Assembly (NCBI GenBank): GCA_964247055.1
Contig: OZ176052.1
Location: forward strand, 5,208,001 to 5,272,000
DNA from: Paragordius varius
Taxonomy: Eukaryota; Animalia; Nematomorpha
Direction of reading: 5' to 3'
DNA: 64,000 nucleotides
Position numbers and translations under genes: made by a program
Shown here: piece after piece, positions 1 through 64,000 of the stretch
How positions within the stretch are numbered: the stretch's first letter is position 1
How the letters are laid out: each line of letters begins with the position of its first letter
The notes under the pieces: model-generated
The model's database searches: none
What the model was told of the DNA's origin: nothing
The model's input: the letters and a program-made list of their open reading frames with translations, nothing else

Positions 1-51
1 AAGGTTAATATTTTTTTGTCTTTGTTTTTGTTTTTAAAACGACTCACATAC

Positions 52-3000
52 CTTGGGTGAAACACTGATATTTCACGGTTTTTTTTCATAAAATATCTTT
101 TCTTACGTTGATTACTATATTGGTAATGTGGTATATTTTTGTTAATAGAGGATTTTTTTGTCCAGTTATCCAGGGAATTCGTCATTATAATTGATTCTAG
201 TTGAGATATATGATATCTATCGGCAGCACCATTAATAATTATTTGCCGTTCCAACAGCCATAATGGAATTATATCTTTAAAGGTTCGGAAAAAGTTGATA
301 AGTCTACGTATTATTTCATAGGGTAAGTGATCAAAAATGCTTTGTCCAGCTGGTAACAATTGACACGTTTCAAGTGTTTCCACAGTGTTAGGGTCATGTA
401 AATTCAATTCAAAGTATACATGGTCGGATGATTCAAATGCTAGTTTAGCGGGCCAAGGTATTTTATCCCACACTAAATCATAGGGTATATGAATGGTTCC
501 ATACATGTATGATGGAAGATTGCCTGGTTTACTAATCCTCCACAAAAACGAATTTTTCCCCATAATCTATAAAGGATAAAAGGTTTTTACTAAAGTAAAC
601 ATACATTGCTATTTTTCAATATTTTGCCTGAGAGCATATGTAGAAGAAAAAAAGGAAACATTATTGGCTGATAGTAGTAAAAAGGGAAAAATATAACTTT
701 GCAGCTAATATTTTTTCTCTTTGCTGTCTGTATAAGCTACCTGGTAATAATTAATTTAAAATACTAGTAATGAATATTTTTTCATACTGTATATTAGGGT
801 AAATTAAGCAAATATATGTAAAATTTGAAATAAATTCGTGAACAATGTAAATTCTAACTTGCTCTAAAGCAATTGTTATCATCCATTAACACTTGGATAC
901 AACACATTCATTATAGTCCTTCGATTCAAATTGGGGTAGTTAAATACCCCCTGCCTGTTTAAAGCTAAATTCTTAAAAAATTTGGAAGGAATCGAAACCA
1001 GGGCAAAATTTTGCACTTATGTAACATTAATAAACCGAAATATATAAAAAAAATTTATTCAAAAATATTTAATATTATTTATTTTAAGCTAAAACCGAAA
1101 GGTAAAAATTTAGTTAACGTGACATGTGTGCAATGGTAAAATTGAAAAATAATACAAAATAAACCGCTTTTTCTATTTCTATCAATGTTAGATGTATTTA
1201 AATAAAAAATTTGCTTTAAATTTACCCTTAAAATTAAATGAAGACGATATTTAGTAAAAATTTTGTAAAATATGGCGTCGAAGTATACATGGATATTTTT
1301 TTTTAAAACAAAATTTTATTTAGAGACTTTGGCATATTTATATAATTTATACTAGGATAGAAGCATAAATTTAAATTGAGACCATTTCCTTCAGTAGTTT
1401 TTAGAAAATCCTAACTCAAATTTAGTCTGGGGTATTTAGATACCCCAAATTGAATAGAAGTGTTAATACAAAGATGCTTAAAAACTTTAGTATATTTTAG
1501 GCGTTATCAAAACAATCAACTAATGTAATATTAAGGCTGAGTCAAAGAATTATTAGATATTTAAACCAATTAAATCAAATATTATGGTTTGAGATCCATG
1601 CATAATTTTTTGATGAGCAGCATATTCGACTGTTGAAAAATGCCTTAGATATAAAAATTTTCAAAAAAAATACATAAACTGTCGCTAATTACAAACAACC
1701 GTACAGCGATATTCTATGGAACATTCAAAAATTGTTTTTAGCTAAAACTAACAGTTACCACACCCTATGATAACAGCTTCAGATTAAATTATACATTATA
1801 ATGAAGCTTTGATTAGCTGCTCCATGTAGATGTACACAATGAAATAAATATGAGTATTTTTATCTTTTAGGTTATTATTGTTATATATCGGATTTGTGGA
1901 TTTTATATAAGAAATGGCATTTTGTTCCAGTCGCAATAGATTTTTTAATTTTATTACATATATTTTAAAAAATACAATGGATAGAAACAAAAAATAAATG
2001 TTTTTTCACAACAGATTTAGTGTGTCAAGTAAGGATTTTTATAATTCAAAGTATCATAATCTTTTTATCGAAAACAATTACATTAAAGGAAATTCAAATT
2101 TATTTTGCAAGATATGAGATCATGCTTAATATTCAAGAATTACGCAAATTGATAAGGACCAAAGATTATTAATTTGTAATATTTTGTTAATTTTGGATTT
2201 TGGCAGTTTTTCTGCTTTTAAGCCGTTGGAAAACACTAACTTCTTTAGATACTTTTAGATTTCATTTAAAATTTGACAAAAACATTATGGAAATATCATA
2301 ATTATAATTTAATCGATTAAAGTTCCTTAACAAAAATAATTATCACTTATGTGTTATTTACTAAGGAGAAAACCAATTAACATTTTTTTATGGCATCAAA
2401 ATTGGATTAGATAATTGAAAAATTATTTTTTTTGCTATAATATATAAATTATGGACACTCTTCCCAGATGTACTATTTCATATTTAGGAGTTTTTGTATG
2501 ATATAGTTTTAAGAAATTTCACTTCCGACACAAAAAACATGGTAATATATCCTGAATATGTTTTATAACAACAATGATATTCGTAGTCAACATTAAAATA
2601 TTGATACAATTCTAAGTTTTTGATTATGGAAAGATTCTTGAATATAATATATTATGTATAATAATCCCAAAAAGCATGTCACCAAATATACCATTAACAA
2701 AATATAGCTGTATGAAATTGAACTTAAGGCGTCCTAATAAATAAAAATAACAATTTAAAAAATATTAACGCATACATCAATTGTTCTTTGGGGAATAGGA
2801 GTTTAAATAAATCAAAAATCAAAAATAAATAATGATAAATAATTAGTATAAATCCTAGATTGATATATAGAATTATAATAATAAATTGGATTTAATGCTA
2901 GGTTTTTGCGTTAAAATAGTATACAATGATTTTTTCATAGATGGATAACCAACCGAAATCACACATTTTTTTCATGACGATTGTTAAACTGGGGCAGACG

Positions 3001-3268
3001 AGTGTTAAAGTTCTCATGGGTCTTCAAAACAATTTTAAGTTTTTTTGAATAATGACTGTAAAATGTCTATTTTTATCCAAATTTATATAAAAATCTTTAC
3101 CTTATTATCACATCGACTTTTTCTAAAAGGACCATTGGCGGCTTCTTCATGTGCTTGTAAAGGTGAGGGATATGTATAAGATTGAACTAAAACTAGTGAG
3201 CTGAGCAATGATAGAGTAAACGAATATAAATTGGAAAATTTAATTGGGACGATAATCATTTTTTCCAT
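52..3268 (-). CDS. TRABD2: Tiki/TraB-family metalloprotease (Wnt-inactivating TIKI homolog), 5' part; exon 1 3101-3268, exon 2 52-566, gene continues beyond window start
   Basis: Exon 52-566 translates IMGKNSFLWRISKPGNLPSYMYGTIHIPYDLVWDKIPWPAKLAFESSDHVYFELNLHDPNTVETLETCQLLPAGQSIFDHLP, matching recalled TRABD2 NSFLW..PPSYFFGTIHVPY..VYFELDLTDP..CQMLP. ORF 3083-3268 supplies a signal peptide ending CDNK with a phase-0 GT donor at 3100 that joins the phase-0 AG acceptor at 567. Confidence 0.9.
890..1462. mobile_element. piggyBac-like MITE, family A, copy 1 (in the Tiki intron)
   Basis: TTAA on both flanks (886-889, 1463-1466); ends CACTT...AAGTG; subterminal inverted repeat CTTCGATTCAAATTGGGGTA..AAATACCCC offset by a ~25-30 nt spacer at one end only; related copies at 6650, 34662, 59726. 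Confidence 0.8.
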
Positions 3269-5050
3269 ATATACATTGGGAATCTATTATGTTTTTTTTC
3301 CAAATTTTCACATTATAAAAAAATTAATAAAGGAAATCCATCAAATATATAAATAACTAAAAAATATATATGTAGTCTGTATGTCTATTGTTTTTTTGTG
3401 GTTTCTTCTTGTCAGAACCATATTGTATATGTATAACATTTCACATTGTAATTATTTTATACATATTTGTCATATATGCATAAACGTGAATTTATTTTGG
3501 GTATTTTGCCCTTTTAGTAATACAAAAAATATAGAAATCAATATGTTATATATAAAAAGACATCAGTAAAGGGTCGATTCAACTTATATATATTAATATA
3601 TTATGGCAATTTTTTTGTCAATGACTGTTGCTCAAGTATCTAATAGTATTTTTTTTATTTTATAATGTCATAATAAAATAAAATAAATATTCTAATTAAA
3701 AATTATAATATAATGATAAAATGGGAGATTAAAATATTTAATTATTTGATGAATTAAAGGATTAGCTTTATAATAATGCAAATAAATGTATCTTTGGAAA
3801 CTTAGGCTTATGTTGTTATAAAACCACCAAAAAATAAATGCTTTGGACAATTGGCACATTTAGCAAATGCTATATGATTATTAAAAAAAATATATTGAAT
3901 ATATGTCGTGACAATGTTTAACAAAAATTATTTCATTGAATCCAAAATTTATATATGTATCAGCAGAATAAAAAATTAGTTTTACTAAAAAATTAATTAT
4001 ATTTATGTAAAAGCTAAAACATTATTTATTATAAAGAATGTAAATTTTATAGTAATAAGAAGAGGTGATAACTAAAACGTGAGATATTTATAAAAAAAAT
4101 ATATTTGTTTAACACAATATAAGATGTTAGTTTATATGACAAATGAAAATCGTTTCATACTTTTTAAAGTGGACAATTTAAATGTAAAGGTGTGTGTGCA
4201 TCTTAAAAATTATTTGTTTTATGGAAAGGTATATATAAAATAATTAGTAAAATTTCGTTGACAAATCAATTACTATTATATTATCAAATTAAAATGTATC
4301 TATCACTTTAGAAGAATGGAAAAAAACTAATTATTTCTATGAAGATAGAGAGTTCTGATCTGAATTACATTTATAGGTAAAACATATTATCTAATAAATT
4401 TATGATGTTCAAATTTAAAAAGAACAAACCACCTTGTTAAACAATATGTAAACAAAGATGATAAAAATAAATGTTAAATCCGAATAGTGGGCTTTGCCTA
4501 ATTTTTGATCATTTTTATTTTATAATGGTTCCATAATTTGAATCAACTTGATTATGTCAAATATTGACATAACCAATAATACTAAGATTAAAATGAGGAG
4601 ATAATAAATAATGGTCCTTATAAATGGGAAATAGGTAGATAAAGGGATGATTTATAGAATTCACATTTTGGAAGAGGAGCATTCATTAAATAATAATTTT
4701 GATAAAAATAAGCGTGGAAAAAATAAAATCAAAAATAAATTTGAGAGATAATGGCTATTATTAAACAAACAACATCTTGTATTCATTAGGAGAAAGAGTG
4801 AGTGAGTTATAAACAAATCGGATATTTTTAAATGAAACTATAATATATTTAATATCTATCAGTTTTCTCTTTCAATGAAAAAATTATTTGCAATTATATG
4901 AACAGCGAAAATTAATAATATTACTATTAAAAGCAGAAAAAAGTATTCCAAAACTTAATTTTTTACACCATTGTGTAAAAAACTCAACTGTTTTATTCTA
5001 GGGATCATCCGAAAAACATTTCAATAAAATATTGTTTTGTTATAAAATTA

Positions 5051-5219
5051 CAGTAGCGTATGGTATAAAACATTATTAATCCATAAAATAATAAAGTTTT
5101 TTTTTTAAAAAAAACAAGCCTAATTGTATATACAGATATCCATAATATCCACTTGTTTTTTTAAAAAACATTTTTTTATTCTTTTATGGACTAATATTGT
5201 TTTATGCCATACGCTACTG
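5051..5219. mobile_element. TA-flanked MITE (Tc1/mariner-type signature)
   Basis: Perfect TIR CAGTAGCGTATGG / CCATACGCTACTG with TA on both sides; degenerate second copy at 46098-46206. Confidence 0.75.
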
Positions 5220-5457
5220 TATTTATGCAAGTAAAAGTTCTAAAGATCAAGCAGGAAAATTTAATTAAAGGTAAACTCAGTCATATCTTGTATTCTGAAT
5301 ATTTATAAAAAAAATAAAATGAAGGTTAGTAAAATAGTGTATGAGACTAAACTAAGTGCTAAAAAATAATTATTACTGATTTTAAAAGAAAAAGAGTTAT
5401 TTTAATTTTTCTGCCCTGAAAAATCATATTACCCGCATCAGGTGGGATAAAAATATA

Positions 5458-6083
5458 CGATTTACACTTCAAGAGTGTCCTTGAACAATTCAAGTTGGTC
5501 CTTGAACAATTCAAGTTGGTCCTTTAACTTTTTTGCTTTGTTTTTAACTTTTATCAATCAAATCGAAAATAATTCGTTTATTTTATTGTTTTTAACCTAT
5601 TTTCTATTATTTAACATAAATTTTAAATTGATATCAACTTTTAATCTTTGAAAAACCGTATATCTTTATTAATTTCTTAAAATAAATTTGGATATTTATA
5701 AGATTTTAACATGAAATGAAAAATTATATAAGTTTTCTGGGTCATTAATTAAAATTTCTCATTAAAAACATTTAAAAGTCAATAATTTTGTTCAATTGAA
5801 AAAAATAGTTTTAAACAAAAAAAGTGGTTTTTCAATAAAAAAAATTTATTTTTAAATGAATAGTATATAATAAATAAAGAAAATTAGGTTAAAAAATAAT
5901 TAAATAAAAAAATAAATGCAAAAATTATGGTTAAATCAAAATTAATAAATTTTAAGGACCAACTTGAACTGTTCAAGGACCAACTTGAATTGTTCAAGGA
6001 CCAACTTGAACTGTTCAAGGACCAACTGGAATTGTTCAAGGACCAACTTGAATTGTTCAAGGACACTCTTGAAGTGTAAATGG
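5458..6083. mobile_element. Foldback-type MITE with 21-bp subterminal tandem repeats, copy 1
   Basis: TIR C(C/G)ATTTACACTTCAAGAGTGTCCTTGAAC followed by arrays of the 21-bp unit CCTTGAACAATTCAAGTTGGT (about 2 left, 5 inverted right); homologous full copy at 40715-41322. Confidence 0.85.
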
Positions 6084-6649
6084 TTATATACAATGGAGAA
6101 AAACGCGTAAACATTTTATTTGTCATTGTGATAAATGCTAAATATTATTTATATTTAGGTTTCATTTTTTTTCAGATAAGCTACGAAAGACTCACATAAA
6201 AACAAAATCGCTTTTTAGCGTGATAATAAACCAAAAATTCTCTTCGATTATGCGATAAAATACTTTTTAATCAAACTAACCCAATACTATACTATGCCTC
6301 CAATTTACTCAAGAATCGAGTTTGAAAAATGGTTTAAATTTTATATGAAAAATATAGTTTTTTAGCAATTTTAAACATTATAATTTTCGCGCAACTTGTT
6401 ATACAAATCATATGGGATATTTTGGCATACAGCCGAAACATAAAAAGACAATGCATTTTTCAACCTATCTTCCCAAATAAATTAGAAATGTCAAATATAT
6501 AATCAATTATGTTACCAATTCATATCACTTCATACTTTGCATATAAAAACAATGAGTTATATTTTAAAATAGCGGTCTTTAGAAAAAAATATTTGTCTTT
6601 AAGTTTTTACGTTATGTCTGCATAATTCTATCTTAATTGTCCATATTAA

Positions 6650-7100
6650 CACTTCAATTTGAATTAAAGTATCTAGTTACCCCAGACTATATTAATATAT
6701 TTAAAATTATTGCAAGAAACGGATTCAATATAAATTTATGCTATTATCTTAATAAAATAAGTGAAAACATGTAAGTAATTTAGGAATAAAGTTTCATAGC
6801 AAACTACTTCGACTTTTATAACATTTTCGCAAAAACATCGTGTTTATTTGATTCTAACGCCAAAATATAGCTAACTAATTTTTTGTTAAAATCACATTCA
6901 CATTGATATAAACAAAAATGGTGTATTTTACATTATTTGTATATTTTAATGCACACATGTCTTGAGTAAATTTTTACTTTGAGGTTTATCCATAAAATAA
7001 GTAATATCAAGTTTTTTAAATAAATTTTTTATATTTTGGTGCATAAATGTATGTAAGTGCAAAATTTTATTTTTTTTGAAATATTTGATTTTTAAATAAT
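6650..7100. mobile_element. piggyBac-like MITE family A, copy 2 (second end not found; end coordinate approximate)
   Basis: TTAA|CACTTCAATTTGAATTAAAGTATCTAGTTACCCCAGAC start; internal ATCGTGTTTATTTGATTCTAA shared with the 59726 copy. Confidence 0.6.
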
Positions 7101-7639
7101 TCTTTCCACTATTTATAATTAGTAAAATATCAGTCACATAGCGCACATTATATCAAATATTTTTTGGTAAAAGTTAAAGGTTTTAAACCATATCATAGAT
7201 GAATGTATAATGAAATTATTTTAAAACCGATTTGGTCATATAATATTAATTTTTTGTGGTTCCCAAAAGTCTTAATAGTGACCCCAAATTTGGCCATTAA
7301 TAAATGCAAAAATGCTTCGATTTCGCCACAACATTTATGTTGGATTATCGCATTCTTTGCTTAATATAAATTTTATTAAGATTTTGTTGCAAAGTACGTT
7401 GTGATATTTTGGACGAGTAAACGAAAAACCCTAATACATATATAAAAACACTTTTGGGGTAAAATTTAATGCGAGTTTCTTTCTCCTCAGTTTTAATCAA
7501 TAAAACATATATTTAAGTTGAAGGCATAAATATATTTTGTCTTGATGTAATTACCACAAAAGCTGTCCCAAAAGCTGAGAATCTGATATTTCCAACAATA
7601 TATACATATATATATATATCATTGATATACATAAGGCCA

Positions 7640-8330
7640 CATAAATAACCTGATAATAAAAATATATATATATATTCCAATAGTAAAATGTGTTATGATT
7701 ATCATGATGTTGGTTTTGGCCCTTTTTACGAGTGATTTAGGATAGTTATTTTCACTTATATGGCAAGTGCTTCATATCAGAAAATGGCAAACACACTTTT
7801 AAAAAAAAATTTGGTGCAAGCTTCATTTTAAAAAAACACTAAAATATTTCATAAACATCTAAAAAGCAAAACATTTTCAAAAAAAATATTTTGTGGGCTC
7901 CGATAGTCCTAATTTTTTTTTCTCTTTGGATAGTGGTCTTAAAATAAACGCAAAAATGCTGGGATATGCCATATTTCAAATGTATGCAATTTTCATATCA
8001 ACTAAAAATATTTTTAAGTACAACTTTTCAAGTTTTTATATTTAGCAAAATTTTGTTCAAGCGTACTAACGGTATAAAACACTAAATTACAAAAACACTT
8101 TTTTTAAATAATTCTAGGATGCTTAATAATTCTATCATCTCAGAACTTTGATTAAAAAATTTGTTCATCTTCAAATTTATTTAATTATTTTTTTTACAAA
8201 AACATTTCAAAATTTTGTAGCAAATGAACTTTAAATTAAAATTCTTATGCAATAAAAATGTTGAGTATCATCGAACCATATACAAAAAGTGATCTTATAA
8301 TATCTTAAAGCGTCTTTAAACAGTTTTCAT
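7640..8330. repeat. Arm of a dispersed long-TIR (foldback-like) repeat family B
   Basis: Shared motifs AAATAACCTGAT, GTGATTTA.GA.AGTTATTT, AAGTGCT.CATATCAGAAAATGGCAAA also seen at ~14540, 35700, 36556(rc), 37700(rc), 58960, 60700(rc). Boundaries approximate. Confidence 0.7.
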
Positions 8331-8441
8331 CTGACTAATAGTATGAAGTAAAGTTTAACAAAATTAATAATTTTTTTCAAAAATAATACATTCTTTAAAA
8401 ATATTTTTAGTTGAATCAAAATTTAGCCAGCCTATTGATTT

Positions 8442-8678
8442 TTAGTTTTTTAAGTTTTTCATGCCATCTTGATTATACTCATAGAGTATGACGCCTTCTT
8501 CTAATTCGGCCTGTGAAAGATAAATATGATTTATATATCTATTAACAAAAAATTATTTTGCCCACATTTTTATATTCACTTAAGGCCTATTCTCAAATGA
8601 TATATAACAATATACGAGTCTCATTTATTGAAGAATATGTACGTTATTCGAAATAGCCAGGCAACTTTTAACATTCGC
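8442..8678 (-). CDS. Candidate terminal exons of an unidentified small gene (8643-8678, 8442-8510)
   Basis: Good AG/GT sites give ANVKSCLAISNN|AELEEGVILYEYNQDGMKNLKN*; no family recognised and upstream exons could not be joined in frame. Confidence 0.25.
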
Positions 8679-9544
8679 CTGCAAAATTAATCCTGCGCTT
8701 AAAATAATCAAATTTTTAATTTGGTTTAAAATCAAAAATACTTATTAATACGATTCTAAAATCGTTTTTATTAATAAAACAATTCCAAAAGGCAAATTTT
8801 TAATATCGTTTTTTTAGGATGGGGATTAATCAAGAGGTTTATTTAAATTATTGTCCCCTGGATTTGAGTGAGCTAAGACATTACTACGTATTAAATCAAT
8901 ATTTGCAATAACCATATCATTGGGGAGATGGGGTGAGCACATTTTGTGCACTCAGTAATTGATAGACAATCAAACCTCTATCGAAATTCCAATGGGCCTA
9001 AACATTTTCCCAAAAAAATGATTCGCGTAATTTTATAAAAAACGATTTTAACGATGTAGAGCTGAGGAGCAATCCAAAAATATTGTTCTTTAATCACAAA
9101 AAAATTAGAAAAAAATATAATTATTATATTATGGGTTACGTTTTCTGGAAATTAACGTTTGTTAAGATTTTACAAAGGGAAGAAGTAATTTTAGTTAAGA
9201 GATAGATTAAAATTAGATTTTATTGGTCTTGCTAATCATATAAAAGGAGAATTATAAATATTAGACATTTTATGAATACCAACTGGAATTTATGAACTAT
9301 ATGGATTAAAAATGGAAATACATACCACTAGCACATAGGGCATTATCAAGTTAAATATTGGTTTATAAAATCGTATTAAACAAGAATAATACTGTTACAG
9401 TATAATAGATCAATCAGTTAAACTAAACTCGAATATTTATAGAATATTAGATCTATTAAACATTAGTATAAAATTAAGGTAATAGTTGATAGGATATATT
9501 TTATCTGTAAATGTCAATATCTTCATTTTATTCCATACCTTATC

Positions 9545-9715
9545 ATTATATCCCTAGAAGTCAACCCGACCCCCGACGCAACTAGACGGCTGTCACTGAA
9601 CCACCATTGACTGGTGTATGGAAGGGCAGAAGGGACGTCTTTTGTAGACAGTGGCGACGTGAGTCTGCTAATTTTTAGGAAGATAGGAAAATCGCTTAAA
9701 TAACTTCCGCCCATT
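9545..9715. other. GC-rich island with hairpin potential, head-to-head with Gemin6 (ncRNA or 5' exon/UTR candidate)
   Basis: About 50% GC in a ~25% GC background; complementary segments GCAGA/TCTGC, ACGTC/GACGT, CACCA/TGGTG, GGAAG/CTTCC; minus-strand GT donor at 9538. Confidence 0.3.
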
Positions 9716-9823
9716 CGTAAAAATTTAAAAAATATCATAAACTCATAAATTAACACATTTTCGAGTAGCGTAATTCGGATATTTGGTGATTTAGTAATAT
9801 ATAAATTTGGGCATTTATTTTTT

Positions 9824-10340
9824 ATGCACTCCGATAAACATGTGATATATTCGAACACTCCCTCTACGGAATTGCTTTGTTTTTTAAACCAAACAGCAAA
9901 TGTTTATCTGAAAGAATCAGAGATTTTGAATGGAAAAATTTACACATTTGATCCAATTTCTAAATGGTTTTATTTTTTCTTATATTAGTTTATTAATGAT
10001 TGATAAGTGTGGTGATGCTCTCTTGATACCTCATCACAATATTAAACATATTGAATTTTATAAAGAAGAAAATGTTGACAATACAAACCTAGATAAATTG
10101 TTTAAAATTAATCTACCAGCGTATAGTGATAATCAAATTTGCACCAGAAAAACTCAAATCGAATCATTTTTTAAGGCTCGAATGATTCCTGTATCATACA
10201 CAGGCGAGAAATCTGAGACATTTTCCCTTTTTAATGGAATTTTACTGATTGAACCTCCATATGCTACTGAAAATTGCCTCAGTGCTAATGTCAAAGTTTT
10301 GAAACAAATTCAAAAAATGATGAATGAACTTTCATTATAA
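9824..10340 (+). CDS. GEMIN6: Gem-associated protein 6 (SMN complex); exons 9824-9966 and 9989-10340, 164 aa
   Basis: C-terminus AYSDNQICTRKTQIESFFKARMIPV..GILLIEPPYATENCLSANVKVLKQIQKMM matches recalled Gemin6 AYSPEDLEERKNSLKKWLEKNHIPI..GVLTIDPPYGPENCSSSNEIILSRVQDLI; the N-terminal Sm-like part (LNGKIYTFDPISK) is in another frame and joins via a 22-nt GT-AG intron. Confidence 0.88.
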
Positions 10341-11146
10341 TAAATATCTTATTTTCGTTTATATTTATGGTGATTTATATACAGTATATCTATTTAATTG
10401 GACAATAAAAATTATGATTATTTAAAATTTTGGTATTAATATAAATTTAAATATCTTTGATTTGCAGTATTTTACAAAAAAAATTTACGAGGTTTAATTG
10501 TTTTTTCAATTACCGATTTCGAAATTTTTTAAATTCATTCAAATTATTTTGTTTCATATAAACCCTCTTGAATGTAAGCCGTTTAAAATGATTTATAATC
10601 CAAATCGAGATTTTTAAAATTTAAACTAATTAAAAACGCGTTACATAATTTTAATGATATATTTCGGTAAAATATATATGATTTAAGAAATTAAAGAAAT
10701 TGAGTTGGTATTTGAGATTTCCTCTTACATTAATTAAAAGATAAAATAAACTTTGAATTTGATCCGGTGTTATGTTTTATCAATATGTATTGATTTGCTG
10801 TAACTATGATTGAACTCCTAAAAAAGATTACCTGCAAAAATTATTGTTGTAAATAATTATTTAAGTGCACTATTTTTTGGATGAAATTGGTAACCAATAT
10901 ATAGATATTAATTCATAAAACAATTAAATAATGAAAGACTTAACAATAAAAAAAGATCTTGAAAATTTGTCACATCATGTATGATTAATGTTAACTAGGA
11001 TACAAATTATTATTTCATTTTCATCAACAATTTTATCATCAGTAAATAATTTTACCAATTTTCTGTTTTATTAAAGTGTATTTAGAGCAGTGGTACTCAC
11101 CGAATATGGGTCGCAAAAATATTTATTGTCTAAACATGCACTATAT

Positions 11147-11515
11147 CAGCGGTGGCCAATCTTTTTTTCCCGGTGGCTACTTTTTGGGAGAATTCATTTC
11201 TCGATAAATATTTTCAATTTATATTTTAATTTTCAGTTTTATATTTAATTTATTTTTTACGTTTGACAAAAATTACTTGTAGGAATCGAAAATTTACGCT
11301 AATAAATTTATTCCATTTCAGCTGAATTATAATTGCAATAAAAATACAATAACATTTCAGCGTAAACAATATCCAATCCCCTTCTCATTCATTTATATGA
11401 TTATATATTTTATCTTTCTGGATTAAATTTTTAATCCTATTATAATAAGGTTTTAAAGATAGATTCTTTTTTGCTAAATCTACATTATTTTCAAGGAACC
11501 AAATGATTTAGAGTT

Positions 11516-11556
<41 letters not shown>

Positions 11557-11755
11557 TATAAATAAAATAATACTTAGTTAAATCTAAATTTTTTCAAACC
11601 CAAATAAAAATTAAGAAAAATAAACTGTAATTTTGTGGGAAAATAATTCTATCTATACAAAAATATTATTTTCATTTTTTTATATTTTCAGGCGCTCACG
11701 TTTCAAAATCTCGCGGTCACGAAGTGAACCGCGGTCGACCGTTTGGCCATCTTCT
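11147..11755. mobile_element. hAT-like MITE
   Basis: Ends CAGCGGTGGCCAA / TTGGCCATCTTCT (degenerate); 8-bp TSD CACTATAT/CACTATAA; contains a (TA)n tract at 11519-11546. Confidence 0.65.
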
Positions 11756-13939
11756 CACTATAAAATACCGATAAAATTTTATAGCTGTTTGTCACATTAG
11801 CATATATAAATACCCAAATTAAATTCATCAATATTAAACAATAAAGGGCCCCAAAACACGCTTTTAGGGCTGCGGTTTATTCTTTTATGAAAAAAACATT
11901 GAAGATGCTTTGAATGGATGTTATGCGGAAACAAATTTTCTGTTAACTCAAAAAATGCATACATTAAATTTAATCTTAAGTCTTATATAAAAGGAAAATT
12001 TGATATTTAACACCTACCAATAGCACGTCTTATGATGGAAATACATTTCTCTAAGTTTAAACATTTTTTTCGGCCAAACGAACATAAATGTATGGATAAT
12101 GTTATAACGAAAGCTGTGTCATATAGTAACCTTATTTAACCTGCCTAAATATATTAAATGAAAATCTTAATATATTAAATAGGGCTTCGCACCAGGCCGA
12201 CAAAATTGTTACCGTAAAGTTGGTTCATGGACGGTTCTTTTGGAATTATAACAATGGTGGTTCCTAGAACGGTTGAACTGGAAGGGGTTGCCTTTAAAAA
12301 ATATTAGAGTACCCAAGTTGGTTCGTGACATTTCATTCATTGAATATTTAAAAACGTATAAAGGTAATATTTTTATTAATTATCATTTTTAATATTCTTT
12401 AAAAAATTAAAAGATATTCAATATGCGAATAATATGTGGTAAATCTGTCTAACTTTGTTTAATAAACTCAAATATATTATAAATACGTTGTTGGTACGAC
12501 GATTATAATGTTTGCCAATTTTAAATCAGGGTGAGTAATCTCCATCTTTTCCAAGTTTTCAAAATATTGACTGATGGTGGAATAAAGTTGTCATATCATA
12601 AATGGTGTCTTAAATTAAATCAAGTCTATTATTTCTTATATGTTGAGGAACAAATATCATAAAACTGTAATATTCTCATTCACAGTAATAACATTTCCCT
12701 TTTTTAAGCGATATGTTATCTTTTTTATAAACTTAGTTTATTTTATATATCGCGCATTCAAATATCCAGCATAAACAACATAATTTTTGAGGTATGCCCC
12801 GATCCCTTTAATACGAGTTATTAATAAGGAAACCTTAAAATAAATGCATTATTAGATTTATCTCCTAATTTGTTTTAAAAAACATATGGTATCATTTATT
12901 TAAACTGTGGAACCAAACCATTCGTTCTAAAATTTTGAAGAACCTTGCTTTTAATTCATGAAACCGGTTTTTTCTTAGATTTTAGGACCGGGTTCCGGTC
13001 TCATGTATTTTGTAGGTTCACAGCTATAAATTATATAATAATTCTATAATCACCCTATGCTACATCGAAACTCCTATTCGTTTAAAATTATAATTTTAAA
13101 AAATATGTAACATAGGATAATTAATATAAAATAAATTTGTCATAAAATTTTAGTTATGTAAATTTTCAGCAAGATTTTGCTAATATGATAACTTTACATG
13201 AATCTGTAAATTTTTTAATTTTTTTTTTCCACATTCAGGACTCTCATTTATATTTCCAACCCTATGGCTGCATCCAGAAAACAAATAATGAGTGTCATTA
13301 AATAAGTATTCTATCCATTGCAAAATGTGCTGAAGCCAAAATCTGATCAAATGGAATAATTATTGTACATAGCCATCATGAGTATATCTAACCAAAAAAT
13401 GGCAAATAAGCGCATGCCAATAAGCAGTGATTTGCGCCCGCTTTACCACGCATTTAACTATGTGTTAACTTATTCAATTATTTTTATAGCGTTTTATAGC
13501 ATGCGAAATTTTTTAAGTTACCGTCATTTACATTTAAGAAAACCATAGTCAAGCAACCACATTCTCTGCTCAAACTATATTAAAATATATTATCCCACTT
13601 AAAAGCCTAAAATGACCATAAGCCTGATAATCCAAATAAACACTTCTTGAATTTTGCGGTGGTTTAACACCCAGGGCCGTATATTAAAATATCTAAAAAA
13701 CTAATAGTCGCGGCCAAATTAAAAAATATGCTTTCTTCAGACTTATAGTGGATGCATTTGTTAAAAAAAATAAAAATGTAAAAAATCCTTATGTCAAACA
13801 TTCCTTTATTTTTTTCATTATTTTAAATCTCCACAACAGGCAAATGAATGTATATTATGGCTAAAAAATATAAGTAAATAACTTTGGAAGGCTTGAAATT
13901 ACATACCAACAAATTTTTGATAAATGATTTGAACCTATC

Positions 13940-14280
13940 CTGTTTGGAACTATCCGATTTCGGAGCAAGTGTGTAAAAATTAAAATTTTAAATAAAGTTA
14001 ACCCAGAAATGTCACTTCTAGGCAGCTTAACACGGCAAAAACTCTCCTTCTTCGGGCACATTATGAGATCCAACTCACTTGAAAAATCACTGATGCTGGG
14101 GAAAGTGAGTGGAGCCCGAAAAAGAGGGAGAAGACGAACTCGTTGGATGGATAACATCCTCAAAGAAACCAACCAATCATTATCCTAACTAAACACAAAA
14201 ACCGGAAATCGCAGTGAATGGAGAAGCTTTATTTTCAATGTTGCAGTTAGTCGGAATCGACCTTAGCAAACAACAACAAT
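13940..14280 (+). mobile_element. 3' fragment of an RTE-clade (BovB-like) LINE, 5'-truncated, with an internal stop
   Basis: Translates VNPEMSLLGSLTRQKLSFFGHIMRSNSLEKSLMLGKVSGARKRGRRRTRWMDNILKETNQSLS*LNTKTGNRSEWRSFI, matching the RTE C-terminal motif LKLQYFGHLMRR.DSLEKTLMLGKIEG.RRRGRQR.RWLD; ends in a CAA-repeat tail (CAAACAACAACAA). Confidence 0.9.
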
Positions 14281-14408
14281 CTAATGCAGGAGAAGAGGGC
14301 TAGTAAAACAACTTAAAACAACTTGTTTACTTTTTAAACTCTGGGATAAAACTACCCCAAAAGGACATCGCCTCACTGTGTCCGACGGGTATAAAAAAAC
14401 AAGTTGTG

Positions 14409-14411
<3 letters not shown>

Positions 14412-14441
<30 letters not shown>
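14412..14441. repeat. (TA)n microsatellite
   Basis: Uninterrupted TA run of ~30 nt. Confidence 0.95.
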
Positions 14442-14442
<1 letters not shown>

Positions 14443-14539
14443 TGTTAAAAAATATATCAGATTATTTGTGTTGGTTACCAGTGATATATGAAAGTCATTT
14501 ACAATTATATGTAAGTGTCCTATACACAGTCTACACAAA

Positions 14540-15200
14540 AAATATCATGAATATATTTCGATAAAAAAATATATCAGAAATTTCATGGTCTTATGGTTTC
14601 GGAACTTAGTGTGTTTTATGAAAGTTATTAACACTTTTGTGGTAAGTGCTCTATATCAAAAAATGGCAAATTTTGACCATATTTTTTGTAATAAATATTT
14701 TTTGTGAAAGTTAAATGCTTCATTCTAAAAAATATCACTAAAATATATCATAAACTAACAATAAAAGACAAAGCAGTATTTTTAAAATTAAATTTTAGAT
14801 GCGAAAGTCCCAGATATTTTTGCTCTTCTAAAATTTACTAGTATTCTTATATATAGCACAAAATGTCACATGCGATTAAATATTAAATATATGCTAAGTT
14901 TTGTTATCAACTAAAAATATTAAAAATTGCATACTTTTTAAAATTAAATTTTTTCATCTATTTAAGTTTATTTCATACATGAAGTTACCAGGAAACGGTT
15001 AAAAAGCGCTTTAAAATATTAGAAAAACACCTATTCTATAAATAGATGATGCTGAACATTTCTACAACCAGAGAATTTTGATTAAATTATTTTTTCATCA
15101 TCAAATTTATGGTAAATAAATGTGTGGTAACTAAATGCTTAACTGGCAATTTAACAAAGAATAAAAAAATTATGCTATAAAATTTGAAACCAGAGTTTAG
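14540..15200. repeat. Arm of long-TIR repeat family B
   Basis: Same GGTAAGTGCTCTATATCAAAAAATGGCAAA and TTTTTGCTCTTCTAAAA motifs as the 7640 and 35700 copies; boundaries approximate. Confidence 0.65.
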
Positions 15201-15262
15201 GTTCGATTATTAACTTTCAAAACCTTCTAAAAACACTAATTTAGGTGGTTTTCATAAAATAA

Positions 15263-15973
15263 CACTGTGCAACAAAATATGGGGTCAATTTTCTGGACTC
15301 GATTTTCTAAATATTTTCTGATTTCTTATAGTATTGTGATCAGATTTGCGTAAAAATTTTTTTTACTTTCCCAGCTCGTTTTCGAGATATGGGACTTTTT
15401 CCATATTTGGACATATCCAAAATTTTCTTGTTTGTAAATATTTTTCGCTATGTAAACGAATAATATGTGGCTTACATAAGTATTTTTACAAGAAATTACC
15501 AATTTATCTTCAAAATAAAAAAAAAAATTACTTAAAATATCCAATACTTTTTGTTTTAGGGGGCAAAAACCCTCAAAAATTGGGTAACTTAACATTTTTT
15601 CACACAAATATTTTTTATCAATTTATTAAATCAAAACAAACTTTATTATATGTTCTTGGATGTTAATAATGTTTGTTTAAATATAAATATCACTTTGTAA
15701 TAGCTTTGTGGACTTTTATTTTTAAAAATAAATTTAATTTTTACAGCTTTTTTGTTGCTTTTTTTATGTAAAAATAATTTAATTTACAGCTGTAAATACT
15801 AATTTCATTTTTTCATCTGAAATTTTTAAATTTTGACCATATATGGTGGCATATATGTTGATTCGTTTGCTTCATTTTTAAATATTTTAAAATAATATAA
15901 AATGGACAATGATTCTTATATAAATTTGTGATTGAATTCTGAATCGGAAAAATCGTCTGCCTTTTAGATAAGA
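15263..15973 (+). repeat. Left inverted arm of the Chapaev3-type element
   Basis: Reverse complement of 18285-18984; roughly ten differences over ~690 bp by eye. Confidence 0.95.
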
Positions 15974-16822
15974 GAAGAAAACACCTTGATACCATCAAAT
16001 ACATTATATATATATATATACTTTAGGGATATGGATGATTCCCTCTTTGTCAAGAGTGCAATCTAAAGAAGCTTATTACCCTTATGAAGTTTTACGATAC
16101 TCGGAAATGAATTCTTTTTTAAAAAAGTTTAATCACCCATAAAATTTCAGTTGTTTAGGGAACAGGTATGCCACAGGGAAATCAAAGGAAAGCACCCTCA
16201 TATACTAAATTATATTTTTAATAATTTTAACCATATATTCTTAAAAATTTTATTTGGGTTATCGTCTCTTCAGTTAAATTATTTTTTGTCGTTAATTCAT
16301 TTAATTTAAACTATTGTCGCTTATCAACAACTCTAATCAACCTTTGTTTTTTGCTGATATATGTTTAAGCATAAATTTAAGTTAATGATATCTTACCCCA
16401 ACCTGTTGGGATCTATATTTAACTGATTTGTTTATTCCACCTAGACAATGTATGACATCGCCCAAGTATTTAAAATTATTTACCAATTCAATTTTGGCGT
16501 CTGCCACATAAAAGTATTTTATTAATAGGTAGTTATATTATCATGACAAAGTACCCAATCGCAACAATTTGTATATCACATCAGCTAATAGATTAGCTTT
16601 CAATATGGACGACTGTGCAGAGAAAATTGAAGAATATGCCTAATAAAATATACCATTAATAAATAATTTCATCATATTATATTGAACTATATGAAAATCC
16701 TAATTATAATCAGTTATTAGAGTGAATATTTGGAATATATTTTGGTCAAAAGATTTTAAGACACGGATAATCTAATCTAGAATAATAAAGTAAATTAGGT
16801 GTAGAAAAAATAAAATAATAAT

Positions 16823-18290
16823 TTATTTATTCATATATATATAATCGCAAATTAAATTTATATTGTTTCGATAGGTTTTTTCGAAGGGTTTCAAAAGCTG
16901 GTGACCCTTTTCTCCTCTTTGGTCACTAATTGAGTCTTTTGGAAAAAAATGTAGATGGGAATCCACCATATGGAGCTTTAGACTCATGCGGCATCCTATA
17001 GGATAAAAATTAATATAAATGTTTAAAAAACAAATGTATTATAACATACATACCCATCCTATTGAAAGAATCGATTAAACGATTGCCTAATTCCAGATGG
17101 TTCTTATTTTTTGTATTTCCCAAAAAATTTTGAGAAAAAGTTCGCAATGCAACCCATGCCGCTTTTTCTTTGGGTTGCATTTTAGATTCAAACATAACAT
17201 CATTGAAAAGATTCGTAACCTAAAATTAAAAGTATAATACCAGCGGCCCTATCAAAACTGCGGCGTTAATTTTGGCAGGCGTCATCCTGAACTTCCTGAA
17301 GTAATGGGCCCAAGCTTCGCCATTTTTATCGAGACTGCACAAAAATGTTTTGGCCAATCCAAGCAGTATGTGCAATGGCGGCAAAACAAATTTGTTAGCT
17401 GATATTAATGGAGAATTAGTCTGATTCTTGGGCCCAACTTGATAAGTTCTGGCGGGCCAATTTTTTTTGTGTAATGGTTATCGGTGTCCCGCGAGTCCCA
17501 TTTACACAAAGGACAAAAGAATTTAGGAAATCCTTTCTGTATTCCGTAAAGCAGTCCCATGACCTATAAAAATATTAGAATTTTAGAAACTTTATAATCC
17601 CCTGTTACATGCCAATAATGGAAGTTGTATCGGAGGAGTTGCAAAATATTTTCAAAATTATCATAGGTTTCCCTATAAACTTGGCTGAATGCTATTAATA
17701 TTGGCCTGTGTTCTCCGGCACGGTCCAATAAAAATGCCTTCAAACTTTCCTAAAGATGTAAAATATTATATACCTGAGAAGCGTCTAGAAATAATACCCA
17801 TTGTGATGAATCATATGGATAATTTATTTCCTGCATTAAGCCAATTATATCATGACACCATGATAAATAACTGTTTTCGGAAAAATATTTTCGGAAATTT
17901 ATTCCTCTATTCCGAAAACTGGTTATATTGATGTCAGTTAAATTCTTTCGATTAAGAGTCCTCACCATAAGTTCGGACAACCTAATATCATAATATATTA
18001 AAAAAATGTTTAGCGTATTCAAAGATAAATACAAAATTTAACTTATATATTTAACGCATTTCAGCTTAAGAAAATTAAAATAAATTATAAAATGCGCAAA
18101 TCTATTATTTTTTCTAAAAATACCGTTTTGAGAGATGCAACTTTTTGATTAGGGATATCACCTCAGTGCCACTTAATTTATTAGTATCCTTTATATCTTG
18201 CTGATAAAACTCCAAATCAGTATCATCCATCATATCAAATAAATCCATATGAATGGTTGGAGATGGTGGTACGGGAAGATCAGTTCTTAT
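16823..18290 (-). pseudogene. Chapaev3-family DDE transposase, 6 exons (18290-18124, 17981-17774, 17749-17591, 17563-17241, 17219-17054, 16995-16823), ~398 aa; one frameshift at the A8 run 17461-17468; N-terminus not found
   Basis: Spliced product: DLPVPPSP..LIKKLHLSKRLSELM..QWVLFLDASQESLKAFLL..WHVTGDYKVMGLLYGIQKGFPKFFCPLCKWDSRD..HYTKK/WP..LPPLHILLGLAKTF..LIGPLVTNLF..FLGN..MGCRMSLKLHMVDSHLHFFP..ISDQRGEKGHQ, colinear with recalled family consensus WRLFIDSSKRSLKAVLL..ICGDLKV..FPCFLCEWDSR..LPPLHIKLGL..GCNMSLKIHFLHSHLDFFP..SDEHGERFHQ. Confidence 0.85.
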
Positions 18291-18984
18291 CTAAAAGGCA
18301 GACGATTTTTCCGATTCAGAATTCAATCACAAATTTATATAAGAATCATTGTCCATTTTATATTATTTTAAAATATTTAAAAATGAAGCAAACGAATCAA
18401 CATATATGCCACCATATATGGTCAAAATTTAAAAATTTCAGATGAAAAAAAATTAGTATTTACAGCTGACTAAATTAAATTATTTTTTACATAAAAAAAG
18501 CAACAAAAAAGCTGTAAAAATTAAATTTATTTTTAAAAATAAAAGTCCACAAAGCTATTACAAAGTGATATTTATATTTAAACAAACATTATTAACATCC
18601 AAGAACATATAATAAAGTTTGTTTTGATTTAATAAATTGATAAAAAATATTTGTGTGAAAAAATGTTAAGTTACCCAATTTTTGAGGGTTTTTGCCCCCT
18701 AAAACAAAAAGTATTGGATATTTTAAGTAAATTTTTTTTTTATTTTGAAGATAAATTGGTAATTTCTTGTAAAAATACTTATGTAAGCCACATATTATTC
18801 GTTTACATGGCGAAAAATATTTACAAACAAGAAAATTTTGGATATGTCCAAATATGGAAAAAGTCCCATATCTCGAAAACGAGCTGGGAAAGTAAAAAAA
18901 TTTTTTACGCAAATCTGATCACAATACTATAAGGAATCTGAAAATATTTAGAAAATCGAGTCCAGAAAAAGTTGTGTCACAGTG
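18285..18984 (-). repeat. Right inverted arm of the Chapaev3-type element
   Basis: Near-identical inverted copy of 15263-15973; explains the duplicated ORF pairs in the track. Confidence 0.95.
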
Positions 18985-19218
18985 TAATTTTTGTCAATTT
19001 GAAATATAAATTTAGCGATAATATAAAAATATTATTAAATAACCAACAAAAAATAAAATGATTATTAATACCTATGATTTCTGGCGCATAATATTTTTTA
19101 ACCTTAGCATCTTTGTGGTAAATATCTATTCTTATGAAAATTGGACCCTGCTCATATGATTATTCTATCATATTGAATGACGTATTTGTCTACAACTTTG
19201 GACCGATGATTCAGACCT

Positions 19219-21301
19219 ATGGAAAAGAATGAGTTAGAGCCTGTGGAATACGATTCCAGTGATGTTTTTTCAGATTTGACTCCAAAAACTGGAAATTCTA
19301 ATTCGTCAAATACCAATAATCATGAAATAGTAGACATTTTACAGCCCTCTGAAGTCAGGTAAAAATATTTATTTATATATTAGGTGGTTCTATTCAAGTC
19401 CCAAAAAGACATGGATACCATTTCTTGGCTATGATTCATTGCGAATTGAAATATCTTACAGGCAACTTCATTCTGGTATAAAGGGACTTGAATCATTTTC
19501 AGTTGATACCATATCAGTTCGTGGGGATTTATACGAAGTTGACTTACTCAGTAAAACATGTTCTCCGATATATTGGTCAGGTAAATTGTGTAAATTTATG
19601 ATATAAAATACCTTAATATTTAAACAAGGTTTCCATATAAACAATGGGTATCAATCATAAAACTTGCATATAAATTTAGGAGAATCAGTAGATGTACTTA
19701 GGGGCTCCTGGTTTTTTGACGTAGGATGGCAACCTTTAGAAGAAGAGTATGCTAGTCAATTGGAAATCGAACATTTGGCCAAATTTGCTGGTTGGAAAAA
19801 CGTAACTACCCCAAACAACTCACATGATCTGAACCAACGCGTTGAAAATATAGTTAAGGAGGAATTGGCAAAAATGGAAAACAATAAGACCTCAACTAAA
19901 GGCAAAAATTCTCCATTAGGTAAACTGAGAAGCAAAAATATGTCACCAAAACATTCTGTGATTGGAAAAGTTTCGCCCCTTTTAATTTCACAACAACCAG
20001 CTGTTGGTATGATTTTTAATGTAATCATAATATTATCTTAACATTGACATTTACCACTGCATTTTAGTGAACTCTTCAAATTTTTGACGGGTATATGAAT
20101 TTTTTGTGAATTACTCCAATAAATGTATCATTGCTAAATTACTAGTTTAATTATTTTTTAGCGGCTCATTTGAACTTTTTTTGCTAATATTTAGGTACAA
20201 TTACAACATAAATCGAATGCCCATTTTATATTCAAAAGTTAAGGATGTTATTTAAAAAATGAAATGTTTTTTAAACGCTTTATACTCTATATAGATGCCA
20301 AGTCGGACAGTTCTAACCAAAGATCTCAATCCTTAGATCCAAGTAGTCATATGTATTCACCTCTGATCTCAGAAGTTCCCACATCACTCAATAACAATAA
20401 TGGTTTAGAAACAACTAAAGGTGACAAAAAGGAAAGCTTAGCCAATGGACATATTCCATTGCAAAATTTATCTACTGTACCTGAAAATGAAAATGCAGGT
20501 AAAAATTTTTGCGATAAAGCTTTTTAATTATTAAAGTTTTTGAGGTGAAACGGGTGACGCATTTGTTATAATATTTGCACTTAAAATATTGTGTAATTTA
20601 AATATTAATTTATAAACAATTTGTTTGCTAGGTTTTAGTAATTCATTTTCGCATATTTATTCCTTTCTAAACTTCATGATACATAATTTATAATGATATA
20701 TTATACTATAAAAAATTATGTTTTCTTGTTAATTACCTGCTTTACCCTATCTTCGATCATACATTGTTGAAAAATATCAAATTGACATCATCTAACATAT
20801 AATTTGCCAATTATCGAAAAATTTTATAATGATATATATTAGCCAATATAACCACAAATATGAGAAATATATTCTTTCGAAACTTTGTATAAATTAGTCT
20901 AAATTTTAATATTTTATACATTTGTAAAGATGAGACTAGCACTACAGAAACTAAACCAAATTCTTTAATTAATCATGGGCCAATATCACCTTTGAAAGGA
21001 GGGGATGGAAAAACATTAAGTAGCGCAACAAAGAAAAAAGCAACATCGTATTACGCTACACCTTTGCACACTTTAAATTTCAAAGATTTTTACGTTGAAT
21101 GGTACAGCCCTAATGAAGTGTACATGTTTAGTTTAGCCACTTCATCTAAACTGTATCGTTCGGTAATTTTTTTATATATAGCATTTTTTGTAGTTAACTT
21201 AATCAACATTTTTTAATAAATTATTATGGTTCGGGGTTTAATTAATTATGGTTTAGTTAGTTGATATAAAATATATATACTTGTTTTCATTTATTTTTCG
21301 G

Positions 21302-21359
<58 letters not shown>

Positions 21360-24300
21360 CTGTTTTGTTAATACCATTCGTTAGTTAACCTATGCGTTGG
21401 GATTCCAAAAAACGGGTTTACGTTTAAACCGCGGTTACTGTATCCAAGCAAATGAGAATGATAAACCTCCAGATATCACTCATCTAGTCTTTGTTATACA
21501 TGGTATTGGAGCGAAATTAGATGCTAGCAAATGTATCCGAAATTGTGGAGTGTAAGAAATATTTTATGCTAATTTAAATTTTATAATGCATATTTTTTTA
21601 ATAATATAAATAGCGTCTATATACTATTTGGCTCATGCAGATCATTATGTACTTTTTTTTCATTTTTAAATACAACAATTAAGTTTTTGCATTATCATCG
21701 TTTATGAGTATATATTCCCACAAATTATTGGTTTTTGGGTATTTTGACAATTGATATATATGTATATGTAGATTAGGATTATAATTATCTGAAAAATTTT
21801 AAAAAAATATTTTTTGAAAAATGGTCATGTTCAAATTTTTTTACAACATGGATTATTGATGAATATATAATACTTTTATAGAATGCGGGACCAAGCAGCT
21901 AAACTAAAACAAAAATGTTTTAGCGAAAAAACGGCTCAAATCATTGGTAATTTAACTGCGGTCGATAAATTAAAAAACCCTAACATTGAGGAAGAAATTA
22001 AACAAAACATTGAGAAAGATTGTGTTTTGGCCAGGGCCGAGTTCTTACCTATTGAGTGGAGAGCCAATCTTAAATTGGATGATGGTTTCTTTTTATCATA
22101 AATAATTATATTTTGGTTTAAAGAAGAGTTTTTTGATATTATCATTTTTGTTTTTTTTCCTTTGTCCACAGGGGCGGTAGATATGGTGTCACCAAAGAAC
22201 GTGATAGGGTTAAGAAGTATACTAAATACCACAGTCATGGATATTATGTATTACACAAGTCCTATTTTCCGGAATGAAGTAAAAAAATTAAAACAATTAT
22301 ATATATTTTTGGCATGAGAAAATTTACAAATTGTAATGCACAAACTGTTTTTATATTATTATTATTATTATTATTATACTAAAATAATAAAATCGATATT
22401 TTGTTTATTTCATAGATTTTAACTGGTGTCAAAAATGAGTTAAATCGCTTATATAACATGTTTTGCCAACGTCACCCAAATTTTGCCAAAGATCCCAAAA
22501 ACAAAGTTTCAATCATTGCTCATTCCCTTGGTATAAATAAAAAAATGTTTTTTTAAAAAAATAATTTGCTTTCTAAAAATTTAATTTTAGTGTTTTAAAA
22601 ATTGAAACAATTATGTGTGTATTTTTTGTTTGTTTAGGAAGTGTCATAATACACGATATTATGTCGGGATGGAATCCATCATATATTCATCAAAATTACG
22701 TTGATCAAACATTGGTATATATTTTAGAAACATTTTTTTTCTTAACCATAATTTATAAATATTTTTGTCGGTAATATTTATTAATTTAGATAATTAGTGT
22801 CTTTCCAAACTTTATTTAATTATTTTTGAAATCATATGAAAAATTAATGGATTAAATCTAAGTTTTATCTGTCATAAGTTAATATGATAATTAAAAACGC
22901 TATTAGATACTACATTATTGCTAAAAGTTTTATTGGTATTTTAAAAATAACCTATAATTTTTTAAAGTTCTTATCTATTATTTTCTTAACTTATTATGTC
23001 AGGTGTTTTAGTTTATGGAGTATACCTAGCCTAAAACTTTTGTTTCAACTGAGCTTTATTAAATTTTTTATTTTTTTTTCGATTCAAGCTAGATAGATAA
23101 ATAGATGCTGTTGTCTGGGAATTTGGGCCTTCGTTACGGTTTTTTTACCGGTATTAATGTATTGAAGAATTTTTGTACCTATCATTGGCTTTTATTTTTT
23201 CAGCTTGTAGTTGTATTGCTTGACCATTAACTCTGTTTTTTTTGGCTTGAAATTTATTATATTTTTTATCCAATCATCATTTCATCTAATCTTTGCACAT
23301 GACCGTACAGCCGAGTCTATGGATCAGGAGGCATTATGAGATTTGAAGAGCATGTGTTTTTTCGCTTGAATAGACTTGTCATATTTTTGTTTCACATTGT
23401 CCAGCTTATTCTCTTGATATTCTACTTCACTCTAGTTAGCATTTAAAATTTATTTTCAGATCTTTTGTTTGAGACTAAATATATATTTAAAAAACAAATC
23501 ACTGATGTAATAGAAAATATAAGTCATGCTAAAATCTAATATTAATCACATTTAAGAGTTACTTTAGCTCATCTAAATAATTTTTATAAAATACATCCCA
23601 ATTAGCCTGTAATGATAAGTTATTCTATATCTTGCTATTTAAAAATGAATATTAATTAGTACCAAGTTTTCTAGAAAGCTTTAGAAAAGGCAAATTTTTC
23701 TGTCTCTTCTCTCTCTTCTCTCTAAATGATTAAAATTGATTAATTTTTTCACTCACTAAGTCTTCAAGAAGTTGAGTATAAAGTGTTAATTTTGAATTTT
23801 TAAAAAGGGTGTTCATAACTTGTTATTAATATTGTTCTGTTACATAATTTTTGCTTTTAAATTATGCAGAATGATGTAATTGAAGACGCATCAAGTCCAG
23901 AAGACAAAGAAAATTGGTTAAAATTTGCGGAAAATCTTAAAGCTCAGTAAATATTTTTTTATTAATTATAAATATTTATATAAACTAACATTATGATATC
24001 ATTTTATAATTTAATTTTGTTTTTTAATATATAGAGTGGTAGATATTGAAAAAAAGCTCATTTATATCCGCAAAGATCGCTCAAGTCTTAAATTTAAAGT
24101 AACTGACCTTCTAAACAATTTATAGCATATATCTATTCATATTAGAACTCAAATAATCAAAAATTATTATGTTTTAAGATATATTAAGGTTAAAATAAAC
24201 GGATCTATTAAATGCTTTTTGTTTAATTTTTAATTAAAAATTAGTAAAATGTCAACAACCAAAAACCGTTGTTTGGAAATCATTTTATTTTGTTTTTGAA

Positions 24301-27300
24301 ATTAAAAGGAAAGTGCTTTAATGAACTGCAATGCCTCTATAAACAATTTTGCTTTTTCAGTACTTTTTTTTACCAATAACCATTTCATTACTTTTATAAG
24401 CATATACACTTTATTACACTTTTTTATTTATAAAGATTTTTCCACAAAAGTTGAAAACTAAAAAATATATTTTAAGCTTTAACACAAAAAGCAAACCCCT
24501 TAATATATCGTTTTTATGTTTTAAGGTTGAAAATTTGTTTTTACTTGGGTCACCGTTAGCCGTGTTTTTGGTCATGCGTGGCATATCTATTTACGGCCGT
24601 TCAGTGAACGCTGATAAATCTGCCCTTCAAGAAAAATTGTTACAAGTTACACCTAGAGAAGATACCACCACATCTTTCTTAAAAACAGAATCCCCATCCT
24701 CCACTTCAGTTATTAACAGTGCACGAAAAACATTTTTTGATCAAAGCCTTGATGTAATGTTAAAAAATGAGAATATTTCTCAGCAAGATGAACCAGCTAA
24801 AAAAGGTAATGGTATATATTTGCGGCAATAAATTGATTATCCAATTAAATTTTGGTTTTTAAATGGTGATGCACGGAATATTTTTGTATACATTGTTATA
24901 ATAGATTAGATTTTTTAACTAATTAGACTAGAATCTAGCGTAAATTAGTGGATATTTTTAAATGTTCAATTAAAGTTAAATTTCATTTTATTATCCGAAA
25001 ATTTGAAATTGAAATATAAAAACCCCAAGTGTATTAATGATCCATCGTACTATTGAGTTTAATTATCTCATATATTTGCTACGTTTACCATTATTACGTG
25101 AATATTTATATAATAATTTTTACATTTAGCACAACAAACTCCTCTTCGACCCTCACCACCCAGACCTGTAACACCTCCAAAACCAAACATCCTTAAAATG
25201 TCAACTGAAACTGAAAAGAATGAAAAAAATTACACATTGAAATCACCAGATTCACAAATCTTATCCCCAACAGGGGGCGAAAAAGAAAGTTTACAACAGG
25301 AATTAGAACGTATGGATAAAGAACATAATCGAAATCGTACTTCTTCATTCAACAAAAATAATAATGATAATAAGGCTAAAAGCAATAGTGATATTATCCA
25401 AAAACAAGGGAAAGAAAACGAACCAAAATACGATAATGATTACCAAAAGGAAGGAGAAAATTATGATGAAACTGACACCCACATCTCAACTAACACAAGT
25501 TTTAAGCCCAAAATTTCAGTGTTACTGCCCCGATCCATTTGCAATTACATCTATAACATATATCATCCAACTGACCCAGTGGTAACTTAATATTTGTTTA
25601 TCGGTTTAATTATTTTCATACAGTAAAAAATATATTTATTAAGAAAAAAACGTAAAACTTAGATACAATATTTTTGCTAAAAACAGCTATTTTGATTTAA
25701 CCTATCATCGTTTTAGGTTAAAAAATAAGGGATACAGATACACTTTAAATTCATTCTCAGTTATACATTTCACAATTGTAATCATTTAGCGTATAGAGAA
25801 GTCAGGGAGTATGGCTGTTCTTTTCTAAAAATATTTGTCTTTTAGTTTTTACTTGTCTTTATAATTTAATTTTTACTGTAACGTCCCACTTTAACTGCCC
25901 AAATTCTTTAATATATAAATAGGCTTATCGATTGGAACCTTTGATATCTTTCGATTATATCAATGTTAAGCCAGTGCCAGTTTACAGGTATGAAACAGCT
26001 AACAAAGTAGCCTATGACCAAATAGCACCCGAAAATTATAATGTTAATGTCAATAGTATTAATCCTACCTCTAATACTAATCAATCTACGAATCCAAATA
26101 TTAATTGTTTAACTAATCACATAAATCATGCTTCTGGATTATTATCAGACGCCTTAACTGAGAATTCTGAAAACATTAACATGGTTAATACGGATATGGA
26201 TACATCATTGATTCCAGTTTGTTTTTTATATATTTACACTATTTTAGATTTCGGGTGAAACTTTCATTTAATCTTTGGTTAAGCTTAAACTTATTATCCA
26301 TTTACTTCAATTGAACGTTTATTTTAACAATTCATAAAAACATGGAGTTTTTCTTTTTTTGAGATAATATGATATTCTACAATAGATAGCGTTATTCAAA
26401 AGGGAAGAGGGTTAACTAAGCGAAAATATCATTTTAAGCTGGTGTTTATATTTTTAGTTAGTACAATACACAATTCTATCATAATAAGCATATTCTTTTA
26501 AATTATAGTATAAAAATCCGGTTTATTATGATTTTAATTTGTAAATAATATGAGATTAATATTTTTATGGTTGTTTTTAAATTTTACCATAGGATATGGA
26601 CGATCTCGACCCGCAAGGTCGTTCTACACCACTAAATCAACCAATTTCAGACACGATACTACATAGAAAACACATTACCAAGTTAGAATCATCAAATAAA
26701 CGTACTCAATCACACCATACATACACAGATCCTCTTACAAAAAAGGTTTATAATCAATTTTAACCAATTTTAAATGTTGTTTTATATAAAAGGCATAAAT
26801 AATAAAGGAGTGATTATATTTTATTAAAGGGAGAATTTTACCACCTTAATATTATTGTTTCGATTTAGTTTATTTTTTTTTAACATATTGTAATTAACAA
26901 TTATACCATATATTGGCTTGTGTTGCATTTTATATTTTAGATGATTCCAAAACCAGCACTTATTGACAACACCGCTAACATTCCAAATCTGGAGGGTATT
27001 ATATTATTTTAATAATTTAATACGAAACTAAAATATATATATTTTTTAAAGATTGTTACAATTTGGATATGTTTGTTTTTATAATAAATATTAATAATTA
27101 TAGATGATTCATTTAAAGAATATCAATCTACCGCTGGTTTACAAATGCAATATGGTTCGATTGCTATAGACCCAACCATAATTCGAAGCGCACACTTTAG
27201 CTCATTACATGAAAATCCTACCCATGATTCAAATACTAAAGACGAAAATACTCCTTTAAATAATACCTCTTCTACTACTGATACAAATAATTATCAATTT

Positions 27301-29762
27301 TCAACTCCATTGATTACCCATGATCAAGGTTAGTATACAATAAATAAAATTAGTTTATATTTTATGAAGATATGATATTACAAATATAATTTTTTATCAA
27401 TTGAATATTATATAATATTATGATTGTAAGCAGGTAATGTTTGTTGCTGTTTATTTAATTGAACATTAATTCATTAAATATACTTTAAGTTGTAGATGCT
27501 AGAAATAGGATTATAAAAATTCAAAGGTTTATAGAGATGCTAGTTTAAATAATTTTGGCATAAAAAACAACTAATCATAAACATGAAAAAGACCACATCA
27601 ATAAAATTACAGTAATATAATTCACGTTGCTTTCTACTATGTCCAAACATGTCTTATGCAAATTTATTCAACACGGGATTGATTATTTATAAATATATTT
27701 TGTAGGAATTCCGACCCAATCAACTGCAATAGGAGATCATCATTTTAGTGAAAAATCTAATTTGACGGATAGAGCCAACACATCTTACTGGACACCGAAT
27801 TTAGATTTTATTCGTACGTATTGGAAACGTTCGTCCTCTCTAGAAAATAAGGAAATCAATTCTTCATTATCTACAACCCTACCTTCCGACATTGAAATGA
27901 CGTCTGAGCCATTATCTTCAAACATTAATGATCATAAAAATGTAATTGAGCCATAATAATTTCTTTTTTGCGTAGGAAACATCTGCTAATTTTTCTATAA
28001 TAATTCGCATTAATATGTATTAAACTAAGTTTCATTTTTTTACTAATTTGGATATCATACCGCTCAAAAAATTTATTGGTTCTTTATTGAGGTATTATTT
28101 TTGTATAGATTTAGCATATTCAACTATATTGATTTTAATATCTAGGTGTCTACTTCTGATATAGCTATCAGTTCTTCCCCATCCACTTCCATTGCAGACA
28201 GCATCAAAGTGAAATATGTGGCCAATAATAATCATAATGGTTTGCATTTATGTTTGTTTTAATTGTTGATATGACGTTATCACGATATTTATATATTATG
28301 AATTTTACCCAAAGTCTTAAATGTTTTTTGGATATATATACCAACAGCAAAAATTTAAGCTGTTAATTAAATCACTGTTTTCTTTATATTAAAACATATT
28401 AGTATGTGTTATATAGAGATTTTTTGTATAGATTTACTTAACCATCAAAATTCCAATGTTGGAAACAACATAAATTTGGTTGAAGCCCCCTTAAATACTG
28501 AAACAGATGATCATGAAACCGGAAAAATTATTATGATTGACGAATCTGGCCACCAATTAGGAGGGCAAGACTCTAACATAACTGAACCTCGAGAATCGGT
28601 ACAAGATACGCTTTCTGACGGCCAACAAACGTCCAAATCTGTTAAATTTGCACCAGAAAATCAAATAAATAATGTCACAGAATTAATCCAACCATCCACA
28701 CCCCTAAACACAAATGGTAAACGTATTTCTGCCACTTCTGGGATAAGTATGGTGGCTGGTGTTAAAAATCGATTATCTCAAACTAAAATCCCTTTGATAG
28801 GAGGGGGAGGTGGATCTTCATCGGCCAAAAAATCATCGATAACCAATGAAAAAAAGTTAATAAAACAACGTAGTAATGAGAAGACGAGGGAACCAAATAA
28901 TAAGGCCAATGATCAAGGCACAGATGAAGACAAAAATAGTGAGACTTTACACCCAAGTATATAACTTACCTATCTATATCTAATAACGCTTGTCAAATTC
29001 TGTATATATAAATGAAAATTTAACTATGACTAAATCGAAAATTAATTGTCATGTGTGGGAAAATTAAACTTAAATTTAGACCGAATATACCAAGTCGTAT
29101 GTCAAACCGGCATTTGTAATCGCAAACTAGTTTTTTGCTTGTTACACTCATCAGTACCACATTACATATGACTCACTGTAATTTAAATTATACGGACAAA
29201 ACGTAAGAATATAAAGACAAATATTTTTTTCTAGACAACCATACTTTTTGAATCTTATTTTTTTCAATATAACTTATTGTTTTAAACGCCAAAGTATAGA
29301 ATAGAGATGTATATTGGTAACACAATAAATACATATTTTACGATCGTTATTAAATGATTTTAATAGGATAAATTAAGGTTTCAAAAATTATGGTTGTGTT
29401 ATGAAAAAATGATTTTTATTTTTACGTTTTGTCCGTATAATTTCAAATTTTACTATACTAATTTTAAATCGCGCATTGGTCCTGAATTTATCTTCTTTAT
29501 AAATTGACTCATACATCTTTAAAATTTTACTAACATTAATTTAATTTTTATTATAGGGATATTTTCAGCATTTTTATGCCAACAGTTGGCCTGTATTATA
29601 TCTCTTTTTACTTTAATAGAGTTAGAATATCGTGTTGATTATACTATTCCAATGGGTTGGACGTTTGTTAACAATTACGTTTCAGCTATCACTGCACATA
29701 CAAGTTATTGGAACAATCCTGATGTCATTTATTTCGTTTTGCAACATTTGTTTCCAGATTAA
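19219..29762 (+). CDS. DDHD1: DDHD-domain phospholipase A1 (DDHD1/PA-PLA1-like), ~22 exons, roughly 1400 aa by manual exon sum
   Basis: Motifs EVRWFYSSPKKTWIPFLGYDSLRIE, VRGSWF, THLVFVIHGIG, AEFLPIEWR, MDIMYYTSP, VSIIAHSLG (lipase serine), VENLFLLGSPLAVFL, NIYHPTDPVAYRLEPLI, YRVDY..SAITAHTSYW, all colinear with recalled DDHD1. Confidence 0.93.
21306..21356. repeat. (TA)n microsatellite in a DDHD1 intron
   Basis: Uninterrupted TA run of ~50 nt. Confidence 0.95.
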
Positions 29763-31608
29763 AAGATTTTTATTTTAGACACGACCTGCTAATTTTTGTA
29801 TTACAATTAAATTAACACTTTCTTTGACCACAAGTGACAAATTGTATTACAATTAAATTTCACTTTTTTCATACATATAAATTTATAACGATTTTTAATT
29901 AGCACACATATGAATGAAATTTACAATACGCATAATTAGACTCCTCGTGTTACTTTTGAAAAATCTTTAATTTCTTGTTACGTGATATATGCAATCCTTA
30001 TTAAACCCAATAATAGTCATTTTAAACAATATCCTTAATTTATGTGTTTTACTTTAGCCTTGTCTAGAAAATATTTATTATTCAATATCTATTTACATCT
30101 ATCCATATTATATAAGTGTCTATTGCCACAACAATAAATATGCAAATTTTCAATGATAATTAATATTTTTAGTTAACCCCAAAAAAATTAATATAATTTA
30201 AGGAGTATACGGCTTTATTGTGAACATAGTTGTGCGACAATCTAACGATTAATTAAAAACTTATGCTGTTATTTTCGTCTAAATCCAGATCCGTTTCACA
30301 AATATAATTATGTTCTATTTTTTAATACTATTCATATTTTACATAAAATTATTATGAATCCAAATTATCTGTGCTATGCGTCGCTAAGACCGAGTTAGAA
30401 AGTAAAGAGTTAAGGTCAGTTTGAAAAATAAGTTTAACAATTTTAATTTTGCAAAACTGTTTTTTTTGTTAAAGAAAAATTTTATAAATAAATAAAAGGT
30501 ATATGGCATATGAAAAAAATATTAACAAAAATTAAAGTACTAATCCGATTTCAAGATTAATAGATGACCTTGATGCAATAAAAACCAGCCCAATTACAAA
30601 TTTAACCCTAAAATTCGTGGTTCAATATTTTAAAGAGCATTGCAATTTTGCATTAATACCTTGTATATAACTTTAATCATGCTCATTATATTAAATTTTT
30701 AAAAATGTTTTAATTTTATATTTTAAAAGTAATGGTAGGCATCAGAGAAACTGTATGGTAGTCATTTTTTTTCAAATTCGATGCAAAAATTTACTTTTTT
30801 ATTTTATTTTGCGAATTAATCAAAAAAGTATTTTATTAAATTGATTTCGGTATGGAAATATAAAAATAAAGTATTTAATAAAGTATCATTGATCACTGAT
30901 GTGTTAAAAACAATACCATTGTTAACATGCTTAATAACTTAGAAGGTTATACATATTATAATTTACTTAGCATAATCTTTTTGATACCTTATAATTTATG
31001 ATAACAACAATAATTAAAACTTTTTTGCGTTTTTAATATAATGCCGTTTTATATTATAGTAATTTTTTTACAAAAAATTTGTTTTAATTATGGCCAAATA
31101 TTGAATTTATTCTTATATTGGTCCCTACTTTTAAATCCAATTCGAAGTGTCTATCAAAATATTCATACAACATAAACTTGGGGATTATTATATAATATAA
31201 CCTTCTAAATAAAATAATTACATGATATAACATTTATTAAGTATGGCAAACATTGTATAATTATAAATTCAAATATAATAATGGACAAAAAGAATGAGAA
31301 ATATGGATGAAAAACATATATTTGGTTACATATTTAGCAAAGTATATATGGCCAATTTTTTTGTATCTAAATATTGTTGATAATAAATTGTACGTCATTT
31401 CCGGTTCTAAAAAAGGATTCTGGTAATAAAAAGTCTAACGCGTAAAATAATATCATTTTACATGTAGTGAATGCTTCTAAGTAAGAAATAAAAGTTATAT
31501 ATTTATATATAATGTTGACTTATGCAGGTTATTACAGAATTTGGAGCATATTGAGAATTGTTTGCTTTGCATGCAAATTTGTTTTTGTATTATCATTAAA
31601 TTTTATTA

Positions 31609-34147
31609 TTAATCATCTTCTGTCTCTGCACTTTCGACTTCCTCATCCTATAAATTTTAAACAACAAATGTTTAATTATATTTAATATTTCAATAATTTA
31701 AAAATAATTTGGGCATAAAATTATGGATGACATAGGAATAGGTTTATTAAAAGTTAAAAATAGAAATTAAATAAATGATTATTTATTGAATATTGATAGC
31801 TAACTAGCCTTACTGATTGAAAAATATATAATATTATGGTTATTTAATTTTAAAATTAATTTATATATTTATATAAAAACATACCTCTGATAAATCTTCA
31901 TCATCAACCTATAAATACAAACATATATCAAGCGATATTTATAAAATGTTAGACTAAAATTAAAACTAAATTATAAATTAATGCGAAATAATTTTAATGC
32001 TCCTACGCAAACTAATAACTTAAGCTTATCTTATAAAAAACAAACATATATTTTTGATGAAAATAAAAAATTACCGCAGAATAATATCCAGTAAAAAAGT
32101 ATACAGCACGAGGTACTATACGTTCGCGGAAATAATTTCCAATCTCCACATCATCTGCAACAACTTGGCATACATCATCATCCTATGAGTGTGCGCAAAA
32201 AATGCACTTGATTAATAGTAAAAAAAATTATTCTAAAAGTATTCAATATATCATTTTATTTTAAGATTGTTATTGCTTTAATATTTGATAGCCTTTTACT
32301 TAATTTGATTTTGTTTTCCAAAAACGTGTCAAAAAATAGGAGTATACAGTAAGCATTTCAATGGCTTATTCATATATAGTTGGTCTCGATTGTTTTTCTC
32401 CAACTATAGTGAGAATAGGTCAGCATTTAAATGCATACATACTGTAATTAAATGCGGTCCAATTTTTAGGGGTATTATAAATGAAATCATACAAACTAAT
32501 CATTTAAACAAACTATAGCAATCTTATCTTAATATTCTTTCCAGCAAAAAATTGGTTATTATTCAAAATATAGTTTAAATTATGTAACCATAGAATAACA
32601 AATATGAAATATTTATGTAAATTGAAATATAATTATACCATATCTTCGGCTGCAATATCTTGTGGAACTAAACAAGAAATATAAATATAACTGATTTATA
32701 ACATCGGTTAGTAGTATCATCAATTATAGTATAAAAAAAGTTTCTAAAGGTATAAAGTTGGCACATAAATGGTCTTTTCAAGGCCAATAATTAACATATA
32801 ACATAGCACAATAATCTAAATTTTTTAATCAGTAAATTTTAAAAACGATCTTTAAATTATTCAATTTTTTTGTGCGGTAACTTTCTTAAAAATATGAAAA
32901 GAGCATGGTAAATATTTTAAAAATTAGCGTATATAAATTTATAAAAGCTCACTATCATGAGTATCAAAGAAATTGAAGAAAGAGTCGACTTTCATGTCTT
33001 TATTTATAATTTTGGTTTGACCAGTTGTTTTATGCTTTTGACGTTTTTTGATTGAGCGAACAGTAATATTTTTACCAGGATTCCAATTTATAACAGTTCT
33101 ATTTATAAAAAATATTATATTACAATAGAAAAGATAATTGATTTAGATTAAGATGTGTGAAAAAATGTATAATAATACAGTTTAATAAAATAAAGCATTA
33201 TATAAAAACTAGCTAAAAATCATGTATACCCTTCACATTTACGCGCATCTGGTCCTTCGAACAACAGGGAATCATTTTCATGAACTTCACACTGAAATTC
33301 GTACGTTTTGGTTAATACTGTGTTGGTAAAATATTCGTTTGGCTCAAAATAGAATTCGATACTAAAACCCTAATGATATAACATTTAAATTAATTTTATT
33401 ACAATATTGAAAATAGTAGGATCATTAAATATTTTGAAATGGACTTACGATTGGGTCTTCTTTCATAACAATTTTTATATCTTTAAGGTGCTTGAGAACA
33501 GGGACATCGGGATCCTAAAATATATATATAATTATGCAAATTAGGCAATAAAATTTTCAATCAAAATAAAGTACTTCAATTAATTCTCCAATAATATCTG
33601 CATTTTGCATGGCAGTGAGCCAGAAATCTGGAATGCCTTTAACTGTAATATATTTATATAAATAAAATATGCATATAAAAAAATTAATTAATAAAAACAA
33701 CTAATTATACCGTCAGCCAGAGTTGTATTTTCAATTTTATTCTATATATATAAAAAAAGATAGAATTATTTATAAAACTTTATATACAACAAAAATTATA
33801 CAGTAATTTCACTAGTTTCGTCATCGGACGGCCATTTACATTCCTCTTCAGCAGGTTCTCTATCACCATTTATTATATCTTTGCGCTAAAATATAGTAAA
33901 AAGATTTACTTTATCGAATATTTCTTGGTACTTTTTATAAAAATCGCATTCTAATTGATGAGCAATTTTATGGTATTTGGCTTCTTCCAAACTGTATAAA
34001 TAATGCAACTTTTTTAAAGCATTTATGCGCTTTCTAACTACGGGAGGAAGGCTAAAATTAAATTATAAAATACCTTTTAACAAAATCACCCGAATCAAAA
34101 GAATCTTCGTCGAATTTTGAAACAGGTTTTCTATCGCCTTTTTCCAT
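31609..34147 (-). CDS. NAP1L1: Nucleosome assembly protein 1-like; 12 coding exons
   Basis: SLPPVVRKRINALKKL..IFDKRKDIING..EPAEEECKW..VKGIPDFWLTAM..DVPVLKHLKDIK..GFSIEFYFEPNEYFTNTVLTKTY..FEGP..INWNPGKNITV..DSFFNFF..EIGNYFRERIVPRAVYFFTG, acidic tail; ATG at 34147, stop ending 31609. Confidence 0.93.
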
Positions 34148-34661
34148 TGCAAAGCCTAACAAAAAATAATAATGATATCCGGATGATGTTCAAATATTTT
34201 TTAAAAAACATCTAAATAAACATAAATAACGTTCATGTCTTAAAATAAATGCAATTTCACACATAATTATATAACCCAAATATTTGCGCTAAATAGATTT
34301 GTTTAAATCCGGTTATAGCATATTTTCTTACATTTTAATGTTGTTTTAAGAGTTTGTCCCTATAGATTTTTTCATTAAAATATTTATCGTAATATATAAA
34401 ATAATCCTTATCTCAAAATTTAATTTATATTGTTAAAAGTTATAATATAAATACAATACTTGATAATATTTGTCTAATAACTTCACATTTGTTTAGAATT
34501 AACTAGCAACAAAAATTTATTTACACTTTTGTGGTCATTGCTCCATATTAGAAAATGTTAAATTTGCGCATATTTTGTTAGCAAAACAATAACAAAATTT
34601 TATTTTAGAAGTGGGGTCCAAAAGTCTTAGATGTTTGGACCCATTCTAAAATAATAGTTAA

Positions 34662-35187
34662 CACTTCGATTCAAATTGCGGTATCTAAATATCCCAGACA
34701 ATTTTTAGTTGAAATTATTAAAAAACCACTGAAAGAAACGGTTCTAATTTAAATTTGTTCTTCTATCCTAATAAAATTATACAAAACCAAAATATCTAAA
34801 TAAAATTTAGTTTTGGAAATAAAGTTCCATATCAAATTACTTGGACGCCATTTTTATTTTTAAACATTTTTGCAAAATATCTGCTTTTTTGATTCTAAGT
34901 CTAAAATTAAGTTTACTTTTTTATTTAAATTTAACATTGATATAAACAGGAAAGAGGAATATTTTGTATTATTTTTACACTTAGCTTATTCACACTTGTC
35001 ATGTTTGCTTAATTTTCACCTTTGGGTTTTGCCTCTGTAAATTTTTTATAATATTTTGAAGTGCAACTTTTTGGATGGTTTTAAATTATTCCATATTTTT
35101 TAATATATTTAATTTTAACCAAGCCTGGGGTATCTAACTACCCCAATTTGAATCGAAGGAATAAAATGAATGCGTTGTATCTAAGTG
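34662..35187. mobile_element. piggyBac-like MITE family A, copy 3 (opposite orientation to copy 1)
   Basis: TTAA at 34658-61 and 35188-91; CACTTCGATTCAAATTGCGGTATCTAAATATCCCAG end and spacer-containing end CCCCAATTTGAATCGAAGGA..TGTATCTAAGTG. Confidence 0.8.
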
Positions 35188-35699
35188 TTAAAGTTAATGC
35201 GAAAGGGTCGATATTGTGCGATAAAATATACATAATAGATTATGGTATCAAAAAATAATGAAAAAATACATACTTTTTAATTTTTTAAAAAACTTTGTTC
35301 ATTAGTTTATGCTACTTTGAAGACAATAACGGTAAAAACTTTAAGATGTATTGAAAAATTCTCTAAATAATTTTGAAATTCAGAACATTTCTATCACCTC
35401 AGGATTTTACATAATATATTCAGGTTTTTATTCATTGAATATAAATTGTTATCTTCACAAAAATTCAGCCATTATTTAAATTGAAATTTCGACTTGATTG
35501 TTCAGCACAACGATATAGGAAAAATAGATTAAATAATATCTTATAGTATTTTATGCCATTTCCACCATGGTTTAAAATATCATGAAAGTCGCTTCTTCAA
35601 AATTTTGATATAAAGTATATTTTTAAGCTAAATATACATTTTTCGGGAAAGACTTTTTTGATGTCACATTTCAGGATATACACTGCGTCCAAATATGAA

Positions 35700-36556
35700 A
35701 AAATAACCTGATGAATATATATATTTTCTAGATTATCATGGTATGTTCGGCATTTATGAGTGGTATGAGAAAGTTATTTACAGTTTTGTAGTAATAGCTC
35801 CATATCCATTTTGGTGAAAAAATGTTTCATTTGAAAAAATATCACGAAATATATCACAAAATACATATAAAAAAATATTTTTAAAAATTTTAATTTTTAG
35901 ATTGGGCCGAAAATCCCACTTTTTTGCTCTTCTAAAGGCTAGTTATCTTAAAATAAACGAAAAAATGCCGGGGTTACCCTATAAAAATTTTAATATATTT
36001 TTGTTATCAAATAAAAATATTTTTAAAAAATCCAGTTTTTCATAAATCTAATTTTTCGCATTTTATTTAAAGATTTCACATTATTTTAGGGATAATGGAA
36101 GTGATAGGAATGTTCAGCCTCATCGAATTATATACTAAAATTTTTTTTTAAATGCCTTAATGCGTTTTATACTGTTTCCATGATGCCGAAAAATAGTATA
36201 AAGTGCGCTTCAACAAAAAGTATGCATTTTTATAAAAATAATTTTTGATAATTTGGCATATATTTAAAGTTTTTATTGTGCATCCTGGCATTTTTAATTT
36301 TAATACTAGCCTATTTTAGAAGAGCGAAAAAAATTTAAAAATATTGTTTTGACTTTTATGATTTTCAATGGATTCTAATGAAGCATTTTTCTTTCACCAA
36401 AAAATTAATTATTTAAATGGGCGCAAATTTTATTTATGGAACACTTACCACAAAAGTGTAAATACTTTCTTAAATCTTTCATAAGGGCAACTTAAAGCAC
36501 CCTAAATCTCTTGATACATTTTCCTATCAGAAAATATCTATTTCATCAGGTTATTT
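35700..36556. mobile_element. Complete long-TIR foldback-like element, family B (two diverged ~400-bp arms)
   Basis: AAATAACCTGATGAATATATATATTTTCT at the start is mirrored by AGAAAATATCTATTTCATCAGGTTATTT at the end; internal motifs mirrored (TTTTTGCTCTTCTAAA / TTTAGAAGAGCGAAAA). Confidence 0.7.
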
Positions 36557-37549
36557 GTCGACAGTAACAATTCATGATCTTTTCACTTTGTCAGCGATAA
36601 CATATTAGCGTAGTTTTCTATCACAGAGCTCAGCCTTGTAAATAAGCTACTGTTATAAGTTATAATTAAAATTCAATTATTCATCGTTTTCCTGTATTAC
36701 TTAACAAAGTACACTTTTGTAACTTCTATAGTATATAAATGGCACGATCCAAACAGGATTAAATACACAGCTGATTTTAAAATCAATAAATAAGTTTCTG
36801 CTGGTAAAATAAATGACTTGATTAATTATTTACATTTTCTAACCATAATATACATTAATATGCCTATTTGATTATATTACATTTTTACATTTGAAATTTT
36901 TTTTGTAATTTGCGCCTTAAGGGCTAAGGAGAGCATATTAACTTTGGCCTAATACCTCAAATACTTTTTAAGATATTCGAATTCGAATTGCTCCGAAATA
37001 TAAAATTACGCCAAGAAGTGTAAAAAATTATATCATGTGGGTTGCGTTAATTTTAACAGAACTAACTGATTTTAGAAGGGTGAGAAATTCCAGGCTTCGG
37101 CCCTCATCCAAAAATAAGAGTTTAAAATTATTGTTTTGCTTTTATGTATGATATATTTCAACACCTGATGACTTGAGGTAATTTAGTAAAGCAGAGCGAT
37201 ATTTGAATATCTTAACAAATATTTCTCAAACTTTTTCGCTGCTATTTTTTTTCTTTAAATATTTAATTGCCAATACAATAGGCATATAATTAAATACTAT
37301 GGTTAGAGTAAATTATTTCTTTATAAAGCTTTCAGGTTGCATTTTACCAGCAAAAACTTGATAATTATTGATAACAAAGTAGGTCAATCGTGTTTTGGAG
37401 TTGTTCCAATTATGGACTATAAGTAAAATTGTATGAAATATCACCTTTTTTATCAGGAGAACAAAAATCCTTAATTAAATTTTAAATAAAATAACTTTAA
37501 AACAGTAGTTTATTTAAAAATAGAGTTCTAAGATATAAAAATATTCTCA

Positions 37550-37790
37550 TCGCGCACAAGAAAATTTCATGAAGTATTAATAATATTTTTTGGAATGAAG
37601 CATTTGGCTTTCACCAAAAAAATTTTGTTTTACAAAATGTGCGTAAATTTAGCCATTATTTGATATAAAACAGTTACCACAAAATTGTCAATAACTTTTG
37701 GATCACTCATGAGGGCAAAAACCTAAAGCACAATGATCCTCTAGATATATTTTCTTATCATAATATATATATTATCATGATATTTCATGG
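37550..37790. repeat. Reverse arm fragment of family B
   Basis: GAAGCATTT..CTTTCACCAAAAAA..TTACCACAAAA..GAGGGCAAAA..AAAGCAC shared with 36380-36520. Confidence 0.55.
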
Positions 37791-38680
37791 ACACTGCGAA
37801 TGCGGTAGATCAAGTGACAACTGATTTTATGGTTTTGGAGCATAAAATAATAATTTATGTGAGGCTTAACTTCCAAGGCTCTGTGGATTAACAAACAGTC
37901 AGCTGTTTTCCAACTGTTCATTCTTAAAAAATACCGCTAAATATATTTGTCCCTTCATTTAATAAAAATCTAAGAATGTTTTATACAACTTAACTGATAT
38001 AATGAAATGCAATTGTAAAAAACTCTCCTACATGTTTTTTATGTTGATAAACTTTAATTCAAAAATGTAAATGCGTTTATTAAGTAAATTAAATTTCCCT
38101 ACAAATCAAAATCTTTATCGCAAAACCGCCGATCAATAGCGTTTATGAAAACATTATTTTTATTATAAATATTATTAAAAATATATAATAACAAATATTT
38201 GGTTAACATTTAACATTCTGAAAATAATATTAATATAATATAAGCGAAATCGTCTGGCTAACTATGAGAAAAATGGTTCGAACTGGATAAGCATCCCAAA
38301 CACTTTAAATGCATGATCAAAGTTTTTATACATTAAGTTAGTTATGGAGAAAAATAATTGTTATTAATTACTATGGAATTTCAATATAAGCGTTTATCTA
38401 ATCAGATAAAGTATGTAAAATGAATGCTTTAAGCAATTTAAGAGACATAATTGCCTACTACCGTTTTAAAAATATTTTTTGTTCATTTCTTGAATCTGAC
38501 TAAAACTTTATTTGGTAAAAAATATTAAAATTTTATTTTTCACATTTATCTAATGTAAAAAAAGTACATTGTATCCCTTGATGCGAAATATTCTTTGAAA
38601 TAAAACACCCAGAGGACACACAAGTAAAATTTATTTTGGTATGTTGTATGACGCATACATAACATATAATACATTTGGAA

Positions 38681-40506
38681 ATGATATTTAAAATCAAGCA
38701 TTTTTCCTCGGTTAATAGTATATGCCTCTTATCAGTTATTCTATTAATTTTATTGATAATTCCGAGAAACAAAGGCAAAGAACAATGTCCCAAAAGTAAA
38801 ATATTTTATAGTTATTTAATATTTTTACGTTAATCATTTTGGGCTATACTTAAATATTTATTTTATTTTCCATATTTTTTTATTATATCCTCGTGAGAGC
38901 GGTCTGTGGCAACCTGCGCTGTAGAACGCTGTCTATGGCATTTTCAGCTTTAACTTTTTGTAAAATAGAAAATAAAATAACGGACTTTTAGACAAAATAT
39001 TTTATAATATATTTAATAAATTTTAGAATACCAGGTTTTTCCCCTATATGACGTTTGCTATTTATTCGCATCTTAATAAATTACCTTTAATTCTATCCAA
39101 AATAATTAGTTCTCCCAAATTGTACCCAATTAACTAAAAATTAACGCACTATGAATTACATAATGTTTTAGCAATATATGTAATTTTACAAATTTAATTT
39201 AATTATCTGGTTTCGTTAACATTGGCCGTTTTTATTAAAAAATAGTGATTTGATACATATATAATCATTCTTAGTGTCCCTGTAAATTTTATTTTTGACT
39301 CTATTAGATTAGTTAAAGACTTTGAATTATAAAAGTAATGGCCTAACATTTAGTTTTAAAAGAATTAAAAAGTGTTAAAAAACTTCTCAAACAGTTTAGT
39401 AATGTTTTAAGATTTGCCATATTTTGGTTATAATTTCAGCGCAAAAAACGTAATATTGGTATTATGATTGAATTACTTATTTTGATGATTTTTATCGCAT
39501 TTGAACTTCATTCATCCCGTTAATTATATCAGATATTTAGCGTTCATGAAAACGAACGGTTTTTGAAAAATACTATACCATATTACTGTATGGCATTTGA
39601 GAAAAGAATTTCTTTAGCAATTTACAATATTGACTAAAAAGTCATATTATTTGTTTTACTTGCTCTAAAGACTCCCTACAACAAAATAAATTCAAAGATA
39701 GTATACGCTTGCGGATAGAAGTGTTAAGTAACTAAAAACCAGGGCTTCGAGGCGGAAAACTTATCTAACCGGAACCTGCGTGGTAAACGGTTGGAACCGG
39801 AATTTAATTTATAACAATTTAAAAATGGAACCGGGGTGTTTCCTAAAATTTTGGAATCTCCAAAATAACCAGTTCCTATTAGATCTCAGGAAGCTGGTTC
39901 CGGTTTGAATCCCTGCTAAAAATAATTAAAGTTTCTTTTTATGAAATAACGTTATAAGTATAAACATAATAATATATAATAGGTGTCTCCAATTTGGAAA
40001 ATCTAAATTGCGCCTGCCGAAACAATCTAATATCTTTGACTAACAAGGGACGCAGTGGTTTAAGTCCCTTTAGCCAAGATGCTAAATACAAGATACAATA
40101 TTTTGATAAGAATGATGTAAAAATTAGCGGTCTCGGAGAAATTGCATCTGAACGCAATGAAGTGGCTTCCAAATTTCGATCAGGACGTACTGGCAATAGT
40201 GGATTCATTGCACTCGTTTTGGGGAGAGACAATCTCAAAATAGACATTAAAAAGCAGCGCTTAGATAATTACAATGAAACAGTTATAACCCTACTACCAC
40301 ACAATGAGGTGGAACTTATTAAGGCTTTGGGTCGATCATGGGAAGATATATGGATTTATACGGATCTAGAATTTCAGTTTAATCTACGCACAGGATTCAA
40401 AGATGTTGAAATCTTTAATATTAGCTGGACAAATGACAGGGAAAGACAGATGAAATTATCCAAAATGTCTGTAACTGGTTTCATAAATCATTTTGATAGG
40501 TATTGA
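38681..40506 (+). CDS. Orphan secreted protein, model exons 38681-38795 + 39983-40506 (212 aa)
   Basis: Exon 1 MIFKIKHFSSVNSICLLSVILLILLIIPRNKGKEQCPK is signal-peptide-like and ends at a phase-1 GT (38796); the AG acceptor at 39982 gives a phase-1 join into the 170-codon ORF 39994-40506, which is clearly richer in GC than the background. No family recognised. Confidence 0.6.
39740..39915. mobile_element. Short hAT-like MITE (176 bp) in the orphan-gene intron
   Basis: TIR CAGGGCTTCGA / TTTGAATCCCTG, repeated GGAACCGG subterminal motifs, 8-bp TSD CTAAAAAC/CTAAAAAT. Confidence 0.75.
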
Positions 40507-40714
40507 CTTTTGTTTGATACATAAATGTTACTTATTAATTTACCTAAAATATTGGTAATATACAAACAATCTTTCTTTCATAAATTACAATCAAAATGAC
40601 AAAATCCATAATCCCAAGTTTTGTGAAAATTACAATTCAATTTTCCATTATTTTTTTGAATTAAATTGTTTTGAGAGTCACAAACCCTTTCCAAGTAATT
40701 TATACTAATATTTA

Positions 40715-41322
40715 CCATTTACACTTCAAGAGTATCCTTGAACACTTCTAGTTGGTCCTTGAATATTTCAAGTTGGTCTTTGAACACTTCAAGTTAAACA
40801 CTTCAAGTGGTCCCTTAACATTTTTCTTTTGTTTTCAACTTTTATCAATAAACCGTGTATCATTCATCTATTTTATCATTTTTAACCTATTTTCTATATA
40901 TAGCATAAACTTTACACTAATTTTTAATTATTTAGAAACCGTAATCTTTATTAATTTTTTAAATTAAATTTGTATATTTAAAAGATTTAAACTGTTTAAG
41001 AAATATTTAAGTTTTTTGAATGATTAATTACAATTACATTTATAAATAAATAATTTAAATTAGAAAAAATCAGTTCAAAACAAAAAAAGTGGTTTTCAGA
41101 TAAAAAATTATATTTTATATGAATAAATATATAATATATAACGAATATTAGGTTAAAAATAATAAAATAAAATATACATGCAAAAATTATAATCAAATCT
41201 AAACTTAAAAATTTTAAGCCAACTTTAAATGTTCAAGGACCAATTTGAATTGTTCAAGAACCAACTTGAAATGTTCAAGGGCTAACTTGAAATGTTTAGG
41301 GACACTCTTGAAGTGCAAATGG
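40715..41322. mobile_element. Foldback-type MITE with 21-bp subterminal repeats, copy 2
   Basis: TA|CCATTTACACTTCAAGAGTATCC ... GACACTCTTGAAGTGCAAATGG|TA; internal sequence homologous to 5458-6083. Confidence 0.85.
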
Positions 41323-44103
41323 TATTATTTCTATATATAAGTACAGGGATTAAAGTGATTATTAAAAATTACGTAACATGAAAATTGAACAAACTAGTAT
41401 TTTGCTATGAAACTCGACCAACACTATGACTGCATAGTGACGGATCTTTATAATAACACTAGACAACAAATTTTTCTGCCACTCGAGTTTTTTGCATTTT
41501 CTAATATTTAGTATCATTTTAACAGTAAATCTGAAATAAAAATTATAACTCGTTGGAAGAATTTTGTATAATTTGATTTTTTTGATTATGCGCCCTCTTT
41601 ATCAAAATTTTATTAAAAAATGTTTTTCTTTGAAAATATACAAGTAATGCCCATTTGTAATATATCATTCGAAAGAGTAATAAAAACTCTATAAAATGCA
41701 TACTAATATGTATTACATCGACACTTAATATTGGACACAAAGAGCGACAAACGCGCGAAGCGAGAGCATTTTTTTTTAATTCTATATTTTTAAAACTAAT
41801 GGATGAAAATAGCTCAAACTTTGTTTAGATGGAGATGAATGTCCAAAAAAGATAAGACAAGCAGCCATTTTTAAGTTTTTTGTTTTTTTAAAAATTACCA
41901 TCTCATCAATATTAATTTATTTTCTTTACAAGGCTGATAATTTCGAAATTTAAAAGATAAAAACAAAGTTTAAGGTTTGATCTTTTATAGCCATTATGCA
42001 ATACATTTACAGTTATAACTATGCATTTTAGTATCCACTAGGTAAAATATTTATGATAATTATAATTTTTATTAAAAAAGCAAACAAAAAGCTTTTTCAA
42101 ACATTTTTATTAAATTAAATACTAATATAAACCTAATAATTATATTAAAATAATTTATATGATTTTCAAATTAGTTTGTCTGTGAAAATTCTTGACTTAT
42201 TTAAGGATTAAAAATTTCTACCATTTATATCCAAATAACTTTTACATCCGATTCATTTAAATGACTTACTACCATTTAAAAGATTCAGTTTTTTGCGCTC
42301 TTTCGAATGATATAAAATACATGGCTTCATATCTAAAACTTTAAATTTTCGAAATTTCGAGTTTAATGTTAAATCGGGGCCAAAAATAATCGATAAACTC
42401 TAATATAAAAAAAATTCTTGCATGCTAGACCAATTTTCTTTTCAGATATACTAATTATGTACTTTAATGAAATAAATATTAAATTTACAAGAATGGCAGT
42501 TAAAAAAAGTTAAAATTTGTTGTCTAGTGTAATGAAAGACAAAATATTTTTTGCCTTTGTCTCCAAGGGTAAAGAATTAACAACTATTGGATCCACAAAC
42601 ACTTTAACATTCACCTGTCCAAGACTGATGGTTATAATTTGTAAAGGAGCTTAAATCTCTATGAGATAGTCACTCGTATGGTATTCCAATGCTTTATCTA
42701 ATATATTGCGTGTACTCAAATAATTATTTTTTAGCTCTCAAATCAACTTCAAAAACAATGAGTTATCTTGCACAAATTTCAATTATTTTGGTGGATGTGG
42801 AAAAAATAATTTGCCCAAAAGCAATCAACCAGGTAAGACTAGACAATATAATATTTTGATAATAATTTTGAACTTAATAGTTTCAACACTAATGAAAAAT
42901 AATATAATTAAGAATTTATTATTGATAAAATTGTGAGAAAAGAGTATTTTGTTCCAACGGTGATCTTTATTAAAACTAATATTCCGATACTTCAGTATTC
43001 CCAAATACTAATAGAACGGGTTATAATGAGTAAATGACGATAATATGATGTCAAAATATAATTAAGTCCGTTTGGATATAAAATACTTTTTGTATCTTAA
43101 TATTTATTTATTGTTTATAAGGTTAACGAAAACTTTAGAATAAGTATTTGGTAGCAAATCAAAATGATGTTTTTTTATTTTGAATTTTATTAAAGTCTGG
43201 TAATTATATATCTGAATGATTACATAATGATTATTTTTAAACGTCTTTTTGTGAAAGCTATTATAAAATAAGATTATGTTAATTTTATATTATTACTAAT
43301 ATATATAACTATAATAAATGAGCATTAAGACACCCCAATATCTTTTGGGTTAATTTTATATCCCAGAGCGAAAATTTAAATATCTTATAAAGCATTTAAG
43401 GTATTAGCCCGAATTTAAAAATATCCTTTTTTAAGCCTTTTAGGCGAATTATACAATTTTTTTAAAAATGTAAAGGTAAAAAAATCCTTATCTCAAGCGA
43501 TTTTTGCCGCCATTTTTTTATATTTTTTAAACTCGCTAATCGGGGAATTTATTGTATATTATGGTTAGAAAGTCAATAATTCACTTAAAAAAGCATTCAG
43601 GCTACATTTTACTAGCAAAAATCTAATATTTTATGATTATAATATCAACTTGTTCGTTTCGACCGTGTGGAAGCTGTCCCAATTTCAGACTCTAAAAGTT
43701 TCAAAACTATAAAAATATAAGCTTTTTTATCTAAATTAGATTTTAAATAAAATAACCAACACTGTGGTTTATTTACAATATTGAGCTCTGGGATATATAA
43801 TTACCCCAATGTGTAAACTAGGACAAAAAGGGAAAAGGTAATGAAGTGTTACTCATGGTAAAATTGTAACCAATTTGTGAATTTTGACAATAAAGGCTAT
43901 TTCTCGTATCATACTAATTTAAATGGTTTATTTATTATTCGAGAGGTTTTGAGCGCTTTTTATGATGGTACAAAATACGTGGCTATATCTTGGGTACTTT
44001 TAATATTGAAATTGGGTTTAATACTTTAATATTAGCCGAATTCGGTGAATGTATTTTATAAGAGGAATATTTTTTGTAAAATATAAAAATTTTAGAACTG
44101 GTA

Positions 44104-47100
44104 ATGAAAATGATGATAAAATATCTTATTTTACTATTTAGTAAGTCCTTTACTGCTAAGAGCCCTAAAAATCAATTCACGTATGAAAATGAATTATAGA
44201 AAAGCTATCAGATTAGTCCATCCAAAGCGATTGTATACTTATCCAGGATCGGAGGAATATTTTAATCCAGAAATTGGAGTAATAATTAATTCTTATAATA
44301 AAAAACCTGAAATATGCTTAAAATCGTTATAGTTACAAAAATAAGGAAATATTTTTTAAACAATTTTTTTATTAATGATCGAAAGATTCGTAATATTGTT
44401 CTAGTAATATAATTAATATGAAAATCACAAATTTTAATACATTAATTTAGCAATGATATTCATTTCTATAAGTTTTCTATGTGATACTGTCCTACAAACT
44501 TCTTGTAAGCATTTAAAACGTCATAATTCAAACAAAATTAAAAAATTAATTTTACTTTTTATATTTTAAATATATTTAGGATAATACTGATATGTCTTAT
44601 CTAATATTATTAAATATTAATTTTATAATAAAAAATGTTTTAATATATATCTTTAATAAAAGAGTGATGTGGAAATGAGTCATAAATTTATACCCTTATT
44701 AGTTCTTTATTTGGTTGGGTCAAATGATGAAACTTAAATTTTTTAAAAAAAATGTACACTGCAAAAAATTGGCGGAAAGGATAATGTTGCGCAAAATTTG
44801 TAAAATTGCATTCTATGGCCTTTTACGCAAATAAAAAATTATAAAAAATAAAAACCCCTACTTTTCAAGATTTTTATATACCATTTACAGTTTAAATTCA
44901 CCCTTGAAAAATTCAAATTCACCCTAAAATAATATGTGTTTTTTAAAGTGAAAAATTATTTATATTTTTTTTATTTTTTAAAAATAGAAATTATAAAATT
45001 AATATAATGTTGAAAAATAGTAAACTATGCCATAAGAATATATTTTGTATTAATGATGAGTTAAATTATCCCAAAAACACATAATTTATTTTTAGGGAAA
45101 ATTTTAAATGTTCTAGGGTTAATTCGAATTAAGGGTGAATTCGAAATATGGTATATTTATTAATATGCTGAATTTATATTACTTTGATCTTATATCTGTT
45201 ATCTTAAACTGGCATTTTCTGAATAATTTTGACTGTGTAAATGTCCATCCTCAACTTTAAACAATAAACTTACTTTTCCGTTAAGCCCAGAAACCAAATC
45301 ATCACGCATATATCTTATTTATTTTTTTAGCCACAAGATTCATATTTCTCTCTAAAAGTAACCAAATACTTGGTATTAGTCAGAATAAAAACTTGTCCCA
45401 CATTTCGACCTGTAAAAATAACAACGCCTTCTGTGTCAATATACCATCCGCCAACGACCCAACAAAGGATTCCTCCGAATTATGGGGCTGCAGGGGGTGT
45501 TTTGCTTAACCCTTTTATTCTGATATCTCCATTTATTGCCAATGTTAATAAACATTTGGTAAAAAACACATCTAAAGTACCGAGAATGCAAGCAACTTCC
45601 TCAATAAAAATTTCACGGACGACAAAACCTTATGTGGGACTCCTTACAACGGCCATTTCTCCATTTACGTTTACAAAAAAATCTATTTCCACTTCCCAAA
45701 CAACGAAATCCACAACTAAAGTTGACAATGTTCGACGAAAATGTCCAAAACCTATAATTGAGGGAAATTTTAAAATATTGGGTGGAAATCAAGCAAATAC
45801 AGGATTCTTTCCATGGCAAGTGTTAATTAGTACTCCTAAACGATTAGTATGTGGTGGATCTTTGATTAAAGAAGATACTGTGCTTACCGCTGCGCACTGT
45901 TTCAAACATATGTAAGATAAGATTGATATAATATATATGTAATTAAATCTAACAAAAATGCACTTAATAACATATCAGTGTCGTACCGAGCGGGACAAGG
46001 TTGTTATTGTAAAGAACACCAAAATAAACTTTTTTACAAAATATATAAAATACTTTTCCATTGAAGATATTTGTAAAAGCTTGTCAAAAAGAGGATACAG
46101 TAGCGTATGATGTAAAAAAATTTGTCCATATTAAATAAATAAAATTAATGTTAGGAAAAAAAATTATTTAATTCTACCATTTGTTGTTTTTTACCATACA
46201 CCATTGTAAACAAGGCAATCGGTACGACATTGCTAATGATTTTACAGAGATAGGGTTTTGTATGAATGATGAATATTACTAGGATAAGGGATTGGTTGTG
46301 TTTTGTAATAACAGTTGTTAAAATCCGTAAGATAACGATAAAGAAAAATTAATTAGAATTAAATGAAAGTATAAGTAGAAAATATAAACGATACGTGAAA
46401 CCCTTCGTCGTTTTTTTGTGCGCAAATTTAGTAAAAATGTCAACAAGCTGAAAATAGAAGCTGGAATTTACCACATAGATAATAAAATGTATGGACAAGT
46501 GCGAAGTGTGAAAAAGCATGTGGTACATGTTAATTATACTTCAGAAGGTAATTAATACGGTAAATTTCTAAAAACATAGCATTATTTGAAATTATTAAGT
46601 TTTAATTTAGGGACACCCTTTTTCTACTAGGACCTCTCGTTCGGGTCATTTTTCCTTCATTTTTACAAAATTGCAAATGATTTACCATTAAACAATTTAA
46701 AAGCAAAAATATTAAATTTTGTATCCAATGCTTAATTAAACATTTCAGTTCTCTTTTTAATGCCATTTTCTTTTACAAGTTTTCTTAAAGTATAGTTTAT
46801 TTGGATATTTTAAGCATTCATTAATGTGAATACCCTTGAATACTACTTAAAGATATTTATAAAATATATCTGCATAAAAAATTTACTTATCGCGGTATAC
46901 ATAAAAAAATGATAAAATACACTTACTTTTCGTTCTATTTGTCATTACAATTCCATCAAATATTAGACATTAATCCTCTGTTACCTATTGAAGAATTTCG
47001 GTTTAAGTCGAAATATTATTTTTAACCCTGATTGTATTATTTATAGAAGACATATTCCTAAACGATATTGCACTAATAAAGTTGAATGAATCCTTCGTTT

Positions 47101-47864
47101 TAAACGAAAACGTGAGTGTTGTGTGTTTGACGGAGCTTAGTTTAAAACTTATGGACAAACAATGTTATGTATCAGGATTCGGAGATACTTTATGTATATT
47201 TTAACCGCTTATTTTTCATTTTACAATTTTTAAGTTGTCACAAATGTCGCAGGATATTAATTGTAAAATAATTATATTGTTTACCGAAAAATTAAAATTT
47301 TTTTTGACAAAATTTTTAGATCAAAGTACTCAAGGATATTTAAATTATGCCCAAATAAATCTTTATTCCAATAATATTTGTAATTCCACAAAATATTTGA
47401 ACGGAACTATAACGTCTAAGATGTTTTGTGCCGGAGTTGATGATGGGAATAAGGATTCTTGCCAAGTTTATTTCACTATATAACTATAAACCATTTTTGC
47501 CAAATTATTTTTTCCAAAAAATTATAAAAAATATCATACCCAATAATCTATTACGCATGTAGATTCCAACATAAAAAAATCTTACTAAACGAAACTTACG
47601 AGTTTTGATTATGCAATTTTTATAGATTAAAAAAATTTCCTATCCTATTTTGAAATAATTAATTAATTATTTATTTTGTAGGGAGATAGCGGAAGTGCTT
47701 TGGTTTGTCGGGAAAATAAGCCATCAGGGGCTAACTGGGTTCAAACTGGTATAGTGAGTTGGGGTGAAAACTGTGGTCATCCCTTTAAGCCCGGAGTTTA
47801 CACCAATGTGTACAAATACAAAGGGTGGATTGCTAAAAAAATGGCAGAATTATCACAGTTGTAA
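44104..47864 (+). CDS. Trypsin-type S1 serine protease with a Thr/Ser/Pro-rich N-terminal stalk; confident exons 45331-45911, 46432-46547, ~47047-47192, ~47320-47465, 47681-47864; putative 5' exons 44104-44180 and 44200-44278
   Basis: Activation site K|ILGG, FFPWQV, CGGSLI, LTAAHC (His), NDIALIKL (Asp), DSCQGDSG (S1 Asp and catalytic Ser), GIVSWG, PGVYT. The 5' exons and start are inferred only. Confidence 0.9.
44881..45151. mobile_element. TA-flanked MITE with CCATTTAC-type end (partial second copy from 62026)
   Basis: TA|CCATTTACAG..AATTCACCCTT mirrored by AAGGGTGAATTCGAAATATGG|TA; homologous left half at ~62026-62190. Confidence 0.65.
45976..46232. mobile_element. Small TIR element in a protease intron containing a nested CAGTAGCGTATG MITE (46098-46206)
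   Basis: TIR CAGTGTCGTACCGA / TCGGTACGACATTG; no clear TSD. Confidence 0.55.
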
Positions 47865-49092
47865 TTAGTTTTACCATGCATATAACGTTTTTATAAAATT
47901 GATAATTATTCTTATTATATCTTTTTTATGAATCAATAAAGTATGCTGCCATACTTCTTCAGGAAGATATTATCCAAATTTATATCGGGGTAGAATGCGT
48001 ACGAAATAATTTAAGCCATACTAAATTATTTCAATAAAATTTAAAATTGGAGTCTAGAAGCTTAAATAATTTTTGCAATTTTAAATATGTTCCTCAATGT
48101 TCATACTAACTAAGAATGGTTTTAATATTATAAATAATCCTACCATATCAAATAAATCTCATAAAACCTCGCCAAGCGGTCTTAATTTTTTACATTGGAA
48201 ATAAAATATTTTAGATTTTACTCCAAATTTTAACCGCTTCTGTAAAACAATTAAAACCTTAACCTAATATTTAGATACTTTATGACCTATTTTGACCTTG
48301 AGATTTCGTTTGTTGTTACAATCGTAAAACTGTTTTAAATAAAGTTTATGATGGGTTTTGAAAATTAGATTAGGTAAGCGCCAAAAAATCTAACTGAAAT
48401 GCGCAAAATAGCTATATTAATAAAAACTCGAAAAATTATAGCGCTAAATCTTATGCCCTTTATAAAACACTAGTTCCAAATCAATTTTTACTTTTGAATT
48501 GCCGAAGATAAGAAAACGTTTAAATTGTATATGTACTTTTACTTATAAAATTCTGTAAGAGTAAGGCGTATCATGCACATACATACGAATAATAGTAATT
48601 CCTTGAATTTTACCTGCCACCAAAACTATAACTTAAAAATTAAACCCGGTTAAATCAAATGTAGGATTTATGATTGCATCTGTAATACGAGGTTAATAAA
48701 TGGCATAGTTTGTAATTCTTTTAATAAAAAAATTTGAAAGAATTTTTATACAAATTTTATACAAAAGGAAACAATATAACACTATTTTTGAGTTACAACA
48801 AATAATATAAAAAAATAATCAGCGTATGGATAAAAAATTATTATAAACCAATATTTCAAATTAAATTTATTAATTTCATAATTTTCATAACTATACTGAT
48901 TAAAAATTAATATTCAAATGCCTGCGATTCAATATACATATATAATTTATGTACAATATTTTTTGAAAGGGTACAAATAATCAGCCAACACTTGTAGCTT
49001 AAACAATTTCATTGTGATTCATAATCAAGACAAATATATTTGATAACGAGAAGAAGAGATAAGGAGCATATATCATAATCAAAATACAGTTA

Positions 49093-49269
49093 TGCATTCT
49101 GATGGTTGCTTATTTCACACTATAGATATTAGGGCAATTTGCAACACAGAAGTGTATGGAAAAAAAGAAAGGAAATAATTGTTTATTCAACATTTCGTTG
49201 TTTTTTCCATATACCACTGTGTTGCAAATTGCCCCACTATAAGGTGAAATAAGCAACCATTAAAATGCA
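49093..49269. repeat. 177-bp foldback palindrome (~75-bp arms), TA-flanked; probable MITE
   Basis: TGCATTCTGATGGTTGCTTATTTCAC..GGGCAATTTGCAACACAG..TATGGAAAAAA mirrored by TTTTTTCCATATACCACTGTGTTGCAAATTGCCCC..GTGAAATAAGCAACCATTAAAATGCA. Confidence 0.85.
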
Positions 49270-49570
49270 TATTATATATAATATATATAAAGGAGATAAA
49301 TCTTAAAATGTATATACATATGAAAAGTGTTTCTGGCACAGGTATCGATTTCTGTCAAACAATATTTATTTACAAAATATGGCAATTTTGAGAAAATGAT
49401 TAATTTACAAGATAATATATTTAAATCAAAACTTCCAATGACATGAGAAGGGTAAATTATATATATAATAAAGGTTTAATGAAAATGGTGGTCGTAATTT
49501 TATTCCATATACGATTCGTATACTTTGTGTTATATCCTTAAACCGGCCTAAAATCCTCATTTGATATAAA

Positions 49571-52500
49571 TTAATTTTTTTCATCAAAAGAAACATCGAT
49601 TTGGACGAATGTTTCACTAAAAGTATCCATAATTGCTTTATCTCGTAATGAAAGAGTATGCGTAGGTGATGAGCCTGAATTAATAATGTTGTTGGAGATT
49701 CCATAGTTAATACTCGATTTATTTATTTTTTCTGTACTGGTAATATTCAATGAAGATTTACTATTACACCTAATTAAATGGGTAAATGTTGCAAATCTCC
49801 GTAAACTATTCATTTTGAAGGGAGAAATTTTTCGCACATTGGTATACAATTTCCCTAATGGCGTAACAATAATAAATCCAAAGAAGCGTTTAAATTTACT
49901 CCTAATCGGGACTCTCGTTGTGGAGGAGGATAGGATGGTTTGAGGCACTGATTTGCTGTTGTCGTTTGCCAAATATGAAACATTTTTGTCCCTAAAACTA
50001 GAGATTTTTAAAGTCGAAAAATCTAATTTTCTATTCGCTTTTTTGATAGGCGAAGATGGTGGGAATAGCAATTGGTGACTATGAACTTTAGTGACGTATC
50101 CACCCCACCGCAACTTATAAGTATTGTTTTTCCATTTTAAAACAGATGTGCTCAACGCTATAAAAAACAGGGGCAAAGCAGAAATTTCCCGGTATAGCCA
50201 AGCACATACGAATTCAGCCCGTGTAAAGGGTAGTTTATCATGCTATATTAGTAAATAAAAATCATAAAGACAAACGTAAAAACAAATTGCTTATATTTTT
50301 TTACAATATTTTGTGATCAACTATTTAATATTAGCTCTAAAAAATAGTTGTGTATTGTTAATTTACATCTCTCCCAAACAATAGGTCATAATAAAAAATT
50401 ATGGTCTAAAAATATGGTTCTTTAAAAACTATTAGTTTTTAGTTGGTTGTATATAAAGTGAAAAAATGTCTTAAAAATACAAATAAAGTACAATAGCTAT
50501 TTTTATCCCTTTTGTCAAAGAGAAAGAATGAAAATTGAACGAACGAAGGTTTTAACACTCGTCTGCTCGCACGGCAATCAAATTTATGACAGCAATTATC
50601 CGTTTATGAATGTAAAGCGTACAAATATATTAATTAAATGTATAAAAAGCCAAAAAAATTTACTTGTACAATTCTTAGTAATGTGTAATCAAGAATCAAC
50701 CATACAACACAATGGATTATGAAAAAGAGCACGCTATTCCAATCAAATAAGTAAAAAACGGCCCAACTATTTAAAAGGCCGAGAAGAAGGCATTCACTAA
50801 GAGGCTCAAAAAATATTGTAACGGGTTCCATCGCAAATCTCAATTTCGACCACCTATACATAAAACATGTTTTAAGCCACAATCACGTGAAATATTAAAA
50901 AATAGAAAAAATTTAAATTTTATCTGAATAAAATTCGAGGAACGGAAATTGTAAAAAGAAACATAAAAAATATAATAAAATTTGGTTAATTATCAAAAAT
51001 AACTACAATATATATATATAATCTCTCTGTACCTAATCAATCTCTCTTGAAAACTTCGAACACCCTTCCAGCAAAATCCACCGCTCATGATGTTTGGAAA
51101 GCAGACGGGCACCAATTTTAAATTCCGAATTAAACGTCGCGCACATTTACGTATTATACCGTTTTTTCGCAAAAAAAACTTATGGCGCATAGGGAGGGCC
51201 GGTAAAGGTGTCGATATTGGTTTATTCGCAACTTTATTAGATGTGGATGATGATATTGCAACATTATTTAATATATTTTTGCAGGGTAATGATGAAATGG
51301 TAGTGGGGTTGGGGTCGACATAATTGTTGCAGTTTTTATCATTGTTAGCTTTATGGGTAGATGATTTTGTGCTCCCACCGTGGTTGTTTTCTTGTTCATA
51401 CATGACATGTTGGAATTTTTGTTCATATAAATTTAAATCGGTGTCAATGATATTTTCATTTTTACCATTCTTAGGGTTAGATATACCATTCTGGTTGTGT
51501 ACTGTTATGTCAAAAACATCTACTATATCATTTGATGGCTTAATGTCTGTGACTGTTTGTGAGGAGCATGTAGTTATAGGAAGAGTATCAAATGTTAACT
51601 TTACAGTATCGTAGGTCGAAGTTAAGGGAGCATCTATTGCTATTCCAGGATTTTGAAGGGCCGGTCTCGTACTTATGCGGTGAGAGTAACCGGCTTGACG
51701 AACAGCCCGTGCCATGAAATAATCTTCAGCCAAATATTTGCCAAACATAGCTATCCCCCCAGGCAATCGATCAATCAATGATTTTCGAAACATGCTAGAC
51801 ATACCTGTGCAACAGTTAATGTGCAAGAAATCGGATACAAGGTAAATGCGGGCATGTGCAGTACCAAAATACACCTATAATAAAATAAATGGGACTTAAA
51901 TATGGGTAAATAAAATTTCTTAAAAATATTTTATATGCTATTGAACTTATAGTCAAAGTTAAAGTTGGGTCTGACCAACAATGAATAGATTCCATACAGT
52001 CATAATGATCGCTTTCAAACTTAACAGGCGAAAAATTTCGAAAATTTTACGCGATGTAAAAAATTATTATTTAATGTATAAAATTGATTAACAAAATTTT
52101 TTTGTGACATCAACCGATACAAAAATGCAAAATTTTTAAACTTTATAATGTTTTCGTCAATTGTTAGTCTATATATGATATTAAAAGTGTATAATTAATT
52201 AATTTAGTTCTTTTTTATTTGATTATAATAATATTTGCCATGGTAATATGTAGGGTTATGACCATAAAGGCGCTTAGAACGGTCATTAGCTTTGAGGTGT
52301 CAGCTAATCTAAGTCACAGCGAACTCATGATGGTATTTTAATTAGAAATGTGTTTTATTCACAGTTAACTATAATAATAATAATAATCTTTAGTGTAATA
52401 CTTAACTAATTTTATTGACATATTAAATATAGATTAAATATTTATTCTATAAACGTACAATGGAACATTTTTTTCACATATAAGGGAAAAAATTAAAAAA

Positions 52501-55500
52501 TTTGCGTTATATAAGGAAAAGAAAATAAATTTTCGTTCATTCATGTCAAAATAAAAGTGACCTTGTTACAGTTTTTGCAACAATTATGTATGAGGCAAAA
52601 AAGCGACAATAGAGCCAAAACAATTATAAAACCATTCGCAATGAAATAGCCATCAAGGAATACTGCGCATAAAATTGCAATATAATTTTTTTTGTTTCAT
52701 GATAATTAGATATAATCACGAACGTTTTTACATTTAGTTTTTATCAACACATAAAATTTCATTTAAAAGTAAGAAATCTTAAACAAAATATTAAAAAGGA
52801 CCATCATACCTTTTCCAAAATGGCTGAAAAGCCTTTCCTATAATCTGCGGTGAATGGCATTTGATGAACTAATCCAATTTTGGGTGTCATAGCATTGACC
52901 ATATCTGTAAGAGCATCTGGGAGCACTATATAAGTATAGCATTAATTTAGTCTTTTAAACAATTTTTTTGATTTTAGTCTCGTAAAAGTACAAATTATAA
53001 ATTTATGACAGTTTTTTTAAAACCTAAATATTTTGTGGTGATTTAAGAAATAATCTAAAATTATGTAGTTCATATGTTTCATTGACCTCTCAGATATATT
53101 AATAAGGATGAGCGTTTTGTTACTTGTGTAATTAGTTAATTGGTATATATTTTTAATAAAATATAAGGTTGTATATCATGATTGTCAGTCAAATTATCAA
53201 TTAACATGCAATAACACAAATAAATCAAACTGATATCCATTTTGAAACTAATGAAAACATAAAAATGACCTTAGCTATGCCTAAATGTATAGTGATATTT
53301 TATTATATGTCAGTTAAAAAAATATATATAAAAATTTATAAAATATGCGAGTGAAATAACTCCATTTCTTGCTATAACATCCGTAAATAAAAAAATTACG
53401 TGAGATAGATTAAACAAATACTATTACACACTATAAATTATGCAAATTAACTAAATATTAAACATATAAAGCATTCAATCTTATATATAAAACTCTCTAT
53501 TTTTTTCTTAAATAAATATACATGTATTAAAATAAAGTAAAAATGAAAGTATATAATAAGAAAAAATATTAATTATTCTGCATTTTTACTCATAATTCCG
53601 GCATCAGAGATGAGGATATATTCATATTTTGCTGCATTATAAGCCGGAAGCATATTGTTGATCTTGGCGTTGACTACGACCTCAGGACCACCTATAAATT
53701 ACAACACATTACATTGATATTATTTATTATTATTGTTTCGATTAAATAAAGTAGTACCTTTGATTACAAAAAATGGTTAATTGAATAGATAGAAAGAAAT
53801 AATTAGTTAATTGATTTAGTATTTGTCTGTGTTTATTAAATATATGATGTATGTGAAAAAATGCTAAAAACCTGTAAAAAGAGTTGCGTCAATATGAGGA
53901 TGTTTTTCCATTAAAGTTCTAACTAACTCAACGCATGGGTCCTTTGGGTCTTGGATACAAAAACATATTTCATACTAGACAAAATATTATTTATAAATTC
54001 ATTTTATATTAATGTTATACAGTATGAGCAAGTATATGATGCTAGAGTGTTATTAATTATTGCTGCATATAGCATATGCAGCAAAGAGAATTATTATTGG
54101 CTAATAATAGTAAAAAATGAAAAAAACAACCATAAGCCAATAATACTGCCCTTTGTTGTATATTTTATTTGGCAAAAATCATAACTTCTAACAATGTATA
54201 GTTATACTGTATATTATATTTATGAAATTATTAAAAGCCATAAACGATACAAAATGGTTAATAAACCTAATTCGTTATATTTTCCTAAAAAAATTTAAGA
54301 GTCTTAAATACACGTTTAAATTTTGATTGTAAAAAAATAATTTAAAACATGTGTAATCATTACAAGTAATTGTATTATATTCTAAAAATATTTCAAATAT
54401 TTAAACAAATGCTGAAGCGATTCTAACCAAAAACTTGTATAATCGTAAAAATTTCGAATGCAAAAAATATGTTTGCTATTTCATATACATAATAATTACG
54501 TTTATATTTTTGTACTTACTTCAAAACATGATAGAATATAATATTTATTATCAGACATACATACTTTGGCATAATCAAGATGAAAAAATGTTTCCAAATT
54601 ATATTCCAAATGTGTATCAATGCCAAGCAAAGGTTTAATTATCGATACCCCAGGACAAATATTTGTAGTAGATAAATGTTTATTATTAACTGAGGAATCA
54701 TTTCCAGATTCCGTTATAGGTATGGATACGGCAACTTCGTTAACGTTGTTTTGAAGAGTTGAAACTGATGAGGATGAAGATATAGAAATTATAGAATTTG
54801 ATATGGCATTGTCGTTTGATGACGTATTACTGAGAGGAGAGTGAGTGTCAATATTTAAAAGAAGGTTTTGAGACATTGAGACGGCAGGGTTATGGCCAGA
54901 AACCTAAAAAAGTATAATGTGATAAAAAATTTGTGCCTAAAATTTTTATGAATATGAAATAGATTAATTAAATGATGAATATTTTCCTTATCACTGTTTA
55001 CAAACATTTTAAAACAATTATAATATGTATGTGTAAAATAATTAAGAAATAATTCGAAAGATAAGCACAACTGAAATATTTTCAAATTAAGTTTCTAGTT
55101 TATAAGAGCCAATACCCATAAAAATTTAGGATGTGGAAAAAATCATTTATTACCAAAAATCTTAACAAACTCAAATAGCATATTTATGTTTATAATGGGG
55201 TAGTTTAATATTACAATTCACCTTATTTTCTAATTTACTTTAAACAAAATTAACAAACATTAAAATTTTTCTGTTTATATGTTTATATTAACCATGGATT
55301 CATATCCGACTACTTAATTAGAAAAAAGAACCAAATCAAAATCATTTGATTAAAAAACGATAAAAAACTTGACTGAACTTTTAAAAAATGTTTAACGGAC
55401 CAAAGACAAAAAATTAATTCGGAACCAGAAAAACGAAAATAATCATAGATAAAAAACAAAAAAATAATTTTAAAGGGACGTGGTAATTTTGCATGGGTAT

Positions 55501-58438
55501 AAGGTAATAAAACAAGATTGATGTTGATAGTATTAAAATAAAAAATTTATTTAAAAATTCAAACATCAATCATTCATATTCATCTAATATTATCCATTCA
55601 AATTTAATCGTATGCTTTTTTTGGTTTTACTTTTTCCTCCCTTTTTTATTTATAATTACCATATTTTAATTTTTACTAAATATTTTTTGTTTTCACTGTT
55701 ATTGAGTAAATATATGTTACTTGAATTTGTGTTGTAGTTGCGGCATATCGTTTAGCGTGATTGGTAACAGAATTATTATTAGAAAATTTAATTAATCTCG
55801 TTGTTTCATGGAGTTGTTGATGAGTTGTTAGATGATTTGGACCAGATACACTACCATTTGTATTACCCTTGAGGAGACACAATGCAGATGGGGCATAGCC
55901 ACCAGAAAGCGATCTATAATGTTGTTGATTGAATGACCCTGTAATGTTGTTAGCAGCTGTTGTTTCATGATTGTTAACACATGAAACGATATGATTATTA
56001 GCATTTTTGCTAATATCCTTGTTAATGTCAGATATAGTAATAGGGGGAATTTTTAAATAATGATCACTTGAATTAGGAATAGATGCGTGATAATGTTTAT
56101 TTGCACCCATAGAAAGACTCCTAGAATGAGTGGAATTCGTTATGAGTGATAAAGTTTTAACACAAGATTTATCATCGTTAGGTATAATTAAACCCTTTTC
56201 ATGCTGTTGTTTGCCGTGTAAATTAGCGACCGATATAGTGGGATGCGAGGTATCACAGTGTAAGCCAGATGCAAATGTATTTGCTTCATCTAGGGATAGC
56301 TTGAAATTGGGATTCGTAAATGAACCCAAATAATTTTCGGTAGAATCAATGTTATGTTTGTTGGAAGGAGTAGTATGAGTACATTGGTATGAAGTGGCAT
56401 TCGTTAAAGTGTCCAAACTTGGCGATGAAAGCAAATCCAAATTTGTCCAACAACCCGAATGGTGTTGAGGCTCTCCGGTTCTATTTTCGTTGTTATCAGG
56501 CGGCATTGCTGCACCATACTTGCTATCAGTCAACATATTTTTCATACAAACTGTTGAATTGATGAGTGATTGATCAATATGTGAATGAAGCTTACTAAAA
56601 TCATAACAGGAAATTGTATTGGGTTCTGCTTTGTCATACAAATTGTTTGTGGTTGGGTTCGAATTGCGACAACATAAACCGTTGTTTTGACGAGCACGGG
56701 GAAGTGCATATTTATTATGTATGGGCCGGTGTAAACGCCATTTCCTATCAATCAATGTTGAAATAAAAAATATGAAGTTTATGTAAAATACACAATAGGT
56801 CAAGTTCCACTTATTTTTAGGGTTATGTTTATATTTCTAAATATTTTTGTATTCACAAGTCTAGCAGCATAAGTTTGAATTTACATTGACTTTAAAGCCT
56901 AAAATGCTCTTATTCTGGTTGAAAAACCTAAACAGTAATACCCAACTTTAAAAAATAGATGTTTTAGACGAGTTCTCTAAAATATTTATCATACACGATA
57001 AGGCTGTACATCAATCCATTATTATTAATATGTAAAAATCTTAACTAATAAACACGCATAACAGTGCGCAATTATACTACTTGAAAAATATTTATTGTCA
57101 TACCAATATAATAATAGAATAATATCTTATAATTATATTTTTATGTACATGGTTGAAAAATCAATAAATGGACATATTCGTATAATATATATATGAAAAA
57201 CAACGTGTAGGCTAATATAAATATAGGAGGATATAGGACATGTGCATATATTAAAAATCTTCGCTAATCGCGATGTTCTCTTAATCGGAAGTCGGAATAA
57301 ACAAATTACTATGTTTATTTTTTTATGATAAATGCCAAAAATTTCCTTGAATAATATAAGGGATAAAAATTTAATATGTAATTTAATTTTATATGATACC
57401 TGAAATTTCTATATTCCTATTAGAAGGGTAAAATAAATAAAATGCCTCAATTTACCGTTTAATCCACACGTAAAAAAATAGCGGACAGAAGTAACCTTTT
57501 AGTTAAAAATATTTGATAGCCATATTATAAAATAAAATTTATGACATTAAAATCGGCCAGCGGTAACGTTTGATTAATCGCAAACTCTCTAATTAAGATT
57601 CTTGTTTGAAAAATTCAAAATTCCAAAAAAAAATTTTGTCTTTGATTTTGGGGTTTCATTATTAACCAAGGTGTACTTTTTATAATAAAAGTCTTAGTTT
57701 ACGTTACGATCGCATCACACCATCCCTATGTAAAGGGATTTTAAATTATATTAAATATTATTAACGAGTCATTGGATGAATCCAAAAATATTTAAAATGG
57801 TTATAAAATAGTCAAAGAAACAAGACAATATACATATAATTTAATGCGATATAATGTTGTATTTGCATATACAAAACAATGGCGCAATATAATTGGAAAT
57901 TAATTAAAAAATATTGTTAAAAAATATTTAAACCCATATCTTTTAAATATAGATAATAATTTATAAAAAAAAATGAATCATACTTTTTTTTATGTTACTT
58001 AAAAAAAAATAATTTTTAGCGGTATAATTGTAGAAAAAAATAAAAAGGTAAGTTAGGCGGTATTACAGATTACAAGGATCATCACGTAACATTGCCAATA
58101 TTGGATTTATAATTATCATTTAGATAAAATTTGGTTATATGTGCAGCTAAACAAATATTATTTTCGAAAGCAAAACTAAAAATTAGCTAAAAAAATTTAG
58201 GTTTGGTTAAACTTCTATATTATAACATCATTGAAGAACTTTTTTAAAAACTACATATTAAAAAATTATAAAAATATTAATTGGATTCATTGAATCAAAT
58301 CCCTAAAAATATTATCAAATAGATGTAATACCCATAAATCAAGGATAAAATATGCAATGACCAAACAAACCACCATCCAGCAAAAAGCAATAGAGATACT
58401 CCAGTAAGAATATAATTTAAATAAGAGTTTTCCCGCAT
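49571..58438 (-). CDS. UGCG: Ceramide glucosyltransferase (GT21); 9 exons (58438-58332, 56744-55721, 54903-54565, 53974-53872, 53691-53590, 52925-52810, 51874-51033, 50853-50664, 50242-49571), 1164 aa
   Basis: N-terminal TM ([15 protein letters not shown]), [102 protein letters not shown]; exon phases sum to 3495 nt in one frame. Confidence 0.93.
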
Positions 58439-58929
58439 TTTTTCAGGAAAGGCCCTTTATTAGGTCAAACAGCACCCGTAAATAGCTGTAAGTGATAGGA
58501 TATTTATTGCATACATTCATTGTTTAATGTGAAAATAATTAAATTTAATGCCAATAGCGCTGTTATAAGATTAAATTAATTTAATTTTAATATTTAAACT
58601 GGTAGTACTCACCAAATATTTAAATTCACACATATTACAGATAAATATTTCATAGCATTTTGACACATATACTGAAATAAGTACATAAAATTGTAAATAA
58701 GTGTCAATAAAAAAGCACTTTTTGGTTCATACAGCCGGTAGACCGCGGTTTAAACTGAGTTAACCTTTCTCTATTATATATTGTGTTTTTTATACATGAT
58801 GTTTATCTCAGATTTTGAATCGCTTTAAAACATATACTTTTGTTTCGAAATCAAAAATATTTTATAAAATTTTAGCATTTTTTTAAAATAAAATCCCAAT
58901 TTTTTTGTAGCATTATATTAAACAGTGTC

Positions 58930-60330
58930 CACAAAAATATAAGCTATTAAAATATATGTCTTCTGATAGGAAAATATATGAGATTTATAGTGATTTAAGA
59001 AAGTTATTTACATGTATAAGTGCTCCATATCAGAAAATGGCAAACGTACGATTTTTAAAAAAATTTGGTGAAATGTAGAAGCCTGCAACCAAAAAATGTC
59101 ACAAAAATATATTGTAAACTATATAAAAAGCAAACCAATTTTATAAAATTTAATTTCAGATGTGAGCTCCAAAGTCCCAATTTATGATCTAAGAAAGGCC
59201 AAAATTGCGGGATTGCGCAATAAAATTATTATATATATGCTAAATATTTATTATCATGTAAAAATATTTTTAAAAATGCATACATTTTTCCAAAATTAAT
59301 TTTTTAGCAAAAATAAAGTTCTATGATAGAAGTGTTCAGAATCAACAAATTATATAGAAAAGTGATTTTAATATTAGAGTGTTACACTTTCCACTATGCC
59401 TGAAAATAATATGAAACTTCAACAAAATATTCTAAAATTAAATTTAAAAAAATATGTTGTAAAAATGTTATTAGTTAATATCAAAATTTAGCATATATTT
59501 AAATTTTTATCCTGCAATGGCAGTTTTGCGTTTATATTTAGACTAGCTCATTTTAGAAGTGCGAAAAAATTTGTGACATTCGGAGTTCACATATAAAATT
59601 TAAATTTTTTTGAAAATATTTTTTTGCGTATTATATAGTTTATGGTATATTTTAGTGATATTTTTGGAAGAATCATTGCCATTCTCTAATATTGCCCTTA
59701 CAAAAAAAGTAAATAGTTTTCTTAACACTTCGATCCAATTGAGAGAGCTAAAATACCCAGATTATTTTACGTTAATTTTTAACTAAATTACTGAAAGAAA
59801 TAGTCTTAATTTAAATTAATGACTCTCTAATAAAAATATACACCGGAGTATCCACATAAAATTTATTGAACATATACTAACTAATTAGACACCGTTGTTC
59901 TTTTACAACATTCAAAATATCGTGTTTATTTGATTCTAATGCTAAAATTTAGTTAATTTTTTAATTAAATCACATCTGACATTTAAACAGAAAAGGGGGT
60001 TTATTTTTAAATTTAACTATATTACACATGTCATGTTGACTATATTTTTACATATGGGTATTACCTTAAAATAAGTAAAATCAAGTATTTATAAATGAAT
60101 TTTTTTATTATTTCTGGCTTATTAATTTTATATAAGTGCATAAATTTACCATAATTTCAATTCATTCCATATTTTTTGAAGCATCAAGTTTTAAGGCCTG
60201 TGGGTTATCTGAGTACCCCGATTTAAATCGAAGGACTGAAATTATCCAAGGGTTAAATCGCTCTAGGGCCAAAACCATAAAGACCATGATAATCCTGATT
60301 TTTAATATCAGAATATACATATAGGTTATT
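58930..60330. mobile_element. Long-TIR family B element interrupted by a nested piggyBac-like MITE; a further reverse arm lies at ~60350-60800
   Basis: Forward arm ~58940-59400; the reverse arm from ~59400 stops at TTAA 59722-25 and resumes after TTAA 60253-56. Confidence 0.7.
59726..60252. mobile_element. piggyBac-like MITE family A, copy 4 (nested)
   Basis: TTAA|CACTTCGATCCAATTG ... CCCCGATTTAAATCGAAGGACTGAAATTATCCAAGGG|TTAA. Confidence 0.8.
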
Positions 60331-62624
60331 TTTTGTTGACACTGTGTTATATTAAAATAGTGTTTTTATATCTTAAAGCGCTTTTTACCGTTTCCAGCAT
60401 GCGTAAAAATAGTATGTACTCTTCAACGTTGTGCTATAATTAATGTTTTTAACCAAAAAATCCAAATTTTAGATTTTTTAGTATCAAAGTCGCATATATT
60501 TAATTTTTTATCGCGCAATCTCCGCATTATGAGACCTACCATTTTAGAAGCGCAAAAAAATATGAAAAACTATTGATTTGCTTTTTAGGTAGTTTATGAT
60601 CTATTTTAGTGATATTTTGCGGAATAAGGCATTTAACTTTCCTCAAAAAAAATTATTTAAAAAAATGCTCAAATTTTGCCGTTTTCTGATATGGGGCACT
60701 TACCACTAAAGTATATAACCTTCCTAAATAACTCGTAGGGGCAAACCCAAAAGCACGGTCGCTATGCATTTTTCTAACAGAATTAATTCATCAGGATATT
60801 TTTTAACTTGATTTTAGACGTAAGAAAAATTAAAAACCTACCAATGAGGGCCTCTATATACCTTGATCTAAAAATTTTAAGCTTAGATATCCGGTATTCA
60901 TTTAATTCCACAACTACTTCGCCTATTTTTGATACCAATAAATGGAACAATAGCAACAGCAGAAAAAATGCCTTAATGGTAAATTGAACAATTTTTTTTG
61001 ATTCGGCATTCCCTTTTTTAGTTAATTTTTTGCCTTCAGGTTGAAATCAGGGGTTCCCAACACAAATGGCTTTGCCGGCCGCATTTTTGAATCAAAAAAT
61101 CTAGGCCGCATTTGGAAAATATTTTATTAAATCTTAAACCTAGTAAAAATTACAATTTATTTTAACATTTTTTGCTATTTCATTTCCGAAATTCGAAAAG
61201 TTTAGAAAATTTGATTAATTCTATAAACATCGGCAAAAAATGACATATCATATATTATGTTCAAATATAAGAATTCAAGAATAACGCAATTAATTTTAAT
61301 TATATTTCGTAATTTTGAATTTTTCACGTGCACTTAAACGTGAAGCGCATGCGCGCCTGTTGTACACCCTAATGTTATAGATTATGAAAATAATTGAGTA
61401 TTGATGATAAATTTTGAATATATCGCTAAAACTATGTAAGAAATAAGGATTAATAAATAAAAATGATTTTGCGCCTTGTTATAAAATCCATTGTGTACAC
61501 CTTAGATCAATAAAAAGGATTTTACAGTATTAATAAGTATACATTGCTTGAAAGTTATTAATTATTGCCAAATAGAATATACAACAAAGGGCAGTATTAT
61601 TGGCTTATAGTTATTTTTTCACTTTTTTACTATTATTAGCCAATAATAATTCTCTTTCCCGCATATGCTATTTGGCAATAATTAATAACTTTCTAACAAT
61701 GTATACTTACTCATACTGTAATATAAATGTCAATTTTTTGATTCGTATATTTGATGTCATTCGAAAGCTGACACGGCATCAATGTTGAAAATTAAATGGT
61801 TTTGGGCCAAAAAATAAGTTTTATATGGTCAGTAAAAGCGGATTTTCTATAGATATGATTAAATAAATTTATAAAAATGTTCAAATTACCAACTTCAAAA
61901 ATATGTCCGGAATAACGTAAATAGCGCATAAATTATGCTCTAATGCATTTAGGTCCTGTACTCTATTAAGAAATCATATACCAAAAATTATTTTTTATAT
62001 AAATTGATGAAATATTAATAATATACCATTTACAATTCAACCCTCGAACAATTTAAATTTACCCTCAAATAAATTAAATGTTTTTTAAGATAAAAAATAC
62101 CTAAATTTTATATATTCAAAAAAAAATTTTGTTTTAAATTAAACCAATATTAAAAAAATAATAAACTATGCCATTTCATATTAATGAGTTATAATCATTA
62201 GTTTCTCATATTGCTTGTTTAACGCTTTTAAAAAAATAGGGCTCACATCAAAATTATTTTTGTAAGATTACGTGTACATATGATATAAATACAACATGTC
62301 CTGTAAACCCAATTATTTTACGATTTCCGATTTTATCAAAAGTACTAATGTTTAGGATACAGCCTGAAAGTTGCGACTTTCAAAAATAGAGATAAGTTTT
62401 TTCACGAATATATAACGGTAAACAATTAAAAACTTTGATTATATTCAAATGTTTAATTATAGATTTTATCAATTTTTTTATTTAAAGCTTGTGTGCGATT
62501 AAAGAGTTGCGCATTTTTTTAATAAAGAGAGTCGATTGTATCTTCGCGTATGATACAGAATTAAAATATTATAGATAATTTATTTTTTCGTATAATAATC
62601 AAATATGTAACATTATTGTTATAA

Positions 62625-64000
<1,376 letters not shown>

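Follow-up and report, generated by a model that had tools for sequence, protein, structure and literature searches.

A 3,722-bp segment of the window (the whole 64,000-nt stretch of DNA analyzed here) had been described from its letters as a near-intact Chapaev3 transposon, recently or still functional, with a transposase hidden by micro-introns. This raises the question of whether the segment is what that original prediction took it to be and whether it can still supply the enzyme needed for its own movement. Very probably, what lies here is a young cut-and-paste DNA transposon of the Chapaev3 type (CMC group) in a non-autonomous copy, the features of which are collected in Table 1.

Table 1. 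Features of the element, giving for each its position in the window, strand, and remarks
Probable Chapaev3 copy, whole, 3,722 bp	15263-18984	- (strand of the transposase gene)	tips, target duplication, inverted repeats
Target-site duplication, left	15260-15262	.	TAA, preceded by A; fits the Chapaev3 context of A before TWA
Left tip	15263-15288	+	CACTGTG, then a stretch three indels apart from the right tip
Inverted repeat, left arm	15289-15972	+	differs from the right arm by 5 mismatches and 3 indels (1-3 nt each)
Non-coding stretch, 850 nt	15973-16822	-	from the stop codon to the left arm; without a protein family match
Exon 6	16823-16995	-	HMVDSH 16972-16955; catalytic E (QRGEKGH) 16912-16910; stop TAA 16825-16823; profile positions 473-537 of 554, E 2e-12
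Predicted intron 5, 58 nt	16996-17053	-	GT-AG, phase 1
Exon 5	17054-17219	-	profile positions 425 to about 473, E 6e-11
Predicted intron 4, 21 nt	17220-17240	-	GT-AG, phase 0; two in-frame stops; 7-residue gap in relatives
Exon 4	17241-17563	-	CPLC 17515-17504; LH 17375-17370; two frames
A8 run, reading-frame break	17461-17468	-	within exon 4
Predicted intron 3, 27 nt	17564-17590	-	GT-AG, phase 0; 15% GC; 9-residue gap in relatives
Exon 3	17591-17749	-	second catalytic D (VTGDYK) 17599-17597; profile positions 261-319, E 6e-12
Predicted intron 2, 24 nt	17750-17773	-	GT-AG, phase 0; in-frame stop; 17% GC; 8-residue gap in relatives
Exon 2	17774-17981	-	first catalytic D (LFLDAS) 17785-17783; profile positions 186-260, E 3e-16
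Predicted intron 1, 142 nt	17982-18123	-	GT-AG; 16% GC
Exon 1, surviving part	18124-18284	-	TDLPVPPSP... in frame from 18284; first ATG 18248
Inverted repeat, right arm	18286-18969	-	inner edge adjoins the first codon homologous to relatives
Right tip	18970-18984	-	inward CACTGTG, then ACACAACT
Target-site duplication, right	18985-18987	.	TAA, followed by T

Assignment to the Chapaev3 family

The tips and the target site are as first read: the element opens with CACTGTG at 15263-15269, closes with CACAGTG at 18978-18984, and lies between two TAA triplets, with an A before the first and a T after the second, a flanking context for which we estimate a chance probability of ∼0.001 at the local base composition. 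The three acidic residues singled out in the original prediction and both zinc motifs, CPLC and HMVDSH, are likewise in place, and the D, D, E, CxxC, LH, and HxxxxH residues all align to columns that are invariant in 9-12 relatives. Published Chapaev3 elements have terminal inverted repeats of the form 5'-CAC...GTG-3' (PMC4079192), a 3-bp TWA target duplication with insertion between A and T, and a transposase in which the DDE triad is accompanied by C(2)C, LH, and H(4)H motifs (PMC4079192, PMC3014272), and the N terminus of that protein carries a zinc-finger “Chapa” domain (PMC4411706). Compared by description with these hallmark definitions (PMC4079192, PMC3014272), the assignment to Chapaev3 appears sound, as the CAC...GTG tips, the TWA between A and T, the triad, and the three accompanying motifs are all found.

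The coding homology extends well beyond these motifs. With one exon piece as query, phmmer gave 424 relatives, and a profile of 12 relatives runs contiguously from position 186 to position 537 of its 554 across six segments of the window, with E values of the order of 1e-11 to 1e-20. Exon 1 matches only the pre-core linker and helix of the relatives, in alignments with three of them that are weak but collinear (E 0.14-1.3). Pfam returned no match for seven exon pieces, a word-index protein search with a 79-aa piece gave no candidates, three of the element's ATG-started ORFs, looked up as exact sequences in public assemblies, were not on record there, and an exact 28-nt coding pattern was not found in JGI metagenome contigs.

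Among described elements, Chapaev3-1_AC and Chapaev3-2_AC of Anolis, Merrow, Garfield, and Conan have CAC...GTG tips, the TWA duplication, and the DDE motifs in common with this one, and its tip CACTGTGCAACAAAAT resembles the terminal repeat of Anolis Chapaev3-1N2_AC (PMC3014272). The architecture is a different matter. Described Chapaev3 elements are 1.8-1.9 kb long, with 11-19-bp terminal repeats, and encode transposases of 485-561 aa from a single exon, with two exons in Merrow and Garfield (PMC4079192, PMC3014272), whereas the present element is 3.7 kb long, follows its short, imperfect, Chapaev3-like tips with 684-nt inverted repeats, and has six exons, introns of 21-142 nt, no N-terminal domain, and a break in its frame.

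Predicted fold of the transposase

A RAG1/Transib-related fold had also been proposed. At the sequence level, neither the exons nor the relatives nor the profile gave a RAG1 or Transib match in Pfam or the PDB. The proposal gains its support from an AlphaFold model (pLDDT 78) of the full-length relative P0015, a protein about 34% identical to that of the element, for which the best structural matches are the RAG1 core (Z 16.9 over 364 residues), BbRAGL (16.4), HzTransib (11.8), and the P element (11.6); the top Foldseek matches of the same model are HzTransib and RAG1, with E values of 1e-7 to 1e-5. Asp-255 of the model lies on strand 1, Asp-309 after strand 4, and Glu-507 on a helix, and the family transposase is probably a DDE enzyme with an RNase H-like core, a CxxC/HxxxxH zinc module, and a fold resembling that of the RAG1/Transib core.

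The zinc module is arranged in the same way in RAG1/Transib and in Chapaev3, with two cysteines after the second aspartate and two histidines before the glutamate. The D-to-C spacing is 19 residues in the window and in P0015 alike, and the spacing between Asp-708 and Cys-727 of RAG1 is 19 too. The 7-nt tip of the element differs by a single base from the recombination-signal heptamer CACAGTG. Elsewhere the two systems part: the target duplication is 5 bp for Transib/RAG and the 3-bp TAA here, and no RAG2-like partner gene accompanies the element. Taken from the model of a relative, the fold match provides an independent, structure-based link of Chapaev3 enzymes to the RAG1/Transib core.

A missing N-terminal domain and a long inverted repeat

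The first third of the family protein is missing from the element. Full-length relatives carry an N-terminal zinc-finger domain at roughly profile positions 1-125, which is ZAD-like by fold (Z 5.3), and the family profile, run against PDB sequences, drew only a weak ZAD match (E 0.38). Searches by profile, lenient tblastn, and motif patterns covered all six frames of both the element and the window and found no sign of profile positions 1-185 or of the CYFC and FCYxC motifs. Nothing of the family protein before about residue 128 is left in the copy, and we read the missing domain as a truncation of this copy and not as its exclusion from the Chapaev3 family.

Inside both ends of the element lie 684-nt inverted repeats (15289-15972 and 18969-18286), which the original prediction did not mention and which are 99.3% identical to each other in alignment. 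Transposase homology begins at 18284, beside the inner repeat edge at 18285/18286. Where the N-terminal region would be, there is one 684-nt arm, with its twin at the 3' end. A foldback-type rearrangement may have created the inverted repeat and removed the 5' part of the transposase gene. Among derivatives of DNA transposons, foldback and palindromic forms, inverted duplicates from gap repair included, similarly have long, near-identical inverted arms that replace one end of the gene; unlike them, the element has only ∼18% of each side duplicated, most of its gene is single-copy, and its outermost 25 nt differ. Three indels separate the tips within 25 nt, and only three fall in the 684 nt inside them, which is not what a simple inverted duplication of the whole end predicts. 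Alternatively, the long repeat may be native to the family and the N-terminal exons may have been lost in a separate deletion. Because the arms are 99% identical and the target duplication is intact, it seems fair to call the insertion or rearrangement of the element recent, as judged from its sequence.

A frame break in exon 4 and the functional status of the copy

The six exons had been expected to splice into ∼398 aa with no stops. Their coding bases add up to 1,151, a total that does not divide evenly by 3, and the frame switches within exon 4, where profile positions 314-350 and 345-424 are covered in different frames. On the two sides of the A8 run, one frame reads HYTKK and the other KKNWPART, adjacent conserved residues that leave no room for an intron between them. 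Lying in a homopolymer, the break could be an assembly error. With the zinc-finger domain lost and the frame changed in exon 4, no working transposase can come from this copy, and its description as near-intact and recently or still functional has to be given up on both counts. The copy still has its two tips, the TAA duplication of the target, and all of the catalytic motifs, and could presumably be mobilized only in trans, with the enzyme of an intact relative.

That the element is instead essentially intact and autonomous, moving itself now or until very recently, we consider very unlikely. In favor of such a view are the full set of catalytic and zinc motifs, the intact target duplication, the 99% identical arms, and the position of the sole frame break in a homopolymer, where assemblies err. 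Against it, the spliced frame, the continuity of which served as our test of autonomy, is interrupted in the assembled sequence at 17461-17468, the N-terminal zinc-finger domain of full-length relatives is absent, homology stops at the repeat edge, and three of ∼20 near-invariant family positions carry substitutions (K379L, L400Y, and G415A in P0015 numbering).

The conservation of the catalytic motifs despite truncation would also suit a transposase gene that was domesticated in N-terminally truncated form, or a shortened protein that represses the family as the KP protein does for P elements. Such a role is highly improbable, however, for an element that is still bounded by transposon tips and a target duplication, that loses its frame after about 180 residues, and for which no expression evidence was found among the RNA runs.

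Equally improbable, in our assessment, is a design in which the gene is read through at the A8 run, by a programmed -1 ribosomal frameshift or by transcriptional slippage. The run contains A AAA AAA, a classical slippery heptamer, at which a -1 shift yields H-Y-x4-W with the spacing found in relatives, and a GC-rich six-pair hairpin lies downstream. This hairpin, however, starts only 2-3 nt past the run and is no better than those of shuffled sequences (z about -1, with 28-29 of 200 shuffles folding as well), the relatives are single-frame ORFs, and a one-base change in a homopolymer is far commoner than a programmed frameshift.

Predicted very short introns in the transposase gene

The micro-introns, on which the original prediction had rested its reading of the gene, find good agreement in the homology. 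The gaps left by tblastn, of exactly 8, 9, and 7 residues, fall on the three micro-segments, and relatives about 34% identical to the element align across the exons end to end, skipping the 24-, 27-, and 21-nt GT-AG segments exactly; at the junction of intron 4, for instance, the GPQ and IR on its two sides are continuous in the relatives. Full-length relatives are continuous ORFs, with L001 collinear without gaps, and so are without these introns. That intronless relatives skip precisely these segments argues that they are genuine introns, as does the profile, which crosses every junction with neither gap nor overlap. None of the RNA runs searched for the element contains it. Near-identical words occur in runs filed under at least five organism labels, for which one shared species, hosts that harbor the parasite, and horizontal transfer are candidate explanations. 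The least probable of all the alternatives is that the 21-27-nt segments are small insertions in a dead gene: although RNA provides no junction evidence for them and all three are multiples of 3 in phase 0, which is odd for introns, all five segments run GT...AG with 14-17% GC within exons of 32-44% GC, they sit where the profile continues with no residue lost or gained, and three GT..AG-ended insertions would arise by chance with a probability that we estimate as ∼1e-8 at the local base composition.

In this lineage the transposase gene would carry GT-AG introns, no fewer than five and three of them only 21-27 nt long, all of which would need to be spliced out for the enzyme to be read. The family usually has a single exon and the relatives lack these introns, which were probably gained here, in an animal host whose genome is AT-rich and appears to have very short introns of its own. 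An RPC1 exon matches diverse animals at 61-68%, none of them closely related, as would suit a phylum that is under-sampled. From their host-style form, a long residence of the element in the lineage is a reasonable inference, and the introns support the view that a host genome imposes its intron size and style even on mobile elements.

As a broken passenger, the copy thus matters as evidence on its family and not as an active element. We suggest tentatively, and with more doubt than conviction, that an active Chapaev3 master copy persists in the genome, probably that of a horsehair worm, and that its transposase gene gained at least five spliceosomal introns after entry, three of which shrank to the 21-27-nt class of the host. 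Were this so, it would rank among the rare documented instances of a DNA-transposon gene gaining several introns, and would offer a natural high-copy substrate on which to test the splicing of introns of <30 nt.

Two minor points concern the part of the element that separates the left arm from the stop codon. Minus-strand positions 16385-16537 looked reverse-transcriptase-like by eye, a resemblance to which Pfam gave no support. A TA microsatellite or palindrome lies at about 15996-16033, inside the 850-nt non-coding stretch.

Termini, Inverted Repeats and Family

The segment at 15263-18984 is a bounded mobile element whose plus strand starts with CACTGTG and finishes with CACAGTG, flanked by TAA on each side in the context a/TAA...TAA/t, so that both the termini and the target site duplication of the original prediction are present. 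Chapaev3 elements are recognized by CAC...GTG tips, a TWA duplication between A and T, DDE residues, and C(2)C, LH and H(4)H motifs (PMC4079192, PMC3014272). All four hallmarks are found here, the TAA duplication lying in an A/T context, and the element is a real Chapaev3-type transposon; its left tip resembles the terminal repeats of Anolis Chapaev3 (PMC3014272). Inside the tips lie long inverted repeats that had previously gone unmentioned (15289-15972 and 18969-18286, 684 nt each), whose arms are 99.3% alike, with 5 mismatches and three indels (1-3 nt long) between them. The outermost 25 nt of the two ends are three indels apart. No second copy of the element was found within the window.

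Introns of the Transposase Gene

Six coding segments follow one another on the minus strand of the element. When 79 residues of exon 4 were used as query, phmmer returned 424 relatives from 1.84 billion representatives, including full-length proteins of about 450-570 aa. In tblastn, full-length relatives aligned to the window from 17989 to 16826 at 33-36% identity; their sequences open a gap of exactly 8 residues opposite the 24-nt segment, of 9 opposite the 27-nt segment and of 7 opposite the 21-nt segment. A 12-relative profile runs on between successive window segments with nothing lost, positions 186-537 of its 554 being covered by the six segments (E 1e-11 to 1e-20 for each). All five interruptions start with GT and end with AG, their GC content is 14-17% compared with 32-44% for the exons, and on this evidence we accept them as introns. 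The three micro-introns, which lie where they had been placed from the sequence alone, are well supported. They are in phase 0 and their lengths are multiples of three, but they must still be removed because each contains an in-frame stop. A GT...AG 22-mer also occurs in the host gene Gemin6, at 9967-9988. Animal matches to an exon of the host gene RPC1 were varied, at 61-68%, and none was close.

Introns of the transposase gene and other genes in the window
Feature	Position	Strand	Remarks
Intron 1	18123-17982	minus	142 nt, GT-AG
Intron 2	17773-17750	minus	24 nt, GT-AG
Intron 3	17590-17564	minus	27 nt, GT-AG
Intron 4	17240-17220	minus	21 nt, GT-AG
Intron 5	17053-16996	minus	58 nt, GT-AG
Gemin6	9930-10340		host gene
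DDHD-domain (phospholipase-like) gene exons	19664-25590	plus	start ~680 nt past the transposon's right end; the transposon may lie 5' of the gene or within one of its introns
Trypsin-like protease	45370-45915		host gene
Ceramide glucosyltransferase-like gene	50993-51874	minus	host gene
RPC1	62625-63995	minus	host gene

The relatives lack these introns, since the full-length proteins are continuous ORFs, short ORF matches go unbroken across the intron 4 position, and a decayed relative with 35% GC in a 177-kb ENA contig (L001:5100-8100) is collinear with the transposase without the gaps. This agrees with the literature, in which most Chapaev3 transposases are encoded by one exon (PMC4079192), whereas the present element has five introns. 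The decayed relative retains its N-terminal zinc finger, is interrupted by an insertion of mariner type (Transposase_1, 6560-7312) and adjoins Tc1- and pogo-like genes.

A Broken and Truncated Gene

The six exons had been read as splicing into ~398 aa with no stops and the element as near-intact, and neither reading held. The coding bases total 1,151, and exon 4 lies in two frames, HYTKK closing one and KKNWPART opening the other, with the switch inside an A8 run at 17461-17468. No intron can account for this, because the relatives have H-Y, four residues and then W at that site; either a genuine change of one base or an assembly error in the homopolymer may lie behind the switch. Directly after the run, at 17420-17460 on the minus strand, is a GC-rich hairpin of six pairs (GGCCCG...UGGGCC); the genome as a whole has 26% GC, and the hairpin's energy is not better than that of shuffles (z about -1).

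The N-terminal domain is also absent. Full-length relatives start with a ~125-residue zinc-finger domain (FCYxCG ... CxxC ... WRxPxxHxxDCYFC), which gave weak Pfam zf-AD matches in 6 of 16, matched ZAD domains in a fold search of one relative, and is probably the 'Chapa' domain of the literature (PMC4411706). Profile positions 1-185 and the zinc-finger motifs found no match anywhere in the element or window. Weak but collinear homology (TDLPVPPSP ... LIKKLHLSK) begins at 18284, exactly where the right arm ends on its inner side, and the ATG at 18248 corresponds to an internal position in the family protein. As read from its sequence, the element would be unable to encode a working transposase and is best described as a truncated, frame-broken, non-autonomous derivative.

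Because it keeps the target duplication and both ends, which appear usable, and its arms are 99.3% alike, its insertion or rearrangement was probably recent. Mobilization would occur only with transposase from an intact family member. Because coding homology stops exactly where the repeat arm starts, we favor the view that the 3' subterminal region was copied in inverted orientation and that this copy took the place of the 5' part of the gene. We infer this replacement step, since the tips are more divergent than the arms inside them, which speaks against a simple duplication of the whole end. A TA microsatellite/palindrome at 15996-16033, a short way inward from the left arm, may have served as a hotspot for the rearrangement behind the long inverted repeat.

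A separate 51-residue open stretch (…ELVNNFKYLGDVI…) lies inside the element at 16385-16537 on the minus strand; by eye it resembled the last part of a reverse transcriptase from a retrotransposon, a candidate for which Pfam gave no match.

Fold of the Enzyme Family

Neither the exons nor the relatives matched Pfam transposase families, and the family profile had no significant match among PDB sequences. An AlphaFold model of a full-length relative, P0015 (pLDDT 78), matched the RAG1 core with Z 16.9 over 364 residues, amphioxus RAG1-like with Z 16.4, HzTransib with Z 11.8 and the P element transposase with Z 11.6; Foldseek ranked HzTransib and RAG1 at the top. The model places the two D residues on strand 1 and after strand 4 and the E within a helix, the arrangement of RNase H-like transposases. 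Given the matches to the RAG1 core and HzTransib, the RAG1/Transib-related fold that had been proposed holds for the family, whose enzymes are thus predicted to be RAG1-like. Although this fold is shared with Transib, the element is not itself a Transib, because its duplication spans 3 bp and no match appears at the sequence level.

Occurrence in Sequencing Runs

Horizontal transfer is well known for Chapaev3 (PMC4079192). Near-identical 31-mers of the element were found, at shares of 0.31-0.59, in sequencing runs from at least eight studies and five organism labels, one of them as small as 24 million letters. The presence of the 31-mers in so small a run suggests a high-copy family, either in several species, in hosts that carry the parasite, or spread by horizontal transfer.
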